Below are positions 1-64,000 of a DNA stretch of 64,000 bases, in pieces. The notes beneath the pieces are model-generated. The model saw nothing but the letters and a program-made list of their open reading frames with translations, ran no database searches and had not been told where the DNA came from. The stretch lies in assembly GCA_004431415.1 (NCBI GenBank), contig QPMI01000673.1:1-64000 (forward strand). The letters are read 5' to 3'. The translations under genes were made by a program, and so were the position numbers. Source of the stretch: Cyanophora paradoxa CCMP329 (lineage: Eukaryota; Plantae; Glaucophyta). Position 1 is the first letter of the stretch. Every line of letters starts with the position of its first letter.

Positions 1-3000
1 TGCAGCGCCGTGAAGCCGCGCTTGTCCCGCACCGCCACGTCCGTCTCCCGCCGCTCCGTCAGGTACACCGCCTGCCCCCGCCCCGCCTCGGCCACCGCGG
101 GGCGGCTGGGGCGGGGGCGGGGGCCAGGCGGGGGGGCACCTGCTGGAGGACCGTCTCGTCCTTCTGGCCCGCCTCCTCGACCACCTGCCCCCGCCCCTCC
201 GCTTCACGCGCAGGCCTCTCGCGCAGCGGCGGCGCGGGACCTGGCTGAGGAGGCTCATCCCCGTCTCTGCTCCCACGCACGAGTCCCCGTCAGAGAGCCT
301 TCGAGTGGGCGGCAGGCGCGGGCACCGTTGACGACGTTGAAGTCGATGCCCTCGCGCCCGAGCAGGTAGTCGACGACCCCGAAGTGGCCCTTCACCATCG
401 CCGCCCCCGTCACCGTCGTCTGCGCACGCCGGCCCCAGGCTCAGGGCGCGCGGGGCAGCCGGGTTGCCGGCTCGCGAGCAGGCCCGGCCTCCACACGGGC
501 AGCGCGCCCAAGGGAGGGCGGGGAAGGCGGCGCTAGGGGGGCGCCGAGAGGCGGGTGGAGAAGGCGGCGTGGGGCTGGTGGAGGGGAGGGGGGCGGGGGG
601 GCGTGCCTTCCAGTCGGAGAGGGCGTTGGGGTCGGCGCCCGCGTTGAGCAGCAGCTCCACGCACTCCCGGAACCCGAACGCCGCCGCGTAGTGCGCCTGC
701 CCCGCCCCCCGCCGCTCAGCCGGCGCGAGGGGGGCGGGGGGCGGGGGCGGGGGGGGGGTGGCGAGGGGGCACCGGGGTGTTGCGGGAGGTGTCCTGCGCC
801 TCGATGTTGGCCCCCGCGCGCATCAGGCACGAGAGCACGTGCGCGTGCCCGTTCTGCCCCCGAGGCCCCAGAGGTCAGGCCAGGCGGGGCGCCGCCGAGG
901 CGGAGGAAGGAAGGGAATCTTGGGGGAGGGGGGGGGGGGCGGGCCTTGGCGGCGTAGGTGAGGGCCGTCTTGCCGGTCTTGTCCTTCTTGTCGAGGCCGG
1001 CCTTCTTCTCCAGCAGCGCCTTCACGGCCTCCAGGCGGCCCCCGATGGCGGCCCGGATGAGCGGGGTGTAGCCCTGCCGGTCCTGCGCGTCCACGGGCAC
1101 CAGGCCCGGCCCCGCCAGCGCCCCGATGCACTCCACGTGCCCCGCCGCCGCCGCGTCTGCCGCCGGCCATCGGGGCGAGCGAGGGGGCGCGGGGCGGGGC
1201 GGGGCGGGCACAGTGGAGGGCGGTGCGGCCGGCGGAGTCCTTGGCGGGGACGGAGGCGGCGGCCTCCTTGACGAGGAGGGCGACGTTGTGCAGGCGCCCG
1301 CGGAAGGCCGCCACCATCAGCGGCGTCACCTTGAGCTTGTTCACCGTCTCCGTCCCCGAGAGGCCGTGCGCGAGGAGCCACTCGAGCGGCCCCGTCCCCT
1401 CGCACGCCGCCGCGTAGTGGATCACCTGCCCCGCCCCGCCGCCGGCCCGGGGTCGGGTCGGGGCGGGGGGGAGGCGGGGGCCCCTCAAGCTCGAGCTGCG
1501 GGAGCTGACCTGGAGGCCGCGCGCGTCCTCGCGGCGGATCTCCCCCGGGCACGCCTCGAGCAGCTTCTGCAGGTACCGCCCCTCCGGGTTGATCGCCGCG
1601 CAGTGGATCGGCGACACGTTGTCGTTGTCCTGCGGCTTCTTGCACACGCTCATCTGCCGCAGCGCTGCCCCGCGCGACGAGGGCGGGCACGCCGGCCGCC
1701 GGTCACGGGCGCGGAGAAGGAGTTGGGGAGCGGGGGGCGGGCGCACGGAGCTGGTACTCCTCCTCGTTCTGGAGGGCGCAGGCGTGGACCTTGTTGAAGC
1801 CGTACTGCGGGCGCCGTCAGACCCGAGCTGGAGGGAGCGGGGGCGGGGCGGGCAGGCGGGCGCACGTCCTCCCGCTTGGCGAGGTCGCGGACGAGGTGGG
1901 AGGCGAGGGCGAAGTTGCCGGCGCGGACGGCCCGGTGCAGGTTGCGGGCGATCTTGTCCGCCGTGAACGGCAGCTCCTCGCGGAAGAGCTCCACCGTCGC
2001 CACGCTCGTCCCGGGGTGCTCCAGCAGCGCCTCCAGGAAGTAGCCCTGCCCCGCCCCGCCCCCGCGCCCCGCCTCGGCCCCGGGCCGCGGGGGGCGGGGG
2101 CGCTGCGGGGGGCGCTGCACCTGGTCGAGGAGGCGGCGGAGGGAGGAGACGACCCTCGCGTCCGCGAAGGCGTTGTTGCCCTCCTTGCCCCCCCGCGACG
2201 CCTTCAGCCGCCGCGGCGCGTACCCCGTCGCCACCACGTTGTAGCTCCCCGTGTCCAGCGGCTCGAACTTGGTCTGCCGGGCGGCTCGCAGGCGCCCGAG
2301 TCCAGAGGAGGGCGGGAGGGGTGGCGGGGCGCACGATGGGCGCCGCGGCGCGCTTGATCTCGCCGTCCTTGGGCCCCTTGCGGAACCAGGCGCCGAGCAC
2401 CTTGATCAGCTCGTGGTTGTTCGTCTGGATGATGTAGTCGATCGCGCTGCGCCCCGGCTCCCGTCGGTCCCTCGGTCGGCCGGGCAGGATAGTGGGATCG
2501 CGAGCGCGGGCCGGGGCAGGCGAGGGGTGCAGGGGTCAGCCGCCGGCACCTCTTCATGACGTCGGGCCCGCGCTGCATGCAGAGGGTCCACACCCCCTCC
2601 GTGTTCTCCAGCAGCTGGCGGGGAGTGAGCGGGGGCGGGGGGTCGGGCGAAGCCGGGGGCGGGCCCGCTTGAAGAGGGGCCTGTCGTCGGTGAGGGCGGC
2701 CCGCACGAGCTCGCGGCACGCGCAGGTCGCGCAGCACGCCCCCTCCGCCCCCGTCCCCGCCCCCGCCCCGCCGGACCCCGCCCCGCCGGCGCTGGCCGCC
2801 GATGCCGCCTTCTTGCCCTTGCCCGCCCCCGCCGGCCCCGCCCGCTTCACCGTGAACGGGTCTGCGCAGGCGGCGGGCGGGCGGGATGGGGTGAGAGGGC
2901 GGGGGCGAGGGGCGGGGCGGGGGAGCGGGCGGGCGGGCCCTGGTCGATGACGGGGACGTCGGCGGGGTCGGCCACCTTGCGCCGCGCCTTGGGCTTGGCC

Positions 3001-4779
3001 CCCTCCTTCTCCTCCTCCCCCTCCCCCTCCTTCCCCTTCCCCTTCTGTTTCTTCGGCTTCCGCGCCCGCCGCCTCGGCTGCCTCGGCCGCCGCCGACGCG
3101 GGGCGGGCGGGCGGCGCGCGGCGCGCCGGCCTTCCTCTTGCGCTTCCCGGCTGCGCCTCGCCCGCCCTCGCCGCCCTCCTTCCCCGCCCCCGCCCCCTCC
3201 TCCTCGCCTCCGCTGCCCGCCGCACCCTCCTCCTCCTCCTCCTCCTCCTCCTCGGCCGCCCGCCTCTTCTTGCCCTTGCCCATGCCGGGGCGGCGGGGCG
3301 CGCGGGAGGGCCCCGGGCGGGGGCGGCCGGGCATGGGCAGCAGCGTGTCCCGCACGTACTCCTCCCCCGAGCTCCCCTCCTCCTCCTCGTCCTCCTCCTC
3401 CCCCTCCTCGTCCTCCTTCTCCCCCTCCTCCTCGTCCCCGTCCTCGTCCTCCTCGTCGTCGCTCTCCTGCGGGGCCGCCTCGGACCGGCGAGGGGGGCGG
3501 GGGCGGCGGGGCGGGGGGGGACCTGGGGGGGGGGCCGGGCCTGGAGGGCGCGGCGGGTCTCCTCGACGGCCTCGAGGATGCGGGCCTCCTCGGCCTCGGG
3601 GAGGCGCCAGAGGAGGCCGGGGCGGAGCTCCTCGAGGCGCACCGCCGTGAACACCGACTTGGCGCGGATGCTCGAGGGGCCCCACCCCTCCGACACCGCG
3701 AACGAGCGGGGGTCCTCCTGCGCCGACCCCACCGCAACTCGGCCGGGGCGGGGCGGGGGGGGGGCGGGCGGGGGACCTGGCGGCGGTCGAGCCAGAGGAC
3801 GTTGAGGGCGGGGGCGGCGAGGGGGACGTCGTCGGCGGCGATGCAGAGCCAGAAGGCGTCCCCGCTCGCCCGAGGGTCCGGCCGCACCGCCAGCACCTGC
3901 GCCCCGCCCCGCCCCTCACCCCTCCACCCGCCCCCGCCCCGCCCTCGCCCTCGCCCCAGCAACCCCGCACCTCCGTCGCCACGAAGCTGTCGGGGCGCAC
4001 GCGCGCGCGTCAGCTGCTGGCGGGGGCGAGGGGAGGGCGGGGGCGGGGCACCGGAAGCGGTCGGGCTTCTCGCGGAGGGCGCCGGGCGCGCGCTCGTGCT
4101 GCGCCTTCTCCTTCCCCTTCGCCACCGCCGACGAGGAGGAGGAGGAGGAGGCCGAGGGCCCTGCCGCCGCCGCCTCCCCCGCCCCATCCCCCGCCGCAGC
4201 CTCCTCCCGCCCCCGCTTCTTCGTCGCTGCCGGCGCCGGCGCCTCCTTCTTCGTTCCAGCACCCTTGCCCTCCCTCTTTCTCGTCGCCGGCTTCGCCGCC
4301 TTCTTCGAGGCGGCAGCGTCCGCGGCCTTCGCTCTAGATCTCGCGGCGCCGCTGGCGCGCCCCGCGGCCGCCTTGACCTTCGCCGGCGCTGACGTCGATG
4401 CCGGAGACTTCCTCGCAGCCCGCTTGGCAGCCTTGGCCGCCTTCTTGGCGGGGGCAACCTCCGCGGCCGTCTCGGAGCTTGAGCCTGAGCCCTCTTCGTC
4501 GCTGGAGCGATCGGCGGCCGCCTTCTTCGGCGTCGGCGACGCCGAGGCGGCCTTCGGAGGACGCCCGCGCTTCTTGGCTACCTTCGGGCTCGCCGCCGCC
4601 GCCGCTGATGTGGCAGACGCCCTTTTCGACTTGATCGGGGTCGCCCGCCGCCGGCCGGCGGCTGGAACCTCCTTCTCTGACTCCGACTCTTCCTTGGCCG
4701 ACTCCGGCTTCAGCCTCGCCGAGGAACGCCTCCCCGGTGGCGGATCGTCACCCTTCGTGCTCTTCGACGTCCGTGCCAT
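1..4779 (-). CDS. Multi-exon ankyrin-repeat protein, tankyrase/PME-5-like PARP N-terminal part (continues beyond window start)
   Basis: ATG at 4779; Lys/Ala-rich N-terminus with AT-hook KKRGRPPK; exons give RGGKEGNNAF and ankyrin repeats (SPIHCAAINP, VIHYAAAC, TPLMVAAFRG, GYTPLIRAAIGG, GKTALTYAA). The catalytic domain is not in the window. Confidence 0.7.
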
Positions 4780-5201
4780 CTCGGCGGTTACTGCTGGGTC
4801 AGACGCGCGTTCGCTGCCTGGTCGACGTCAACCTCGCGTACGCGAGGCTGGCGGCCCGGCTCGGCTGGCGGCTCTTTTGCCTCTAACCGCAGCGGGGGTA
4901 TGCGTACCGTGACCGCCGAAATTGATCCAATGTTGCAATTGCAACGCGTGCGCGAGCATGTCGCTGATCAGGAGCATTAACGAGCAGCTTGGTCCCGCGC
5001 CCGGCCGCGGCCGACTGCAGCAAATTGCGCATGCGCATGCGCTGCACGCGCGCGCCCAACTCGTACTGCGCGCCCAAGCGAGGCTTGAGCTCTGCCACAA
5101 TGAACAAAGCCCAGCGGCTACACGACCGACGCTGACGTACGCTACGCTGTGCACAGAGTACTAGTCTAATGAAACTGCGGAGAGGGGGGCGCCCAGGGCG
5201 G

Positions 5202-8141
5202 CTAGTACTCGGTGTCCGAGGAGGGGAGGGAGAAGTTGACGGAGGGGGTCTTCCAGTGGGCCATCTCCCGCGCGTACGTCTGCGCGAAGGCGACGAGCTT
5301 CTCGAGCTGCAGGCGCTGCAGGCGGGCGTAGAAGAGCGGGGCGCGGAGGGAGGGCGGGAGGCGGCGGGCGGGGTCCTCGCGGAGCCAGCGCTCGAACTGG
5401 CGGGAGTCCATGCGCATGGCGCGGGCCCACCAGGTCCCGTCCGAGAGCGGCTCCTTCGGCCCCTGCGCTTCCTCCCGCGCCGTCCCCCGCGCCGACTTCC
5501 GGCTCGTGCTGTGGCCCAGCGCCGCCCGCCCGCCGTGCCCGCCGCCCGCCCCGCCCGCCGCGTGCTCCACGTCGATGCGCAGCTGCTTCGGCGCGCCCCG
5601 CTTGCGCGCCGTGTGGGGGCCCGACGGGTGCGCGGGGTGCGGCGGCAGCAGGTCGGTGGCGATCTCGAGGCCGGTGCGCTGCTGCTCGTAGAGGCCGTGG
5701 AGCATCTGGTGGGCGTCGGGGGCGGCGGCGGCGGCGTCGCGCGCGGCCTCCTGCTCCTCGGCGGCCGCCTGCTGGGCGGCCTGGTCCTCCTCCCCGATGA
5801 GCTCGCGCCGCCGCCGCTCGTGGAGGACCTCCTCGAGGGCCTTCGGGAGGCCCCGCGCCCACTCCTTCAGCGCCTCCACGTGCTTCTTCCGCCGCGCCCG
5901 CAGGCTCTCCTTGATCACGTTGTACTTGATCCCCCTGCCCCCGCCCTCCCTCGGACTCCCGTCCCCGCGGGGGGGGGGGGGGGGGGGGCGCACAGCGGGA
6001 TCTCGAACTCAGCGGCATGGGCGGGTACGTCGGCCTGGCCGCGCTTGCGTGCCCGCGAGGGAGACCGCGCGGCGCCCCCGGACCCCGCCCCCTTCTTCTT
6101 CGAGGAGGCGGCCCCGGCGGCGGCGGCGGGGCCGGCGGCGGCGGCGGCGGCCGGCTTCTTCTTCTTCTTCTTGGCGCCCTTGGCGGAGCGGGCGGTGAGG
6201 CCCTCCTCCTCCTCCTCGCTCTCCGCGTCGAGGGCGTCCCACTGGAGCCGCACGAGCCGCACCTGGACCTCCCCGGCCGCCCGAAAGTCCCGCCACGTCC
6301 GCTGGATGAGCCGCACCCGCGCCAGGCACGTCTTCACCGCCCGCGTGATCTCCCCGAGGGAGCCCATCTTCGCGAAGAAGTCCCGCAGCACGCCCGCCGC
6401 CCGCCGCTTGCGCACGATGTGGATGCGCAGCCGCGCGACCCGCACGAACTTGTTCAGCGCCTCCATGTGCTTCTCCGCGTGCTGCGAGCCGCCCCGCCTC
6501 AGCGGCCGCCCGGCCCGGGGCGGAGAGGGCGCAGGGGACCTTTAGGCGGACGCGGGTCCACCAGCGCATGGCGAAGCGGCGGACGAAGCGGAGCCGCGCC
6601 TGCAGCCGCGCCTGCTCTAGCCGCTCCTGCCGCAGCCGCTGCGGGGCGAGGCGAGGGGGCCGTCAGCGGGGCGGGGGTGGGGCGGGGCTGGGAGCAGGGG
6701 CGGGCGGGCCTGGATGGCGGAGCAGAGGAGGCGGAGGCGGGCGGCGTGGGCGACGACGGCGGCCCACTCGCGCTGGCGGCGTTCGCGGGCGACGAGGGCC
6801 TCGTCGCGGAAGGCCCGCCGCGCGAGCACCGCCTTGTGCCGCAGGAACGCCTCCAGCTGCTCCCGCTTCCGCTCCTGCGCCACGCGGATCCGCTCCTCCA
6901 CCTCCTCCGCCCCCGCCTCGATGCGCAGCCGCCGCAGCTCCGCCGTGTACCGCGCCGCCTCCTCCTTGTTCCCCTCCACGTAGTCCACGCCGGGGGGCTC
7001 GCCGGGCGCCCCGTCGGCGTAGGCGAGGTCGGAGGCGTCGAAGGGGGCGTCGGCGTCGAGGCCGCCCTCCCCCGCGCTCGCCGAGCGCCGCAGCCGCCGC
7101 GTCGCCACCCGCGTCACGATCACCCGCGGCGCCCGCCGCCGCGGGCCGCCCCCGTTCGCCCCCGCCGCCTTCGCCGCCGCCGCCGTGAAGTCGAAGCGGT
7201 CCGTGTACGAGAAGGAGAAGGAGGGCCCCCCCGTCCCGATCGAGGTGGGCGGGACGTACGCGCCGGGCCCGGGGGTCTCGGGGCGGGAGAGGAGGGCGGC
7301 GCCCGGGACGGGGGAGGCGAGGTCGCAGATGCGGGACTCGGAGAGGCGGAGGAGGGCGGTGCGGGGCCGGGGCATCCCGAGGGATTTGGGGTTGTAGGTG
7401 CCCGGGGGCGGCCCTGCTTCCTGGCGGTGCCGCGAGGCGATCGCCTCCTGCGCCGACACCGACTCCGGCGAGATCGTGTACGCCGGTCCGCTGTCCCCGG
7501 ACGCCCCCACCCGCCGCATCACCTGCCCCCGCCCCTCAGCGCCCCCGCCCCCGCCCCGCCGGAACGGGCACGGGCGGGGCGGGGCGCACGAAGTACTGCC
7601 CGGGGTCGGGCTTCTTCTCGGGGCGGGCGGAGAGGGTGTAGTCGATGGCGCGCCCGATGTTGTCCTTCCTGATCGACGGCGTCGAGACCTTGCGCTCCAG
7701 CAGCTTGAAGCCCGGGTTGTACTTTCCTGGCGGCGGCACGTCCTCCACTGCCCCCGCCCCGCTTCCGTCAGGCCCAAGACGGCCACGAGGGCTTAGCTGA
7801 CGCATCCCGGCGTCCCGGCGGGGCTGAAGGCGCTTAGCTAAGCGCACGCACCCTTCTTCCAGGCATCGCGCGGAGGCGGGATGATGCGGAAGACCGGCGC
7901 GAAGGAGCGGGGACCGAAGGACGTCGGCGCATCGTACAGGCCCGGGCCCACCCGCCCTGCCGGGAGGTGCGTCAGCTAGCGGGCGGCAGGTCTGTGGAGC
8001 TTTCGCAACGGCGAGCCGATCGGTCCGCTGGCTAGCTAGCTAGTGGCAGGCCCGTGGAGGTTTCGCAACGGCGAGCCGATCGGTCCGCCGGCTGGGCGCC
8101 GGCCGCGCACCGTCAGAGGCTGATCTAGAGAGCCCGTTCAT
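5202..8141 (-). CDS. SHIPPO/ODF3-like PGP-repeat protein with coiled coil and an IQ-like motif (likely flagellar)
   Basis: Spliced exons contain VGPGLY, PPPGKY, PDPGQY, PPPGTY and PGPGAY repeats, plus VRLIQRTWRDF. Start approximate. Confidence 0.65.
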
Positions 8142-8561
8142 GGTCCGTTGCTCCCACGACTGGGAGGAGCGCCGAGCTCCGGCAACGCGTCCTCGCCAGC
8201 GCGGCAACGGCAGGGGCTGTTGCTCGTTGAAGTTTTTTTCTTGGCGTCTAAAGGAGCAAGCGGCTAGCGCACAGCGCGGCCAGCGAGTACTAGTATAGAC
8301 AGCTCGTTCTCGATATGTGTACCCGGCAAAAGAAAGCGTACCCGCTGTCACCGCGCCTGCACGAGACCGACATCCAGGACTCGGCGCTGGACAACATCAG
8401 GCTCGGCGAGTTCGACAACATCCTTGTGATGCGTTGGAAGCGCTAGATTGGTCCCGGCATCTTTCAACGCCAAGGTACGCAGTCCCGGAGTCCGCCAACT
8501 TTTCGCGGCCGGCCTCCGAGCCCACCTGTTCATCGCGGCCGGCCTCCGAGCCCACCTGCAG

Positions 8562-10300
8562 ATGACAAAGCCGCGGCTCGCCCGCGTTCTGTCCATAGAC
8601 GGCGGCGGCGTCCGGGCGCTGCTCGCCGCGCGCCTGCTCGTGCACATCGAGGAAGTCACGGGCCAGAGCATCGCCTCGAACTTTGACCTGATCGTAGCGA
8701 GTGGCTCTGGCGCGCTGCTGGCGACGCTGCTGACGCTGCCGGGCAACGACGGGCGGCCGCGCTACACCGCCCGCGAGGTACTTGAGCTCTTCAAGAGCAA
8801 CGCCCGCCGCATATTCCCCACCGTGCGCCCCACCGCGCCCTCCCTGCGCCCGGCGCGGCGGCCGAGCGTGGGCGGCGGCGGGCGGGGCGGGGGCGCGCAG
8901 GGGGACTGGTCCTCGTGGCTGCGCTCGATGGACCCCTTCTACCCCGGGGGCCGCTTCTCGAACGAGGGCCTGGTCTCGTTCTGCGGGCAGACCTTCGGCG
9001 AGCTGCCCATCTCCTCCCTGCTCATCCCCGTCACCCTTTTAGCCTGCGACATCACCACCCGCTCCCCCGTCCTCCTCCGCAGGCCCGCCCCGCACCGCCC
9101 CGCCCCGCCCCGCGCGCCAGAGGAGAGGGCCGAGGGGCCCGGGGCGCGCAGGGAGGGTGTGACCGCGGACCTGCGCCTCCGCGACTGCGCCATCGCCTGC
9201 GCCTCCACGCCCGGGTTCTTCCCCCCCTGGGTTGTCGGCGGCGTCTCCTGTGTGGACGGTGCCGGCCCCCCCCGCCCTCTTCCTCCCGGGCGGCGTCGGC
9301 TGAGGGGGCGGCAGGGATCGTGGTGGCGTCGAACCCGTCCCTGATGGCGCACTGGGAGGCGAGGGGGATGTTCCCCGGGGCGCGCGACCTGCTCCTCATC
9401 TCCCTCGGCTGCGGCTCCGTCGAGCGCACCGTCTCCCACGCCGAGGCCTCCTCCTGGTCGACCGCCGAGTGGCTCAGCCCGCTCCTCTCCGCCTGCGTCG
9501 AGAGCAGCGGGGCGGCGGTGCACGTGCTGATGCAGCAGCTCGCGAGCGAGCCGCCGCGGGCGCCGCGCGCCTCGTCGCCCAGCGTGCTGCCGCTCCCCGG
9601 CATAAGCGGCTCCAGGCGCCAGGGCATCCTCTACCGGTGCGCCCGCCCCGCACCCCCCTCCCCCGCAGGCGGCGAGCGCCGCGCAGGCGCTACCAACCGC
9701 GCATCGCGCTCCCGGTGGGGCGCGCCGGCGAGCCCTCAGACGCCGACAAGCCCACCCTCGAGTTCCTCGGTGCCCCCCGCCCGGCCCCGCCTCCCCGCCC
9801 GCGGCGGCGCGCCCTGAGGCCGGGCGGGGGGCAGAGATCAGCGCGGAGGCGTTCATACGGGAGAACGAGGAGTCGTTCGCGGCGCTCGCGCACGTCGTCG
9901 CCCAGGGCCGCCCCGCCCACCCCCGCGCCGCCGGCCGGCGCTCCCCCGGCGAGCGCCCCCGCGCCTACTCCTCGGGGGCCTTCTACTCCAGCGGGGCCCT
10001 CTCGCCGGGCTCCAGCAGCGGGGCCCTCTCGCCGCGGGGGGCGGCGCTGAGCGGGCGCGGGGGGCCGGCCTCCCACTTCGACCCCAGCATCCCCTTCTTC
10101 GCCGAGGGCGGCCTCGGCGCCGGCCGCACCTTCCCGGGGCCCATCCACGCCCCCTTCGCCCCCGCCCCGCCCCCCGGCCCCGCGCTCCACCCCTACGGCG
10201 CGACGTACCCCTGGGACCGGCAGGGGCGGCCGGTGGAGGCGTCCCCGCTGCTGAGGCTGCTCTCGTGCGGGGGCGTGTGCTCGAGCGCGTGCGACACGCA
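8562..10300 (+). CDS. Patatin-like phospholipase domain protein with a non-canonical nucleophile elbow
   Basis: VLSIDGGGVR, FDLIVASGSGALLA, ASTPGFFPP, VDG..SNPS and LISLGCG motifs across exons. 3' end uncertain. Confidence 0.85.
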
Positions 10301-10656
10301 GCAGGGCGCCCGCGCCCACCGCGCCGTCTACACCGACCGCTACTCCACCTCCTTCTGAGACCCGCCCGCCCGCCCTCCCGCCGGCCCGCCGCCTCGCTCT
10401 GCAGCCACAGTCCCCGCTCGACCGGTGCCGGCAGTCCCCTGCATGTTCCGCTGGAGTACATCGAGCGTGTAGACAGCAACAGGGGTGCAGTCCGAGGGTC
10501 GGCTGAGGCGAGGATGCGGTCTGGGCGGGCGGGGGTGGGGTGGGGTGGGGGGGGGGGGGGGGGGGGGAGGGGGGGTGTCGGGGACGGGGGGAGGGGGAGG
10601 AAGGGAGGCGAGGCGCGAGGTGGCGATGGGAGGGCGGAGCGGGGCGAGGCGCGGGG

Positions 10657-11081
10657 CTACTGGTCGAGGCGGGCGAGGGCCTGGGGCACGGCCATGACGA
10701 CGGAGGGCGAGGCGCTCTCCGCCGCCCCCCGCCCCTCCACCTCCTCCGGGCGCGCCGGGGGCACCCGGAAGGAGGCGTGCAGCGCCACGAGGGCGCAGCT
10801 CGTGCCGAGCAGCCACGTGAAGGTCGACGAGGCGCCCGTCGCGAAGAAGAGCAGCACCGAGGCCGCCCCGCACGCCGCGAGCTTCTCCCGGTACGTGAAC
10901 GCCCGCCCGAAGAGGATCAGCGGCTGCGCCGGCTCCGCGCCGCGCCCGAAGAGCTTATACCACATGAAGAAGACGCCGAGGAGCGCCACCAGGCTTATCG
11001 GGTGCTGCGGGGCCGGCGTCACGCGCATTTTGACGGGCACCGGTGACCAGAGCAACGGACGAGCAGCATTGCAATTGCGGC
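10657..11081 (-). pseudogene. PRA1 (prenylated Rab acceptor) gene, C-terminal half, separated from its N-terminal half by the insertion
   Basis: AAIAMLL, then a GT-AG intron at 11060-11005, then HPISLVALLGVFFMWYKLF...LVALHASFRVP, the PRA1 C-terminal signature. Confidence 0.85.
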
Positions 11082-11838
11082 AGCTACGGACCCAGCATTG
11101 CGTGCCGGCGAGCAGGGGTTGCCAATGAAACACGGGCAGCAGCAGAGGCAGCACCACTGATTGGCGACGCCGCCCCCGTCGTCATCGTCGTACATACGCC
11201 CGTAAGGATTCATGCCGTAGCCGTACGCGCCAGCAACTGGTATGCCCATCGCTACGCCAGGAGGCGGCGCGTTTGGTGCGGCTGCATTGCGGTCATCAAC
11301 TCCAGCGGCAGCCGCGTGCGAAGTCTGCTGCAGCAGCGTCGCTGTCGACGCAGGAGGAGAGGCGGGGCCGCCGGGATGCTGCTGCTCGGCCTGCGCGGAG
11401 TGCGAGGCGAGCCCTGACGCAGGGGCGATCCCGACGGGCGGCTGCAGATCTGAGGTCGTCTGCAGCTGCGAGCCCGCGTCTCCTACCGCTGTAGCTACCG
11501 GTGTAGCTGCTGGCGCCTCCGGCTGGCGCGGATCGGGAGGTGCACTCTGGAACCGCGATGGTCCCGCCTCCGAGGCTGCGCGAGTGGCCGTGCGGCCACG
11601 GGTCTCGACAACCATGTTGCGTACGGCCGGAACGCTCGCGAGTTGACCTAAGTAAACAACTTTACTATCTAGAAGTGTTGGGTCACGCGGGGCCGGCGCG
11701 CCTAGAGTGCCATATTGCAAAGCACCAGGCCCTCCAGGCGCGTATTGAATGGGAATTGCATACTGCATAGTGTCATCAGGAAGAGTTTCTTTGCAGGGCG
11801 CAGCGTCTGACCTGAGCGGCGACGTCGTCGGGCGCCAT
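11082..11838 (-). CDS. Captured 5' fragment of a Pro/Gln/Ala-rich gene with a Cys-rich segment, in frame with the PRA1 C-terminal half
   Basis: ATG at 11838 (MAPDDVAAQ), a GT..CAG intron, then YAIPIQY...QWCCLCCCPCFIG running in frame into AAIAMLL. Confidence 0.55.
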
Positions 11839-11929
11839 GGCGTCCACCCGTGGGCGCCGCTTTAAGGTGTGCGCTTAGCTAAGCCCAGGGAGCTCGTCGA
11901 ACGTGGGCCGTGCGGCGCCCAGCTTTGTA

Positions 11930-12037
11930 GGACGAAAGTTGGACGAAAGTTGAGGTTTGATGGACGAAAGTTGGACGAAAGTTGGACGAAAGTTGAGGTT
12001 TGATGGACGAAAGTTGGACGAAAGTTGGACGAAAGCT
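11930..12037 (+). repeat. Subterminal direct repeats: 8 copies of GGACGAAAGTT with two GAGGTTTGAT spacers
   Basis: Read directly in a 2+3+3 arrangement; the last copy is GGACGAAAGCT. Confidence 0.95.
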
Positions 12038-12422
12038 CACAGTTGCAGTACCCCTTCACGCCCGCAGAACGGACAGCTGCGGGGCCCTGCGCGAGCCGGC
12101 TACGCCGACCACGCCGGAAAACAGCGCTACAGTGAGCCTCCCCGCGCACTGCGCCTTTCACCCCGCTCACGCCCCACACGGCCAGCCTCCCGCGAACGAC
12201 CAGGAATGAACACGGTGCGCCGCACGAAATCGCGCGTACTGCGATACAAACGAGCACGACCCCCGCTAGCGCACGTATGCTAGCGCTCGCCCCGCCCCGC
12301 TCTCGCGCGATCTGGCCCGACGCCATCCCGGCTGCTTTCGCATCTGCCCGCTCGATCGACCGCGGTCGCCTTTTGCTTTCGCCTTTGCCCGACTGACGTG
12401 CGCCCCCCGCCCCCGGCGCCAG

Positions 12423-15400
12423 ATCGGCCCCGCCGTCTGGGGTGCCGCCGTCTTGGGGCCCCGCCTCGGGTTCATGAACGAGGGCAACGCGTGCTACGCC
12501 ATCGTCGTGGTTCACTGCATCGCCACCATCCAGACCATCGTCGCCGCCCTCGGCACCGAGAACTGGCAAGGCGGCGTCGCGGGACAGCTGCGGGAGCTCG
12601 TCTTGCAGGCGCGCGGGGGGCGCGGCGCCCCTGGGAGCTCGAACGCTCGCTAACGAGGCGCAGGTGTGCGAGGGGCGTCCCAACGGGGGAGGCGACGTGC
12701 ACTCGTGCCAGGGGCTCAAGCGAGCGGTGGCGGCCGCCGATGCCGCATCCGGCTCCCCGCCCAGAAGCCCGTGGGAATCGCCGTTCTGGGGCGCAACTCA
12801 GCAGGACGCGTACTTGTTCTTCGTGAAAATGTGCCAGGAGCTACCCAAAGCGGTAAAAGCCCGGCCCGCGCCCATCGCCCCCCCCAGCGCCCTCGGCCCT
12901 CACGCCCGCGCACCGCCCGGGCAGGTCCAAGCAGCGTACACGTTCGGTGTCCGACGGGACACGAAGTGCGAACGATGCAAGTACACGTCCGCCGTCTTCG
13001 AGGAGCAGGGGGACATCCCCGGCTCACTCCCCCAGTCGAGCGGCGCCCCGACGCGCTCCAGCACCCTTGATCTCCTCCGTCGTTACTTCAAGGTGCGCGA
13101 AAGCGGAAACGCCGGCGCTGCCCCTCGCAAAAAAACGCCCCGGGCGTCGCAGGCGGACAAATTCAAGTGGACCCCCTGCTCTGAGTGCAAGGTGGATACG
13201 GATGGGGCAGTGTTGACCCGGCTCGACGTCAGCACCCGCGACGGGAAGGGGCAGCCCCGCGCGCCGCTGCCGCCCGCGCTGGTGGTGCACGTCGGACGCT
13301 GGACCGACGGCTCGGACGCGCAGAAGCGCTACGACCCCGTCTACCCCGACAAGCGCATCGACCTCACCAAGCTCGGGAAGAACGCCTTCTACCCGAACCT
13401 GCCCGAGCCCGGGAGCGCAACGTACACCCTCCGCGCCGTGCTGCGGCACCACGGCCTCACGCTGGCCGGCGGGCACTACACGGTCCGTTCCCTACCCGCA
13501 TAGAACGACACCGCGCCCGTCTCGTCGCCTCTCCCGCCCGGATCGACCCCGCCCGCAGGTCGACGTGCTCTGGAACGGGAAATGGAGCCGGTGCAACGAC
13601 AAGAGCGTCACGCAGGCGAGTCTGGACCGCCCGCTGCGCCGCGCCGCGTGGGGCAGCGGGGGAGCGCCCTGTTTTTACAAACCAGGCGACGGCGTCCGCA
13701 GGTGATGGAATCGGAGGTCCTCGGCGGAGGCGGCGACGCGTACATGCTCTTCTACGAGAAAGAAGAGCACGTCGGCGGCGGGCTGGGTCCCTCGGCGTCG
13801 AGCCCCGGCCCCTCCCCGCCCGCGGTCGCTCCCGCGTCGCCATCCTACGCCGACGCGGTCCGGGGCCCGCGGGCGGCGGAGCCCGCCGCCGCCCCGGAGC
13901 AGGCGGCAGCCGGCCGCCGGCTGCCCCAGCGCCGGCGCAGGCCAGCTCGCAGGCCGCCGCCCCGGCGCCGAAGCGCGGCAGGCCGGCTCCGGCCAAGGCG
14001 GCGGCGGCGGAGGAGGAGGAGGAGGAGGCAGCGCCGGCGACGGCGCAGGCCAGCTCGCACGCCGCCGCCCCGGCGCCGAAGAAGCGTGGCAGACCGGCGA
14101 GCAAGGCCGATACGGCAGCGGCGGCGGAGGACGCGCCGCCGACGGAGTGGGCGGCGTGCGATGGGTGCACGAGGTGGCGGCGGCTACCCGCGGGGACGCG
14201 CGTCGCGGGCGGAGCGTCGTTCTACTGCACGGACCTCCGCGGCATCACCTGCGAGACCCCCGAGGACCACTGGGACGACGAGGAGGAGATCATCGCGGAC
14301 AGCGCACAGGCCGCCGCCGCCCCGGAGGCAGCGACGCAGGCCAGCTCGCCGGCCGCCCCCGACGCCCCCGCCGCCCCGAAGAAGCGGAGCCGGCGGAGCA
14401 AGGCGACGGGGGCCGCCGCCGCCCCGGAGCAGGCGGCAGCCGGCTCGCCGGCCTCCCGGCCGCCGCCAGCTCGCCGGCCGCCCCCGCCGCCCCCGCCGCC
14501 CCGAAGAAGCGGGGGCCGCGGAGCAAGGCGAAGGGGCCGCCGCCGCCCCGGAGCAGGCGGCAGCCGGCTCGCCGGCCGCCCCGGAGGCAGCGACGCAAGC
14601 CAGCTCGCCGGCCGCCCCCGCCGGCCCCGCCGCCCCGAAGAAGCGGGGGCGGCAGCAGGCGGCCGAGGCGAAGGGGGCCGCCGCCTCCCCGGGCACGGAG
14701 CAGGACCCGGTTCGCGGCCCTCGCGACCCTGCATGCGCTCCAGGCTGACATCTTGCCAGGAAAAGGGTGGCGGACAGGAGCAGCAGCAGGAGAAGAAGAA
14801 GAAGGGGAAGCAGAGGTCGACGTTGGACCGCCACGACGCCCAGGCGAGGCCCCTCTCCCGCCCGCACCGCCCGCCCGCCCGCCCGCGCCTCCCAGACCAG
14901 TGCCGACCCCCGCCGCGGCCGCGCAGAGAAAGGAGCACAGCCTGGCGCGCAAGAGGAAGAGCGAGAAGCAGAACATTAAGGAGGCTAGCACGCAGCGCAC
15001 TCGCGCCCGTTGCGCCGCCCCGCATCTCTTACCCCGCGCCCCCGCGCAGAGAAAGGAGAAGGCGAAGAAGGGGGAGACCGCGAGGGCCGAGGCGAAGGCC
15101 GCGGACGCGGAGGCGACCCCCGCGGCGAAGAGTGAAGCGCCCGACGCGTCCCCGGCACCGACCCGCCCCGACAAGGCCTTGAGCGAGGTCCGGCACGCCC
15201 CGCACTCGCACCCACCGCGCCGCGCGCCCCCCTGCGCCGCCACGCTCACCCCTGCGCCGCCAGGAGGAGGAGGAGGTGCTGGGCAAGAAGGGGAAGGCTC
15301 GGATGCAGGCGGCGAAAGAGCACCTGAAGCGGCGGAGGGAGGCAGCTGCAGCGGGCGAGGGGGCGGACGGCAAGGGCGAGGAGGGGCAGAGCGCCAAAAA

Positions 15401-18400
15401 GAAGAAGAAGAAGAACAAGAAGAAGAGCAACAACAAGAAGCCCCCGCAGCGCTGCGGCGGGTGCGGCGAGGCGTTCGCCGACGAGGACTACGCCGTGACC
15501 CCGAGCGGCCACCGGAGGCTGAAGATCGCGGAGGGCCACATCCTGCAGTGCGCGGCGGGCGGCGACGGCGACGGCGGCACCCACCACGCCCACCACGCCC
15601 GCTGCGCCAACCTCTGCGGCCGTTTCAAGGGCGTCCAGCGCGACGGCGACACCTGGACAGCCGTGTTCACGCGCGGGGACGGCGAGGCGTGTCCCCTCCC
15701 CCGTCCAGCCCCTCCCGCCACCCGCCCGCGCGCGGCCTGACCGCCGCCTCCCGCCCGTCAGACGGCGCGCGTCACGGGCCTTCGATCGCCTCGTCATCGC
15801 GGTGCACGGGCCGGAGAAGGCGCGGGACCTCACCAATTTCCCGCCGGAGCACTACAAGAGCCAGTGCTTCTTCCGGGGCCGGATCCCCGGCCGCGAGGAG
15901 CGGCCCGCCGCCTCGTGCTCCCTCGAGGCACGCCCGCATCCCCGTAGAAAAGGCGCACCCCTCCCTGCCCCTCCCTCACTCCCGCCCCTCCGCGCAGGAG
16001 ATCGCAGAGGCCGTCGGGGCGTTTGGGCGGGCCGAGGACGAGGCGCTGGCGAAGTGCGAGGAGGACGAGCGGGCGGAGGCCGCGCGGCTGGCGGCGGCGA
16101 AGTCGCCGTCCTTCGAGGTGGACAAGGCGGCTGCCGCCCTGAAGAAGAAGAGGGAGGACGCGGCGCGCTTCGTGGCGATGCGCCTGCAGCACTTCGAGGA
16201 CGCCATGGGCGCCTGGCCGTCGGGCAGGAAGAAGCGGGCGAGGCGGGAGGCGAGGACGCAGGCCAAGAAGAAGGGGATCCAGAAGTGCGCGGACGGCTGG
16301 GTCGAGAAGGCGGCGGCACGGCTGGCGGCGGCCGAGGCGAGGATGGCGGCGGCCGCGGCCGAGGCCGCGCCGGGGCCGGGCGGGCGGCGGGGCCGGCGGC
16401 GCAGCCCCTGGTACTGCCCCTGCCACCGCCTCGAGCCCGGCAAGGGCCCGCAGGCGGTCGCCGCTGACGTGGAGAAGACGCAGAAGCTGTGCGGCCCGAC
16501 CGACCCTCTGCGAGCGCCGCCCGCCGCCCCGCCGACGCCCGCCCCGCAGCGCGATCAAGGAGGGCGACGTGCTGCCCGCGCTCGTGACGGTGGCGGAGCG
16601 CACGGGCTTCGTCTGGGGGATGGCGGCAGCGGCGCGGAGGGGCACCCTCGCCTTCTTCAACGAGAGAGTGAAGGAAGCCCTGAAATACGTGCGCGCTGCT
16701 CTCGCTCTCATCCTTCCGGGCTCATGCCCCCCGCAGATCTTCGAGCCGTGCAAAGGCAGCATGGTCAAGGTGACCGAGCCCTCCCTTGTTGAGCCATCGC
16801 AACCCCTGCCTCCGGGCTGACGACCGCGCCCCCGCAGATATTCCCGCCGGAGGGCGGTCCCAGGTGTCGGCGCTGCACCCCCGAGGCGAAGTTCGCCAAC
16901 ATGCGGCAGCTCGCCGGCCACACGCGCCGCTGCGTGCGCGCCGCCCGCCCCACCCACGCCGCTCACCTACGGCTCCATCGGGGCCCCTGCGCCGTCTTAC
17001 GTGCGCCCGTTCGTTCTCGGTGCGGGGACCAGCACGAGGGCGCGGCGCTGGACTTCCCAGGGCCGTTCGCGTCCTCCCACCGCCTCCTCGCGAACCTGCC
17101 CTACACCAACGAGATCCACGAGGTCCGAGATAGGGGCAAGATGCCGCCGCGGCCGGAGGGCGGCTACGCTGGAGCTAGCTTCATCATAGACGCCGTCCTG
17201 AAACAGCTGGATGAGCTGGGTGAGACCTCGCCCCCCCGACCCTGACCCTGGCGCGCGCGGAGGAGGGCGGTGGTGGCCTCGAGCTCACGGCCGGCGCGCA
17301 GCCCCCAGAGCGGAACAGGAGGGCGACCTCTACGACACCGTGAGGACGCGTGACGCGAAGACGCGGCGCACGGAGGACGGGGGCAAGGTCGCCCAAGCAG
17401 AGACCACTGCAAGTCCCCTCAGCGCCCTCCCCACGCTCCGCTAGCCCGCGCCCCCACCGCCCCCGCCGACTCTGCTGCAGGAACCCTCCTGGTGGGCGTG
17501 CGAGAAGTGCGGCGAGGAGTGCAACACCAGGAGCGGGCTGAAGGCCCACAAGCCGGTTTGCCCCTCCAAGAAGAGCAAGGTGAGCCTTTCTTTTTTTGGG
17601 GGGGGGAGGGGGAAGGGGAGGGAGGAGAGGGGGTGGAGGGGTAAGGGATGGGTTAGAGGGGGGGGGAGGCGGAGGGAGGGGGTGGGGGTGGGGGGAGGGG
17701 GAGAGGAGAGGGGAGGGGGGGAGAGGGGAGAGGAGAGGGGAGGGGGGAAGGGGGGAGGAGGGGGGGGGAGGGGGGGAAAGTTTTGTGGAGGGCCGCTCAG
17801 CCTAACCCCGCCCCTGCCGCAACAGAAGAAGAGGGCGAGGGGCGACGACGAGGAGCAGGACGACGACGACGACGGCGGCAGCGGCGCCGACGAGGGAGAG
17901 GAGGCGAAGGTGGGGGCGCAGGCGCCCACGGCGTGCAGGAGGCGTTTCCTCCACACGGAGACGGAGGAGGAGAAGCAGAGTGTCAGGGACGCCGTCGAGG
18001 CAGCCGCGACCGCCTACAACGGGTACCGGTTCGTGACCTTGAGCTTCCGAAAGCAGGTGCGCGCGATCCTCGCAGCGCGGTGGTACGCGGCTCCGCCTTC
18101 GTCCGAGCGCGTCCTCTCGCGCAGATCCTGGACCTCGACCCCGCCCAGCGTCGAGCTGCCCTGCGCATCATCATCGCCAACAAGGAGAGCAAGACCGGCC
18201 TCCGCCTGGCGCTCGAGCAGCTCCGCAGGGAGGTGCCCTCTGCCTCCCTGCCCGGGGGCGAACTGGGCGCGCCGCACGGCCGGCCGCTGACCCTGACCCG
18301 TGCCCTTCAGTTCGCGGAGGAGCGAGACAGGGAGAGGCGCAAGGAGGACCCCGGCTGTGGAAAGAAGACAAAAGCGGACAATGTGCTCAAAAGCAAGGTC

Positions 18401-20412
18401 CTCGACGCGATCGAGGAACAGCGCCCGACCAGCGTCGACGGGCTGATCGCGTGCAAAGTGCCCCGGGCCAAGGCCGCCAGCGCGTTCGGCAAGCGCCTGC
18501 TCGAATGCGTCAGCAGCCATGCAGCCGGAGCGCAGAGCAAGGCGCCGGCCCCCGTTCCCGCCACCCCGCCGGCTGCCCCGGCGCCTCCCGCCTCGCCCCC
18601 CGCCGGTACGCGCACCCCATTTATCACGCTCTGTACCCCCCGCAGAATCCCTCCCGACCCCTCCCGAGCAGGCGGGGCGGGGAAGAAGGCGGGGGGGGCG
18701 CGGGGGCCGACGGGCAAGAAGGCGAAGGGGACGTCGCAGAGGACGTCGCAGGGGACGACCCGGCCGCCGGCGCGGACGGCGCGCCGCCCCCGGGCACCGC
18801 CGCCGCTCCCGGTGGAGGAGATGCGCAAGATGCGCGATGCGTACATCTGCACGCTGCCCCCCGGGCAGTGGGATCGCTGCCTGAAGGTGGACTCCGCCAT
18901 AAGGGGCATCGCGCTGGACGACTATCTGGCCGCGCTCCAGCGGCAGTTCGAGCGGCACAAGCCCGTCGCCCAACTCAGGTGACGGGGGGGCGCGTTGCTC
19001 AGGGGCGCCCGTCGGCCTCCTGGACGTGACCCTCGCGCGTTTTCGCAGCCCCCGCAACTGGCACACCCGCGAGCGGATGTCCGCCGGTGTGAAAGGGTTC
19101 ACCTACAACCAACCCAACAGCGCGTTCTGGAAGGACTTCAAGAAAATGCGGACGCACGAGGGGAAGATGCCGGACAAGATCGACCACGACTCGCGGCTCG
19201 TCCTCGAGCGCAGCGGCAGGGCCTGGTGCGGTCACGAGGGTGCGGGCCGCGCAGCTCTGCCCGCTGAGAGCCCCCGCAGGTTCTGCGAGCCGTGCGCACC
19301 GAACGAGACCCGCGCGGCGAAGCGGGGCGGCGCCGCCGGCTACGCGCGGGCCACGGCCAAGGAGATCAAGCTGCGCGGCGGCCGCCTGATCGCGCTCGAC
19401 CCCGGGCTGCGTGACTTCCTCGTCGGCTTCGACCCCGACGGCTACGCCCTCTTCGTGCGCCTCCCCCTCCCCCCCGCCCCCGTTTCTCAAATAGTCTAAT
19501 CGTTAACGGGGCGCGTCGGCAGTTCGGGCGCGGAGAGCACTTCGCGCGGGAGAAGCGGCTACGGCGCGCGGACAAGTACGAGGCGCTGGCGCGGAACAAG
19601 GAGAAGAAGAGTGAGCGGAAGGCCCTCCCACAGCGCTCCTGTAACGCCCGCGGCCGCAGTCCCCCACGCCAAGCGGCGCCGCCTCATGAGGAGGGCGCGG
19701 CGGATCCGCGATCTGGAGCACAACAGGGGCACGGAGTTCATCCGCGGCGTCGTCCGGTGCGCTGCCCCTCCGCGCCCGCCGGCCGCTGCCGCTCCGAACC
19801 CCGACATAACCGCTCAGCTTCCTCGTGGAGAACTACACCGTGATCATCACGCCCGACTTCGGAACGAGCCGGATGGTCCGCCGCGGGGGTCGGGTTCTCA
19901 ACCCGTGGTGTGCCCGCGAGCTGCTCAAGCACCGACACTATGAGTGCGCCGCGCCCCCCGCCCTCCGCCGGGGAGACCCCGCGGGCCCCGAATCCGCCCC
20001 TCTCCGCCCGCAGGTTCCGCATGCAGCTGCTCGAGGCCGCCAGGCTCTGCCCCGGGTGCACGGTCCTCATCGTCTCGGAGGCCTACACCTCGAAGACGTG
20101 CGGGCGCTGCGGGGCGATCCACGACAAGCTCCGCTCGAACAAGACCTTCAAGTGCCCGCGCGGGTGCGGGTACGAGGCGGACCGCGACGTCAACGGGGCC
20201 CGGTGCGCTGCGCGCGCGGGCAGGCGGCTGCGGGGCCGGGAGAAAGAGGTTTGCCGTCGCAACGACTAACCCTACCCCGCCCCAGGAACGTGCTCCTGCG
20301 GGTGATCTCGGGCGTGGACGAGGGGCGCAGGCTGCCGGCCTCGGAGCAGGTCAAGCAGCTGATCTTCGAGATGCGGAAGGTCTCGCGAGCTGCAACCTCT
20401 GAAGAGGCATGA
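12423..20412 (+). CDS. Giant multi-exon USP - AT-hook - zf-CW - AP2 - Zn finger - Fanzor (HRDC insert) gene; true start probably upstream (~12070-12210)
   Basis: Exons chain through short GT/GC-AG introns with no intergenic gap. Several apparent frameshifts lie upstream of the nuclease core. Stop TGA at 20410-20412. Confidence 0.65.
12460..13765 (+). CDS. USP (peptidase C19) deubiquitinase domain
   Basis: Cys box GFMNEGNACY; QQDA; CERC and CSEC finger cysteines; His box YTLRAVLRHHGLTLAGGHYT; WSRCND; AYMLFYEK. Confidence 0.9.
14144..14275 (+). CDS. CW-type zinc finger
   Basis: EWAACDGCTRWRRLP...FYCTDLRGITCETPED matches the zf-CW pattern. Confidence 0.85.
15621..15855 (+). CDS. AP2-type DNA-binding domain, internally deleted
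   Basis: RFKGVQRDGDTWTAVF followed by RAFDRLVIAVHGPEKARDLTNFPPEHY; the central TAEEAA-like segment is missing, with a frame change near 15775. Confidence 0.7.
17928..20412 (+). CDS. Fanzor2 (IS607-TnpB-type) RNA-guided endonuclease domain
   Basis: N-terminus RRRFLHTETEEEKQSVRDAVEAAATAYN; IDHDSRL; RuvC-I IALDPG (D codon 19398); FLVENYTVIITPDFGTSRMV; HYEFRMQLL; rearranged Glu in VSEAYTSKTCGRCG (20078); FKCPRGCG; DRDVNGARNVLLR (20180-20188). About ten introns. Confidence 0.93.
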
Positions 20413-20627
20413 CCTCCGCCCCGCCGCCCCAGCCCCACCGCGCCACCGCCACCCCCCACCTCCCGCCTCCGCTGTCTCTACTGTCTGCGATACTGTCTGC
20501 CAGGCTGGTTCATGGTTGTTACCATCTTCGAATTCGTCCCCAGTGCAGGGTCTCGAGCTCAAGCCCACCCGGCCCTAGCTAGCCTTAGCTCGAGCTCGTA
20601 CCTCTTAATTGCTTACTTTAGCTATAG

Positions 20628-21180
20628 TCAATCGGCTAGCGCTGCGGCGCAGCTGCAGCTGCCACAGCCTGCCAGGCTGCAGCTGCAGGCTGCAGGCGCC
20701 GGCGGCAGCGCTGCGATTACGATCGTAATTAATTACGATCCGATCGCGAATCCACGTGAATATCAATCGGCTGCGGCGCAGCTGCAGCTGCCACTGGCAG
20801 GCTGCAGCTGCGCATGCAGGCTGCAGGCGCCGGCAGCGCTGCGATTACGGTCGTAATTAATTACGATCGCGAATTCACGTGATCATGAATATCAATCGGC
20901 TAGCGCTGCGGCGCAGCTGCAGCTGCCACAGCCTGCCAGGCTGCAGCTGCAGGCTGCAGGCGCCGGCGGCAGCGCTGCGATTACGATCGTAATTAATTAC
21001 GATCGCGAATCCACGTGAATATCAATCGGCTGCGGCGCAGCTGCAGCTGCCACTGGCAGGCTGCAGCTGCGCATGCAGGCTGCAGGCGCCGGCAGCGCTG
21101 CGATTACGGTCGTAATTTTTATAATTAATTACGATCGCGAATTCACGTGAATATCAATATTAATCAGCGCTGCGGCGCCT
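20628..21180. repeat. Palindrome-rich tandem repeat, ~130-bp unit x4 in A-B-A-B order
   Basis: Units begin TCAATCGGCT at about 20628, 20763, 20892 and 21022, and contain GCAGCTGCAGCTGC, ATTACGATCGTAAT and CACGTG. Confidence 0.9.
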
Positions 21181-22419
21181 TCGAGCTCGAGCTCGAGTGC
21201 GCGCTATATATTATATACCTAGTCCTGAATTTGCATACCTAGTCCTGATAAACAGTCCTGCCCCGGGGGCAGTGCAACCTCTGGTCTGAAGTCGGGGTGG
21301 GTCACGAGCCCCACCCCCTACGCCTCGGGAAAATCTGTGTCGAAGGCCCCACATGCTATGACAGGGCGTAGGGACTTTGAGAACCTGGATCATAGTATAG
21401 CTAGCGCTGTACGCACGTATACGTATACATGCATACATGTACATGTACATGTACATGTACAGGGCGTGGAGCTCGAGCTCGACTCTAGATCCGATGATCG
21501 ATATCTTGATCTAGATCTCGAGCTCCTCTAAAACTCCCTCGAGCTCGATGTATAAAAAGGCCGAGCTGCCTCGGATGGCCGCATTCTTCGCCCATCGCGA
21601 GAAAGGTGATCTTTGCTTTAACTTCCCACCCCCGCGCCGAAGCTGGGATCTAGATCTAAGCGGTAGTCCGGCGGTCCTCGCAGGTCAACACAGCAAAGCT
21701 GCGACGGCCGCCTCCGCGCGGCCGGGCGCGGCGTGTTCTGGTCCGCTTCGCCCGCGCGCGCCGCCCCGCGCACGTGCTCGCGCGCGTGCATGATATCATG
21801 CATATGATTCTCGCGCGCCCTGACTCCGGAAAATTCGGCCCCGCGCAGGGCGCTGCCTCCTAGGGGATTTGCGCTTCTCCGCGCAGGAACTCGTCGAAGC
21901 TGCCACGCGGTCCTCGTGAGCACACCCCGCGCAGCGCTAGCGCGCGCGCGACGTCGCGTCGTTCGCGTCGTTTGATTTTCTGGGCGCTTGTAATTCCGCA
22001 GATCTAGAGGCCCGCTTCGGCGGCGGCGACGAGTGCGCTCGCGGAATCTTTCGAATCATTGAATTCTTTTTTATTTTCGATTCTTATGCGCGTGTGCACG
22101 CGCCAGGCTCCACCCGCGATGCGTTGCGCAGCTCCTTCCCCGACCGAGGCCGCGCTCAGGTACGCGCATGCGCAGCGCGCGCGCACGCGATCGAGCTTGT
22201 AGAAATTCAAGCTTGCCTCTTTTTTAAGCTTCGGGCGCTCGCGGTCGAGCGCCGACGTCGCGCGCGCAGGGGTTCCGTATGGATCTACACGCGCCCCGCT
22301 CTGGCAGGCCACCCAATCCCTCTGTGCGCTCTTCGGCGAGCAGCACTCACATTGGGCACCAGTGCGCCCCCTTCGAATTCGTCTTCGATTTCGTATGTTT
22401 TCTATAATTAATTTGATTT

Positions 22420-22694
22420 CGCGCGCGGCGTCGCGCAGGCGATCCGCACGGATTGCGATGGCCCCAGTACCCCAGCTTCGATCCGACGCGGCTCGATGCG
22501 GCTCCACCTTACGCACCTTCGGGAGCGGGGGAGGCCCGGTACCGGTCTCCCGGTCCGGGGCTCGTTGGGGTTCCGGCCCCCTCGGGCAGCATTCCTCTCC
22601 CTTAGCGGCCAGTCCGTGGCGGGAACGGGCGAGCCTTCGGGCACGGCCCGCACCTCTGATCTTCCGATCTTAAGCACGTAGGGCAAGTAGACCT
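22420..22694 (+). ncRNA. Candidate Fanzor omegaRNA: scaffold to 22674, guide from the flank at 22675-22694
   Basis: Hairpin at 22439-22456; long-range stem CCCCAGC/GTTGGGG; two C(UUCG)G-capped hairpins (about 22512-22527 and 22626-22650) abutting the inferred right end. 5' end unknown. Confidence 0.6.
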
Positions 22695-22839
22695 AGGGTT
22701 TCGATCTCGAGCTTCGGTATTCGATTTCGATTTTCGACGTCGCTTGCCCATCTGACTGAGCCCATGGGTTCGACCGGCGGCCCACTGCTAGCCAGACAGC
22801 TGTTAGGGCTAGTCCAGATGTCGTTGGTCGTCTCTGAAA

Positions 22840-23200
22840 TGCAATTGCGGCCATGACGAGAAAGAGGATCGTGTAATTCCCCAAGAAGTGCGCCGCGTTC
22901 CGCTCGAGCCGCTCCCGCACCTCGCCGGCTGCCGGCGCGGAGAGCGACGACCTGACCGAAGAATCAGGGCCTCTGCTTAGTGAAGCGCAGCGCCCACAGC
23001 CCGCACCGGTCCGCAAACTCGTTCCAAGGGCGCATGTTAGTCATCGCCTGGGCCCAGAAGCCCGTCGCTCGTCCGTAGAAATCGATGCTGCCATCCGCCG
23101 CAGGCGGCGTCGGAGGCCGCGGCCCCGCCGGCGGCTCGTACGGCTGGTAGCTCGGGTACAGACCGTGGCTCGCGCTTGGCCCCGTCTGGAATTGTGTCAT
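22840..23200 (-). pseudogene. PRA1 gene, N-terminal half (disrupted)
   Basis: MRPWNEFADR|SSLSAPAAGEVRERLERNAAHFLGNYTILFLV is the PRA1 N-terminal signature. It now reads into the insert and stops at 22693. Confidence 0.88.
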
Positions 23201-23265
23201 GTTACTAGAACTCGATACGGTGCTGGAATGATGAATATAAGAGCGCTGTTGTGAGCGGTGCTGAT
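23193..23265 (-). repeat. 73-bp leader plus start codon segment, copy 1 (also at 55045-55117)
   Basis: 69/73 identical by manual alignment; includes the ATG. Confidence 0.9.
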
Positions 23266-23625
23266 GCCGGAATGTAAGGAGTGTAAGAGCGCTATGTGAG
23301 CGGGCACCTATTGTGCTTCACTCGAAGGCACACGCGTAGTTTGGAAAGGGAATCGCGTACCCCCTTCCAGAGCATCGACGCTGCACCGTCGCTGCACCGA
23401 CGCTGCACCGTGCACGGCGCTGTGCTCAGGGCCCTGCTGTGTTCTCCGCAGCTGCAACTTCTCGTCCCGTAGGTAGCTTAGAGTCTGAGCCTCGGAGGCT
23501 GGACGCAGATCCCGTAGCCGCCCGGTGGCGGTAACGAGCACAGTGCAACGAGCAAGACCGTCTGCACCAGCGGCGCTCTGCGGCCGATCCGCTAGCACCG
23601 CTGAGGAGGGGGCGGGCGGCGAGCT

Positions 23626-26526
23626 ATGACTAGCCTACAGGACCTTCAGCGGCGACCGGCGCCCAGTACACTTGGCGGAGAGACCCCTATTGCCAAAGAG
23701 GTCGGCCAGACGAGCCCCGAGCAGCTTAGCGGCGCGGCTGCGCGTAAGAAGCAGGGCTTGAGCGCAAGTGCAGTGGACCTGAAGCTTAGCAGTTCATCAG
23801 TTCCAGGGCGTCCCATGTTTCCGGACATCTCGGCCGGCTTCGTCCACGTCCGACCGCGCACCGGCAAGCAGCAGCGGCCCGAGTGGGACCACAGCACGCT
23901 GCTCCCGCTCGCGCTTCTGAAAGCGGCGGCTTCACCCAGCAAGGCCGGCTCTCCAGCGGCCCTGCGGTCTTCCACGGGATCCAACCCAACTTCGCCGAAG
24001 CGCGGGAGGAGCGTGGGGCCTTTGCGGAGAGAGGGGCAGGAAGGCGCAGGGTCGCCGGCCCCATCCGAGGCGGCCGCACATCTGCAGACGGAGCACATCG
24101 AGCGGGCGGTCGTGGAGGTTCTCGAGTCGCCCGCCGGCCACCGGATCCTGGCGGAGATAGTGCGAAAGAGCCGGACAGGCGCCGAGGCCGAGGCGCTGGC
24201 GCAGGCGGGGCAGCTGGTGAAGCAGCAGCGAGAGGCGATGGCGGCGCTCGCGAAGCGGGTGGCGGAGGCGGAGGCGGCGGCGGAGGCGGCGGCGCGGCGG
24301 GTGAACGTCCTGCAGCTCGGCATCGTGGAGCAGACGCGGCAGGGGAAGCAGCTCGCGGCGGCCCTCGCCTCCGTCGGCCGCCGCGCCGAGCGCCTCGCCG
24401 CGCGCGTCGAGGAGCTCTCCGCCCGCGTCGCCCCCGCCCCCTCCCCCGCCCCTCCCCCCGCCTCCTCCTCCACCTCTTCCCCCGCCTCCTCCTCCTCGGG
24501 CGCCTCCTCCGCCCCGTCCCTCGTCTCTGCCTCCCTCACGTCCTCCTCCACCGCTCTCTCCTCCCCGCCCCCGCTCGCCGAGGCGCCGTCCTCGCCCTCC
24601 CCCTCCTCCACCGCCGCCCCGCACGGCCCTGCCGAGACGGCGCCCCCGCGGCAGCGGGCGGAGCAGACGCAGGGGCAGTCGGAGGGGGATGGCGCGCGGT
24701 CGGCCTCGCCGCCGCCGGCTGCCGCATGGGGCGAGGCGGAGCAGCGGCTGCAGAGCGAGATCGAGGAGATCGCCGGCGTGCGCCCCACCCCGCCCCGCCG
24801 CGCGGGGCGGCGCCGGGGGAGCGGGCTGGTTGTGAGTGCGGGGCTGGCCAGGCTGTGCCCGGGGTGGCGTCGCTGTTGGGGGAGCGGCTCCGGGGCGGCG
24901 AGGAGGCCCTCTCCCGCGTCGCCGCCCTCGAGATACGCTCCCTCATCGTCCGCCCCGCCCGCCCCGCCCCGCCCCGAAGCCTCTGACGCCGACGCCTCGG
25001 CGCGCAGCTCGAGTCTGAGCTGCAGGATCTCAAGAAGCAGGCCGCAGCCGCCCTCTCCGCAGCCTCCTCCGCAGCCTCCGCCGCCGATGCCGCCGCTGCC
25101 GCCGCCGCCGCCTCCGCATCGCCCGTCGTTCACGCGCCGGCCGCGCCCCCACCGTCACCCGCCCCAGCCCCTGCGCCCTCGCCGGGACCCGCGCCGGCTG
25201 TGGACCGGGCGGCGCTCGAGCAGGTGGGCCCCGCCCCGCCCCGCCCCGCCGAGGGCGCCCGCCGTGACGGGCGGGCCGGCAGCTCGGGGAGGAGCTGAGG
25301 CGGACGGCGGAGGCGGCGGCGGCGGCGGGGCGGGAGGCGGCGGGGCGCGGGGCCGGGCGGAGGAGGCGCTGGCGCGGGCGGAGAGGGCGCAGGAGCGGGC
25401 GGACGAGGCGCACGTCCGCAGCGAGGAGGCCTGGGCCCGCGCCGAGACCGCCCGCGCCGTCCGCCACCGCCCCGCCCCGCCTGCCCCCGCTCGCCCCGCG
25501 GTCTGAGGCGAGGGGCGGCGCAGGTCGCGCGGGCTGCGGCGGTCGCCGGAGAGGTGCAGCGCGGGAGGAGTCCCGGGCGGCCCCGGCCCCGGCGCCACCG
25601 GCGGCGCCACCCCCAGCGGGGGAGGACACGGGGGCGTCCGTGGTCCCGAAGGGCGGCGCGGGAGCAGGGGCCGGCGCCAGCGCCGGCGCGGGGCCGGCGG
25701 AGGCGGCGCCGGGGCCTGACCTCGAGGCGCGCCTCAAGCGCCTCGAGAGGGTGCGCGCTCGAATCCGTTTCCGGCCCGCCTCGGGGCCCACGCGGGGCGG
25801 GCGGGGCGCAGCTGCGGGCGGCGCTGGAGGCGGTGGCGGGGCGGCTGGACGAGGTGTGCGGGGCGGTGGACGGCCTGGCGAAGACGCAGGAGGACGACGC
25901 GCGCCGCATCGCCTTCCTCGAGTCGTTCGTGCGGCAGGCGGCGCCGCACCTCGACGAGCTCCCCGACGGCGACGAGTTCCAGCAGCTCGCCGCCCGCGCC
26001 CGCGCCGCCGAGAAGGGCGTGAGGGCCCTCGCGGAGCAGCTCCCCGCCGGGCTGGTTGCGCTGGAGGGGCGGGTGGCGGAGCTGGAGCGGGAGGCGGGGG
26101 AGTTCAAGCTGCTGCGCGAGGAGGTCGCCGTTGCCGCCTCGGCCGAGCTCGAGGGCGAGGAGGGCGCCGACGAGCCCGACGCCGCCCTCCGCCTCCTCGA
26201 CCCCGACGCCCCCGCCGCCCGCCGCGCCGCCTCCGAGACCGTCTCCGCGCGCGCCCAGCCCGCCGGCCCCGGCGCCGACGCCAAGCCCCGCCGCAAGAGC
26301 ATCCCCATGGTTCGCAGTCCCCCGGCCGAGCGGGCCGCAGGACGCCGTGCCGTCGCTCATCGCGCACGCGCAGATCCTCGTGGTGCCCCCTAACGCGAAC
26401 CGCCCCGGGGGAGGCCGCCCGGTGGTGCCCCCGCTGCTGGGGCTCCCGGGCTCGGGCGGCGGCGGCAAGTCCCCGAAGCGCGTCGCCGACATCACCCTGG
26501 GCGAGATCCAGGCCAGCCTCGCCTGA
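23626..26526 (+). CDS. Hypothetical coiled-coil, low-complexity protein (multi-exon)
   Basis: Long ATG-initiated first exon with Ala/Glu-rich heptads; last exon ends DITLGEIQASLA-stop. Confidence 0.6.
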
Positions 26527-26730
26527 GTCCTGAACCCGCCCCGCCCCTCCGGCCCCACACCCCGCCCTGCCGGGACTGCATGCCTCTCCCCTTCCCGTGC
26601 CCCCTTTGCGACGCAGACCTCGCCCCATCTGGGCGCTTTAAATTTCTTTTCGCTCTAATTTATCGAGATTGAATTCGATCTGCGAACGAAGTAGGCCGTA
26701 CCCTAGCGCAAAAAAGGCTTCTCTCGCTCT

Positions 26731-29037
26731 ATGGCCCGGCGGCGGGAGGAGGCGGCGTGGCAGCTCTGGCTGCTGGCGCTTCTTCTCGGCCTCGCCGGGG
26801 CCCAGTCGCCGGCGAAGCCGCCCGGCAGTCCCGAGTACGAGCTCGGGCGGGACGACGGCGGGGCTTTTCTGCGAGGTTTCGAGGTCCATGTGCGGAAGCT
26901 CATGCAGGAGGGGCAGTACGACGCGGCGGTGACCGCGGTGCTCTCCGTGCTAAAGGCGTTCGAGCCGGCGAGGGACGTGCCCTACGTGCAGGCGCGTGGC
27001 GCCGCCTTCGAACGCGATCGGAAGCTTAGCTAACCCTGCGGCAGGCGGCGAACGAGTTTGCGCGGCCCTTCCTGGACCTGATGCGCTCGCCGGACTGGAC
27101 GATGAGCGACGCGCAGTTCGAGGATCTCGTGCGGCTGCAGGCCATCGCGTCGAGTGCGCGCCGCCGCGCGCCGCTGCCCGATCACGGCGGGGCGAGCGCG
27201 GGGCGGGGGCGCAGACCTGCTGCGGTGCAGCGAGCTGAAGTCGGCGGACGCGGTGCTGCGAGAGCTCTACTCCGACGTCTTCGCGAACTTCCACAAGCTG
27301 CTCGTCCTCACCAGCGCCCGAAGCGGCCTGCAGCTCAACCGCACCCTCGCCCTCCGCATCTCCCCGGACGCAACCACCTCCTGGGCCTCGGGCTACACCC
27401 GCGCCTTCGAGACCGGGTGCCGCCCGCGCCCCGCCCCGCCGTGCGCGCGCCTCTGAGGCGGCGGGCAGCGGGGCGGAGGAGGGGACGTGGCAGAACCTGC
27501 AGGAGCACGTGCGGTTCGCGGCGGCGACGTCGGTGGGCCTGGACTACCGCATGTACTTCGCGGTGACGTACCTGGACGAGGTGCTGCAGCGCCCGATCAA
27601 GGAGGCGATCAACGCGCAGGCCGCCGTCTCCCTCGCCGGCCTGCGCGCCACGGGCCCCCGCAACCCGAAGCGCATCGGCATCGCCTCCTGCTTCTACCGG
27701 CCCCTCCACTCCGTCCACCAGGCCATGGTACCGCCGCCCCCGGCCCCTGCCCACCGCCCCTCGCCCCGCCTTGGCGTGGCGGGGGTCCTCGGCTGAGCGG
27801 CCTGCGCAGAGCGCGTTCGTGCGGGCGCTGGTGGGCCACTTCTCGCTGACGCTGGTCTCGCTGGGGACGACGGGGAGCGTGGAGGGGATCGACCTCTCGG
27901 CGTTCGAGCGGGTGGTGCACGTGAAGCACCGGGGGGCGATGCTGGACGTCGGGGGCATTGACGCGAACGACTTCGCGGCGCTCGTCTACCTCGACGTCGG
28001 CATGAACGTCGAGTCCGTCCTCCTCTCCAACACCCGCCTCGCCCCCGTCCAGGCCCGGCCCCCGCCCCCGGCCCCGCCCCTCCCCCGTCTGAGGGCCCCC
28101 CAGATCGCGCTCTCGGGGCACCCCGTCTCGACGTTCGGCTCCCAGATCGACTACTTCTTCAGCGGGGCGGACGTGGAGCCGCCGGAGGCGCAGGAGCACT
28201 ACTCGGAGCGCCTCGTCCTCCTCCCGGGCCTCGGGACCGCCTTCACGCCCCTCGCCTACGTCCCCCGCCGCCCCGGCGCCGGGCCCCCGCCCCTCCCGCC
28301 GCCCTCCGACCCCTTCATCTTCAACCTCCCCTGGACCTCCCAGAAGATCAACTGGCCGCACCTCTCCAAGCTCGTCCGCGTCGCCGCCGCCGCGCGCCGG
28401 CCCGTCCTCTTCCGCTTCTTCGCCGCCATGGAGCTCGGCCACGAGCTCTGCGCCCTCCGCGCCGCCCTCGCCGCCGCCTTCGCCTCCTCCCCCTTCGCTT
28501 CCTTCGAGGTCCATCCCCCTCCCGCGCCCGCCCGCCCGCCCGCCGGGGCTGACGGGGGCTGGCGGGGGCGGGCAGCTCTTCCCGTCGCTGCCGCGGGAGG
28601 AGTTCTTCGGGAAGCTGGAGGAGGGGCACGCGTTCGCCGACTCGCACCCCTTCGTCGGCTGCAACTCGATGCTCAACGCCCTCCACCTCCGCATCCCCTT
28701 CCTCACGCAGTCCTCCCCGCGCCTGCTGGGCCGCTGGGGCGCCGCGCTGCTCCGGCAGGCCGGCATGCCGGAGCTGGTCGCGGAGAGCGACGAGGAGTAC
28801 GTGGCGGTGGCGGCGCGCCTCGCCTCGGACGCCGCCTTCCACGCCGCCGCCCGCGCCAAGTTCGCCGCGCTGGACCTCGGGCCCTCGGGCGAGCTCTTCG
28901 GGGCGCGCAACGCCCCCACCTTCCGGGCTGCCCTCGAGTTCCTCCTCAAGAACCACGAGCTCATCGCCGCCCAGGACCAGCAGGCCCGCGCCGCCGGCCA
29001 GCCCCGCCTCCCCATCCAGTTCTCCCTCGCCTCCTGA
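26731..29037 (+). CDS. GT41-family glycosyltransferase (SPINDLY/HMW1C-like catalytic region) with a signal peptide
   Basis: LVYLDVGMN...RLAPVQIALSGHPVSTFGSQIDYFFSG; YSERLVLLPG; DSHPFVGCNSMLNAL; AGMPELVAESDEEYVAVAARLA; N-terminal WQLWLLALLLGLAGA. Confidence 0.8.
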
Positions 29038-29991
29038 CCCCCACACCCCCCGCCCCGCGCCCTCGACCTCCTCCCCCTCCACCCCCGCTCTCCCCCCTTC
29101 GAATTCATCACCCGCCCTTCTTTTTCTTCCATGTGCCCGGATCCCTTTCTTTGCCTTGCGAGCGCGAGCCGCCCGCCGGACCCCGCCGGCGCGCAGCTCC
29201 CAGCGCGACCCTCCGCTATGCGCCACAGTTATCAATAGCTAGCTTGAACATATGCATCTTTCAAGGTTGACAAGGTTGCGGCATTGCTCAAAACGGGGGT
29301 CGAGAAAGCTCGCGAGGTGGCTCGGGCCCGGGGGCCAACGCTTGAGCTTAGCTGAAGGCCGGAAATGAATCGAACTGGCAAGGCATCCAGCCCGGACCAG
29401 CCGATCGCGTGATCTCGATCTGGAGCCAGCATTCCCCTAGGCCCTGCGGCCGCCCCGCGGGTCGACACCGACTCGTCAGCTGCAGGTCACCATATGCATG
29501 GCCAGCCGGCCGCGGACGCCAACCGCCCGCGTGGGAATTGACAGGCGTATGCATAAGAAAGCCATGCTGCGATCACGGCTGCGTGTGCGATGGGCGCGCG
29601 CTAGCGCTGCGATTGCGGGGACGCCGGCGCTGCATGCGCAGCTGCCGCCGGCGCCGCGGCTGCGTCCGCAGCCGGGGCCGCCTCTGAGCTGGAACCCGAG
29701 GTCGATGTACCACTGCCCCATATTCGCTCTGGATCACCCCATTAGCAGTATACGAGCTCCGCTGCTGCCCGCGCACCGCGCGCTGCCCTGAGCTCCGGCG
29801 GCTCTACGCCTCCGTTCCACGAAGTGAGGTAGCTGAAGTGCTCTGCGTGCGCCTCTTGGGGCGTTTTCAAGCCTGCAGATGCGCAAATCGATAGCTACAG
29901 AGCGGTTGTGGGAGGCCCGCACCGCCCGAGCGCTCGGCAGCAATTGCAAAGAACTGCCGCGCGAGCTCGTCCTGCTCTCTGCCGAACTGTG

Positions 29992-30992
29992 ATGCCGCCG
30001 ATGCCATCGAGAGGGGTAGAAGAATCGCAAACGCCATCGATGAGCCCCGGCGCAGCGCTTGCGGAGCCTGATGCGGTGCAGCGCTTCCTCGCATGGCTTT
30101 CGAAGCTTCTTGGGCTGGACGTGAGCATCGGTCACGGTGCGCGGCGACGCGGCCGCGCGCTCAGCCCTCGCCGAGCAAGCGCGCCTGCCAACGCAGTTGT
30201 GCTGGCGTTCTGCCTCGTCGTGCTGATTATGAGGGCCTGGATACAGGCGTTCGGAGCGTCCCGCTCTGCTGGTGCAGCGTCCTTTCGCGCGACCATGCGA
30301 CGCTACGGTTCGCTGACGTAGCCCTCTCATCAGATGACGCAAACAAGTACTTGCCCGCCGTCTTCTCGAAATCCGTGCGCTCTCGTGCTGACTAGCGCTG
30401 GCGCGCTCCGGATCCCCGGCACCCGCTCTGTGTGCGCGTCGAAGCGGTCTAACTCTGCAGCTCTGTGCCCGAGCAGCACCTGGAGAGCGCGATCCGTGAA
30501 GCGAGCGAGGCGGGGCTGCTCCTCGGCGTCTTCTTCTTCAGCACTCAGTGCGCGCGCTCGCCGTTCGCGCCACCGCCGCGCCGGCCCTGGGCTTGAGCTA
30601 GCGCTTCGAGCTCGCGGGCCGGTGGACGGGCGCCGCGACGGGGCCGACGCGGGGCGGCAGGTGCGAGCACAGCAAGCGGCTGGCGCCGCGGCTGGTGGCG
30701 ATCGGGAAGCACGTGCGGGGGGTCGCCTTCCGCAAGGTCGACGCCGACGCGCTGCGGCCCCTCGCCGCCGAGCACAGCGTCGACCGCGTCCCGTGCGCCC
30801 CCTCGGCCACACCCCGCGGCCTCCACCTCGCCCCTGCGCCCCCGACGGGGCGGGGCGGGGCGGGGCAGGTACGTGCTCTTCTTCCGCGGGGGCAAGGAGG
30901 CGGCGCGCCTCTTCGGGAACGACGAGGACGCCGTGCGCGCCATGGCCAAGCAGCTCCTCGCCGCCGGCGCCGCCGCCAAGAAGGCTTCCTAG
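29992..30992 (+). CDS. Membrane-anchored thioredoxin-like protein (CxxS)
   Basis: TM segment VVLAFCLVVLIM; CEHSKRLAPRL...VAFRKVDAD...VDRVP.YVLFFRGGKEAARLFG. Confidence 0.65.
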
Positions 30993-31870
30993 CGCCCCGC
31001 CTCCCCTCGCCTCCAGTGGCAGCCGCCGCCTGCGGCCGGCTAGCGCTGCAGCTGCAGCTCCGGAGCCCCTGCCCGCTCACGATTAGGCCCCAGCGGCTGC
31101 AGCCCGTCCAGCCTCAGCCCCTTGCCGCCCCCCTACTGTCGTGCCCCGGGCCCCGGCCCACACCCCAAGCGTCTCGCCCGAGCGTCGAGCGTCTCGCCCG
31201 GCCACCTCGTGCGGCTCCCTGCAGCTGGCTTACCCGCTGACGGGTGAAGCGGCGCCACCGCTTCCCAAGTCCACGCCACTGCGCATGCGAGTCTAGATCT
31301 GCAAGGCGCTGGCTCGCGATCGGCGTAAGCAGGGTTCATTGGGTCGCCGCCCAAAAAAATGGAATTCGAAACGTTTTGGTCACCGGGTCCCTGTTTCGGC
31401 CCTCCCAAACGTTTGCGGCGGCTGAGGCGATCATCGAATGCTAGAGGAAGAATTCGAAGAATCATTGAATGCAGTGACTGCAAGCGCTACTAGGGCTAGC
31501 CGCATATGCACATGTACATACGCAATTTGCGCGCGCAGGGAGGCCATATGCCATGATGCATGGGCATGCCGCAGTGCGGGGCGGCACCGTGGCACCGCGG
31601 CCGCCCGCGTGAAGGCATTGCCCGCAGATGCAACTGTACGAAGTGACTGCAAGCCGCATCTGCAATTCGCGAGCGCAGGGGGGCCAGATTGCAAGACTTT
31701 CCTCACTGGGCCAGGCCTGTACTAGTAGCTAGGCCAAGGGGGCCAGGCCTATAGCTTCGCGCCTAGGCCGGAACTTTGGAAGTTCTGGGCCGGCGCCGGG
31801 GGGCGGGCCGATCGCGACAGGGCAGGCGGCGCCGGGCGGCATGCGCAGGCCCGGCCCGAGGGACCTGAAG

Positions 31871-34346
31871 CTAGCGGTCGGGGTCCTCCATGGGCGTCTC
31901 GTAGCCGCTCGTCGGGTCGACGGTGTTCTGCTTGCGCTTGACGAGCTGGGTGAGGGAGGGGTTGAAGCCCATCTTGCTCGGGTCGTACTGCACCAGCCTG
32001 TTCTTCCTGCGAGGCGCGCCCTCAGCTCGAGGGGCGCCCCGGGGGCCCGGAGGGCGAGGCTGCGCACTTGTCCATCACCAGGATGCCGGATGACGAGGGG
32101 GCGAGCATGGAGACGTACGCCGCCGCCTTCTTCTCCAGCGTCTCCACGCTGTCCGTCAGCGCCGCCTGCACCCGCACGCTCTGCCCCGCCCCGCCCGTGC
32201 GGCGTCAGCTTTGCGGGGGGTGGCGGGGGGGCGGGGCGGGGGACCTTGGGGACGGCGTGGATGTTGAGGTGGATGAGCAGCTGCCCCAGCAGCACCTGCC
32301 GCCCGCTTCAGGCGCGCCTCGCAGAGGCCTAGGGCCGGCGGGGGCGCGGCGCACCAGGTGCTCCACGATCACCATCACGATCACCTGCCGCCGCCGCCGG
32401 GCGCCCGGGAAATTAAACGGGGGTCGGGGCAGGCGGGGCGGGGGCTGGTGGCCGGGGCCGGGGGCGGGGGACCTTGGCGAGGGTCGGGGAGGCGAAGCCG
32501 ACGAAGTACTCGTTCATCGTGTTCGACACGAAGCACAGGATGAAGGTGTTCGAGATGACGGCGGCGGTGGACATCCCTGCCGCGCCGCGGTCCCAGCGCG
32601 CCTCAGAGCGCCCCCTCCGCACCGCCGCCTGCAGCGCGCGGGGCGGCGCCGGGGCGGGGCGGGGCGGGGCGGACCGAAGAGGACGGTGTTCCAGACGCCG
32701 ATGCCCTGGGACATGGTGGGGAAGGGCCGCTGCATGGTGCGCAGGTACTTGAACATGTCGCTGCGGATCTCCACCAGGTTGTTCAGCAGCGCCAGCGCCG
32801 AGCTCAGCGGGAACCCCGCCGCACTGCCCGTCCCCGCGTCACCCCCGCCCCCGCAGCCGGCCTGGCGCAGCGGAGGGGCGGGCGCGGGCGCACAACATGG
32901 TGACGTAGCCAAACTGCAGCATTAGCTCCGCGTAATCTTCAAAAAGATCGGACGGGAAGGAGTTGCGCTTCGCCTCCGCCAGCGTCGCCCCCAGCGCCCG
33001 CCGCATGCTCACCTTCTGCGCCCCCGCTCGCGCGTGGCGGGGCGGGGCGGGGCGGGGCGGCGGGCCTCGTCGCCGAGCTGGAGGTCGTGGCGGATCTCGG
33101 CGAGGGCGTCGCTGAGGCCCAGGCCGCGCGCCTCGGCCTCCCGCTTCTTCTCCTGCACCATCCGCCACTTCTGGAACTTGTGCTTCACGTACGGGATGAT
33201 GTTCTCCTGCGCCCCGCCCCGCCCCGCCCCCGCGTCGCCCACGGCCGCGCCGGCGAGGGCCCCGCTGGGCGGGCGGGGCGGGCACCTGGACGTTGCCGAG
33301 GAGGACCTGGAAGACGAAGATGGAGAAGAGCGCGTAGTTCAGGTCTGCCCCCGCCCCGCCCCGCTCCGTGAGCCGCCGCAGGGCCGCTCCCCGGCGCGCG
33401 GCGCGTCTGGCGCGCACCGTACATGCAGTTCTGGCGGCCGGGGGGCGTCAGGCGGGGTGGAGCGGGAGAAGGGCGGGGGGAGGGCGGGGGCGGACGGGGG
33501 GCCCGTTGGGGACGGCGGGGAGGCAGCGCTCGGCGGCGCCGGCGGTGAACTCGAGCTCCCAGGCCTTCACCGTGATGATGAAGATGTACGGCGAGTAGCC
33601 CGTCACGAACTGGAAGCTGCCGTCCCGCCCCGCCCCCCCGTCGCCGGCAGCGCGAGGGGCGGGCAGGGCGCAGGGGGCCGGGCGGGGCGCACAGGAAGAT
33701 CTTGCCGACGAAGGAGTTGTCCCAGGAGGACTGCTTCCGCCAGTTCTGCCGCTCCGTCAGCCACCGCGCGATCCTGCCCGAAACCCGTCAGCCGCCCGCC
33801 TCCCGTGCCCCCGGCCCGCCGGGGCAGCGGCGGCGGCGCACTTGTTGAAGGCCTGCCGGCGGGTCGGGGCGGGACGGGGCGGGCGGGTCAGTTGAGTGAG
33901 GAGTGGGGCGCCGAAGGGCCTGCGGGCGGACCCAATATCCAAGCTGCGTGAAGGTGGGTTAGTGGGGTACAGTTCTGTAGTGCAGCCACAGCATATACCT
34001 GGGTGAAGATGGTGATCGAGGGGCCGACGATGATGCCCGAGACGAGGGTCCCGTACGTGTGGTTCAGCTGCGGCGGCGTGGCGTCAGGCAGCGGGAGCGC
34101 GGGGGCGGGGCGTGGGGGCGGGCGACGGGCGGACGAAGGCGCGCAGGCCGAGGAGGGCAAAGATGGTGACTGCCCGACCAGCCGCGATCAACAGAGCGCT
34201 CGCGGGAGGGCCGCCATGCGAGGGCGCCGACGGCACCGCAGACGAAGACGATGCAGACGATGGTGACGACGACGGAGAGCACGCGCTCGTGGTGCCGCGG
34301 ATTGTCGTGCTTCCGCCTGCCGCCGCTCTCGGCCCCCGCCCGGGCG

Positions 34347-34381
<35 letters not shown>

Positions 34382-36285
34382 GGAGGCCGCACCGGACGTA
34401 CTGCTCCTGGAACTCGCGGGGGAACTTGTTGAACCAGGCCTGCCGCCGGCGAGCTCAGCGGCGCTCGGAGGCGGCGGGGCGGCGGCGTCGCGCCTGGAAG
34501 AAGCGGGGCGGCAGGTTCTCCTCGAACCCCACCCACGTCGTCTCGTCCGCGAAGCAGCCGGCGTCCAGCTTGTCCGCCCCCGCCCCCGTGCCTGCCCCCC
34601 GTCAGGCCGGCGGGGGCGGGCGGGGCTGGCGGAGCGGGGCGGGGCGCGCTGATGTAGTTGGGGCGGTCGCGCTCCTTGCTGTCGATGTCGCGCATGCCCC
34701 ACTCGAAGCGGCAGCGCGCCTCCACCCGCGTCCCTGCCCCCACGTCGGGGCGGGCTGGGGCGGGGCGAGCGAGGGGGCGGGGCGGGCGGGGCGGACAGTA
34801 GACGGAGAACAGTGCTGCGGCGCAGGCGACCAGTATACAAAAGGGGGCGGTCACCCAGCTGTCGTACGACGGCGGCTCGATGGAGGTCACCATCTGCGGC
34901 GCCCCTCAGAGCTCGGCGCCGCCCGAGGCGGGGCGGGGCCGGGGGCGGGCGGGCCTTGGTCGCGGGGTCGCGGACGAGGACGGGGGGTGCCCGGTCCGTG
35001 TACTGGAAGGCGGCGGTTGCGATTCTGCTGGACGGTGGGGGGGAGACCCGGGGCGGTGGCGGCTGCGAGAGTACCCGAGGAGGGCCATGATGGCGAGCCA
35101 GCGCGTGTAGGTGTCCAGAAAGGTGAAGTAGAATCCGACCTAGCGCCGCGCCCCGCGTGAGCAGCGCCGCGAGGCGGCCTGGGCCCGGGCCGAGGCGGCG
35201 CGCCTGCTCGCCCAGGTAGTTCCGGCACTCGTCGATCGGCATCGCCGCGAGCGGATTCCACCGCCTGTCCCGCGCCCCGGCTCGGCGGCGGGCGGCGGCG
35301 GGGCGGCGGGGCGCAGGCGGGCGGGCGCACCAGCCGAACCACTTCTTCGCGAGGCTCTCCAGGGCGCCCTCGTCGTGCAGCTGCGCCCCCGCCTCGCAGG
35401 CGCCCGCGGCCGCGCCGACGGCCGGGCCCGGGCCCGGCGCGCGCAGTGCGGACCGGGAAGTACTGCAGCACGACACCGGACTCGATCAGGTCCGAGAAGA
35501 CGATCTCCGCTGCGCCCCGGCGGCAACCGGCCGGCCAGGTCGGCGGGGCGCGGGGGCGCGGGGCGGGGCGGGGGCACCGCAGCCCTTGATTTTGGGGCCC
35601 TCGAGGAGGTACTGGAGGATGCGGATGCGGTTCGTGCTGTCGAAGAACGACGGGCCGCTCGCCCGGAGGAAGCTGCTCGCCTGGTCCTTGCGGAACGGCC
35701 GCACGCAGCGGAAGACCGCCGCCCGGTCCCGCGGGTCCGCCGCGTGGTCCATCTTCATCGGCTGCGCGCGGGGCCCGTCAGGCGCCCCGAAGCGCGGAGA
35801 AGGGAGGCGCGGCGACCAGCTGCATCAGCTCGGCGGCGTTCATGAGCACGTCGTCATTTCCGCCGATCTTGATGTAGTACTCGCCGCCGCCCGCTTGGGT
35901 CGTTACCTTGCGGACGTAGAGGCCCATCGCGCGGATGAGCTGGACGAGCTCCCTCCGCTTCAAAATGTTGTTCCTGACCTTGGTGCGCTGCGCAAGCGTC
36001 GGGAGGAGCGCTATGGAATATGCATCTAAGCTCGAACCTCGTCGACGTCGCCGTCGAAGAATCCGCGCGCGCGAGCCTTTGGCTGCTGGCTGCGCAACTC
36101 AGCCTCCACCTCCTCGTACAGTGGCCCGTAAGGGAACTGGATGACCTGTAAAAGTCCGATTAGCTAAAGGCTCATCGACGGCGCTGGTGCGAGTTAACGA
36201 CTGCTCGACACAACAGTTTTCGCACCACATCCAGTGGTGGATGACCCAGGTCGCGACTCCGCGCCGGAGCCGCCAGCGCCGCCAT
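31871..36285 (-). CDS. Anoctamin/TMEM16 family channel or scramblase
   Basis: PIDECRNYLGEQVGFYFTFL; FEDYAELMLQFGYVTM; LALLNNLVEIRSDMFK; QRPFP..IGVW. Confidence 0.92.
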
Positions 36286-36476
36286 TTCGTTTAGTACCCC
36301 TCCGATGGGGGTACGGGGGCTTCCGCGCTGTCGGAGCTCTTGTCCCCGTGTCCCTGCGGTCTAGAAGTTTCGCCAGCTTCGTCAGCATCGAGAGCGCGAC
36401 TGCATGCGTGCACGGCCTGAGTAGCACAACGAGCTAGCGCGGCGGGCCGCCGCCGAACGCTTGCCTGATAGTTGCG

Positions 36477-39128
36477 ATGTTCGACCACCGATGGCAAAAG
36501 CGAGTAAAACTCTTCCTGCGACAGCGGCGGCGCACCTTGACTCTGGTTGGAGTGATTCTCATACTGGCCGTGGCGTTCAACTATACGCGCACAGGAAAGA
36601 CGCAGAAGATGCCAAGCCTTACTCTCGTCGAGGACACGGCTGCTGTCTCCAACGCTGGCAGCACCGGAGCGCTTTCGAGCGGCAAGCCTGAGGCTGCGAA
36701 GGAAGCAGCTCCCCAGATCCGCCCCGCGACGCGGGCTGCCGAGCCCGCGAGTCCGGCTTCCGCTAAGCCGCCGACGCCGGTTGAGCCGGCCCTCAAGCCC
36801 GCCCCGCCCAAAGCCGCGCCCGCCGCGCCCGCGGCTCCTCCGAAGCCCGCGGCGGCCGCCAACGAAGCGCCGGCGACCGGCAACCCGGCCGCTGTTAAGC
36901 CAGCGGCGACGGCGGCCCCTGAGGCGGAAAAGCCGAAGCCCCATCCGATGGATACCTCCGGGCAGAACATCGGGTCGGGCCTGCCGAAGGGCCCCTGGCA
37001 GTTCCCCCCCGTCGGCGCCGACGCGAAGCGCCTGGAGGCCGTCCGCAACGTGCGCTGTCCCTGCTCGCTTTGCTCCCTCCGCCCCGCGGTATGCCCGACT
37101 CTGGCGGCGCAGGGCTTCGTGCACGCGTGGCGGGGGTACGAGAAGCACGCGTGGGGCCGCGACGAGGTCCGCCCCGTGAGCAAGTCGTGCGTGCCCGTGC
37201 TGGGCCGGCGCGGGGCGGGGGCGGGGGCGGGGGGTGAGGCGGGGGCGGGGGACCAGGGGCGGGGACCCGTTCGGGGGCATGGGGGCGACGATCGTGGACA
37301 GCCTGGACGTGCTCTGGCTCATGGGCCTCCGCGACGAGTTCAACCGCTCCCGCGACTGGGTCCGCGACCACCTCCGCTTTGACAACAAGGCCCGCCCGCC
37401 CCGCACCGCACGGCCCCCGCCCCGCCCCCCCGCCCCCTCGCCGCGCGAGCCCTCGCGGCTGCAGGGGGACGTGAGCGTGTTCGAGACGACGATCCGGGTG
37501 CTGGGCGGGCTCATGTCCGCCCACGACCTCTCCGGCGACCCCGTCTTCCTCGACAAGGCCAAGCAGGCCCGCCCCGCCCCCGCCCCGCCCGCCCCGCCCC
37601 CGCCCCCTCCTCTCACCGCCCCGCAGCTGGCCGACCGCCTGCTGCCGGCGTTCCGCACGCCGTCGGGCCTGCCGCAGGCGACCGTCTCGCTCTCGAGCGG
37701 GCGGGCGCACAACCCCGGCTGGGCCGGCGGCATGAACTGCCTCGCCGAGATCGCCACCCTGCAGGTCGCCGCCGGCCGCCGCGGCTCAGGTGCCTGGGGC
37801 GGCTCGCTGAGAGCGGGCGGGGCGGGCGCGCAGCTGGAGTTCACGCAGGTCTCGCACAACAGCGGGGACCCCAAGTACGCCAAGGCGGTGCGCGCCGGCG
37901 CCGCCGGCTCGCCCCGGGGCCGGCGCGTCTCCCCGGCCTCACTCGCCGCCGCGCAGGCGCAAGCGGTGATCGAGGCGATGGACAAGATGAACCCGCCGCA
38001 CGGGCTCTTCGCGACGAACGTGGACACCGGCGCCGGCCGCTTCGTCGGCGAGTCCGTCACCTTCGGCGCCCGCGGCGACTCCGGCTTCGAGTACTTCGCC
38101 AAGATGTGAGCGCCCCGTCCGGGGCCCGCAAGCGCACTCCCCCCTGCTTACGCTGACGGCGGCTGGAGGTGGGTGCTGCTGGGGAAGGGTGAGGAGGCGG
38201 CGATGTACCGGCGGCTATACGACAAGGTGGGCGAGCCGCGGCCCGCCCCGTGCGAGCCAATCTTGACGTGCAAGTCAGGCCATGGACGGCGTCGTTTCCA
38301 AGCTCCTCCAACGCTCGACGCCGGGCGGGCTCCTCTACATCGCGGAGATGGAGGGGTACCGGAATCTGCGGCACAAGATGGACCACCTCGCCTGCTTCGC
38401 GCCGGCGATGCTGGCGCTGGGGGCCCAGGGCGCGCCGCCCAACCGGACGGCGGCTGCCGAGCTGCACATGCTGGCGGCGCGGGAGCTGATGGTGACGTGC
38501 GTGGAGATGTACCGGCGGCAGCCGACGGGCCTCGCCCCCGAGCTCGTCCACTTCCGCGCCGGCAGCGACTTCACCACCGACTCGTGGCACAACCTCCTCC
38601 GCCCCGGTCCCCCCCCGCCCCTCCTCCCTCCGCCCCTCCCCGCCCGGGGCGCCGGGCCTGAAGCGGTGGGCGGCCAGAGACGGTGGAGTCGCTCTTCTAC
38701 CTGTGGCGGTACACGCATGACCCGCAGTACCGGGAGTGGGGCTGGGAGATCTTCCAGGCCTTCGAGAAGCACGCGCGGACGGAGGTCGCCTACTCGGGGA
38801 TCCGGGACGTGCGGAAGATCCCGCCGGCGTTGGACGACCGCATGGAGTCCTTCTTCATGGCCGAGACCATGAAGGTCAGCCCTTGCTGATCCCGCCCTCG
38901 CTCCGCATCTGATTCCAAGCAGTACCTCTACCTCCTCTTCTGCGACGACGACGTGCGCCCCCGGCCCCCGCCTCCACCCCCCCCTCCCTGCCGGGCCCCT
39001 CATCGCTCGACCCCCAGGTCATCCCGCTCGACGAGTACGTCTTCAATACGGAGGCTCATCCGCTCAGGGTCCACCGGAAGCCGGCGGCCCCCGCCCCCGC
39101 CCCCGCCCCCGACGCCGAGGAAGAGTAA
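36477..39128 (+). CDS. Class I alpha-1,2-mannosidase (GH47), type II membrane protein
   Basis: [18 protein letters not shown]; GATIVDSLD; [14 protein letters not shown]; [10 protein letters not shown]; HKMDHLACF; [12 protein letters not shown]; [10 protein letters not shown]. Confidence 0.95.
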
Positions 39129-39203
39129 CGCTCGAGCGGTCCTGTTTCAAGTGCCCTTTTAGATAACTGTTCGTTATAGTTACGTAATACGCTTTTGATA
39201 TCT

Positions 39204-41664
39204 CTACGAGGCCTCGGGCTCGGCCTCCTCGAGGGGCGCCCCGCCCCCCTCGTCGTCGCTGGCGTCGGCGGCGCAGGCGGCTGGCCGGGCGGCGGCGGCC
39301 TGGGCGGCGCGCAGCTCGGGGCCGGCGAGGCCGTGGACCTTCTTCAGGTGCCGCACGAAGTTGTCGCGCGTCGCGAGGAGGGCGTAGCAGCGGGGGAAGC
39401 CGGGCCGGTTCCACGCCCAGCGGCGGGCCGGCCCCGAGCAGGGCTCGTGGGCGCCCTCGCCGGGGGCCTCGTGGGGGCGGACGGGGCACATGAAGTAGGG
39501 GGCGGTGGCGGCGTGGAGCTTGGAGGCGGCGTGGACCCTCAGGCCGTGCGCGGTGAAGCAGCCGTAGCCGCACGCGAGCTTGCCGGCCACGCCGACGACG
39601 CGCACGGGCTCCTCGCAGACGAGGGGGAAGCGCCCCGCGCCGTGCTCGCCCAGCTCGTGCCGCGCCAGCTCGTCCCGCCCCGCGAAGCCCGCCCCGCACA
39701 CGCCGCAGCGCCGCGAGAGCTCCCCGCCGCTCCGCTCCGCCTCCTCCACCAGCTCGGGGTGCGCCTCCAGCAGGTGCCGCCGCAGCCGCTGCGTGCTCGT
39801 CTGCGCGAAGGTGCGGGGGCAGCCCGGGGCCGGGCAGCGGCGCGCCCCCTCCTCCGTCTTCTCGACGTGCACGAATTCGGAGAGGCGCCGCCGCCGCCGC
39901 GCGGCGGCCGCCTCGGCCTCGGCGTCCGAGGGGCGGGCGCGCGGGCGGATGCCGAGCGAGGCCGCCAGCGCCTCGTGGCGGGCCCCGATGTGCCGCGTCA
40001 GGTTCTCCCCCCGCACGTACTCCGCCCGCACCCCCCCTCCGGGCACCGGTAGGGCGGGCCCTCGAACCGCGGGCCCGCGCTGTGCGCGTACTGCCGGTGC
40101 CTGCAGAGACCCCCTGCACGCCGCCCGTTACTGAACGGAGCAGGGGGCGGCGCGGGGTGGGCGGCGCACGCTCGGTGGCGAACTGGCGCCCGCACGCCGA
40201 GCCGTCCGCGAGGGCCGCCTCGCAGCGGAACAACGTGGCGGCCGCAGGCTCGGCCTCCCCGGCTTCGGCGCCGGCGCTCGCCTCGCCGGCGCTCGCCCGC
40301 CGGCGTTGGAGCGGCTGTGCGCGTGCGCGAAGTGCGCCCGCATCTGGTCGTAGCTGGCGAAGCGGCGGGGGCAGCGCGGGCCGGGCACGCCTCGGGCACC
40401 ACGCCGGCCGGCCAGCGGTCGTGCTTCTCGCCCAGGTGCCTCGCCCGCGCGCCTGCCGGCCCTTCAGAGGCCTGCACGCCGGCGCGCCGGCGCGGGGCGC
40501 GGCTCACGCTCGTTGGCGAAGACCTCCTGGCAGCCCGGGTGCGAGCACGGGAGTGCGGTCCGAAGCGGCGGCAGCGGTGGCGCTCGTCCTCGGCCGGCGG
40601 AGCGGCTGCGGGGGCGGGGGCGGTGGGCGGGGGCGGTGGGCGGGGGTGGGGGCGGCGGACCGGGAGGCGACGTGGTCCCGCTTGAGGTGCCGGTGGAGGT
40701 CCGCGAACTTGCCGAAGCGCTCCCCGCAGGCCCCCGCCCACTGGGGCGAGCCGTGCGCCCAGGGCAGGCACGCGGGGGGCCGGCTGTGGTCGCATGGGAT
40801 CCACTTGGGCTTGACGGCGCGCATGAAGGGCGGCTCGGGCACCGCGTCCTGCCCGTGCTCCCGGATCGCCGCCGCCGACTTGCCCGCCGCCCTGCCCCCC
40901 CCGGAGTCGACCTCGGGCTCGCGCCGGGGCGGGGCGGGGGCGGGGCGGGGCGGGGCGCGCACTTCCAGGGGGAGCGGGTGCGGCGGGCGCTGCTCTCGAC
41001 GTGCTGGCGGGCGCCGGCGACGCGGGCGCCGTAGAGCTCCTTCCAGCGGTGCCCCGTGTGGCCCTCCTTCTTCGCCCCGCCCCGCGCGCAGCACCACACC
41101 AGCCCGAAGCGCGCCGCGTAGAGCTGCATCCAGAGCCGCGGCTCCGACGCCGCCGCCCGCCAGTAGCGCGAGGTCTGGCGCCGGCTCGGCGGCGGAGCGG
41201 GGCGCGGGGAGCGGTGCGGGCGGGGCGGGGCGGACCATGGAGAGGGCGGCGAGGTCGGTGGGGCCGAGGCAGTCCAGAACCATCCGCTGGAGCTCGTCGG
41301 GGAGCGCCCAGAGCGCCCCCGCGCTCTCCGCCTGCTCCTCCCCGTCCCACTCCTGCGCAAGAGCCTCCTCCTCCACCTCCGCGTGCGCGTGCTCGAGCTG
41401 CTCCGGCTCCTCGCCGTGATCGCGGGCCTCGTGGCGCCGCCTCGGGGCCGCCTCCCCCTGGCACCTCCGCGCCCGCTTCGGCGGCGACGCTGCGCCAGCT
41501 TTCCGCCTCCGCGGCGCCCGCTTCGGGCCGCGTGCTTCCTCCTCAATCTTGCTCTCGCTCCCGCTCCCCTCGCTCTCGGAGCTTTCCTTGTACTCGGATC
41601 CCTCTTCTTCGGACGCCGGCGCGACGTCCGTTGCCGCGATGACCGCCTCCGCAGCCGCGCGCAT
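39204..41664 (-). CDS. F-box protein with multiple C2H2 zinc fingers
   Basis: LWALPDELQRMVLDCLGPTDLAALSM..RYWRAAA..LW, followed by several CxxC...HxxxH fingers (e.g. CGVCGAGFAGRDELARHELGEH). Confidence 0.8.
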
Positions 41665-42551
41665 CTTCGATGAGCCTGTACGAGCCGTCAGCCACCATGC
41701 TAGCTGCAGGCGCGGCGCAATCGCGCCGCACATATTGGCATTTGAAGTTGGGCCTTCGCCGATTGAACCACCGCCTCCCGCTCGCCCAAGGAGCCGATTA
41801 CGGACAGAAGGTGGCAAAAAGCCGTAGAAACCTTGCCCCCGCTGCTCGTCGCAACGCCCCAAGCCTGCTCTCGTAGGCATAGGCTCAGGAGCTGCTCGTC
41901 TACACCGGCGCGATCGAGCGACCAGGCGGATCGAGCGAGCGCCCGAATCCACGCAGCTGCTTCAGCTTCCGCGTCTGCGTCGCCCGCAGCCGCACCCTCC
42001 AGCGCGGAACGGAAGGCTGCATAGAGGCGGTTTAAGGACGCGCTCCCCTGCGCGTAGCGGCGTCAGAAGCTTGTCGGAAAACCACGCAGCGAGGCTCGAG
42101 AGACCGCAGGAGCGCACTTTTGGGCTGCTGATCGCCTCGCGGACGAGGCGGAGTAGCATTCTCCGCGCGGGCGGCGCTGGCCGCCGCGGCTGAAACCCTG
42201 CAACTTCGCAAGCTTCGACACGCGTCTATGGTGCCTGCTGGCGCAACTTTTGCCGCAAATTTTTTTGCACCGTCCCCGGGTACAAGCACAAGAAGCAGCC
42301 GGCAGTTGCGGCGCAGCCTCGCGACCTTATCATTCCCGAGCTCTAGCTATATAGCTTCTCCAGCCCGGGAGGATCGCCGAGCCCCCCCGCCGCGGCGATC
42401 CGGATAAACCGGTTCCGTCTGCGCATTGGTTGCACGGGCAGGAGGAGGTCTCGCGTCCGACGGTAGGCGGTTATCTAGCGTGTCGCCTCCATTTAGAAAC
42501 GCGGAATCAACCTGTCCGACTACTTGAGGGGCCAGGGGCTCCTAGCCGGCG

Positions 42552-45500
42552 ATGGCGGAGCGCACATCGCTTTTCGAGGAATGCAGCAGTTCAGAGGAGC
42601 TCAAGCGCATGCTGGGGCTGCCGGTTCTGACATCTGAGGTGCGCTCTGCGCGGCTGCTCAAGAGCGGCCACTAGCGGCACCACCCAGTGGCTACTAGCTA
42701 CGACATTCTCTTCGCGTCGACGCGCGGCCGGAATGTGAACTGAAACCGTTCTAGGTCATCGAGTACTTCGAGGAGCTGCGATCGACCAAGCGCGAGCTGC
42801 AAAAGTGGAAGCGACACGTCCACACGCTGGAACGAATCAACTCGGAGTTTGCGGTGAGCCAAGACTTCGAAACGGCCCGCGAAGGCATTTCACAAGCGCG
42901 CCTCGCAGGAGGAGCACCGGGAGCTCTCGCGCCTTCTCTTCGAGGCGCGTAACGACCTGGCGGCGACAAAGGGCGAGCGCGAGGAGGTCAAGGACCTCTG
43001 CCAGAGCCTCTACCGGCAGATCGAGACGCTGCGCGCCGAGAACTCGCGCCTGAGGCGGGCGGTGAAGACGGGCGAGGCGCCGGCGCCGCGGATGCCGGAC
43101 CCGGAGCCCTCCGTGGCGGAGTTCCGCGGGCTCTACTCGAGCGTGCCTGCCTTCGTGGGGACGACCGGCAACAGCGTCGGCTCGAGCGTGCAGTGGGAGC
43201 TGAGCCCGACGCGCCCCGCGACGGCGCGCGCGTACCGCCGGGCGCGCACCGCGGCGTACCGCACGCTGGGCGAGGACGACGGGGACGAGGCGTGGGCGGG
43301 CCCCGCGCGCCCGGCCCGGCGCCCCGCGAGCGCGGCGTCGGGTCGGCCTCGGAGGCGGCCAGCGACGCCGGCGCCGCCGACACCGACAGCGAGGCCGAGG
43401 CCGCCCCGCAGGCCCCCGCCGCCCTCTGGCCCGGCGCCGGCGAGCCGAAGACGCCGCCGCGCGTGCGGCCCGACCCGCCCTCGGGGAGGACGCCGCCGAA
43501 CCTGCGCGCGCCGCCGCTCTCCCCGCCGGAGCCGATGCACCTGCACCCGGCGCCGCCGCCGCACCTCGGGGGCCCCTCGGTCTTCTCGCAGCGCCCCAGC
43601 GCCTGGCTCCTCTCCCTGCGCTCGCACCAGAGCCGTCTCGCCGCCCTCGAGCGCGAGCAGGCGGAGCGCGGCGGCGCCGGCGCCTCCCCAGCCAAGGCGC
43701 GCCGCGCGAAGCAACCCCCGCGGCTCTGCCGGGCCCCGCTGACGCCGACGGGCGCAGGCGAGCCCGTGGACGAGCCCGATCGGGGGCCTCTTCGAGTGGG
43801 GCCTGAGCAGCGGGAGCGGCTCGCCGGCGGGGTGGGACTACCGTAGCGCCGAGCGCGTGCGGCAGCTGCGGCGCACGGTGCAGGAGATGGCCGCCGCCCG
43901 CATCCAGGTCGCCCCCGCGCCCCCCTCTTCTCTCACCCCGCCTCCCGCTCACCCGCACCGCAGGCCGCCGCCCGCGGCTGGCGCACCCGCCGCGCCGTCG
44001 CCGAGCCCGTGCGCCGCGCCTCGCGCCGGCCTCTCCGCTGGGCGCGCGGGGGCCGACGGGGGCGGGGGCGCAGTGCGGCGTGTGATGAGCCGGTTCCGGG
44101 CGAAGCGGGAGCTGCTGACGACGGAGCGGAGCTACGTGGCCGGCCTGCGGACGCTCGTGGAGGTCTTCGCGCGGCCGATGCGGGAGGCGGCGCGGGGGCC
44201 GGGGCCGGCGGTGCCGGGGCGGCTGGTGGAGGAGCTCTTCGCGGGGGCGGAGGCGCTGTGGGCGGCGGGGCGCGTGCTCCTCGCTGAGCTCGAGGCGGAG
44301 GCCTCCCAGCCGCCCCGCTTCCAGGCCCTCGGCACCGTCCTCATGCGCCACGTCCCCGTCCTCCGCTCCCACTACACCGACTGGATCCGCGGCTGGAGCG
44401 CCGCCACCACCGCCCTCACCCGCATCCGCTCCGCCCCCCCGGGCTCGCCCCTCGCCCCCGCCGCCGACCTCGTCCGCGTGCGCCCCGCCCGCCACCGCCC
44501 CCGCCGCCCCCGCCGCCCCGGCTGAGGGGGCGGGGCAGCGGCTGGAGGGGGACGAGCGGTGCCGGGGCCAGGGGCTGGACTCGCTGCTGATCACGCCGGT
44601 GCAGCGGGTGCCGCGCTACATCCTCCTGCTGGAGACGCTGCTGGGGCACACCGAGGGGCACCACCCCGAGTACGCCGACCTGCGCCAGGCCCTCCACGTC
44701 TGCCGCCAGCTCGCCGCCACCATCTCCGAGGCCCGCGGACAGGCCGAGAACGCGGCGCGCATCCTCCGCATCGAGGCCGCCGTGCAGCGGGGCCCGCGGC
44801 GGGGCGGCCTCCCGCGCCTCCTCGCCCCGCACCGCCGCCTCGTCCGCGACGGCGCCGTCTCGCTGGTGGCGGCCGAGAGCAAGCAGAGCGCCGCCGCCGC
44901 CCTCCTCTCCAGCATCGTCGGCCTGCAGAGGCCGGCCCCGGAGCGCCGCGAGCGCGTCCTCTACCTCTTCAACGACGTCCTGCTGTGCGCGGAGAACGTC
45001 GAGCCGGCGTCGGGCGGGGAGGGGGCGGAGCGGGAGCGGGGCCCGGCCCTCGCGGTCGAGTTCGTGCTCCGCCTCGAGCGCGCCGTCGTCGAGGAGCTCC
45101 CCGACCCCCCTCCCCCCCCCCCCCCCCCCCCCCCCCCCAGCTGCCCCGCCCGCCCGCCCTCCCGCTTGCTCGTCTGACGTGGCGTCTCGCCGCAGCCGAG
45201 GCGGGGGCGCCGCAGTACCGCTTCGTGCTGCGCTCGGCGCCCTCGGACCCGCTCGGCCTCGCCGCGCACCCGGCGATCACGCCGGGGACGGGGCGGCCGT
45301 CCGACGTCGGGGTGCCGCGCACGAGCTCGGGCGGCGAGGGCGGGGTGGAGGGCAGGGAGGAGCACGTGCTGGCGGCGGGGAGCGCCGAGGAGCGGCGGGC
45401 GTGGGTGAAGCAGATCCGGCGCTGCATCCGGGAGCTGCAGAAGGCGATCGCGTCGTGCGAGCGGCTGCTGGCGGTGCCGGCGGAGCTGCGGGCGGCGCGG

Positions 45501-46111
45501 CGCGTGATCGCGGCGGACGTCGAGGCCCGGCGGCTCATCGCCGGCGAGCTCGCCGCGGAGACGGAGCGGCTGATGGCCGCCGACGAGGCCCTCGCCCGCC
45601 TCGCCGCCGAGGCGGCGCGCGCCCCGCCGGCCGCCCAGCAGGAGGCGACGCGGCGCCTGCGGGAGGCGCAGGCGCACCGGGGCACGCTCCTGGGGAACCT
45701 CGCGCGCCTCCTCGCCGCCTCGTCCAGCGTGTGCGAGCGGCTCGAGGCCGCCCGCGCCCGCGCGCAGCGCGACGCCCTCATCGCCGCCGTCCTCCCGCAG
45801 CTCGCCCACCTCTTCGCCGCCCGCCCGCCCCCGACGACTCCGAGCCCGAGGCCGCCCCCCGCGACTCGCTCAGCCCGGGGCCCCCGCGCGGGGCGGAGGC
45901 GGGACGCGGGGCGGGGGCGGCGGGGCGGGGGGGGCGGGAGTCGGTCTTCCCGCGGCGGGACTCGTTCGACCTCTCCGCCTCGGCGTCGGCGGCGGCCTCG
46001 CTGCGGGAGGCGGGGCCCCTGCACCGCACCTGGTCCGAGCGGCCCCGCGCCTCCTCCATCCCCTCCATCCACCCCGCCCCGCCCCTCCGCTCCCCCCTCA
46101 ACCTCTTCTGA
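42552..46111 (+). CDS. Dbl-family RhoGEF (DH-PH) with coiled coils
   Basis: RELLTTERSYVAGL; LDSLLITPVQRVPRYILLLETLL..HPEYADL; RVLYLFNDVLLCA; SAEERRAWVKQI. Confidence 0.88.
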
Positions 46112-46233
46112 AGGCGCTCCCCCGCCCCCGCTTTCCATTTCGCTCTCGAGCTCAGCCCTAGATCCAGGGCGGGTTTTGCGGGTTTAGCGATGATATTGTA
46201 AAGAGTACATAGGTTCGCAGTGCGCAGGCGCGC

Positions 46234-47573
46234 CTAGGGCTGCTGGTACCACTCGCCGGGGGGGCGGTTGACGTAGCGGGTGGCGTAGCAGCGGAGCTCG
46301 GAGGGGAAGCCCTCGAGGGCCGCCGTCAGCCCCGCCGGCAGCTCCCCGGCCGCCCCGAGAGGCGCGCGAACATTGGCGGGGAGGACGGCGGCGCGGGCGG
46401 CGTCGCGGGGGCCGGCGCAGAAGAAGGAGGTGCCGGAGCCGGACATGAGGACGGTGTCGAAGTGCTCTGCGAGGCGGGCCTTGAGCTCGGCGAGCAGCGG
46501 CAGCTCGCTGAACGAGGCCGCCTCGAGGTCGTTGACGTAGTCGGCCGCAGCGGCGCGCCCGGTGAGGTGGGCGGCGAGGAGGGCCTCGGGGTCGGCTCGG
46601 CTCAGCGCCTCCAGGTCCAGCGCCTTGAAGATGCGGCCCGTGCTGAGGCCCTCCCGCGGCTTCACGACGTACAGCTCCCGCCCGGGGAGCGGGGCGAGGG
46701 GCCGCAGGATCTCGCCCCGCCCCGTGCAGTAGGCGGTGCCCTCCGAGAGGAAGAAGGAGATGTCGGAGCCGAACTCGGCGCCCCAGTCCGCCAGCGCCTG
46801 CGGCGCCACGCCGGCGCCCGCCAGCTCGTTCATCGCCCACAGCGCCGTCGCCGCGTTCGCGCTGCCACCCCCGAGGCCGGCCTCGAAGGGGACGCGCTTC
46901 TCGATGTGCGCGCGGAAGCGCTGCGCGTAGCCCGTCTTCGAGCGGAAGAGCGCCATCGCCTTCAGCACCAGGTTCGAGCCGTCCACGGGCACGCCGGGCT
47001 CCGAGCACGTCAGCGCGTCCTCCGCCCCGTCGATCTGCGCCGCGCGGTGCGGCGGCGCGGCCCCGCCGGTCGGCGGCGCGCGGGCCGGCGGGCGCAGCTA
47101 GGATCGGGGCGCACGGGGGTGAAGGAGATTGAGTCGCCCAGGCCGATCGCCTGGAAGAGCGAGGCGAGGTCGTGGTAGCCGTCCTCGCGCCGCCGGATGA
47201 TCCGCAGGAAGAGGTTCACCTTCGACGGCGAGAAGTACGTCCTAGTCGCGCCGTCTGCGCGAGGACGGCCCGGCGAGGGGAGGCGCTGCAGTTAGCTAGT
47301 CCGGGCCGCCGGCGGTGATGCGCGGGACAAATCTGCCGCACCGGCCGACGCGAAGACCACGAAGCCCGATGCGGCCCGGCATGCCTTTGACGGCTCGAAG
47401 ATCGCAACGCGCTCGCCCCAGAACGCCGAGGCGAGCCGGCCGCCGCGCGCGCGGATCGTCCTCCGCTCCTCGCCCGCGAAGCTGGATTCGCAGCATCTGG
47501 AGCTGTCGATGCTAGAGAACTGCGCCGCTGGCCGGCAGGGCGCCGGGACGGAGAATGCGAGGCGCGGCGCCAT
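46234..47573 (-). CDS. ispE: 4-diphosphocytidyl-2-C-methyl-D-erythritol kinase, plastid-targeted
   Basis: SPSKVNLFLRIIRRREDGYHDLASLFQ; KRVPFEAGLGGGSANAA; GSDISFF; MSGSGTS; transit-peptide-like first exon. Confidence 0.96.
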
Positions 47574-47609
47574 TGCGGTGTACCCGCTCCGAACTCGTTC
47601 CCGGGTATC

Positions 47610-49652
47610 ATGGCCGGCGCGTTCTCCTCCGGCAGGTCCCGGCGGGTCGCTGACGTTCGCAAGCAGGCAACAAGCGCAAGGAGAAGCGGAAGCTTTCGCA
47701 GGAGGAGGGCGAGGCGGAGGAGGACGAGGTTAACCTCCTGCCGGAGCCCGGACGCGGTTCGCGCGCCCCGCCTCGTACGCTGCGTCGCGCTCAGACTCGC
47801 GCAGCGGATGCTGCCGTCGAGCCTGCGCCGGCGGAGGCGGGTCCGTCCGGATCGACTGGCCAGCGCGGCGCAGCTGGCCACGCCGCGGTGCCCGCCGAGG
47901 ACGTCGAAGCATGCGCGAGGATGATTTCGGAGCAGCTTTCCCCGCGCTTCATCCCAGAGACTCTGCACGGCGTCGACGAGCAGCGCCAGTGCGCTTTCCC
48001 GCCTTTCTTGTCGTCGCCGCAGCGCTGACGTGCAAGGGGCAGGAAGCTATACGAGATGCTCGAGCACAGCGTGATGCGAGGGCACAACCACTCTGCTCTG
48101 CTCATCGGGCCCCGCGGCTGCGGGAAGTCGCTCGTGCGCTGCGTAGCATTCCACACGTCATGCGATTCGCGGCAGGGGCTTGACTCGAAGCGCGGGGCAG
48201 GTGCTGCGGCACGTGATGCGGGAGCTGCGGCGGCTGGCGGAGAGGCGTGAGGGGGAGGAGCGGCGGGAGGGCGGGGAGCGCGGGTTCGGGGAGGTCTACC
48301 TGAACGGGCTCGTGCAGACGGACGACAAGGAGGCGGTGAAGAGCATCTCGCAGCAGCTCTGCATCGAGCTCAAGAAGGAGATCAAGGCGACGGCGTCGCA
48401 CGCGGAGCTGCTGCGCTTCGTGTGCGGGACGATTAAGGAGGGGGCGCGCCCGACGGTCTTCGTTCTCGACGAGTTCGACCTCTTCGCGCAGCGGAAGAAG
48501 CAGACGCTGCTCTACAACCTCCTCGACCTCATGCAGTCCTCCCGCGCCCACCTCGCCCTCGTCGGCCTCACCACCCGCCTCGCGCGCCCCGCCCCGCCCC
48601 GCCCCGCCCCAGCCCGGCCCGCCTGACGCTCCCGGGCAGGACGCGGCGGAGCTGATGGAGAAGCGCGTGCGCTCGCGCTTCTCCCACCGCCAAGTCCTCT
48701 TCCTCGGGCCCCCCTCCGTGGACGCCTTCGCATCCGCCGCTGCCTCCCTCCTCACCCCGCCCGGCCCGCCCCCGCCCACCGCGAGCCCGAGCCGAGCCGG
48801 CGCCCCGCCGGGGAAGCGGGCGCGGCTGGATGCGGGCGCGGGGGCGGGCGGGGCGGGGCGGGAGGCGTACTTGGCGGAGTTCGGGCGGCGGGTGCAGGGG
48901 CTGCTGTGCGGGGAGGCGGCCCCGCGCGCGCGGACCTCCAGGAGCGCTTCGAGGCCTCCCGTCACCTCGGCGACCTCCTCCCCCTCCTCGTCCGCCCCGC
49001 CCCGCCCGCCCCCTCCCGCCCCCTCGCTGAGGCCCGCCAGCGCTCCCTCGTGCTCTCCCTCGGCCCCAGGCGCCCGTACATCGACCCGGCGGCGTGGGCG
49101 GCGTGCGTCCGCGCGCACCGCGCGCCGCCGGCCCGCTTCACCGTCCTCGTCTCCGGTGCGGCTGCGCGGCGGGGCGGGGCCGGGGCGGGGGCGGGGAGGC
49201 GATGCGGGGCGGCAGGGCTGTCGACGCTGGAGGCGATCGCGCTGATCGCCATGCGGCGGCTCGAGGTGAAGCAGCGCGACTCGTACAACTTCCACATGCT
49301 CTGGGACGAGTACTCCAGGCCCGCCCACCCCGCGCCCACCCCGCCCCGCCCTGCCGCCTCGCGCTGACGGGGGCGGGGCAGGTTCCTGGGGTCGACGCGG
49401 ACGACGGACGCGTACAGCCGGGAGCTGCTGCTGAAGGCCTTCGAGCGGCTCGTGGCCCTCGAGGTCGCGCGCATGGCCGACGGGCGCCCGGCGACGGGCC
49501 CCATGGCCGAGTACCGCCCCGCCCGCCTCCTCGTGACTGCCGAGGAGGCCCGGCGCGCCATCGCCGAGGGCCTCCCTGACCTCCCCACCACCGTCCGCCA
49601 CTGGGCCGAGCACGACGAGCTCTCCGACTACTCCCTCCCCAAGATGCTCTAG
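47610..49652 (+). CDS. ORC4: Origin recognition complex subunit 4
   Basis: SALLIGPRGCGKS; YLNGLVQTDD; FVLDEFDLFA..KQTLLYNLLD; MEKRVRSRFSHR; YNFHML. Start uncertain. Confidence 0.93.
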
Positions 49653-49903
49653 CCCCGCCTGCACGCCCCTGCGACGAGCGCTCTGAAACACTGTAACGCA
49701 TACATTCGTACTTATCATAGTGTGCTGTCTTACTTAGTTACATCAATAATCTTGAAAGGTATACGCTCAATGAAATCTACTGCATTAGCTGCACTGCATT
49801 TATTACTGCCCATTATCTGTTCACGTCCGCATATGGATGGAGATACCGTAGTACACCTCTGATGCTCTGCTTGTGTTCTTCTGGACCCGGGAAGTTCTGG
49901 CAG

Positions 49904-51499
49904 TCACGAGGCGGCGGGCTTCGGCTTGGGCTGCGCGCGCCAGCGACGCCGTCAGCCGGGGGTACCCGTGGGGCGCGGCGGGACTCAGGGAGGGGGCGGT
50001 GGGGCGGTGGGGCGGTGGGGGGACCTGGAGGCCGATGGCGCGCACGAAGTCGATCCACTGCGAGACCCCGAGGTACGTGTTCACCAGCCGCAGCGCCACC
50101 GTCGTCGCAAAGGGCAGCGCCGTCCCCGCCGCCCGCCGGTACACCTCCCCTTCCACCCCGTTCACCGCCTGCCCGCCGCCCCGCCGTCAGCCGGCTGCGC
50201 GCGCGGCGAGCAAGAAGCAGGGGGGGCGGACCTGGAGGCGCAGATTGGATGCGGTGCTCATGAAGGCGAACCAGGCGAGGCCCGTGAAGAGGTACCGGGG
50301 CCGGGGCGGCGCCGGGACCGCCTCGCCGGCGCGGAGGCGGCGGCGGCGGTTGAGCTCGAGGAGGGCGGCGGTGATGCCCGTGCCGACGATGCCGGCCGTG
50401 AAGCCGACGCTTCCGAGGAGGAGGCCCTTGTAGACCACGGCCGCCGCCCGCTGGGCCGCCGTGTAGGGCGCGGCCCCCGCCGGGGAGCGGGCGAGGGCGT
50501 AGGGGGGCAGGGCGGCGAGGTAGCGCCGCAGGGGGCCCTTGCCGGCACCGCTCAGCTCCAGCGTCGGCGCCATGATCGCGAAGAGCTGCCGGGGCGCCCC
50601 GCAGAGCGCGCCGGCTCAGCGGGGCGCGAGGGGCCGCGGCCGGCGCGGGGCGTCGCAACTCACGAGAAAGTTCGTGACGCGCCCTACAATGAAGTTTGCT
50701 GGGGGAGGGGGGTACAATTCACTAAGCGCGCGGGTCCGGAGGGCGGAGGGGGGGGGGGGGGGGGGGGGGCGCCACCTATGACGTAGTCGAGCTCGCGCAG
50801 AAAGCCGTCGCCGCGCTTCTTGAGCTCGGAGGCGAGGACGAGGACGGTGGAGATGCCCTGCTCGACCCACGCCTTGCGCACCATGTCGGGGTCGGCCAGC
50901 GCCCGGTCCCGGAACGCGCGGCTGCGCATCAGCTGCCGCATCACGGGGCCCCGCCGCAGCGCCTCCAGCCGCTCCACCACGTCGGCGTCGATGAGGCCCT
51001 CCTCCAGCGCCCGCCGCAGGTCCTCCGGCAGCTCCACCGCCGCCTCCTCCCCGTCCCCCTCCCCCCCTGACCCCCCCGCACCGCCTCCCCCGCCGCCGCC
51101 TCCTCCCCGGCCCCGGCCGCTCCCTCCGCCGTGCCCATCACCCGGCCCGGAGCCCTCAGAGGTCAGAGTTTCGGAAGGCTCCGCCGCGGGCCACGGCACC
51201 GGCGCCTGTGCAGAGGGCGCCGACGTCGAGGGTGCCAGAGAGGCCGATGGGGGCGCCTCGAAGTGGACTGCGGGCAGCGGCTCTTGAGGGCCGGCGCACA
51301 CGAAGAGACGTCGTCGACGACGCTCATGGTTCGCCGCTGGGCTGCAGTGAGTGCTGGGGCTCGAGGAGCGCACGTGCACGTGCTCGCACAGCGTGCCAGC
51401 GCCGTGCACTCTTTCGACGGGGCTGAACAACACGTTTCGACGCTCAAGTCCGCCAGCCGCGACCGCGAAAGCCGGTGCAGGCGCTCCACGTGCTGACAT
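49904..51499 (-). CDS. RETICULATA-related (DUF3411) plastid envelope protein
   Basis: Transit-like N-terminus; poly-Gly tract; RDRALADP; KRGDGFLRELDYV; KG...VGFTAGIVG; SNLRLQ.VNGVE; WIDFVRAIGLQ. Confidence 0.88.
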
Positions 51500-51779
51500 T
51501 TTCCTGAGACGTGCTGCGTGAGAACCAGGCAGCTCACCGACGAAGAAGCTCACCTTGCGAGTCGCAGCGTGCGCTCAGTGGCCAGGCGCCTCAGAGGACG
51601 AGCGCTTTGCCGATGTTGAGCCTCTACCCCCCCCGCTGCCTGGTGCAGGGATTCCTCAGCGCATATGAGTAATCTCACTGATTCCTCAGCGCATTGATAA
51701 CACAAGCATGCTAGCTGCGGACTACGCAGGAGCTAGCTGGGTCTGTGCTACCTACGGGGGCGACAAGCCTGCGGGCAAC

Positions 51780-52062
51780 GGCGATATCGTAGCGGCGATA
51801 TCGTAGCTGAAATCGTAATCGCAAACATCGTAGCTGATAGGACTTGAAATCGTAATCGCAACATCGTACTCGCAACCTAGCTCCGCTAGAATCGTAATCG
51901 CAACCTAGCTCCGGGCCGCTAGAATCGTAATCGCGCGCAACCTAGCTCCGCTAGAATCGTAATCGCAACCTATAGCTAGCCTCCGCTAGAATCGTAATCG
52001 CAACCTAGCCTCCGCCCCTTCAATCGTAATCGCAACCTCGTAATCGCAACCTCGTAATCGCT
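51780..52062. repeat. Minisatellite built on AATCGTAATCGCAAC(CTAGCTCCGCTAG)
   Basis: Roughly 8-10 imperfect copies read directly. Confidence 0.85.
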
Positions 52063-52125
52063 CGAAAGCTTAGCAGAGATTACAGAGCGATGAACAGCAC
52101 ACAATCACAGCCGCTTCATTTACAG

Positions 52126-52470
52126 AGGGCGGGCGCAGCTGGAGAGGGAACGGTCCGCCAAGATTGACAAAGAGAACGCGATCCTGGTAGACAAGTTGAA
52201 TAATCCTGGTAGACCAGATAAGCTCCCAGAGCTGCCCAAGGCCCGGCACCCACATCCGAGGACCAGGAAGCATCTGTGATTGCTTTGCCACACTCAGGCG
52301 CTCCACCGCAGCGAGGGCAGCGAGGCCCGCCGCCGCGCCGCCGGCAATCAAGCCGGCCTTCGACGACACGCCCTCCAGCTGCGTCGGCGTCAATTCTGAG
52401 TAGGTGGTGACAATGCAGAGCTGCGTCGCATATGCGCAGCGCACCACCATCGCGGCTCAAGCTTCTTGAC
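52126..52470 (+). pseudogene. Possible Hemingway/CFAP97-like gene fragment
   Basis: An exon reads RAQLERERSAKIDKENAILVDKL; I could not build a coherent start or continuation. Confidence 0.3.
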
Positions 52471-52789
52471 GTCGTTCTCGCTACACTAAAATCACGCACC
52501 CCACTTACCTCAGGTTCCCTCGGAGCTTCTTCCCCCCTCCTTCTGCAATCTTTACCCCGGCCGGCGGTCAAACAACGTGCATGCACGTGAAATTTCACCC
52601 TGGTGCGCCTCGTTTCGTCTCAAGACTCTCAACAGAGCTGAGTGCTGGTGCGCCTCGTTTCGTCTCAAGACGCCAGCACCGACTGATTCCTCAGCCATCC
52701 TGCGGCGAGCCTGCCGCGAGTCCTGCGCTGCGGCGGACCTGCTCAGACTGTCTGCTAGCCTCGTTTACGCTACAGCACGCGTGGCGAGC

Positions 52790-54077
52790 ATGGCTGCCGC
52801 AGTATGCCTCGCAAACGGGAGCCGCATGCCGGTGCTCGGACGTGCGCAATGCCCCAGCGTATTGAGTTATGGAGTAGCTAAGCGGTCGGCGGCCGGCAGT
52901 GGGCACCTGGCAGGTGAAAGGCGTTGCCTGCAAGAACGCGGTCCTCTGGGCGCTGCGAGAAGGGTGCAGGCACATTGACACTGCAGCGATATACCAGAAC
53001 GAGGCCGAGGTCGCGCAGGCCATCGCGGAGAGTGGCGTGCCTAGGGAGGACGTGTACATAACCACCAAACTCTCGCCGTACGATCAGGGATACGAGGAGG
53101 CGAAGAAGGCGCTCGCCACCTCCTTGCAAAACCTGCGGACGTCATACGTCGACCTCTACCTCATGCACTGGCCCGGAAAGTCCCGCATCCCTCCGTGCGC
53201 CGTCGTCCACGCGCGCGCAGCGGCTAGCGCGCGCTAGCTCTAGCGCTGCGCCAGGTGAGCGGCGCACCGCAGGACCTCGGAGGAGAATCGGGTGAAGCGG
53301 GAGGCAAGCTGGCGGGCCATGGAGGAGGCGTACGAGGCCGGGTTATGCCGGGCCATCGGCGTGGTGCGAATGCATGCGACGCAGTGGCGCTGGCTGCGCT
53401 GGCCGCCCGGGCCCGCCGACCGGTCCCTCCCGATCGCAGTCGAACTTCACGGTGTCGCATATGCAGGAGCTCCTCGCAACGTGCCGCGTGCCGCCTTCCG
53501 TCAACCAGGCACGCAGTCCGGATCCAGCTGCAGCTCGTTTGCGAGGGCGCGGGGGCTGGGGCGGGGCGCAGGTTGAGCTGCACCCGGCGCTGCAGCAGCG
53601 GGAGCTGGTGCAGTGGTGCCGGGAGCGCGGCGTGCAGATCGAGGCGTACAGCCCCCTCGGCGTGGGCCACGTGCGAAGCGACCCCGCCCCGCTCCGGCGC
53701 CGCGCGCGCGCTCCGGCTTAGGACCGGGGACACGGCGCGACAGCTGCTGAAGGAGGCGGCCGTGCTGAGCGTCGCGGGGCGCCGAGGGGCCAGCCCGGCT
53801 CAGGTCCTCATACGCTGGGGCCTGCAGAAGGGCTACGGTGCGCTCGGGGCCCTGGCATCGGTCCGCGCTCGGGGCGCGCCTCCCTCGTGACCGGGGCGGC
53901 CGCGGGGCGCATGCGTATGCAGTGGTGATCCCGAGGAGCGCGCGGGAGGAGGGCGTGCGGGAGAACTGGGCGTCCCTCTCGGTGCAGCTGACCGCCGAGG
54001 ACGTGCGCGAGATGGACGGCATCGAGGAGGCGCGCGGCACCCGCCGCTTCTGCTGGGACCCCTCCGGCGTCCGATAG
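52790..54077 (+). CDS. Aldo-keto reductase
   Basis: GTWQ; RHIDTAAIYQNE; ITTKL; YVDLYLMHWP; RAIGVSNF; NQVELHP; AYSPLG; AQVLIRWGLQ; VIPRS. Confidence 0.95.
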
Positions 54078-54131
54078 CGCAGGCAACTGCCTCAGACGAA
54101 ATTCAAAGAAGAAAGCTGGGAAACGGAAATC

Positions 54132-55052
54132 CTATGCGGAGCGCGACAGAGTTCCTGAGTCTAGATCTAGGGAGTGCGGGTGAGATTGGTGCGGAGGGGA
54201 TTCGGGGGTGGAGCCCGAGGCTGAAGGGGAGTCCTGCCCTGCATCTAGACTGGCTATTCCTGCGGAGACTACGGCGCAGCTGGAGGAGGCTCCGCTTTCT
54301 TGGCCAGCCGGCGGTGCCTCCGTCTCGGGCAGCCCAGCTCCGCTCGCTGCTGCTGCTTCTGCGGCGGCAGCCGCCTCCCGAACTGCTCTAAGCTGAGCTG
54401 CGGCCGCTGCGCGCTCCGGCAGCTGGCGGCGGATCTCAACGTATATGTCTTCCGGCGGCCTGCCGGACAAGGAGCGCGCCAACTTGCCCTTCTTCTCCGC
54501 GTCGGCGATGCACCGCTCCTCCGGGCACAGGTACGCCGAGCGCCCGAACATTCCCTTGCGCAACCCGACGGTGTACGTTGATCCCGATCCAGGGACCACG
54601 TGCCGCACGACCCGAAAGAGCTCCGCTTGTGGCGTGTACTCGCGGCAGGAGACGCACAGTCGCCAGTGCATGCCCTTGGGCCGCATGCTCCGCCCTGTCA
54701 CGCGAGGCTTGCGGACAAGCCGTTGCTGCTGCGACGGTTGAGGTGGGGCAGGGGCCTGGCTGGGCGCTGACTGGGCACCGCCACGGCCCGCTGATTGTGA
54801 TCGAGGGTTGCGCTGGCCGCGGGACTGGGCGGTCGCGACGAAGCTACGCGGCTGAAAGCTCCACTGCACCTTCTGCGGCCCGTGGCCGCGCACGGAAGCG
54901 CCCCTGAAGAGCGAAGATTGGAGCGCTGGGTTGTGGGGGGCGGCGGTCTGCCAATCCAAGCTCGATCTGAAGTTCGCCGGCCGCATGCTGCCCGTGAGCG
55001 GCGGGCCCGCTGCGGGCAGCCAAAGCGCGAAGGGCAACTGCGGCTGTGTCAT
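54132..55052 (-). CDS. YlxR/DUF448 RNA-binding domain protein with a plastid transit-like extension, intronless
   Basis: RLCVSCR...ELFRVVR...GMFGRSAYLCPEERCIADAEKKGKLARSL. Confidence 0.88.
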   Translation of the reverse strand: MTQPQLPFALWLPAAGPPLTGSMRPANFRSSLDWQTAAPHNPALQSSLFRGASVRGHGPQKVQWSFQPRSFVATAQSRGQRNPRSQSAGRGGAQSAPSQAPAPPQPSQQQRLVRKPRVTGRSMRPKGMHWRLCVSCREYTPQAELFRVVRHVVPGSGSTYTVGLRKGMFGRSAYLCPEERCIADAEKKGKLARSLSGRPPEDIYVEIRRQLPERAAAAAQLRAVREAAAAAEAAAASGAGLPETEAPPAGQESGASSSCAVVSAGIASLDAGQDSPSASGSTPESPPHQSHPHSLDLDSGTLSRSA

Positions 55053-55117
55053 GTTACTGGAGTTCGATATGGTGCTGGAATGATGAATATAAGAGCGCTG
55101 TTGTGAGCGGTGCTGAT
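55045..55117 (-). repeat. 73-bp leader plus start codon segment, copy 2
   Basis: Matches 23193-23265 with 4 transition differences. Confidence 0.9.
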
Positions 55118-55318
55118 ACAAAGCGCGAAGGAGGACTGCCACACCCGGCCGTCGACGAGGACGCGCTTCTTGCAAAGGAGGAAGCCGAATACGAGACCAA
55201 GGTCAGCCGGTGCGGGGTACGCTAGCAAGCAAACGATCGAAAGGCGACTTGGGCTCCCCCCGGCACGATCGCGTGTTATTGTAGTGCCACATAGCAGGGC
55301 GAAAGTGCGGCGGCCGCG

Positions 55319-55696
55319 ATGGCTATGCTGCGCTTCCCGCCGTGCGTGCCGCAGCTTCGTCCGTCGCTGATCCAGCACACGGGTTTCAACCCGGCACCCG
55401 TCGACGAGGACGCGCTTCTTGCAAAGGAGGAAGCCGAATACGAGACCAAGGTCAGCACGCCGCCCGCCGTTGCCGCCGCGCGCACCCAATAGGCGGCAGA
55501 TGGCAGCCGTACGGGACTTCCAGGCGCCTAAGCCCATCGGGATGCTGAGTGAGGCGCGGCACGAAGACGAGGAGGCTGAGGGGGAGGTGAGGAACCCGCA
55601 GCGCGCGCCCGCGCGCCTTGCTGAGTTGCCGTCTCCCGCAAACAGGAGGAGGCTGAAGAGGAAGTCGAGGAAGACGATGAAATGGACGCGACTTGA
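55319..55696 (+). CDS. APC15-like small acidic protein (3 exons; absent from the ORF track)
   Basis: MAMLRFP...VDEDALLAKEEAEYETK|MAAVRDFQAPKPIG followed by an acidic tail; resembles my recollection of plant and animal APC15. Confidence 0.65.
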
Positions 55697-55956
55697 GAGC
55701 ATCTATTTCAACGGACAACTTCAAGTGTCCTGTGCAGTTTTTGAAAGCTGCGCGGCGAAGCAGTCCGCCACAGCGGCGGTACACCGGAGCTCTCGGCAAT
55801 CGGGCGCGGCATGGCTCGAGGCAGCCACCGCCGCCACTATCGGAGCTGCCTCGCAATTAAATGTCGTGGATCATGATCTCCGCTTATGCATGTCATCTTT
55901 ATGCGCATCGATAACACGTGAATCGTAATCGGGGCTGCAGTGGGCGGCTGGAGGGG

Positions 55957-57831
55957 TCAAGGCGCGGGGGGGTCCCTGGGGGCGGTGCTTTCGAGGAGGT
56001 CGGCGACGAGGGCCTCCACGCGGGGGACGATCTCGCTGAACGGCGGCCGCAGCACCGGCGACTCTGCGGCCGGCTTGCCTCCGCCCGAGGCCAGCACGCG
56101 CCCGGCCGGCCGGGCGGGGGCGCACCGGCCCAGCACTGCTCAATGAGGGGGATGAACTGGGGGTACGGACACACTTCGGCGTTGAGCGTGGGCCTGGGCG
56201 GGGCGAGCGAGTGGGCATGGGCGGGGCGGGGTTGCGGTGGCGGGGCGGGGACCGGAGGCCGGTGCGGGCGACGCGGGCGCCGAGGACGGCGGGGGCGAGG
56301 CCGAACTCCTCGTAGGGGAGCTGCCGCGTGAGCAGCTCGTAGAGCATCAGCCCGTAGCTGTACACGTCCACCTGCGCCCGCGCACCCTGAGGTCCCCGTC
56401 CCCGGCGGGGCGGGGCGGGGCGGGCCTTCTCGTCGGCCTTCTCCTCGCGCATGACCTCGGGGGCGATGTGCTGGTAGGTGCCGCAGGGCGTGAAGACCCG
56501 CCGCCCCTCCAGCTCGATCGTGAACCCGAAGTCCGCTGCCCCCGCCCCTCGGCGCCCCGCCCCCGCCGCGGCCCTGCCGGGGGCGCCGCACCGAGCTTGG
56601 GGGTCCAGTCCTCGGTCAGCATCACTGCGGAGGCCCCGGGGCCTCAGGGCGCCGGGCCGGGCGGGGGTGCGGGGCGGGTGAGGGGCCGGGGCGCACCGTT
56701 GTCGCACTTGAGGTCGCGGTGGAGGACGGGGGGCGAGCGGGCGTGCATCGCGGCGACGGCGCGGGCGACGCCGAGGGCCACGCGGGCCACCAGCCACGGC
56801 TCCAGCACGAACTTCCCGTCGTCCAGGTACTTCTTCAGGCTCCCCTGCATGGCCATGCGCGCCCCCGCCCCTCAGCCCCGCCCCGCCTGCCCGCCCCGCG
56901 CGGGCCCCGCGGCTGCCGAGGGGCTGCACTGGGCCCGCGCACCCGGCTGCATAGCTCCATGAGGAGGAAGAGCTTCGGTTCCTTCACGTTGCCACCGTAA
57001 CACCGCACCACTGCCCGGCGTCAGGCGCGCGGCGCGGCGGGCGCGGGCGAGGGGAGCTCCCGATGCACCGTTGGGGTGGCGTATCGAGCTGGCGGAGGCG
57101 GGGGGGACGCGTCAGGGACTTAGAGAGCGCACGTGGTCAAGGCAGAAGCGTGGTGGACCTCATGATGCGAACCTGCGGGCCGTCGGGTCAGGGCGGGGAT
57201 GGAGCGCTAGCGTGGCGAAGGCAGCGGTGCGGGGGCGGGGGGCGGGGGCGCACCTCCCGCTCGAAGTCGGTGATGTCCTTCGGAGACTCGATGTCCGCCA
57301 TCCGCACCACCTTCACGGCCACCTCGTGGCCCCGCCACGTCGCCCTGAAGACCTGCGCCCGGGCCCCGCTACTCGCCCGCCGGCCAGCGCGCGCGCACGC
57401 GAGCCGCGGAGGCCGGCGACGCACGTCCGCGAAGGACCCGTAACCGAACCGCCTGCGCTCTGTCCGCTTGACCTCGTCAAACGGTACATCGAAGACCGGC
57501 CCCATCTCGTCCAGGCTCGAGCTCGCTGCGCGCGGCGTCTGCGGTCGTCTACAGCAGCGACCGAACGTGGCAGTTTCTCACTTGCTGGCGGCGGCGCTGG
57601 GGCCTCCTGTGCCGGCTGGGCCGACTCAGACGCCCGCGAAACGACCGCTGGCGCGGCGGCCTTCGTTGACGAACTCGAGTTCTCGTCGTGCCTTCCGTGC
57701 AGCGTCAATTCGCTCATGCGCGCTTCCAGCTCCCGCGGCGCAGCAGCCGCGTTCTGAAGCAGCATGGCCGCGGCGTTCCGCGCGGCGGCGGATCGCGCTT
57801 CCCCCCCGGACATAAGCGTGCTTTTGCTCAT
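55957..57831 (-). CDS. Tyrosine-kinase-like (Raf-like) Ser/Thr protein kinase
   Basis: GYGSFADV; VAVK; HRDLKCDN; DFG; CGTYQHIAPE; DVYSYGLMLYELLT; LIEQCW. Start uncertain. Confidence 0.92.
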
Positions 57832-58163
57832 GAGAGCCAGAGCTGTGCTAAACGAGGCGGTGCCAGCGAGGGGCCAACTGCCGCTAAGCGGCGGTATCCC
57901 CCTCGCGAGCACGGTCCTGCACGGAGCTCAGGCGGCGCAAGCCGCGGCCCGCAGGCTGGCGTCTACAGCTGGCGCGTGTGCGGATCATCGCTTTGTCTGC
58001 CGAGAGTGTCCACAGTGTCCACATTTTGAAAATATGGTGTGCGACGAAGGCAAGCCGACCGCAGCCGCGGCCGAGCAAAACAAACGAAATCTACTGGAGC
58101 TATGGGCAACGGTGAGGTTTCTGTGCTTTGGGGCCGCCGCAACGACCCTCTGCCAGGCCCGCG

Positions 58164-58700
58164 ATGACCTCCGCAAACGAGGCCAGCGCTGCGGCCGCAG
58201 CTGTGGCCGGCATAGTTATTCGCCGCCTTCGTCACGATCTGACCGAGCGCTCGCAGCAACAAATCGACAACAGGAAATACACGAGTTACCTAGCTTGGTT
58301 CGCGCCCAACCCCCGCCGCCTAGATCAGTGCGATCTGAACAGCACAATACGCTTTGCAGTCTCGCGTCATCTAGACCGCGTTCCTAGTCCGTTCCCCCGG
58401 CGTCTGATTCGCGGTTGCAGGGAGGCGGATCGGGAGCGCGTGATGGACGTCTATCTCGCGCAGGCCAAGACCATGGCCGACGTTGTCTACCTTCGCGAGT
58501 TCCTAAGGTCGCCCCAGCACCGGTGACGTGGCGCGTCGCAGCTCACTTCGGTCGCATAGGAATGCGGGAAAGGCGGTCGCCCAGCACCTGACGCGGATCC
58601 ACGAGCAGCGCGTCCAGGATCTCGAAACTCAAGTCGGTGCGGTCTTCGCGCGACCGCATCTGCGCCGTCCAGCTCACATCCGCCGCGCTCAGAGATGCTC
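58164..58700 (+). CDS. Hypothetical protein or upstream exons of the next gene
   Basis: ATG-initiated, protein-like exons with splice sites; no recognisable domain. Confidence 0.35.
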
Positions 58701-58870
58701 AACATGACTAACCACGTGAATTACTTTCCTTCCGGAGAAAAGCTTTTCGCGAAGCTTACCCTCTGCCAGACCTTTGCTGAGGAGCGACGATTCCTTCTGA
58801 ACGCTCAAGATGGGCTAAAGTCGAAGTTCGGTGCGCGTACTCCTCTCTGGTTTCTTTTTGCTTTCTTTTT

Positions 58871-61800
58871 ATGAGGCTCGCAGCTGCGGACAAGGCGGAC
58901 CTTGTAAACAGGCTGTGCGTGGCGAGCAGAGAGCGTCCCGGGGGCGAGCGGGGGCGGCTCACGCGAGGGGCGCAGGGAGACGGCGACGGCGCACGTGATG
59001 GAGCAGCGGCGGCTGCTCGAGGCCGTCGCTGCCCGCAACTCGAGCGTCCACCTCCCCGCGCTGCCCCCCGAGCTCGAGGTCGCCTCTCGCCCCCCCCCCT
59101 CCCCTCCCTGGGCGCGCGCGAGGCGGGTTGGCTCACGGCGTGATGTGCAGGGCCTGAAGCGGGAGCAGGAGGCGCCGACGGGGGGGAGCGGGCGGCTGCG
59201 GGCGGGGAACGCGTCGCCGACGAGCCTGGAGGTGGAGGCGGTGATGTCGATGCCGCGCTCGAGCAGCCGGGGCGCCGTCATCGGGCGCGTCTCGGAGGAG
59301 GGGGAGATCCGGGAGCTGCGCGTCGCCCTCAAGGCGAGCGAGGCGGAGAAGCGGCAGCTGCAGGAGCGCTTCGACCGCGACGTCGGCATGCTCCGCGCCG
59401 CCATCGAGCAGGTCGAGTCCGAGCGCGCCGCCATGGCGATGCGCGCCGAGGACCTCGACCAGCGCCGCGGTCCGCCCCGCCCCGCCCCGGCCCCCGGCCC
59501 CCCGAGGCCGACGCCCCGCGCAGCGCGTGCCGAGCACGAGGCCCTGCGGCTCAAGGCGGAGATGGAGAAGGCGGGGGCGGGCGGGGCGGGCGGCGGCTCG
59601 GCGTGGAGCTTCCTGGGCGCGGCGCGGTCGCCGTCGCCGTCGCCGGCGGCGGGAGCGTCCGGTGCGGAGGAGCTGCGGGCGATGCGGCAGCGGGTGGCGG
59701 AGGCGCGGCGGGAGGTGCAGACGCTGGAAGAGATGGCGCACACGCTGAGCGGCGAGCTCGAGCGGCTCGTCTCGGAGCGCGCCGACGCCGCCCTCGCGGT
59801 CGCAGCCATGCGCCGCGACGCGGCCGCCCTCGCCTACGCCATCGGCGAGCACGCCGCCGAGGACGAGCGGCTCCGGGCGGAGCTGCAGACGGCGCGGGCG
59901 GAGCGGGAGGAGCTGGCGCGGCGGGCGGAGCTGCTCACGGGCCAGGCGGAGGCGGCGCTGCAGGCGGCCATGTCGCAGGCCGGCGAGCTCGGGGAGCGGG
60001 CGGCGCACCTCGCGAGCGGCTCCGCGCGGCGCGGCAAGCGGGAGGCGGAGCTGATGAAGCAGGTGGGGCAGCTGCGGGAGGAGCTCGAGCACGCGCGGGG
60101 GGCGCAGGCGGGGGCGGAGCGGAAGCTGGCGGCGATGGTGCACGCGCACGGGGAGGTGGAGGCGAGCGAGCGGGCGGCGCGGGAGGTGCAGTGGCGGCTC
60201 GAGGAGGAGGGCCGCGAGCTCAACCGGCACCTCCTCGCCGTGAACAAGGAGGCCGAGGTCCTCAAGGAGGCCCTCCGCAGCGCCGAGCTCGCCCGCGACG
60301 CCGCCGACGCCGAGCGCGCCGCCCTCCGCGCCCAGCTCCGCGCCGCCGGCATCGCCCCCGCCGCCGCCGCCGCCGCCCGAGCGCCGCCCCGTGCGCGGAG
60401 GAGGAGGTCCCCGTGGCGCACGCCTCGCCCGACGGCCCGCGCCGCTTCGTGCGCGCCGTGCGGCCCTCCGCCGGCCGATCCCCGACGGGGGCCGCCCCAG
60501 CGCCGACGGGAGCGCCCGCTCCGCGGGCCGAAGCGACAGCGGGACCCCGAGCTGGAGAGTCCCCGCGGGGGGCGCGGGGCGGCCGCCCTCGAGAGCCCCG
60601 CGCGCCGCACGCCGCCCCGCCTGCCCCGCCCCGCCCCGCAGGCCGACGCCGCCCCGGCGGCCGCCCCGGCGCTGGCGGCGGCGCCAACAGTGGACGAGGC
60701 GGTGGTCGCCTGTCTGAGGGAGCGCGCGGAGGCGGCCGAGGGACGGCTGCGGGGGCAGAGGCGGCGGCGGCGGGGCGGCGGAGCAGCGGGCGGCGCTGGA
60801 GGCGGAGCTGGCGCGGCTGCGGGAGGAGCTCGAGCGGATGCGCGCCGAGGCAGCGCTCGCCGCGGAGGCGGCCGCGGCGGCCGCGGAGGCGGCCGCGGCG
60901 CTCCCGGAGGCGGAGCTGGAAGCGGCGGCGGCAGCGGAGGCGGCGGCGGAGGCGGAGGGGGGGGCGCGGGGCGGGCCGGTGTCGCCGGCGCTGGAGGCGG
61001 CGCTGCCGACGGGCCCGGAGCAGGAGCTGAGCCTGGAGGTGGCGCAGCTGAAGGACCGGGTGGCGGAGCTGCTCGAGGACCGGGACGGGTACATGCGCGA
61101 GATCGAGAGCCTCGAGGACGGCCTCGTCGACCGGGACCTGGTCCGCACCCCGCGCCGCCCCCGCCGGGGCCGGCCCGAGGCGCCGCCCCCGCAGAAGCTC
61201 GCGGAGATCCAGGCGATGTCCGACGCGACCATCAACGGCCTCAACGCCCAGGCGCCGCCGGCCCCGCCTGAGCCCCGCGCCCCGTCGCTGAGGCGCCCCC
61301 GCAGGTCGCGGTGCTCAAGGCGCGGGTCGCCCAGCTCGAGGCCGTCCTGCCCGCCAGCGCCCGCAGCGGGCCGCCGGAGGACCCGCGGAGCCCCTCGCAG
61401 AGCCGAACGCCGGCGCGCAAGGCCGCCGGCGCCGCGAGGCCGCCGGCCGGCCCCGGCGACGCGAAGCCGACGCGGACGTCCCTCACGGGGCGCACTCCGG
61501 TCGTCGGGGCCTCCGCGCCAGCGGGCCGGCCCCTGGTCGACCCCCACGGGGGCCGCCGCCCGCGCCGCCCGCGGCCCCTCGCCGCCTCGGCGACGGGCTC
61601 GCTGGCGGTGGAGAACGGGGCGGGGCCGGGGCCGGGCCGGCGCGGATGAGCCCGTCGCGGGAGGCGCGCTTCGCCGGCAAGGCGCGCTACGCCGAGCCCG
61701 AGGGCTCCTCCCGGGCGGGAGCCCCGCGCGGGGCCGCAGCCCGCGCCCCGCGCCCCTCTCCTCCGACTCCCTCGACGCCCTGTGCGCCCCACAGGGCCCC

Positions 61801-62178
61801 CGGCCGCCCCGCCCGCCGCCTCACCGCCCCGCGCAGGCTCGACATCGTCCACGGCGGCTCCTCCTCCGAGATGCCCCTCGGTGCGCCCGCCGCCCTCTCC
61901 CCCGCCCCGCCGGCGGCGAGCGGGGGCCGGCAGGGGAGCCGGTGCGGTGCGAGAGCCCGACGCTGCCGGCGCGGGAGGAGGCGGAGGCGTGCTCGCCAGC
62001 GCTGCAGGGCGCCCTCGCCCCGCCCCTCTCCGCCTCCGCCTCCGCCCTCGACGCCTCGCCCCTCGCCTCCCCCTCCAGGGCGCCCCTCTCGTACCCCGCC
62101 AGCCCCATCCTCTCCGAAGAGCAGCGCGCCGCCGCCCCCCCGACCCGCCTCCGCCTCCCCGCTTCCCGCAGGCTCTGA
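58871..62178 (+). CDS. Long coiled-coil hypothetical protein (multi-exon)
   Basis: Extended Ala/Glu/Arg heptad exons and a Pro/Ser-rich tail. Start uncertain. Confidence 0.65.
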
Positions 62179-62471
62179 TCCCGGCCCCAGGCCCCTATTT
62201 CGTTCTTCCATTTCAACCCCAGAAGCTTCCCATCACATGCGTGCATTCTTTGAACCATTTATGGGACTGATGATTATTCGTGTATTGTTTTTTGATCAAC
62301 AGATTAAACAGCTCCGAGGCTCCACAAGACAAACAGGGCCTGCGCGTCTTCGCAGTGCTATGGTTATCATGTTCGATAGGACATTCTGGGATCAGAGTGG
62401 GGGGCAGGCTCGGAAGAAGGGATGGGGCGGGGGTGCTGTGGCCCTCGTGTGGGGTGCTGTGGGGGCGGGGG

Positions 62472-64000
62472 CTAGCAGCAGGCGTTGGAGGCCTCCTCGT
62501 TCATCCTGCGGTAGTCGGCGAGGACGTGCTCCAGCCACGCCCGCTCCCCCTCCGTCATCGACTCGCCCAGGGCCCCCTCCCCCGCCCCGCCCTCGTCCGC
62601 CGCCGCCTCCTCCGCCTCCGCCGGCGCCTCCTCCTCGCCCCCCTCGGGGGGCGGCGCGCTCTGCTCCCCCGCCGCCTCCGCCACCTCGAAGTCCTCCTCG
62701 TACTCCCCCGCCGGCGTCGGCGGGCGCGGCGGCGGCTCGAACGGCTGCAGGGGACCCCGCGGCCGTACCGCAGGCGCCTCCTCGCCGGCCGCCGCGCCGC
62801 CCGAGAGGCTAAGCGACTCCAGCCTGCGCGCCGCCGAGGGGACGCTCGCCGCCGCTGCCGCCGCCTTGCGGTCGGGCTTGCGCACGGGTGGCGGCGCCGC
62901 CTCCTCCGGAGGCGGCGGCGCGCTCTGCTCCCCCGCCGCCTCGCCGACAGCAAACGGGTCCCCCTCGGCGGACGCCCGCCGGGGCGGCGGCTTGGCCGGC
63001 GCCGGCGCCGCCCGGGCCGCGGAGGCGGGGCGCTGCGGGCCGGATGCGGGGGCGGCCTTGTGCGCGGCTCGCGCCGCCATGGCGGCCTCGTAGGGCAAGG
63101 GCTTGGCGGCGGGGGCCGAGGCGGGGCGCGCCGCCCCCGCCGGCTTGACGGCCTTGGAAGGCCTCGAGGAGGGGGCGGGAGGCGCCGCCGGCTTCGCGGG
63201 GCCGGCGCTGCGGGGGCGGGGGCGAAGCTCGCGGCGTACTCGCCGTAGACGCGCTGCCGGAAGGCGTCCCCCTCTGCCGACTCCCGCACCGCGCCCGCCC
63301 CGCTCGCCTCCGCCGGCGGCGGCGGCGGGGGCGCACTCTGCTCGCCCGCCCCGTCGTCCACCGCCGCGAAGGGGTCTGCCGCCTCCTGCCGCAGCTTGGC
63401 CGCCGCCCGCGCCCGCCCCGCCGCCGCCGCCGCCGACTCCGACCGGCCCGACCGGCCCGCCCCGCCGAGGCCTCCCCGCAAAGACGGAGCGTGGCTTGGG
63501 CGAGGCTGCCGCCGCCGTCGCCGACTCGGGCGCCGCCCGCCGCTTGGCCGCCGGCGGGACCGCCTCCGCGGCGCTCCGCGGACTCTCCGTGGCGCGCTCG
63601 GCGCGCAGTCGCCCCGTGCCGGCCGTCCCGAAGCTCGCGCCTGGAGCGCCCCTGCGCGCCTCGGCGGGGGACGCGGCGGGGCGGCGGGGGCGGTCTCGGG
63701 GCGGCCCACTCGCGCGCCGCCTCCTCGGCCTGCCGCGCCTCGAGCCGCGGGCGCTCGCCGGGCACCGTCCGCCCGAAGGCGGACTTGGGAGGCGGCCTCT
63801 CGGCCTCGGCGAGGCGGCGGGCGGCGGCGCGGCGCTCGCGCTCGTCCTCGGCGAGGGAGCCGCCCCGCAGGAGCACGCGCACGCGGCGCTCGGCGAGGGC
63901 GGCGCGCTGGAGGGCCCCCGGGGCGGTGCCCGTGGCCCCCAGCGTGCCGTAGATCTCGCTGGCGGCGCGGAGGCCCTCGACGGCCTTGCGCTTGCGGCCG
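62472..64000 (-). CDS. C-terminal part of a low-complexity hypothetical protein (begins beyond window end)
   Basis: Protein-like terminal exon with three GEQSAPPP repeats, ending WLEHVLADYRRMNEEASNACC-stop. Confidence 0.55.
   Translation of the reverse strand, partial: AASARPSRASAPPARSTARWGPRAPPRGPSSAPPSPSAACACSCGAAPSPRTSASAAPPPAASPRPRGRLPSPPSGGRCPASARGSRRGRPRRRRASGPPRDRPRRPAASPAEARRGAPGASFGTAGTGRLRAERATESPRSAAEAVPPAAKRRAAPESATAAAASPKPRSVFAGRPRRGGPVGPVGVGGGGGGAGAGGGQAAAGGGRPLRGGGRRGGRAECAPAAAAGGGERGGRGAGVGRGGRLPAARLRRVRRELRPRPRSAGPAKPAAPPAPSSRPSKAVKPAGAARPASAPAAKPLPYEAAMAARAAHKAAPASGPQRPASAARAAPAPAKPPPRRASAEGDPFAVGEAAGEQSAPPPPEEAAPPPVRKPDRKAAAAAASVPSAARRLESLSLSGGAAAGEEAPAVRPRGPLQPFEPPPRPPTPAGEYEEDFEVAEAAGEQSAPPPEGGEEEAPAEAEEAAADEGGAGEGALGESMTEGERAWLEHVLADYRRMNEEASNACC

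Follow-up and report, generated by a model that had tools for sequence, protein, structure and literature searches.

A single spliced gene inside a mobile element of the glaucophyte Cyanophora paradoxa CCMP329 encodes a USP deubiquitinase domain, a CW finger, further zinc-finger motifs and a Fanzor2 nuclease. The locus probably represents a non-autonomous Fanzor2 transposon, present in two damaged copies, whose only gene grew into a fusion of ~1,970 aa. An intact effector of this size is inferred from the two broken copies. The window analyzed here is the first 64,000 nucleotides of contig QPMI01000673.1 (assembly GCA_004431415.1), and all positions refer to it.

One spliced gene joins the USP and Fanzor2 regions

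The gene occupies 12206–20412 on the plus strand and consists of 30 exons separated by 29 short introns, all on one strand. The introns have a median length of 70 nt, with 23 GT and 6 GC donors and AG acceptors throughout, in agreement with the initial annotation of same-strand exons joined by ordinary short introns. A candidate first exon with an ATG was tentatively placed at 12206–12214 (+), in frame with exon 2 over a GT–AG intron. A script-based frame check revealed that the exon chain can be read as one stop-free frame of 1,962 aa, in the order USP, two KRGRP motifs, zf-CW, AP2-like stretch, C2HC fingers, HRDC-like insert and Fanzor2. The originally estimated length of ~2,000 aa thus holds for the readable frame but not for the GC donor seen in RNA, which leads to a stop at aa 1095. 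In the public C. paradoxa model tig00021617_g22932, exon chain and junctions are nearly identical. Profile scans of the spliced model were performed exon by exon, and the public models were used for whole-protein searches.

Spliced RNA contigs tiled the region from linker exon 7 to RuvC without a gap and showed no second gene there; they were spliced at sites where the DNA contig was unspliced. A 268-nt interval of an RNA contig corresponded exactly to exons 14–16, and a 2,160-nt RNA contig aligned to exons 20–24, its length fitting exons 17–30. Separate USP and Fanzor transcripts, which would have contradicted the fusion, were not seen in the RNA contigs. Could gene prediction nevertheless have wrongly merged a USP-CW chromatin gene with an independent Fanzor2 gene next to it? 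We consider this very improbable. As previously annotated, there is no intergenic space between the USP and Fanzor2 parts, and the spliced RNA contigs reproduced the junction offsets that could be checked. Spliced contigs overlap one another from exon 7 to RuvC and, judged by their length, take in the long G-rich intron 19. Because the last USP motif and the CW linker share exon 7, a gene boundary does not fit at the USP end. On the other side, no single contig or molecule among those assembled ran from USP to RuvC, the contigs broke at the exon 7 repeats, and RNA depth was low across the USP end. The contigs were chimeras of both paralogs, the overhang at the exon 6–7 junction was only ~20 nt, and the usable reads and contigs began beyond exons 1–5.

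Domain composition of the fusion protein

The USP (UCH) domain, identified by Pfam and by motif residues, spans exons 2–7 (12423–13760, +). It contains the oxyanion Asn (12477), Cys (12492), QQDA box (12799), His (13474), Asp (13598) and YMLFY (13738). The UCH profile matched with an E value of 1e-10 and 42–60 bits, above the cut-off of 23.9, confirming the annotated USP with catalytic Cys/His/Asp, and PDB sequences matched at 1e-8. The Cys box, QQDA box, CxxC pairs of the zinc finger, His box and Asp are common to this domain and the catalytic domains of USP15, USP2 and USP21, whereas the Cyanophora USP is very divergent and transposon-encoded. A phmmer search with the USP over 1.84 billion representative proteins returned neither close relatives nor a USP-Fanzor layout outside Cyanophora; below 1e-10, the query retrieved only its own protein, plus one spurious repeat protein.

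Exon 7 (13702–14709, +) contains the end of the USP, Ala/Pro repeats, AT-hook-like KRGRP motifs at 13971 and 14082, and zf-CW at 14148–14260 (Pfam E 4e-8; 33.5 bits against a cut-off of 27.5). The zf-CW has four Cys and two conserved Trp and is a predicted reader of the histone mark H3K4me. Both the KRGRP motifs and zf-CW are therefore present as first described, but in the assembly they are out of frame with the USP, exon 7 carrying three −1 shifts near 13913, 14458, and 14535. Those near 13913 and 14458 are probably assembly errors. At the first shift, the paralog model stays in frame, and the RNA contig showed zero differences over 14108–14457, the zf-CW region.

Further downstream, a Cys/His cluster that is PHD-like by eye precedes an AP2-like stretch interrupted by intron 11 (15453–15830, +). 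The initial annotation named an AP2 domain here. Neither the split exons, the public model nor the undamaged paralog with exon 12 intact gave a Pfam, PDB-sequence or fold match, and the identity was reduced to AP2-like. The likeness is at motif level, with a weak atlas lead (0.76) and a single-sequence model of pLDDT 45. The first C2HC-type finger (CRRC...HTRRC; 16865–16933, +) was recognized by motif only, with weak C2H2-type atlas leads. The second, annotated earlier (CEKC...HKPVC; 17499–17561, +), is present as a motif, but its Pfam zf-C2H2 match (E 0.004) was below the cut-off. An HRDC-like helical domain with a low-complexity linker (18389–18511, +) seemingly lies inside the REC lobe. Its Pfam HRDC matches (E 7e-4 and 1.7e-4) were both below the cut-off, and the Fanzor2-like profile match picks up again beyond it, at 18875.

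The nuclease probably starts with the WED/REC lobe at 17937–18232 (+), where the profile match is weak; a Fanzor2-like homolog profile matched exons 20–21 at E 0.098, measured on the paralog. The core from REC/WED to the stop extends over 18875–20412 (+), with the stop codon at 20410–20412. The RuvC residues are D 19398 (ALDPG, the RuvC-I DPG), an alternative E 20078 and RuvC-III Asp 20186. The canonical RuvC-II Glu site is Pro (19852), and the alternative Glu lies six residues ahead of the zinc finger, the rearranged RuvC-II that, like the DPG motif, marks the Fanzor/pro-Fanzor clade. Pfam Cas12f1-like_TNB matched at E 1e-15, and the C4 zinc finger and RuvC-III RD are present. All catalytic and zinc residues, invariant across 97 homologs, are kept, and the pattern of Yoon et al. 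(PMC10711439) fits once the second Cys pair is allowed as CxxxC. The best PDB match by sequence and by fold was the mimivirus Fanzor2 9B0L (E 1e-13 and 2e-12, respectively), and the Fanzor1 proteins SpuFz1 and GtFz1 ranked 17 or lower by fold. By sequence and fold ranking, the nuclease is Fanzor2 and not Fanzor1, as originally proposed. Approximately 400 compact Fanzor2 homologs were found, with identities of 31–45%. An LRGG ahead of RuvC-I, considered as a self-cleavage site, was not significant (0.12 expected by chance).

Ends and insertion site of the element

An exact 12-bp target duplication (left copy 11070–11081, right copy 22840–22851, both +) bounds an insertion of 11.76 kb that splits a PRA1 gene mid-exon, with PRA1 halves at 10660–10995 and 22852–22953 on the minus strand. 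In silico excision of the insert together with one duplicate restored the PRA1 frame. Together with a right end common to this copy and the paralog, these features bear out the mobile-element setting. Possibly the duplication was made by an outer insertion and not by the Fanzor element.

The inner element has a candidate left end at TTAAG (11862–11866, +), which is also a putative TAM. Eight copies of an 11-bp motif lie ~65 bp inside this end (11930–12037, +), resembling the phased end motifs of IS607 elements (PMC6188088). A 16-nt match to the left end at 7832–7847 is an intronic palindrome and was taken as chance. Past the gene, a palindrome-rich 3' region of lower GC contains a 259-bp tandem duplicate (20628–21178, +). 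The right end (22420–22674, +) finishes in TTAAG (22670–22674) and is a candidate omegaRNA scaffold, with a putative guide start near 22675; its fold was no better than shuffles (z 0.81), and Rfam gave no match in the 3' region. The element ends lack a TIR and have TTAAG in place of a GG crossover; an empty insertion site of the inner element was not seen. From the stop to the right end and at the left end, no ORF had a Pfam match, and neither a transposase nor the serine recombinase TnpA was found there; a recombinase was likewise absent from the surroundings of the two compact homologs that are closest.

Damage in the two known copies

A single further copy was found, tig00000880_g5166, in which exon 12 is intact but RuvC is lost: its ALDPG is joined straight to sequence matching 22487–22552. 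By segment, it is 91–96% identical to the copy in the window. The latter has a 29-nt deletion near 15775 in exon 12. Because the deletion was found in both short-read DNA and RNA contigs, it is real, and an assembly slip was ruled out. The two RNA contigs that carry the allele of this copy splice at the GC donor 15687 and are frameshifted in exon 12; deletion and donor together give a premature stop at aa 1095 (16465–16467, +), ahead of the nuclease. The GT donor 15689, used as the main donor in our first model, was rejected by the RNA contig offsets. Most likely, this copy today yields a truncated USP-CW protein or none, and a full-length effector is probably not made from it. Among 34 readable codon differences between the copies, a listed subset, 13 were silent versus 24% silent sites, transition bias being ignored; past purifying selection on the fused gene may be hinted at.

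It is unlikely that this copy makes full-length USP-CW-Fanzor2 through the GT donor 15689, or that this or another strain has a third, intact copy, either of which would give a working chromatin-adapted RNA-guided nuclease. The GT donor exists and is used by the public model, and its stop-free frame costs only part of the AP2-like stretch. The USP, CW, and RuvC residues are undamaged in this copy, nuclease exons beyond the paralog's breakpoint are present in spliced RNA, and contigs drop minor isoforms. However, it is the GC donor that both RNA contigs of this allele use. As for a third copy, DNA depth reached 100 over 18889–19440, compared with 64–79 in shared regions and 36–47 in single arms, but across most of the gene the depth is that expected of two copies, and the protein searches found two proteins only, with no intact copy carrying both exon 12 and RuvC.

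Comparison with known systems

Among proteins of 1,011–3,218 aa, searches with the nuclease and middle regions retrieved only the two Cyanophora models, along with a long Naegleria Fanzor that lacks a USP. Layout searches of this kind overlook distant relatives, proteins of other lengths and intron-rich genes that have no annotation. In the literature, with candidates judged by title and abstract, we found no paper on Fanzor in Cyanophora and no USP-Fanzor fusion. The earlier statement that no USP-CW-AP2-Fanzor fusion had been described agrees with these searches, which gave none outside Cyanophora.

The Fanzor2 proteins ApmFz2 (mimivirus, 9B0L), NlovFz2 and MmeFz2 and the IS607 pro-Fanzor TnpB likewise have the RuvC-I DPG, alternative Glu, C4 finger and RuvC-III Asp. 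ApmFz2 is compact (520 aa), its extras being only an NLS, RuvC-R and a thumb extension (PMC11832414). Unlike compact Fanzor2, the Cyanophora protein has ~1,360 extra N-terminal residues with the USP and zf-CW. It also differs from known Fanzor2 in its HRDC-like REC-lobe insert and in the 29 introns of its gene, and the element differs from Fanzor2/IS607 systems in having no serine recombinase and a right end ~2.2 kb past the stop.

Helitron-like HLE2 elements carry UCH, OTU, and Ulp1 domains as cargo (PMC11417382), and the Cyanophora element is likewise a transposon with a ubiquitin/Ubl protease domain as cargo. In HLE2, however, the protease accompanies a RepHel transposase, whereas in Cyanophora it is fused to an RNA-guided nuclease, with no RepHel. 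Chlamydomonas CRe-1/2/3 also combine an intron-containing algal Fanzor with a non-autonomous element and insertions with variable target duplications, but they are Fanzor1 in Helitron2 derivatives, and the available part of that source describes no DUB/reader fusion (PMC3627910).

Gene capture is common in Helitron-like elements (PMC11417382), which is in keeping with a passenger origin: a Fanzor element would have captured, or landed in, a host USP or chromatin gene and been joined to it by read-through splicing, the joint function never being selected. The broken state of both copies, the long low-complexity linkers and the lack of conservation found outside the species also fit such an origin. 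We nevertheless regard it as rather improbable. The Fanzor part has ~10 host-type introns and the HRDC-like insert in its REC lobe, implying long residence, and the phmmer search with the USP gave no close host donor. Moreover, both copies keep the junction exons in frame, and it is the fused unit that was duplicated at a second site.

Discussion

We favor the reading of a damaged, non-autonomous Fanzor2 transposon with one fused gene. In an active ancestor, Fanzor2 with a right-end omegaRNA would have cut vacant donor sites beside a TTAAG-like motif, and the element would thereby have been retained through TnpB-like homing. Attachment to chromatin may have been aided by the zinc-finger and reader modules, and the USP could have removed ubiquitin nearby, whether from histones, break-repair factors or the fusion protein itself, to the element's advantage. 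Such a protein could read histone marks and deubiquitinate at its target.

The value of the finding is lowered because both known copies are broken and activity is only predicted. Even so, several parts of the fusion lend themselves to testing: the divergent USP, the CW finger and the Fanzor2, with its tolerance of a large REC-lobe insert. Characterized Fanzor2 nucleases are compact, and eukaryotic chromatin and ubiquitin-driven break repair may hinder them; a deubiquitinase and a histone-mark reader fused to a transposon nuclease point to these obstacles. It is doubtful, though conceivable, that C. paradoxa or a sister strain makes a full-length protein in which an RNA-guided Fanzor2 delivers both a working deubiquitinase and a reader of methylated histones to the target site, possibly as one of several reader-Fanzor fusions that arose independently in this genome. 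If so, the full-length fusion would be a natural RNA-programmed chromatin or ubiquitin editor.

Exon structure and domains of the fusion gene

A gene model of 30 exons was built by three-frame reading and splice-site fitting. On the forward strand it begins with a tentative ATG (12206), ends with the stop at 20412 and gives one fitted frame of 1,962 aa without internal stops. The 29 introns had a median length of 70 nt, with 23 GT and 6 GC donors and AG at every acceptor. Pfam, run on the separate exons rather than on the joined model, detected UCH (12664–13482, +, E 1e-10), zf-CW (14109–14309, +, E 4e-8) and the TnpB zinc-ribbon domain TNB (20015–20266, +, E 1e-15), while HRDC and zf-C2H2 scored under the cut-off. 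In addition, phmmer retrieved a 1,839-aa EukProt model of Cyanophora paradoxa, tig00021617_g22932.t1, with 99% identity to the USP exons. This model begins downstream of the Cys box, carries UCH, zf-CW, HRDC and TNB on one chain, and has nearly the same junctions as ours. The same-strand exon chain with ordinary short introns and the zf-CW of the initial annotation were both reproduced. One intron (17580–17825), directly before the Fanzor part, is G-rich and unusually long at 246 nt; judging from length, it is bridged by an RNA contig.

The predicted USP with catalytic Cys/His/Asp was recovered: the oxyanion Asn, the catalytic residues (Cys 12492, His 13474, Asp 13598), the QQDA box and the YMLFY motif are present. 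Its top relatives among solved structures were USP15, USP2 and USP21 (E ~1e-8), and apart from one spurious repeat protein, phmmer found nothing further below 1e-5 in 1.84 billion representatives. Judged by sequence, the USP domain is divergent.

In the middle region, Pfam, PDB sequence search and fold search gave no AP2 match, either in this copy or in the undamaged paralog, and the sole atlas lead for the AP2-like stretch was weak; the AP2 domain proposed earlier was therefore not confirmed. At the motif level, this region shows a PHD-like Cys/His cluster and two fingers of the C2HC type. The C2HC finger proposed earlier stands as a motif, with a zf-C2H2 score under the Pfam cut-off. By eye, a CxxC...C...HxxC cluster (15453–15610) and a distant WYCPCH motif (16409–16426) could be halves of one PHD-like finger split by the AP2-like/helical stretch.

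With the C-terminal 390 aa as the query, ~400 compact homologs were recovered. The top PDB match was the mimivirus Fanzor2 9B0L in the sequence comparison (E 1e-13) as well as for the predicted fold (E 2e-12, pLDDT 79). This copy keeps DPG, a Pro at the position of the canonical Glu, the alternative Glu, the four Cys and RD, all of them invariant in 97 homologs, matching the Fanzor fingerprint of DPG, relocated Glu, Cys and RD residues (PMC10711439). Since the homolog profile starts weakly, as WED/REC lobe, at exons 20–21 and picks up again at 18875, the HRDC-like part appears to sit as an insert in the REC lobe. An LRGG motif resembling the ubiquitin C-terminus (19371–19382; chance expectation 0.12) lies just before RuvC-I, inside an insert relative to the homologs. 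A long annotated Fanzor2 of Naegleria lovaniensis (P0008, 1,242 aa), whose N-terminal extension has a weak Myb-like match, could likewise be a fusion, or else a merged gene model.

Transcription and splicing

Reads of three probable RNA runs and one DNA run were compared over 13450–19440; exons 1–5 had no usable RNA coverage, and RNA support pertains to the later exons. The contigs of the probable RNA runs were spliced, and the DNA contig was continuous through the introns. RNA record offsets agreed with the model, with the 268 letters between 16488 and 17033 corresponding exactly to exons 14–16. One RNA contig of 1,960 nt fits exons 8–19, and another of 2,160 nt was placed on exons 20–24, its length fitting exons 17–30. 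A further contig crosses RuvC-I past the paralog breakpoint, with 675 letters remaining, where a spliced transcript should have 641 up to the stop. The exon 6–7 junction had only a short RNA overhang. Assembled RNA sequence is interrupted within the repeats of exon 7 and mixes both copies, and does not demonstrate one continuous molecule. The fusion is transcribed and spliced, with catalytic residues intact, in a duplicated non-autonomous element.

Integrity of the two copies

In the assembly, exon 7 contains three −1 frame changes, by which the KRGRP motifs and CW would fall out of frame. The first two are probably assembly errors, because both DNA (at a depth like that of the shared flank) and RNA carried an extra C at 13913, and because an RNA contig, identical to the reference over 14108–14457, diverges thereafter. 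A 29-nt deletion near 15775, flanked by two 14-nt repeats, is real, since it was found in the DNA contig and in RNA contigs of two runs; the third RNA run had the longer form at this site. All three RNA contigs used the GC donor of intron 11 at 15687 instead of the GT at 15689, and with this donor the frame of this copy shifts to a stop at 16465–16467 (aa 1095), before the nuclease. Hence the ~2,000-aa protein expected earlier can be fitted as a frame but is cut short with the donor used in RNA, and the nuclease, complete in its catalytic and zinc residues, lies beyond that stop. A minor in-frame isoform may exist.

The second copy, tig00000880_g5166 (P0007), has 91–96% identity to this copy by segment. 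Its protein model has the Cys box and the KRGRP repeats in one continuous frame, with a longer AP2-like exon, and ends at ALDPG, where it is joined to sequence equal to 22487–22552. The second copy accordingly resembles a derivative formed by internal deletion, and 22420–22674 would be the right end of the element that the two copies represent. The USP (12474–13760 against residues 1–305) is the most diverged part of the copies, at 91% identity compared with 94–96% elsewhere; the replacements cluster around the zinc finger and are in part a gene-model artefact. In a partial count, 13 of 34 codon differences were silent, against 24% expected, which hints at past selection. From these two complementary broken copies we infer an intact protein of ~1,970 aa; that a working full-length USP-Fanzor2 form exists is improbable.

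The mobile element

An 11.76-kb insertion, bounded on either side by an exact 12-bp duplication (11070 and 22840), splits a PRA1-family gene mid-exon (10660–11081 and 22840–22953, −) and probably inactivates it at this locus. Together with the right end common to the second copy, this upholds the mobile-element setting. A patatin-like phospholipase gene (8448–9341, +, Pfam E 2e-16) lies upstream of the PRA1 gene. The insertion contains TTAAG sites at 11862 and 22670; the mobile unit may be the 10.8 kb that these sites enclose or the entire 11.76-kb insertion. Eight 11-bp repeats beginning ~65 bp inside the left TTAAG are reminiscent of the phased motifs at the ends of IS607 elements (PMC6188088). 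The left end and the stretch from the stop to the right end yielded no transposase ORF, and the right end matched no Rfam family and gave no folding signal.

The outer insertion around the TTAAG-bounded element (11082–11861 and 22675–22839, ~945 bp) is possibly a separate older element; a minus-strand ORF lacking introns, with its ATG near 11616, lies in it and encodes a Pro/Gly/Tyr stretch as well as a Cys-rich motif, but has no Pfam match. The region 20500–22400 has lower GC, 132 short palindromes per 2 kb compared with ~20 elsewhere, a 259-bp tandem duplicate and a TACATG microsatellite, and puts ~2 kb between the stop and the right end.

Novelty and possible role

No USP-Fanzor was found outside the C. 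paradoxa genome within the limits of the USP search of 1.84 billion representatives and of the nuclease and middle-region searches, nor was one described in the literature searched. Within the limits of these searches, the USP-fused Fanzor2 is a new form of Fanzor2.

In Fanzor2 and TnpB, a right-end RNA directs cutting of targets adjacent to the target-adjacent motif; zf-CW fingers bind methylated H3K4, and USPs cleave ubiquitin. The ancestral element may have homed into vacant sites, with the reader modules providing chromatin access and the USP opposing ubiquitin-dependent turnover, silencing or repair choice. UCH, OTU and Ulp1 domains are cargo in Helitron-like elements (PMC11417382); because ubiquitin/Ubl protease domains are known as transposon cargo, a selfish role would be more likely than that of a domesticated host editor.
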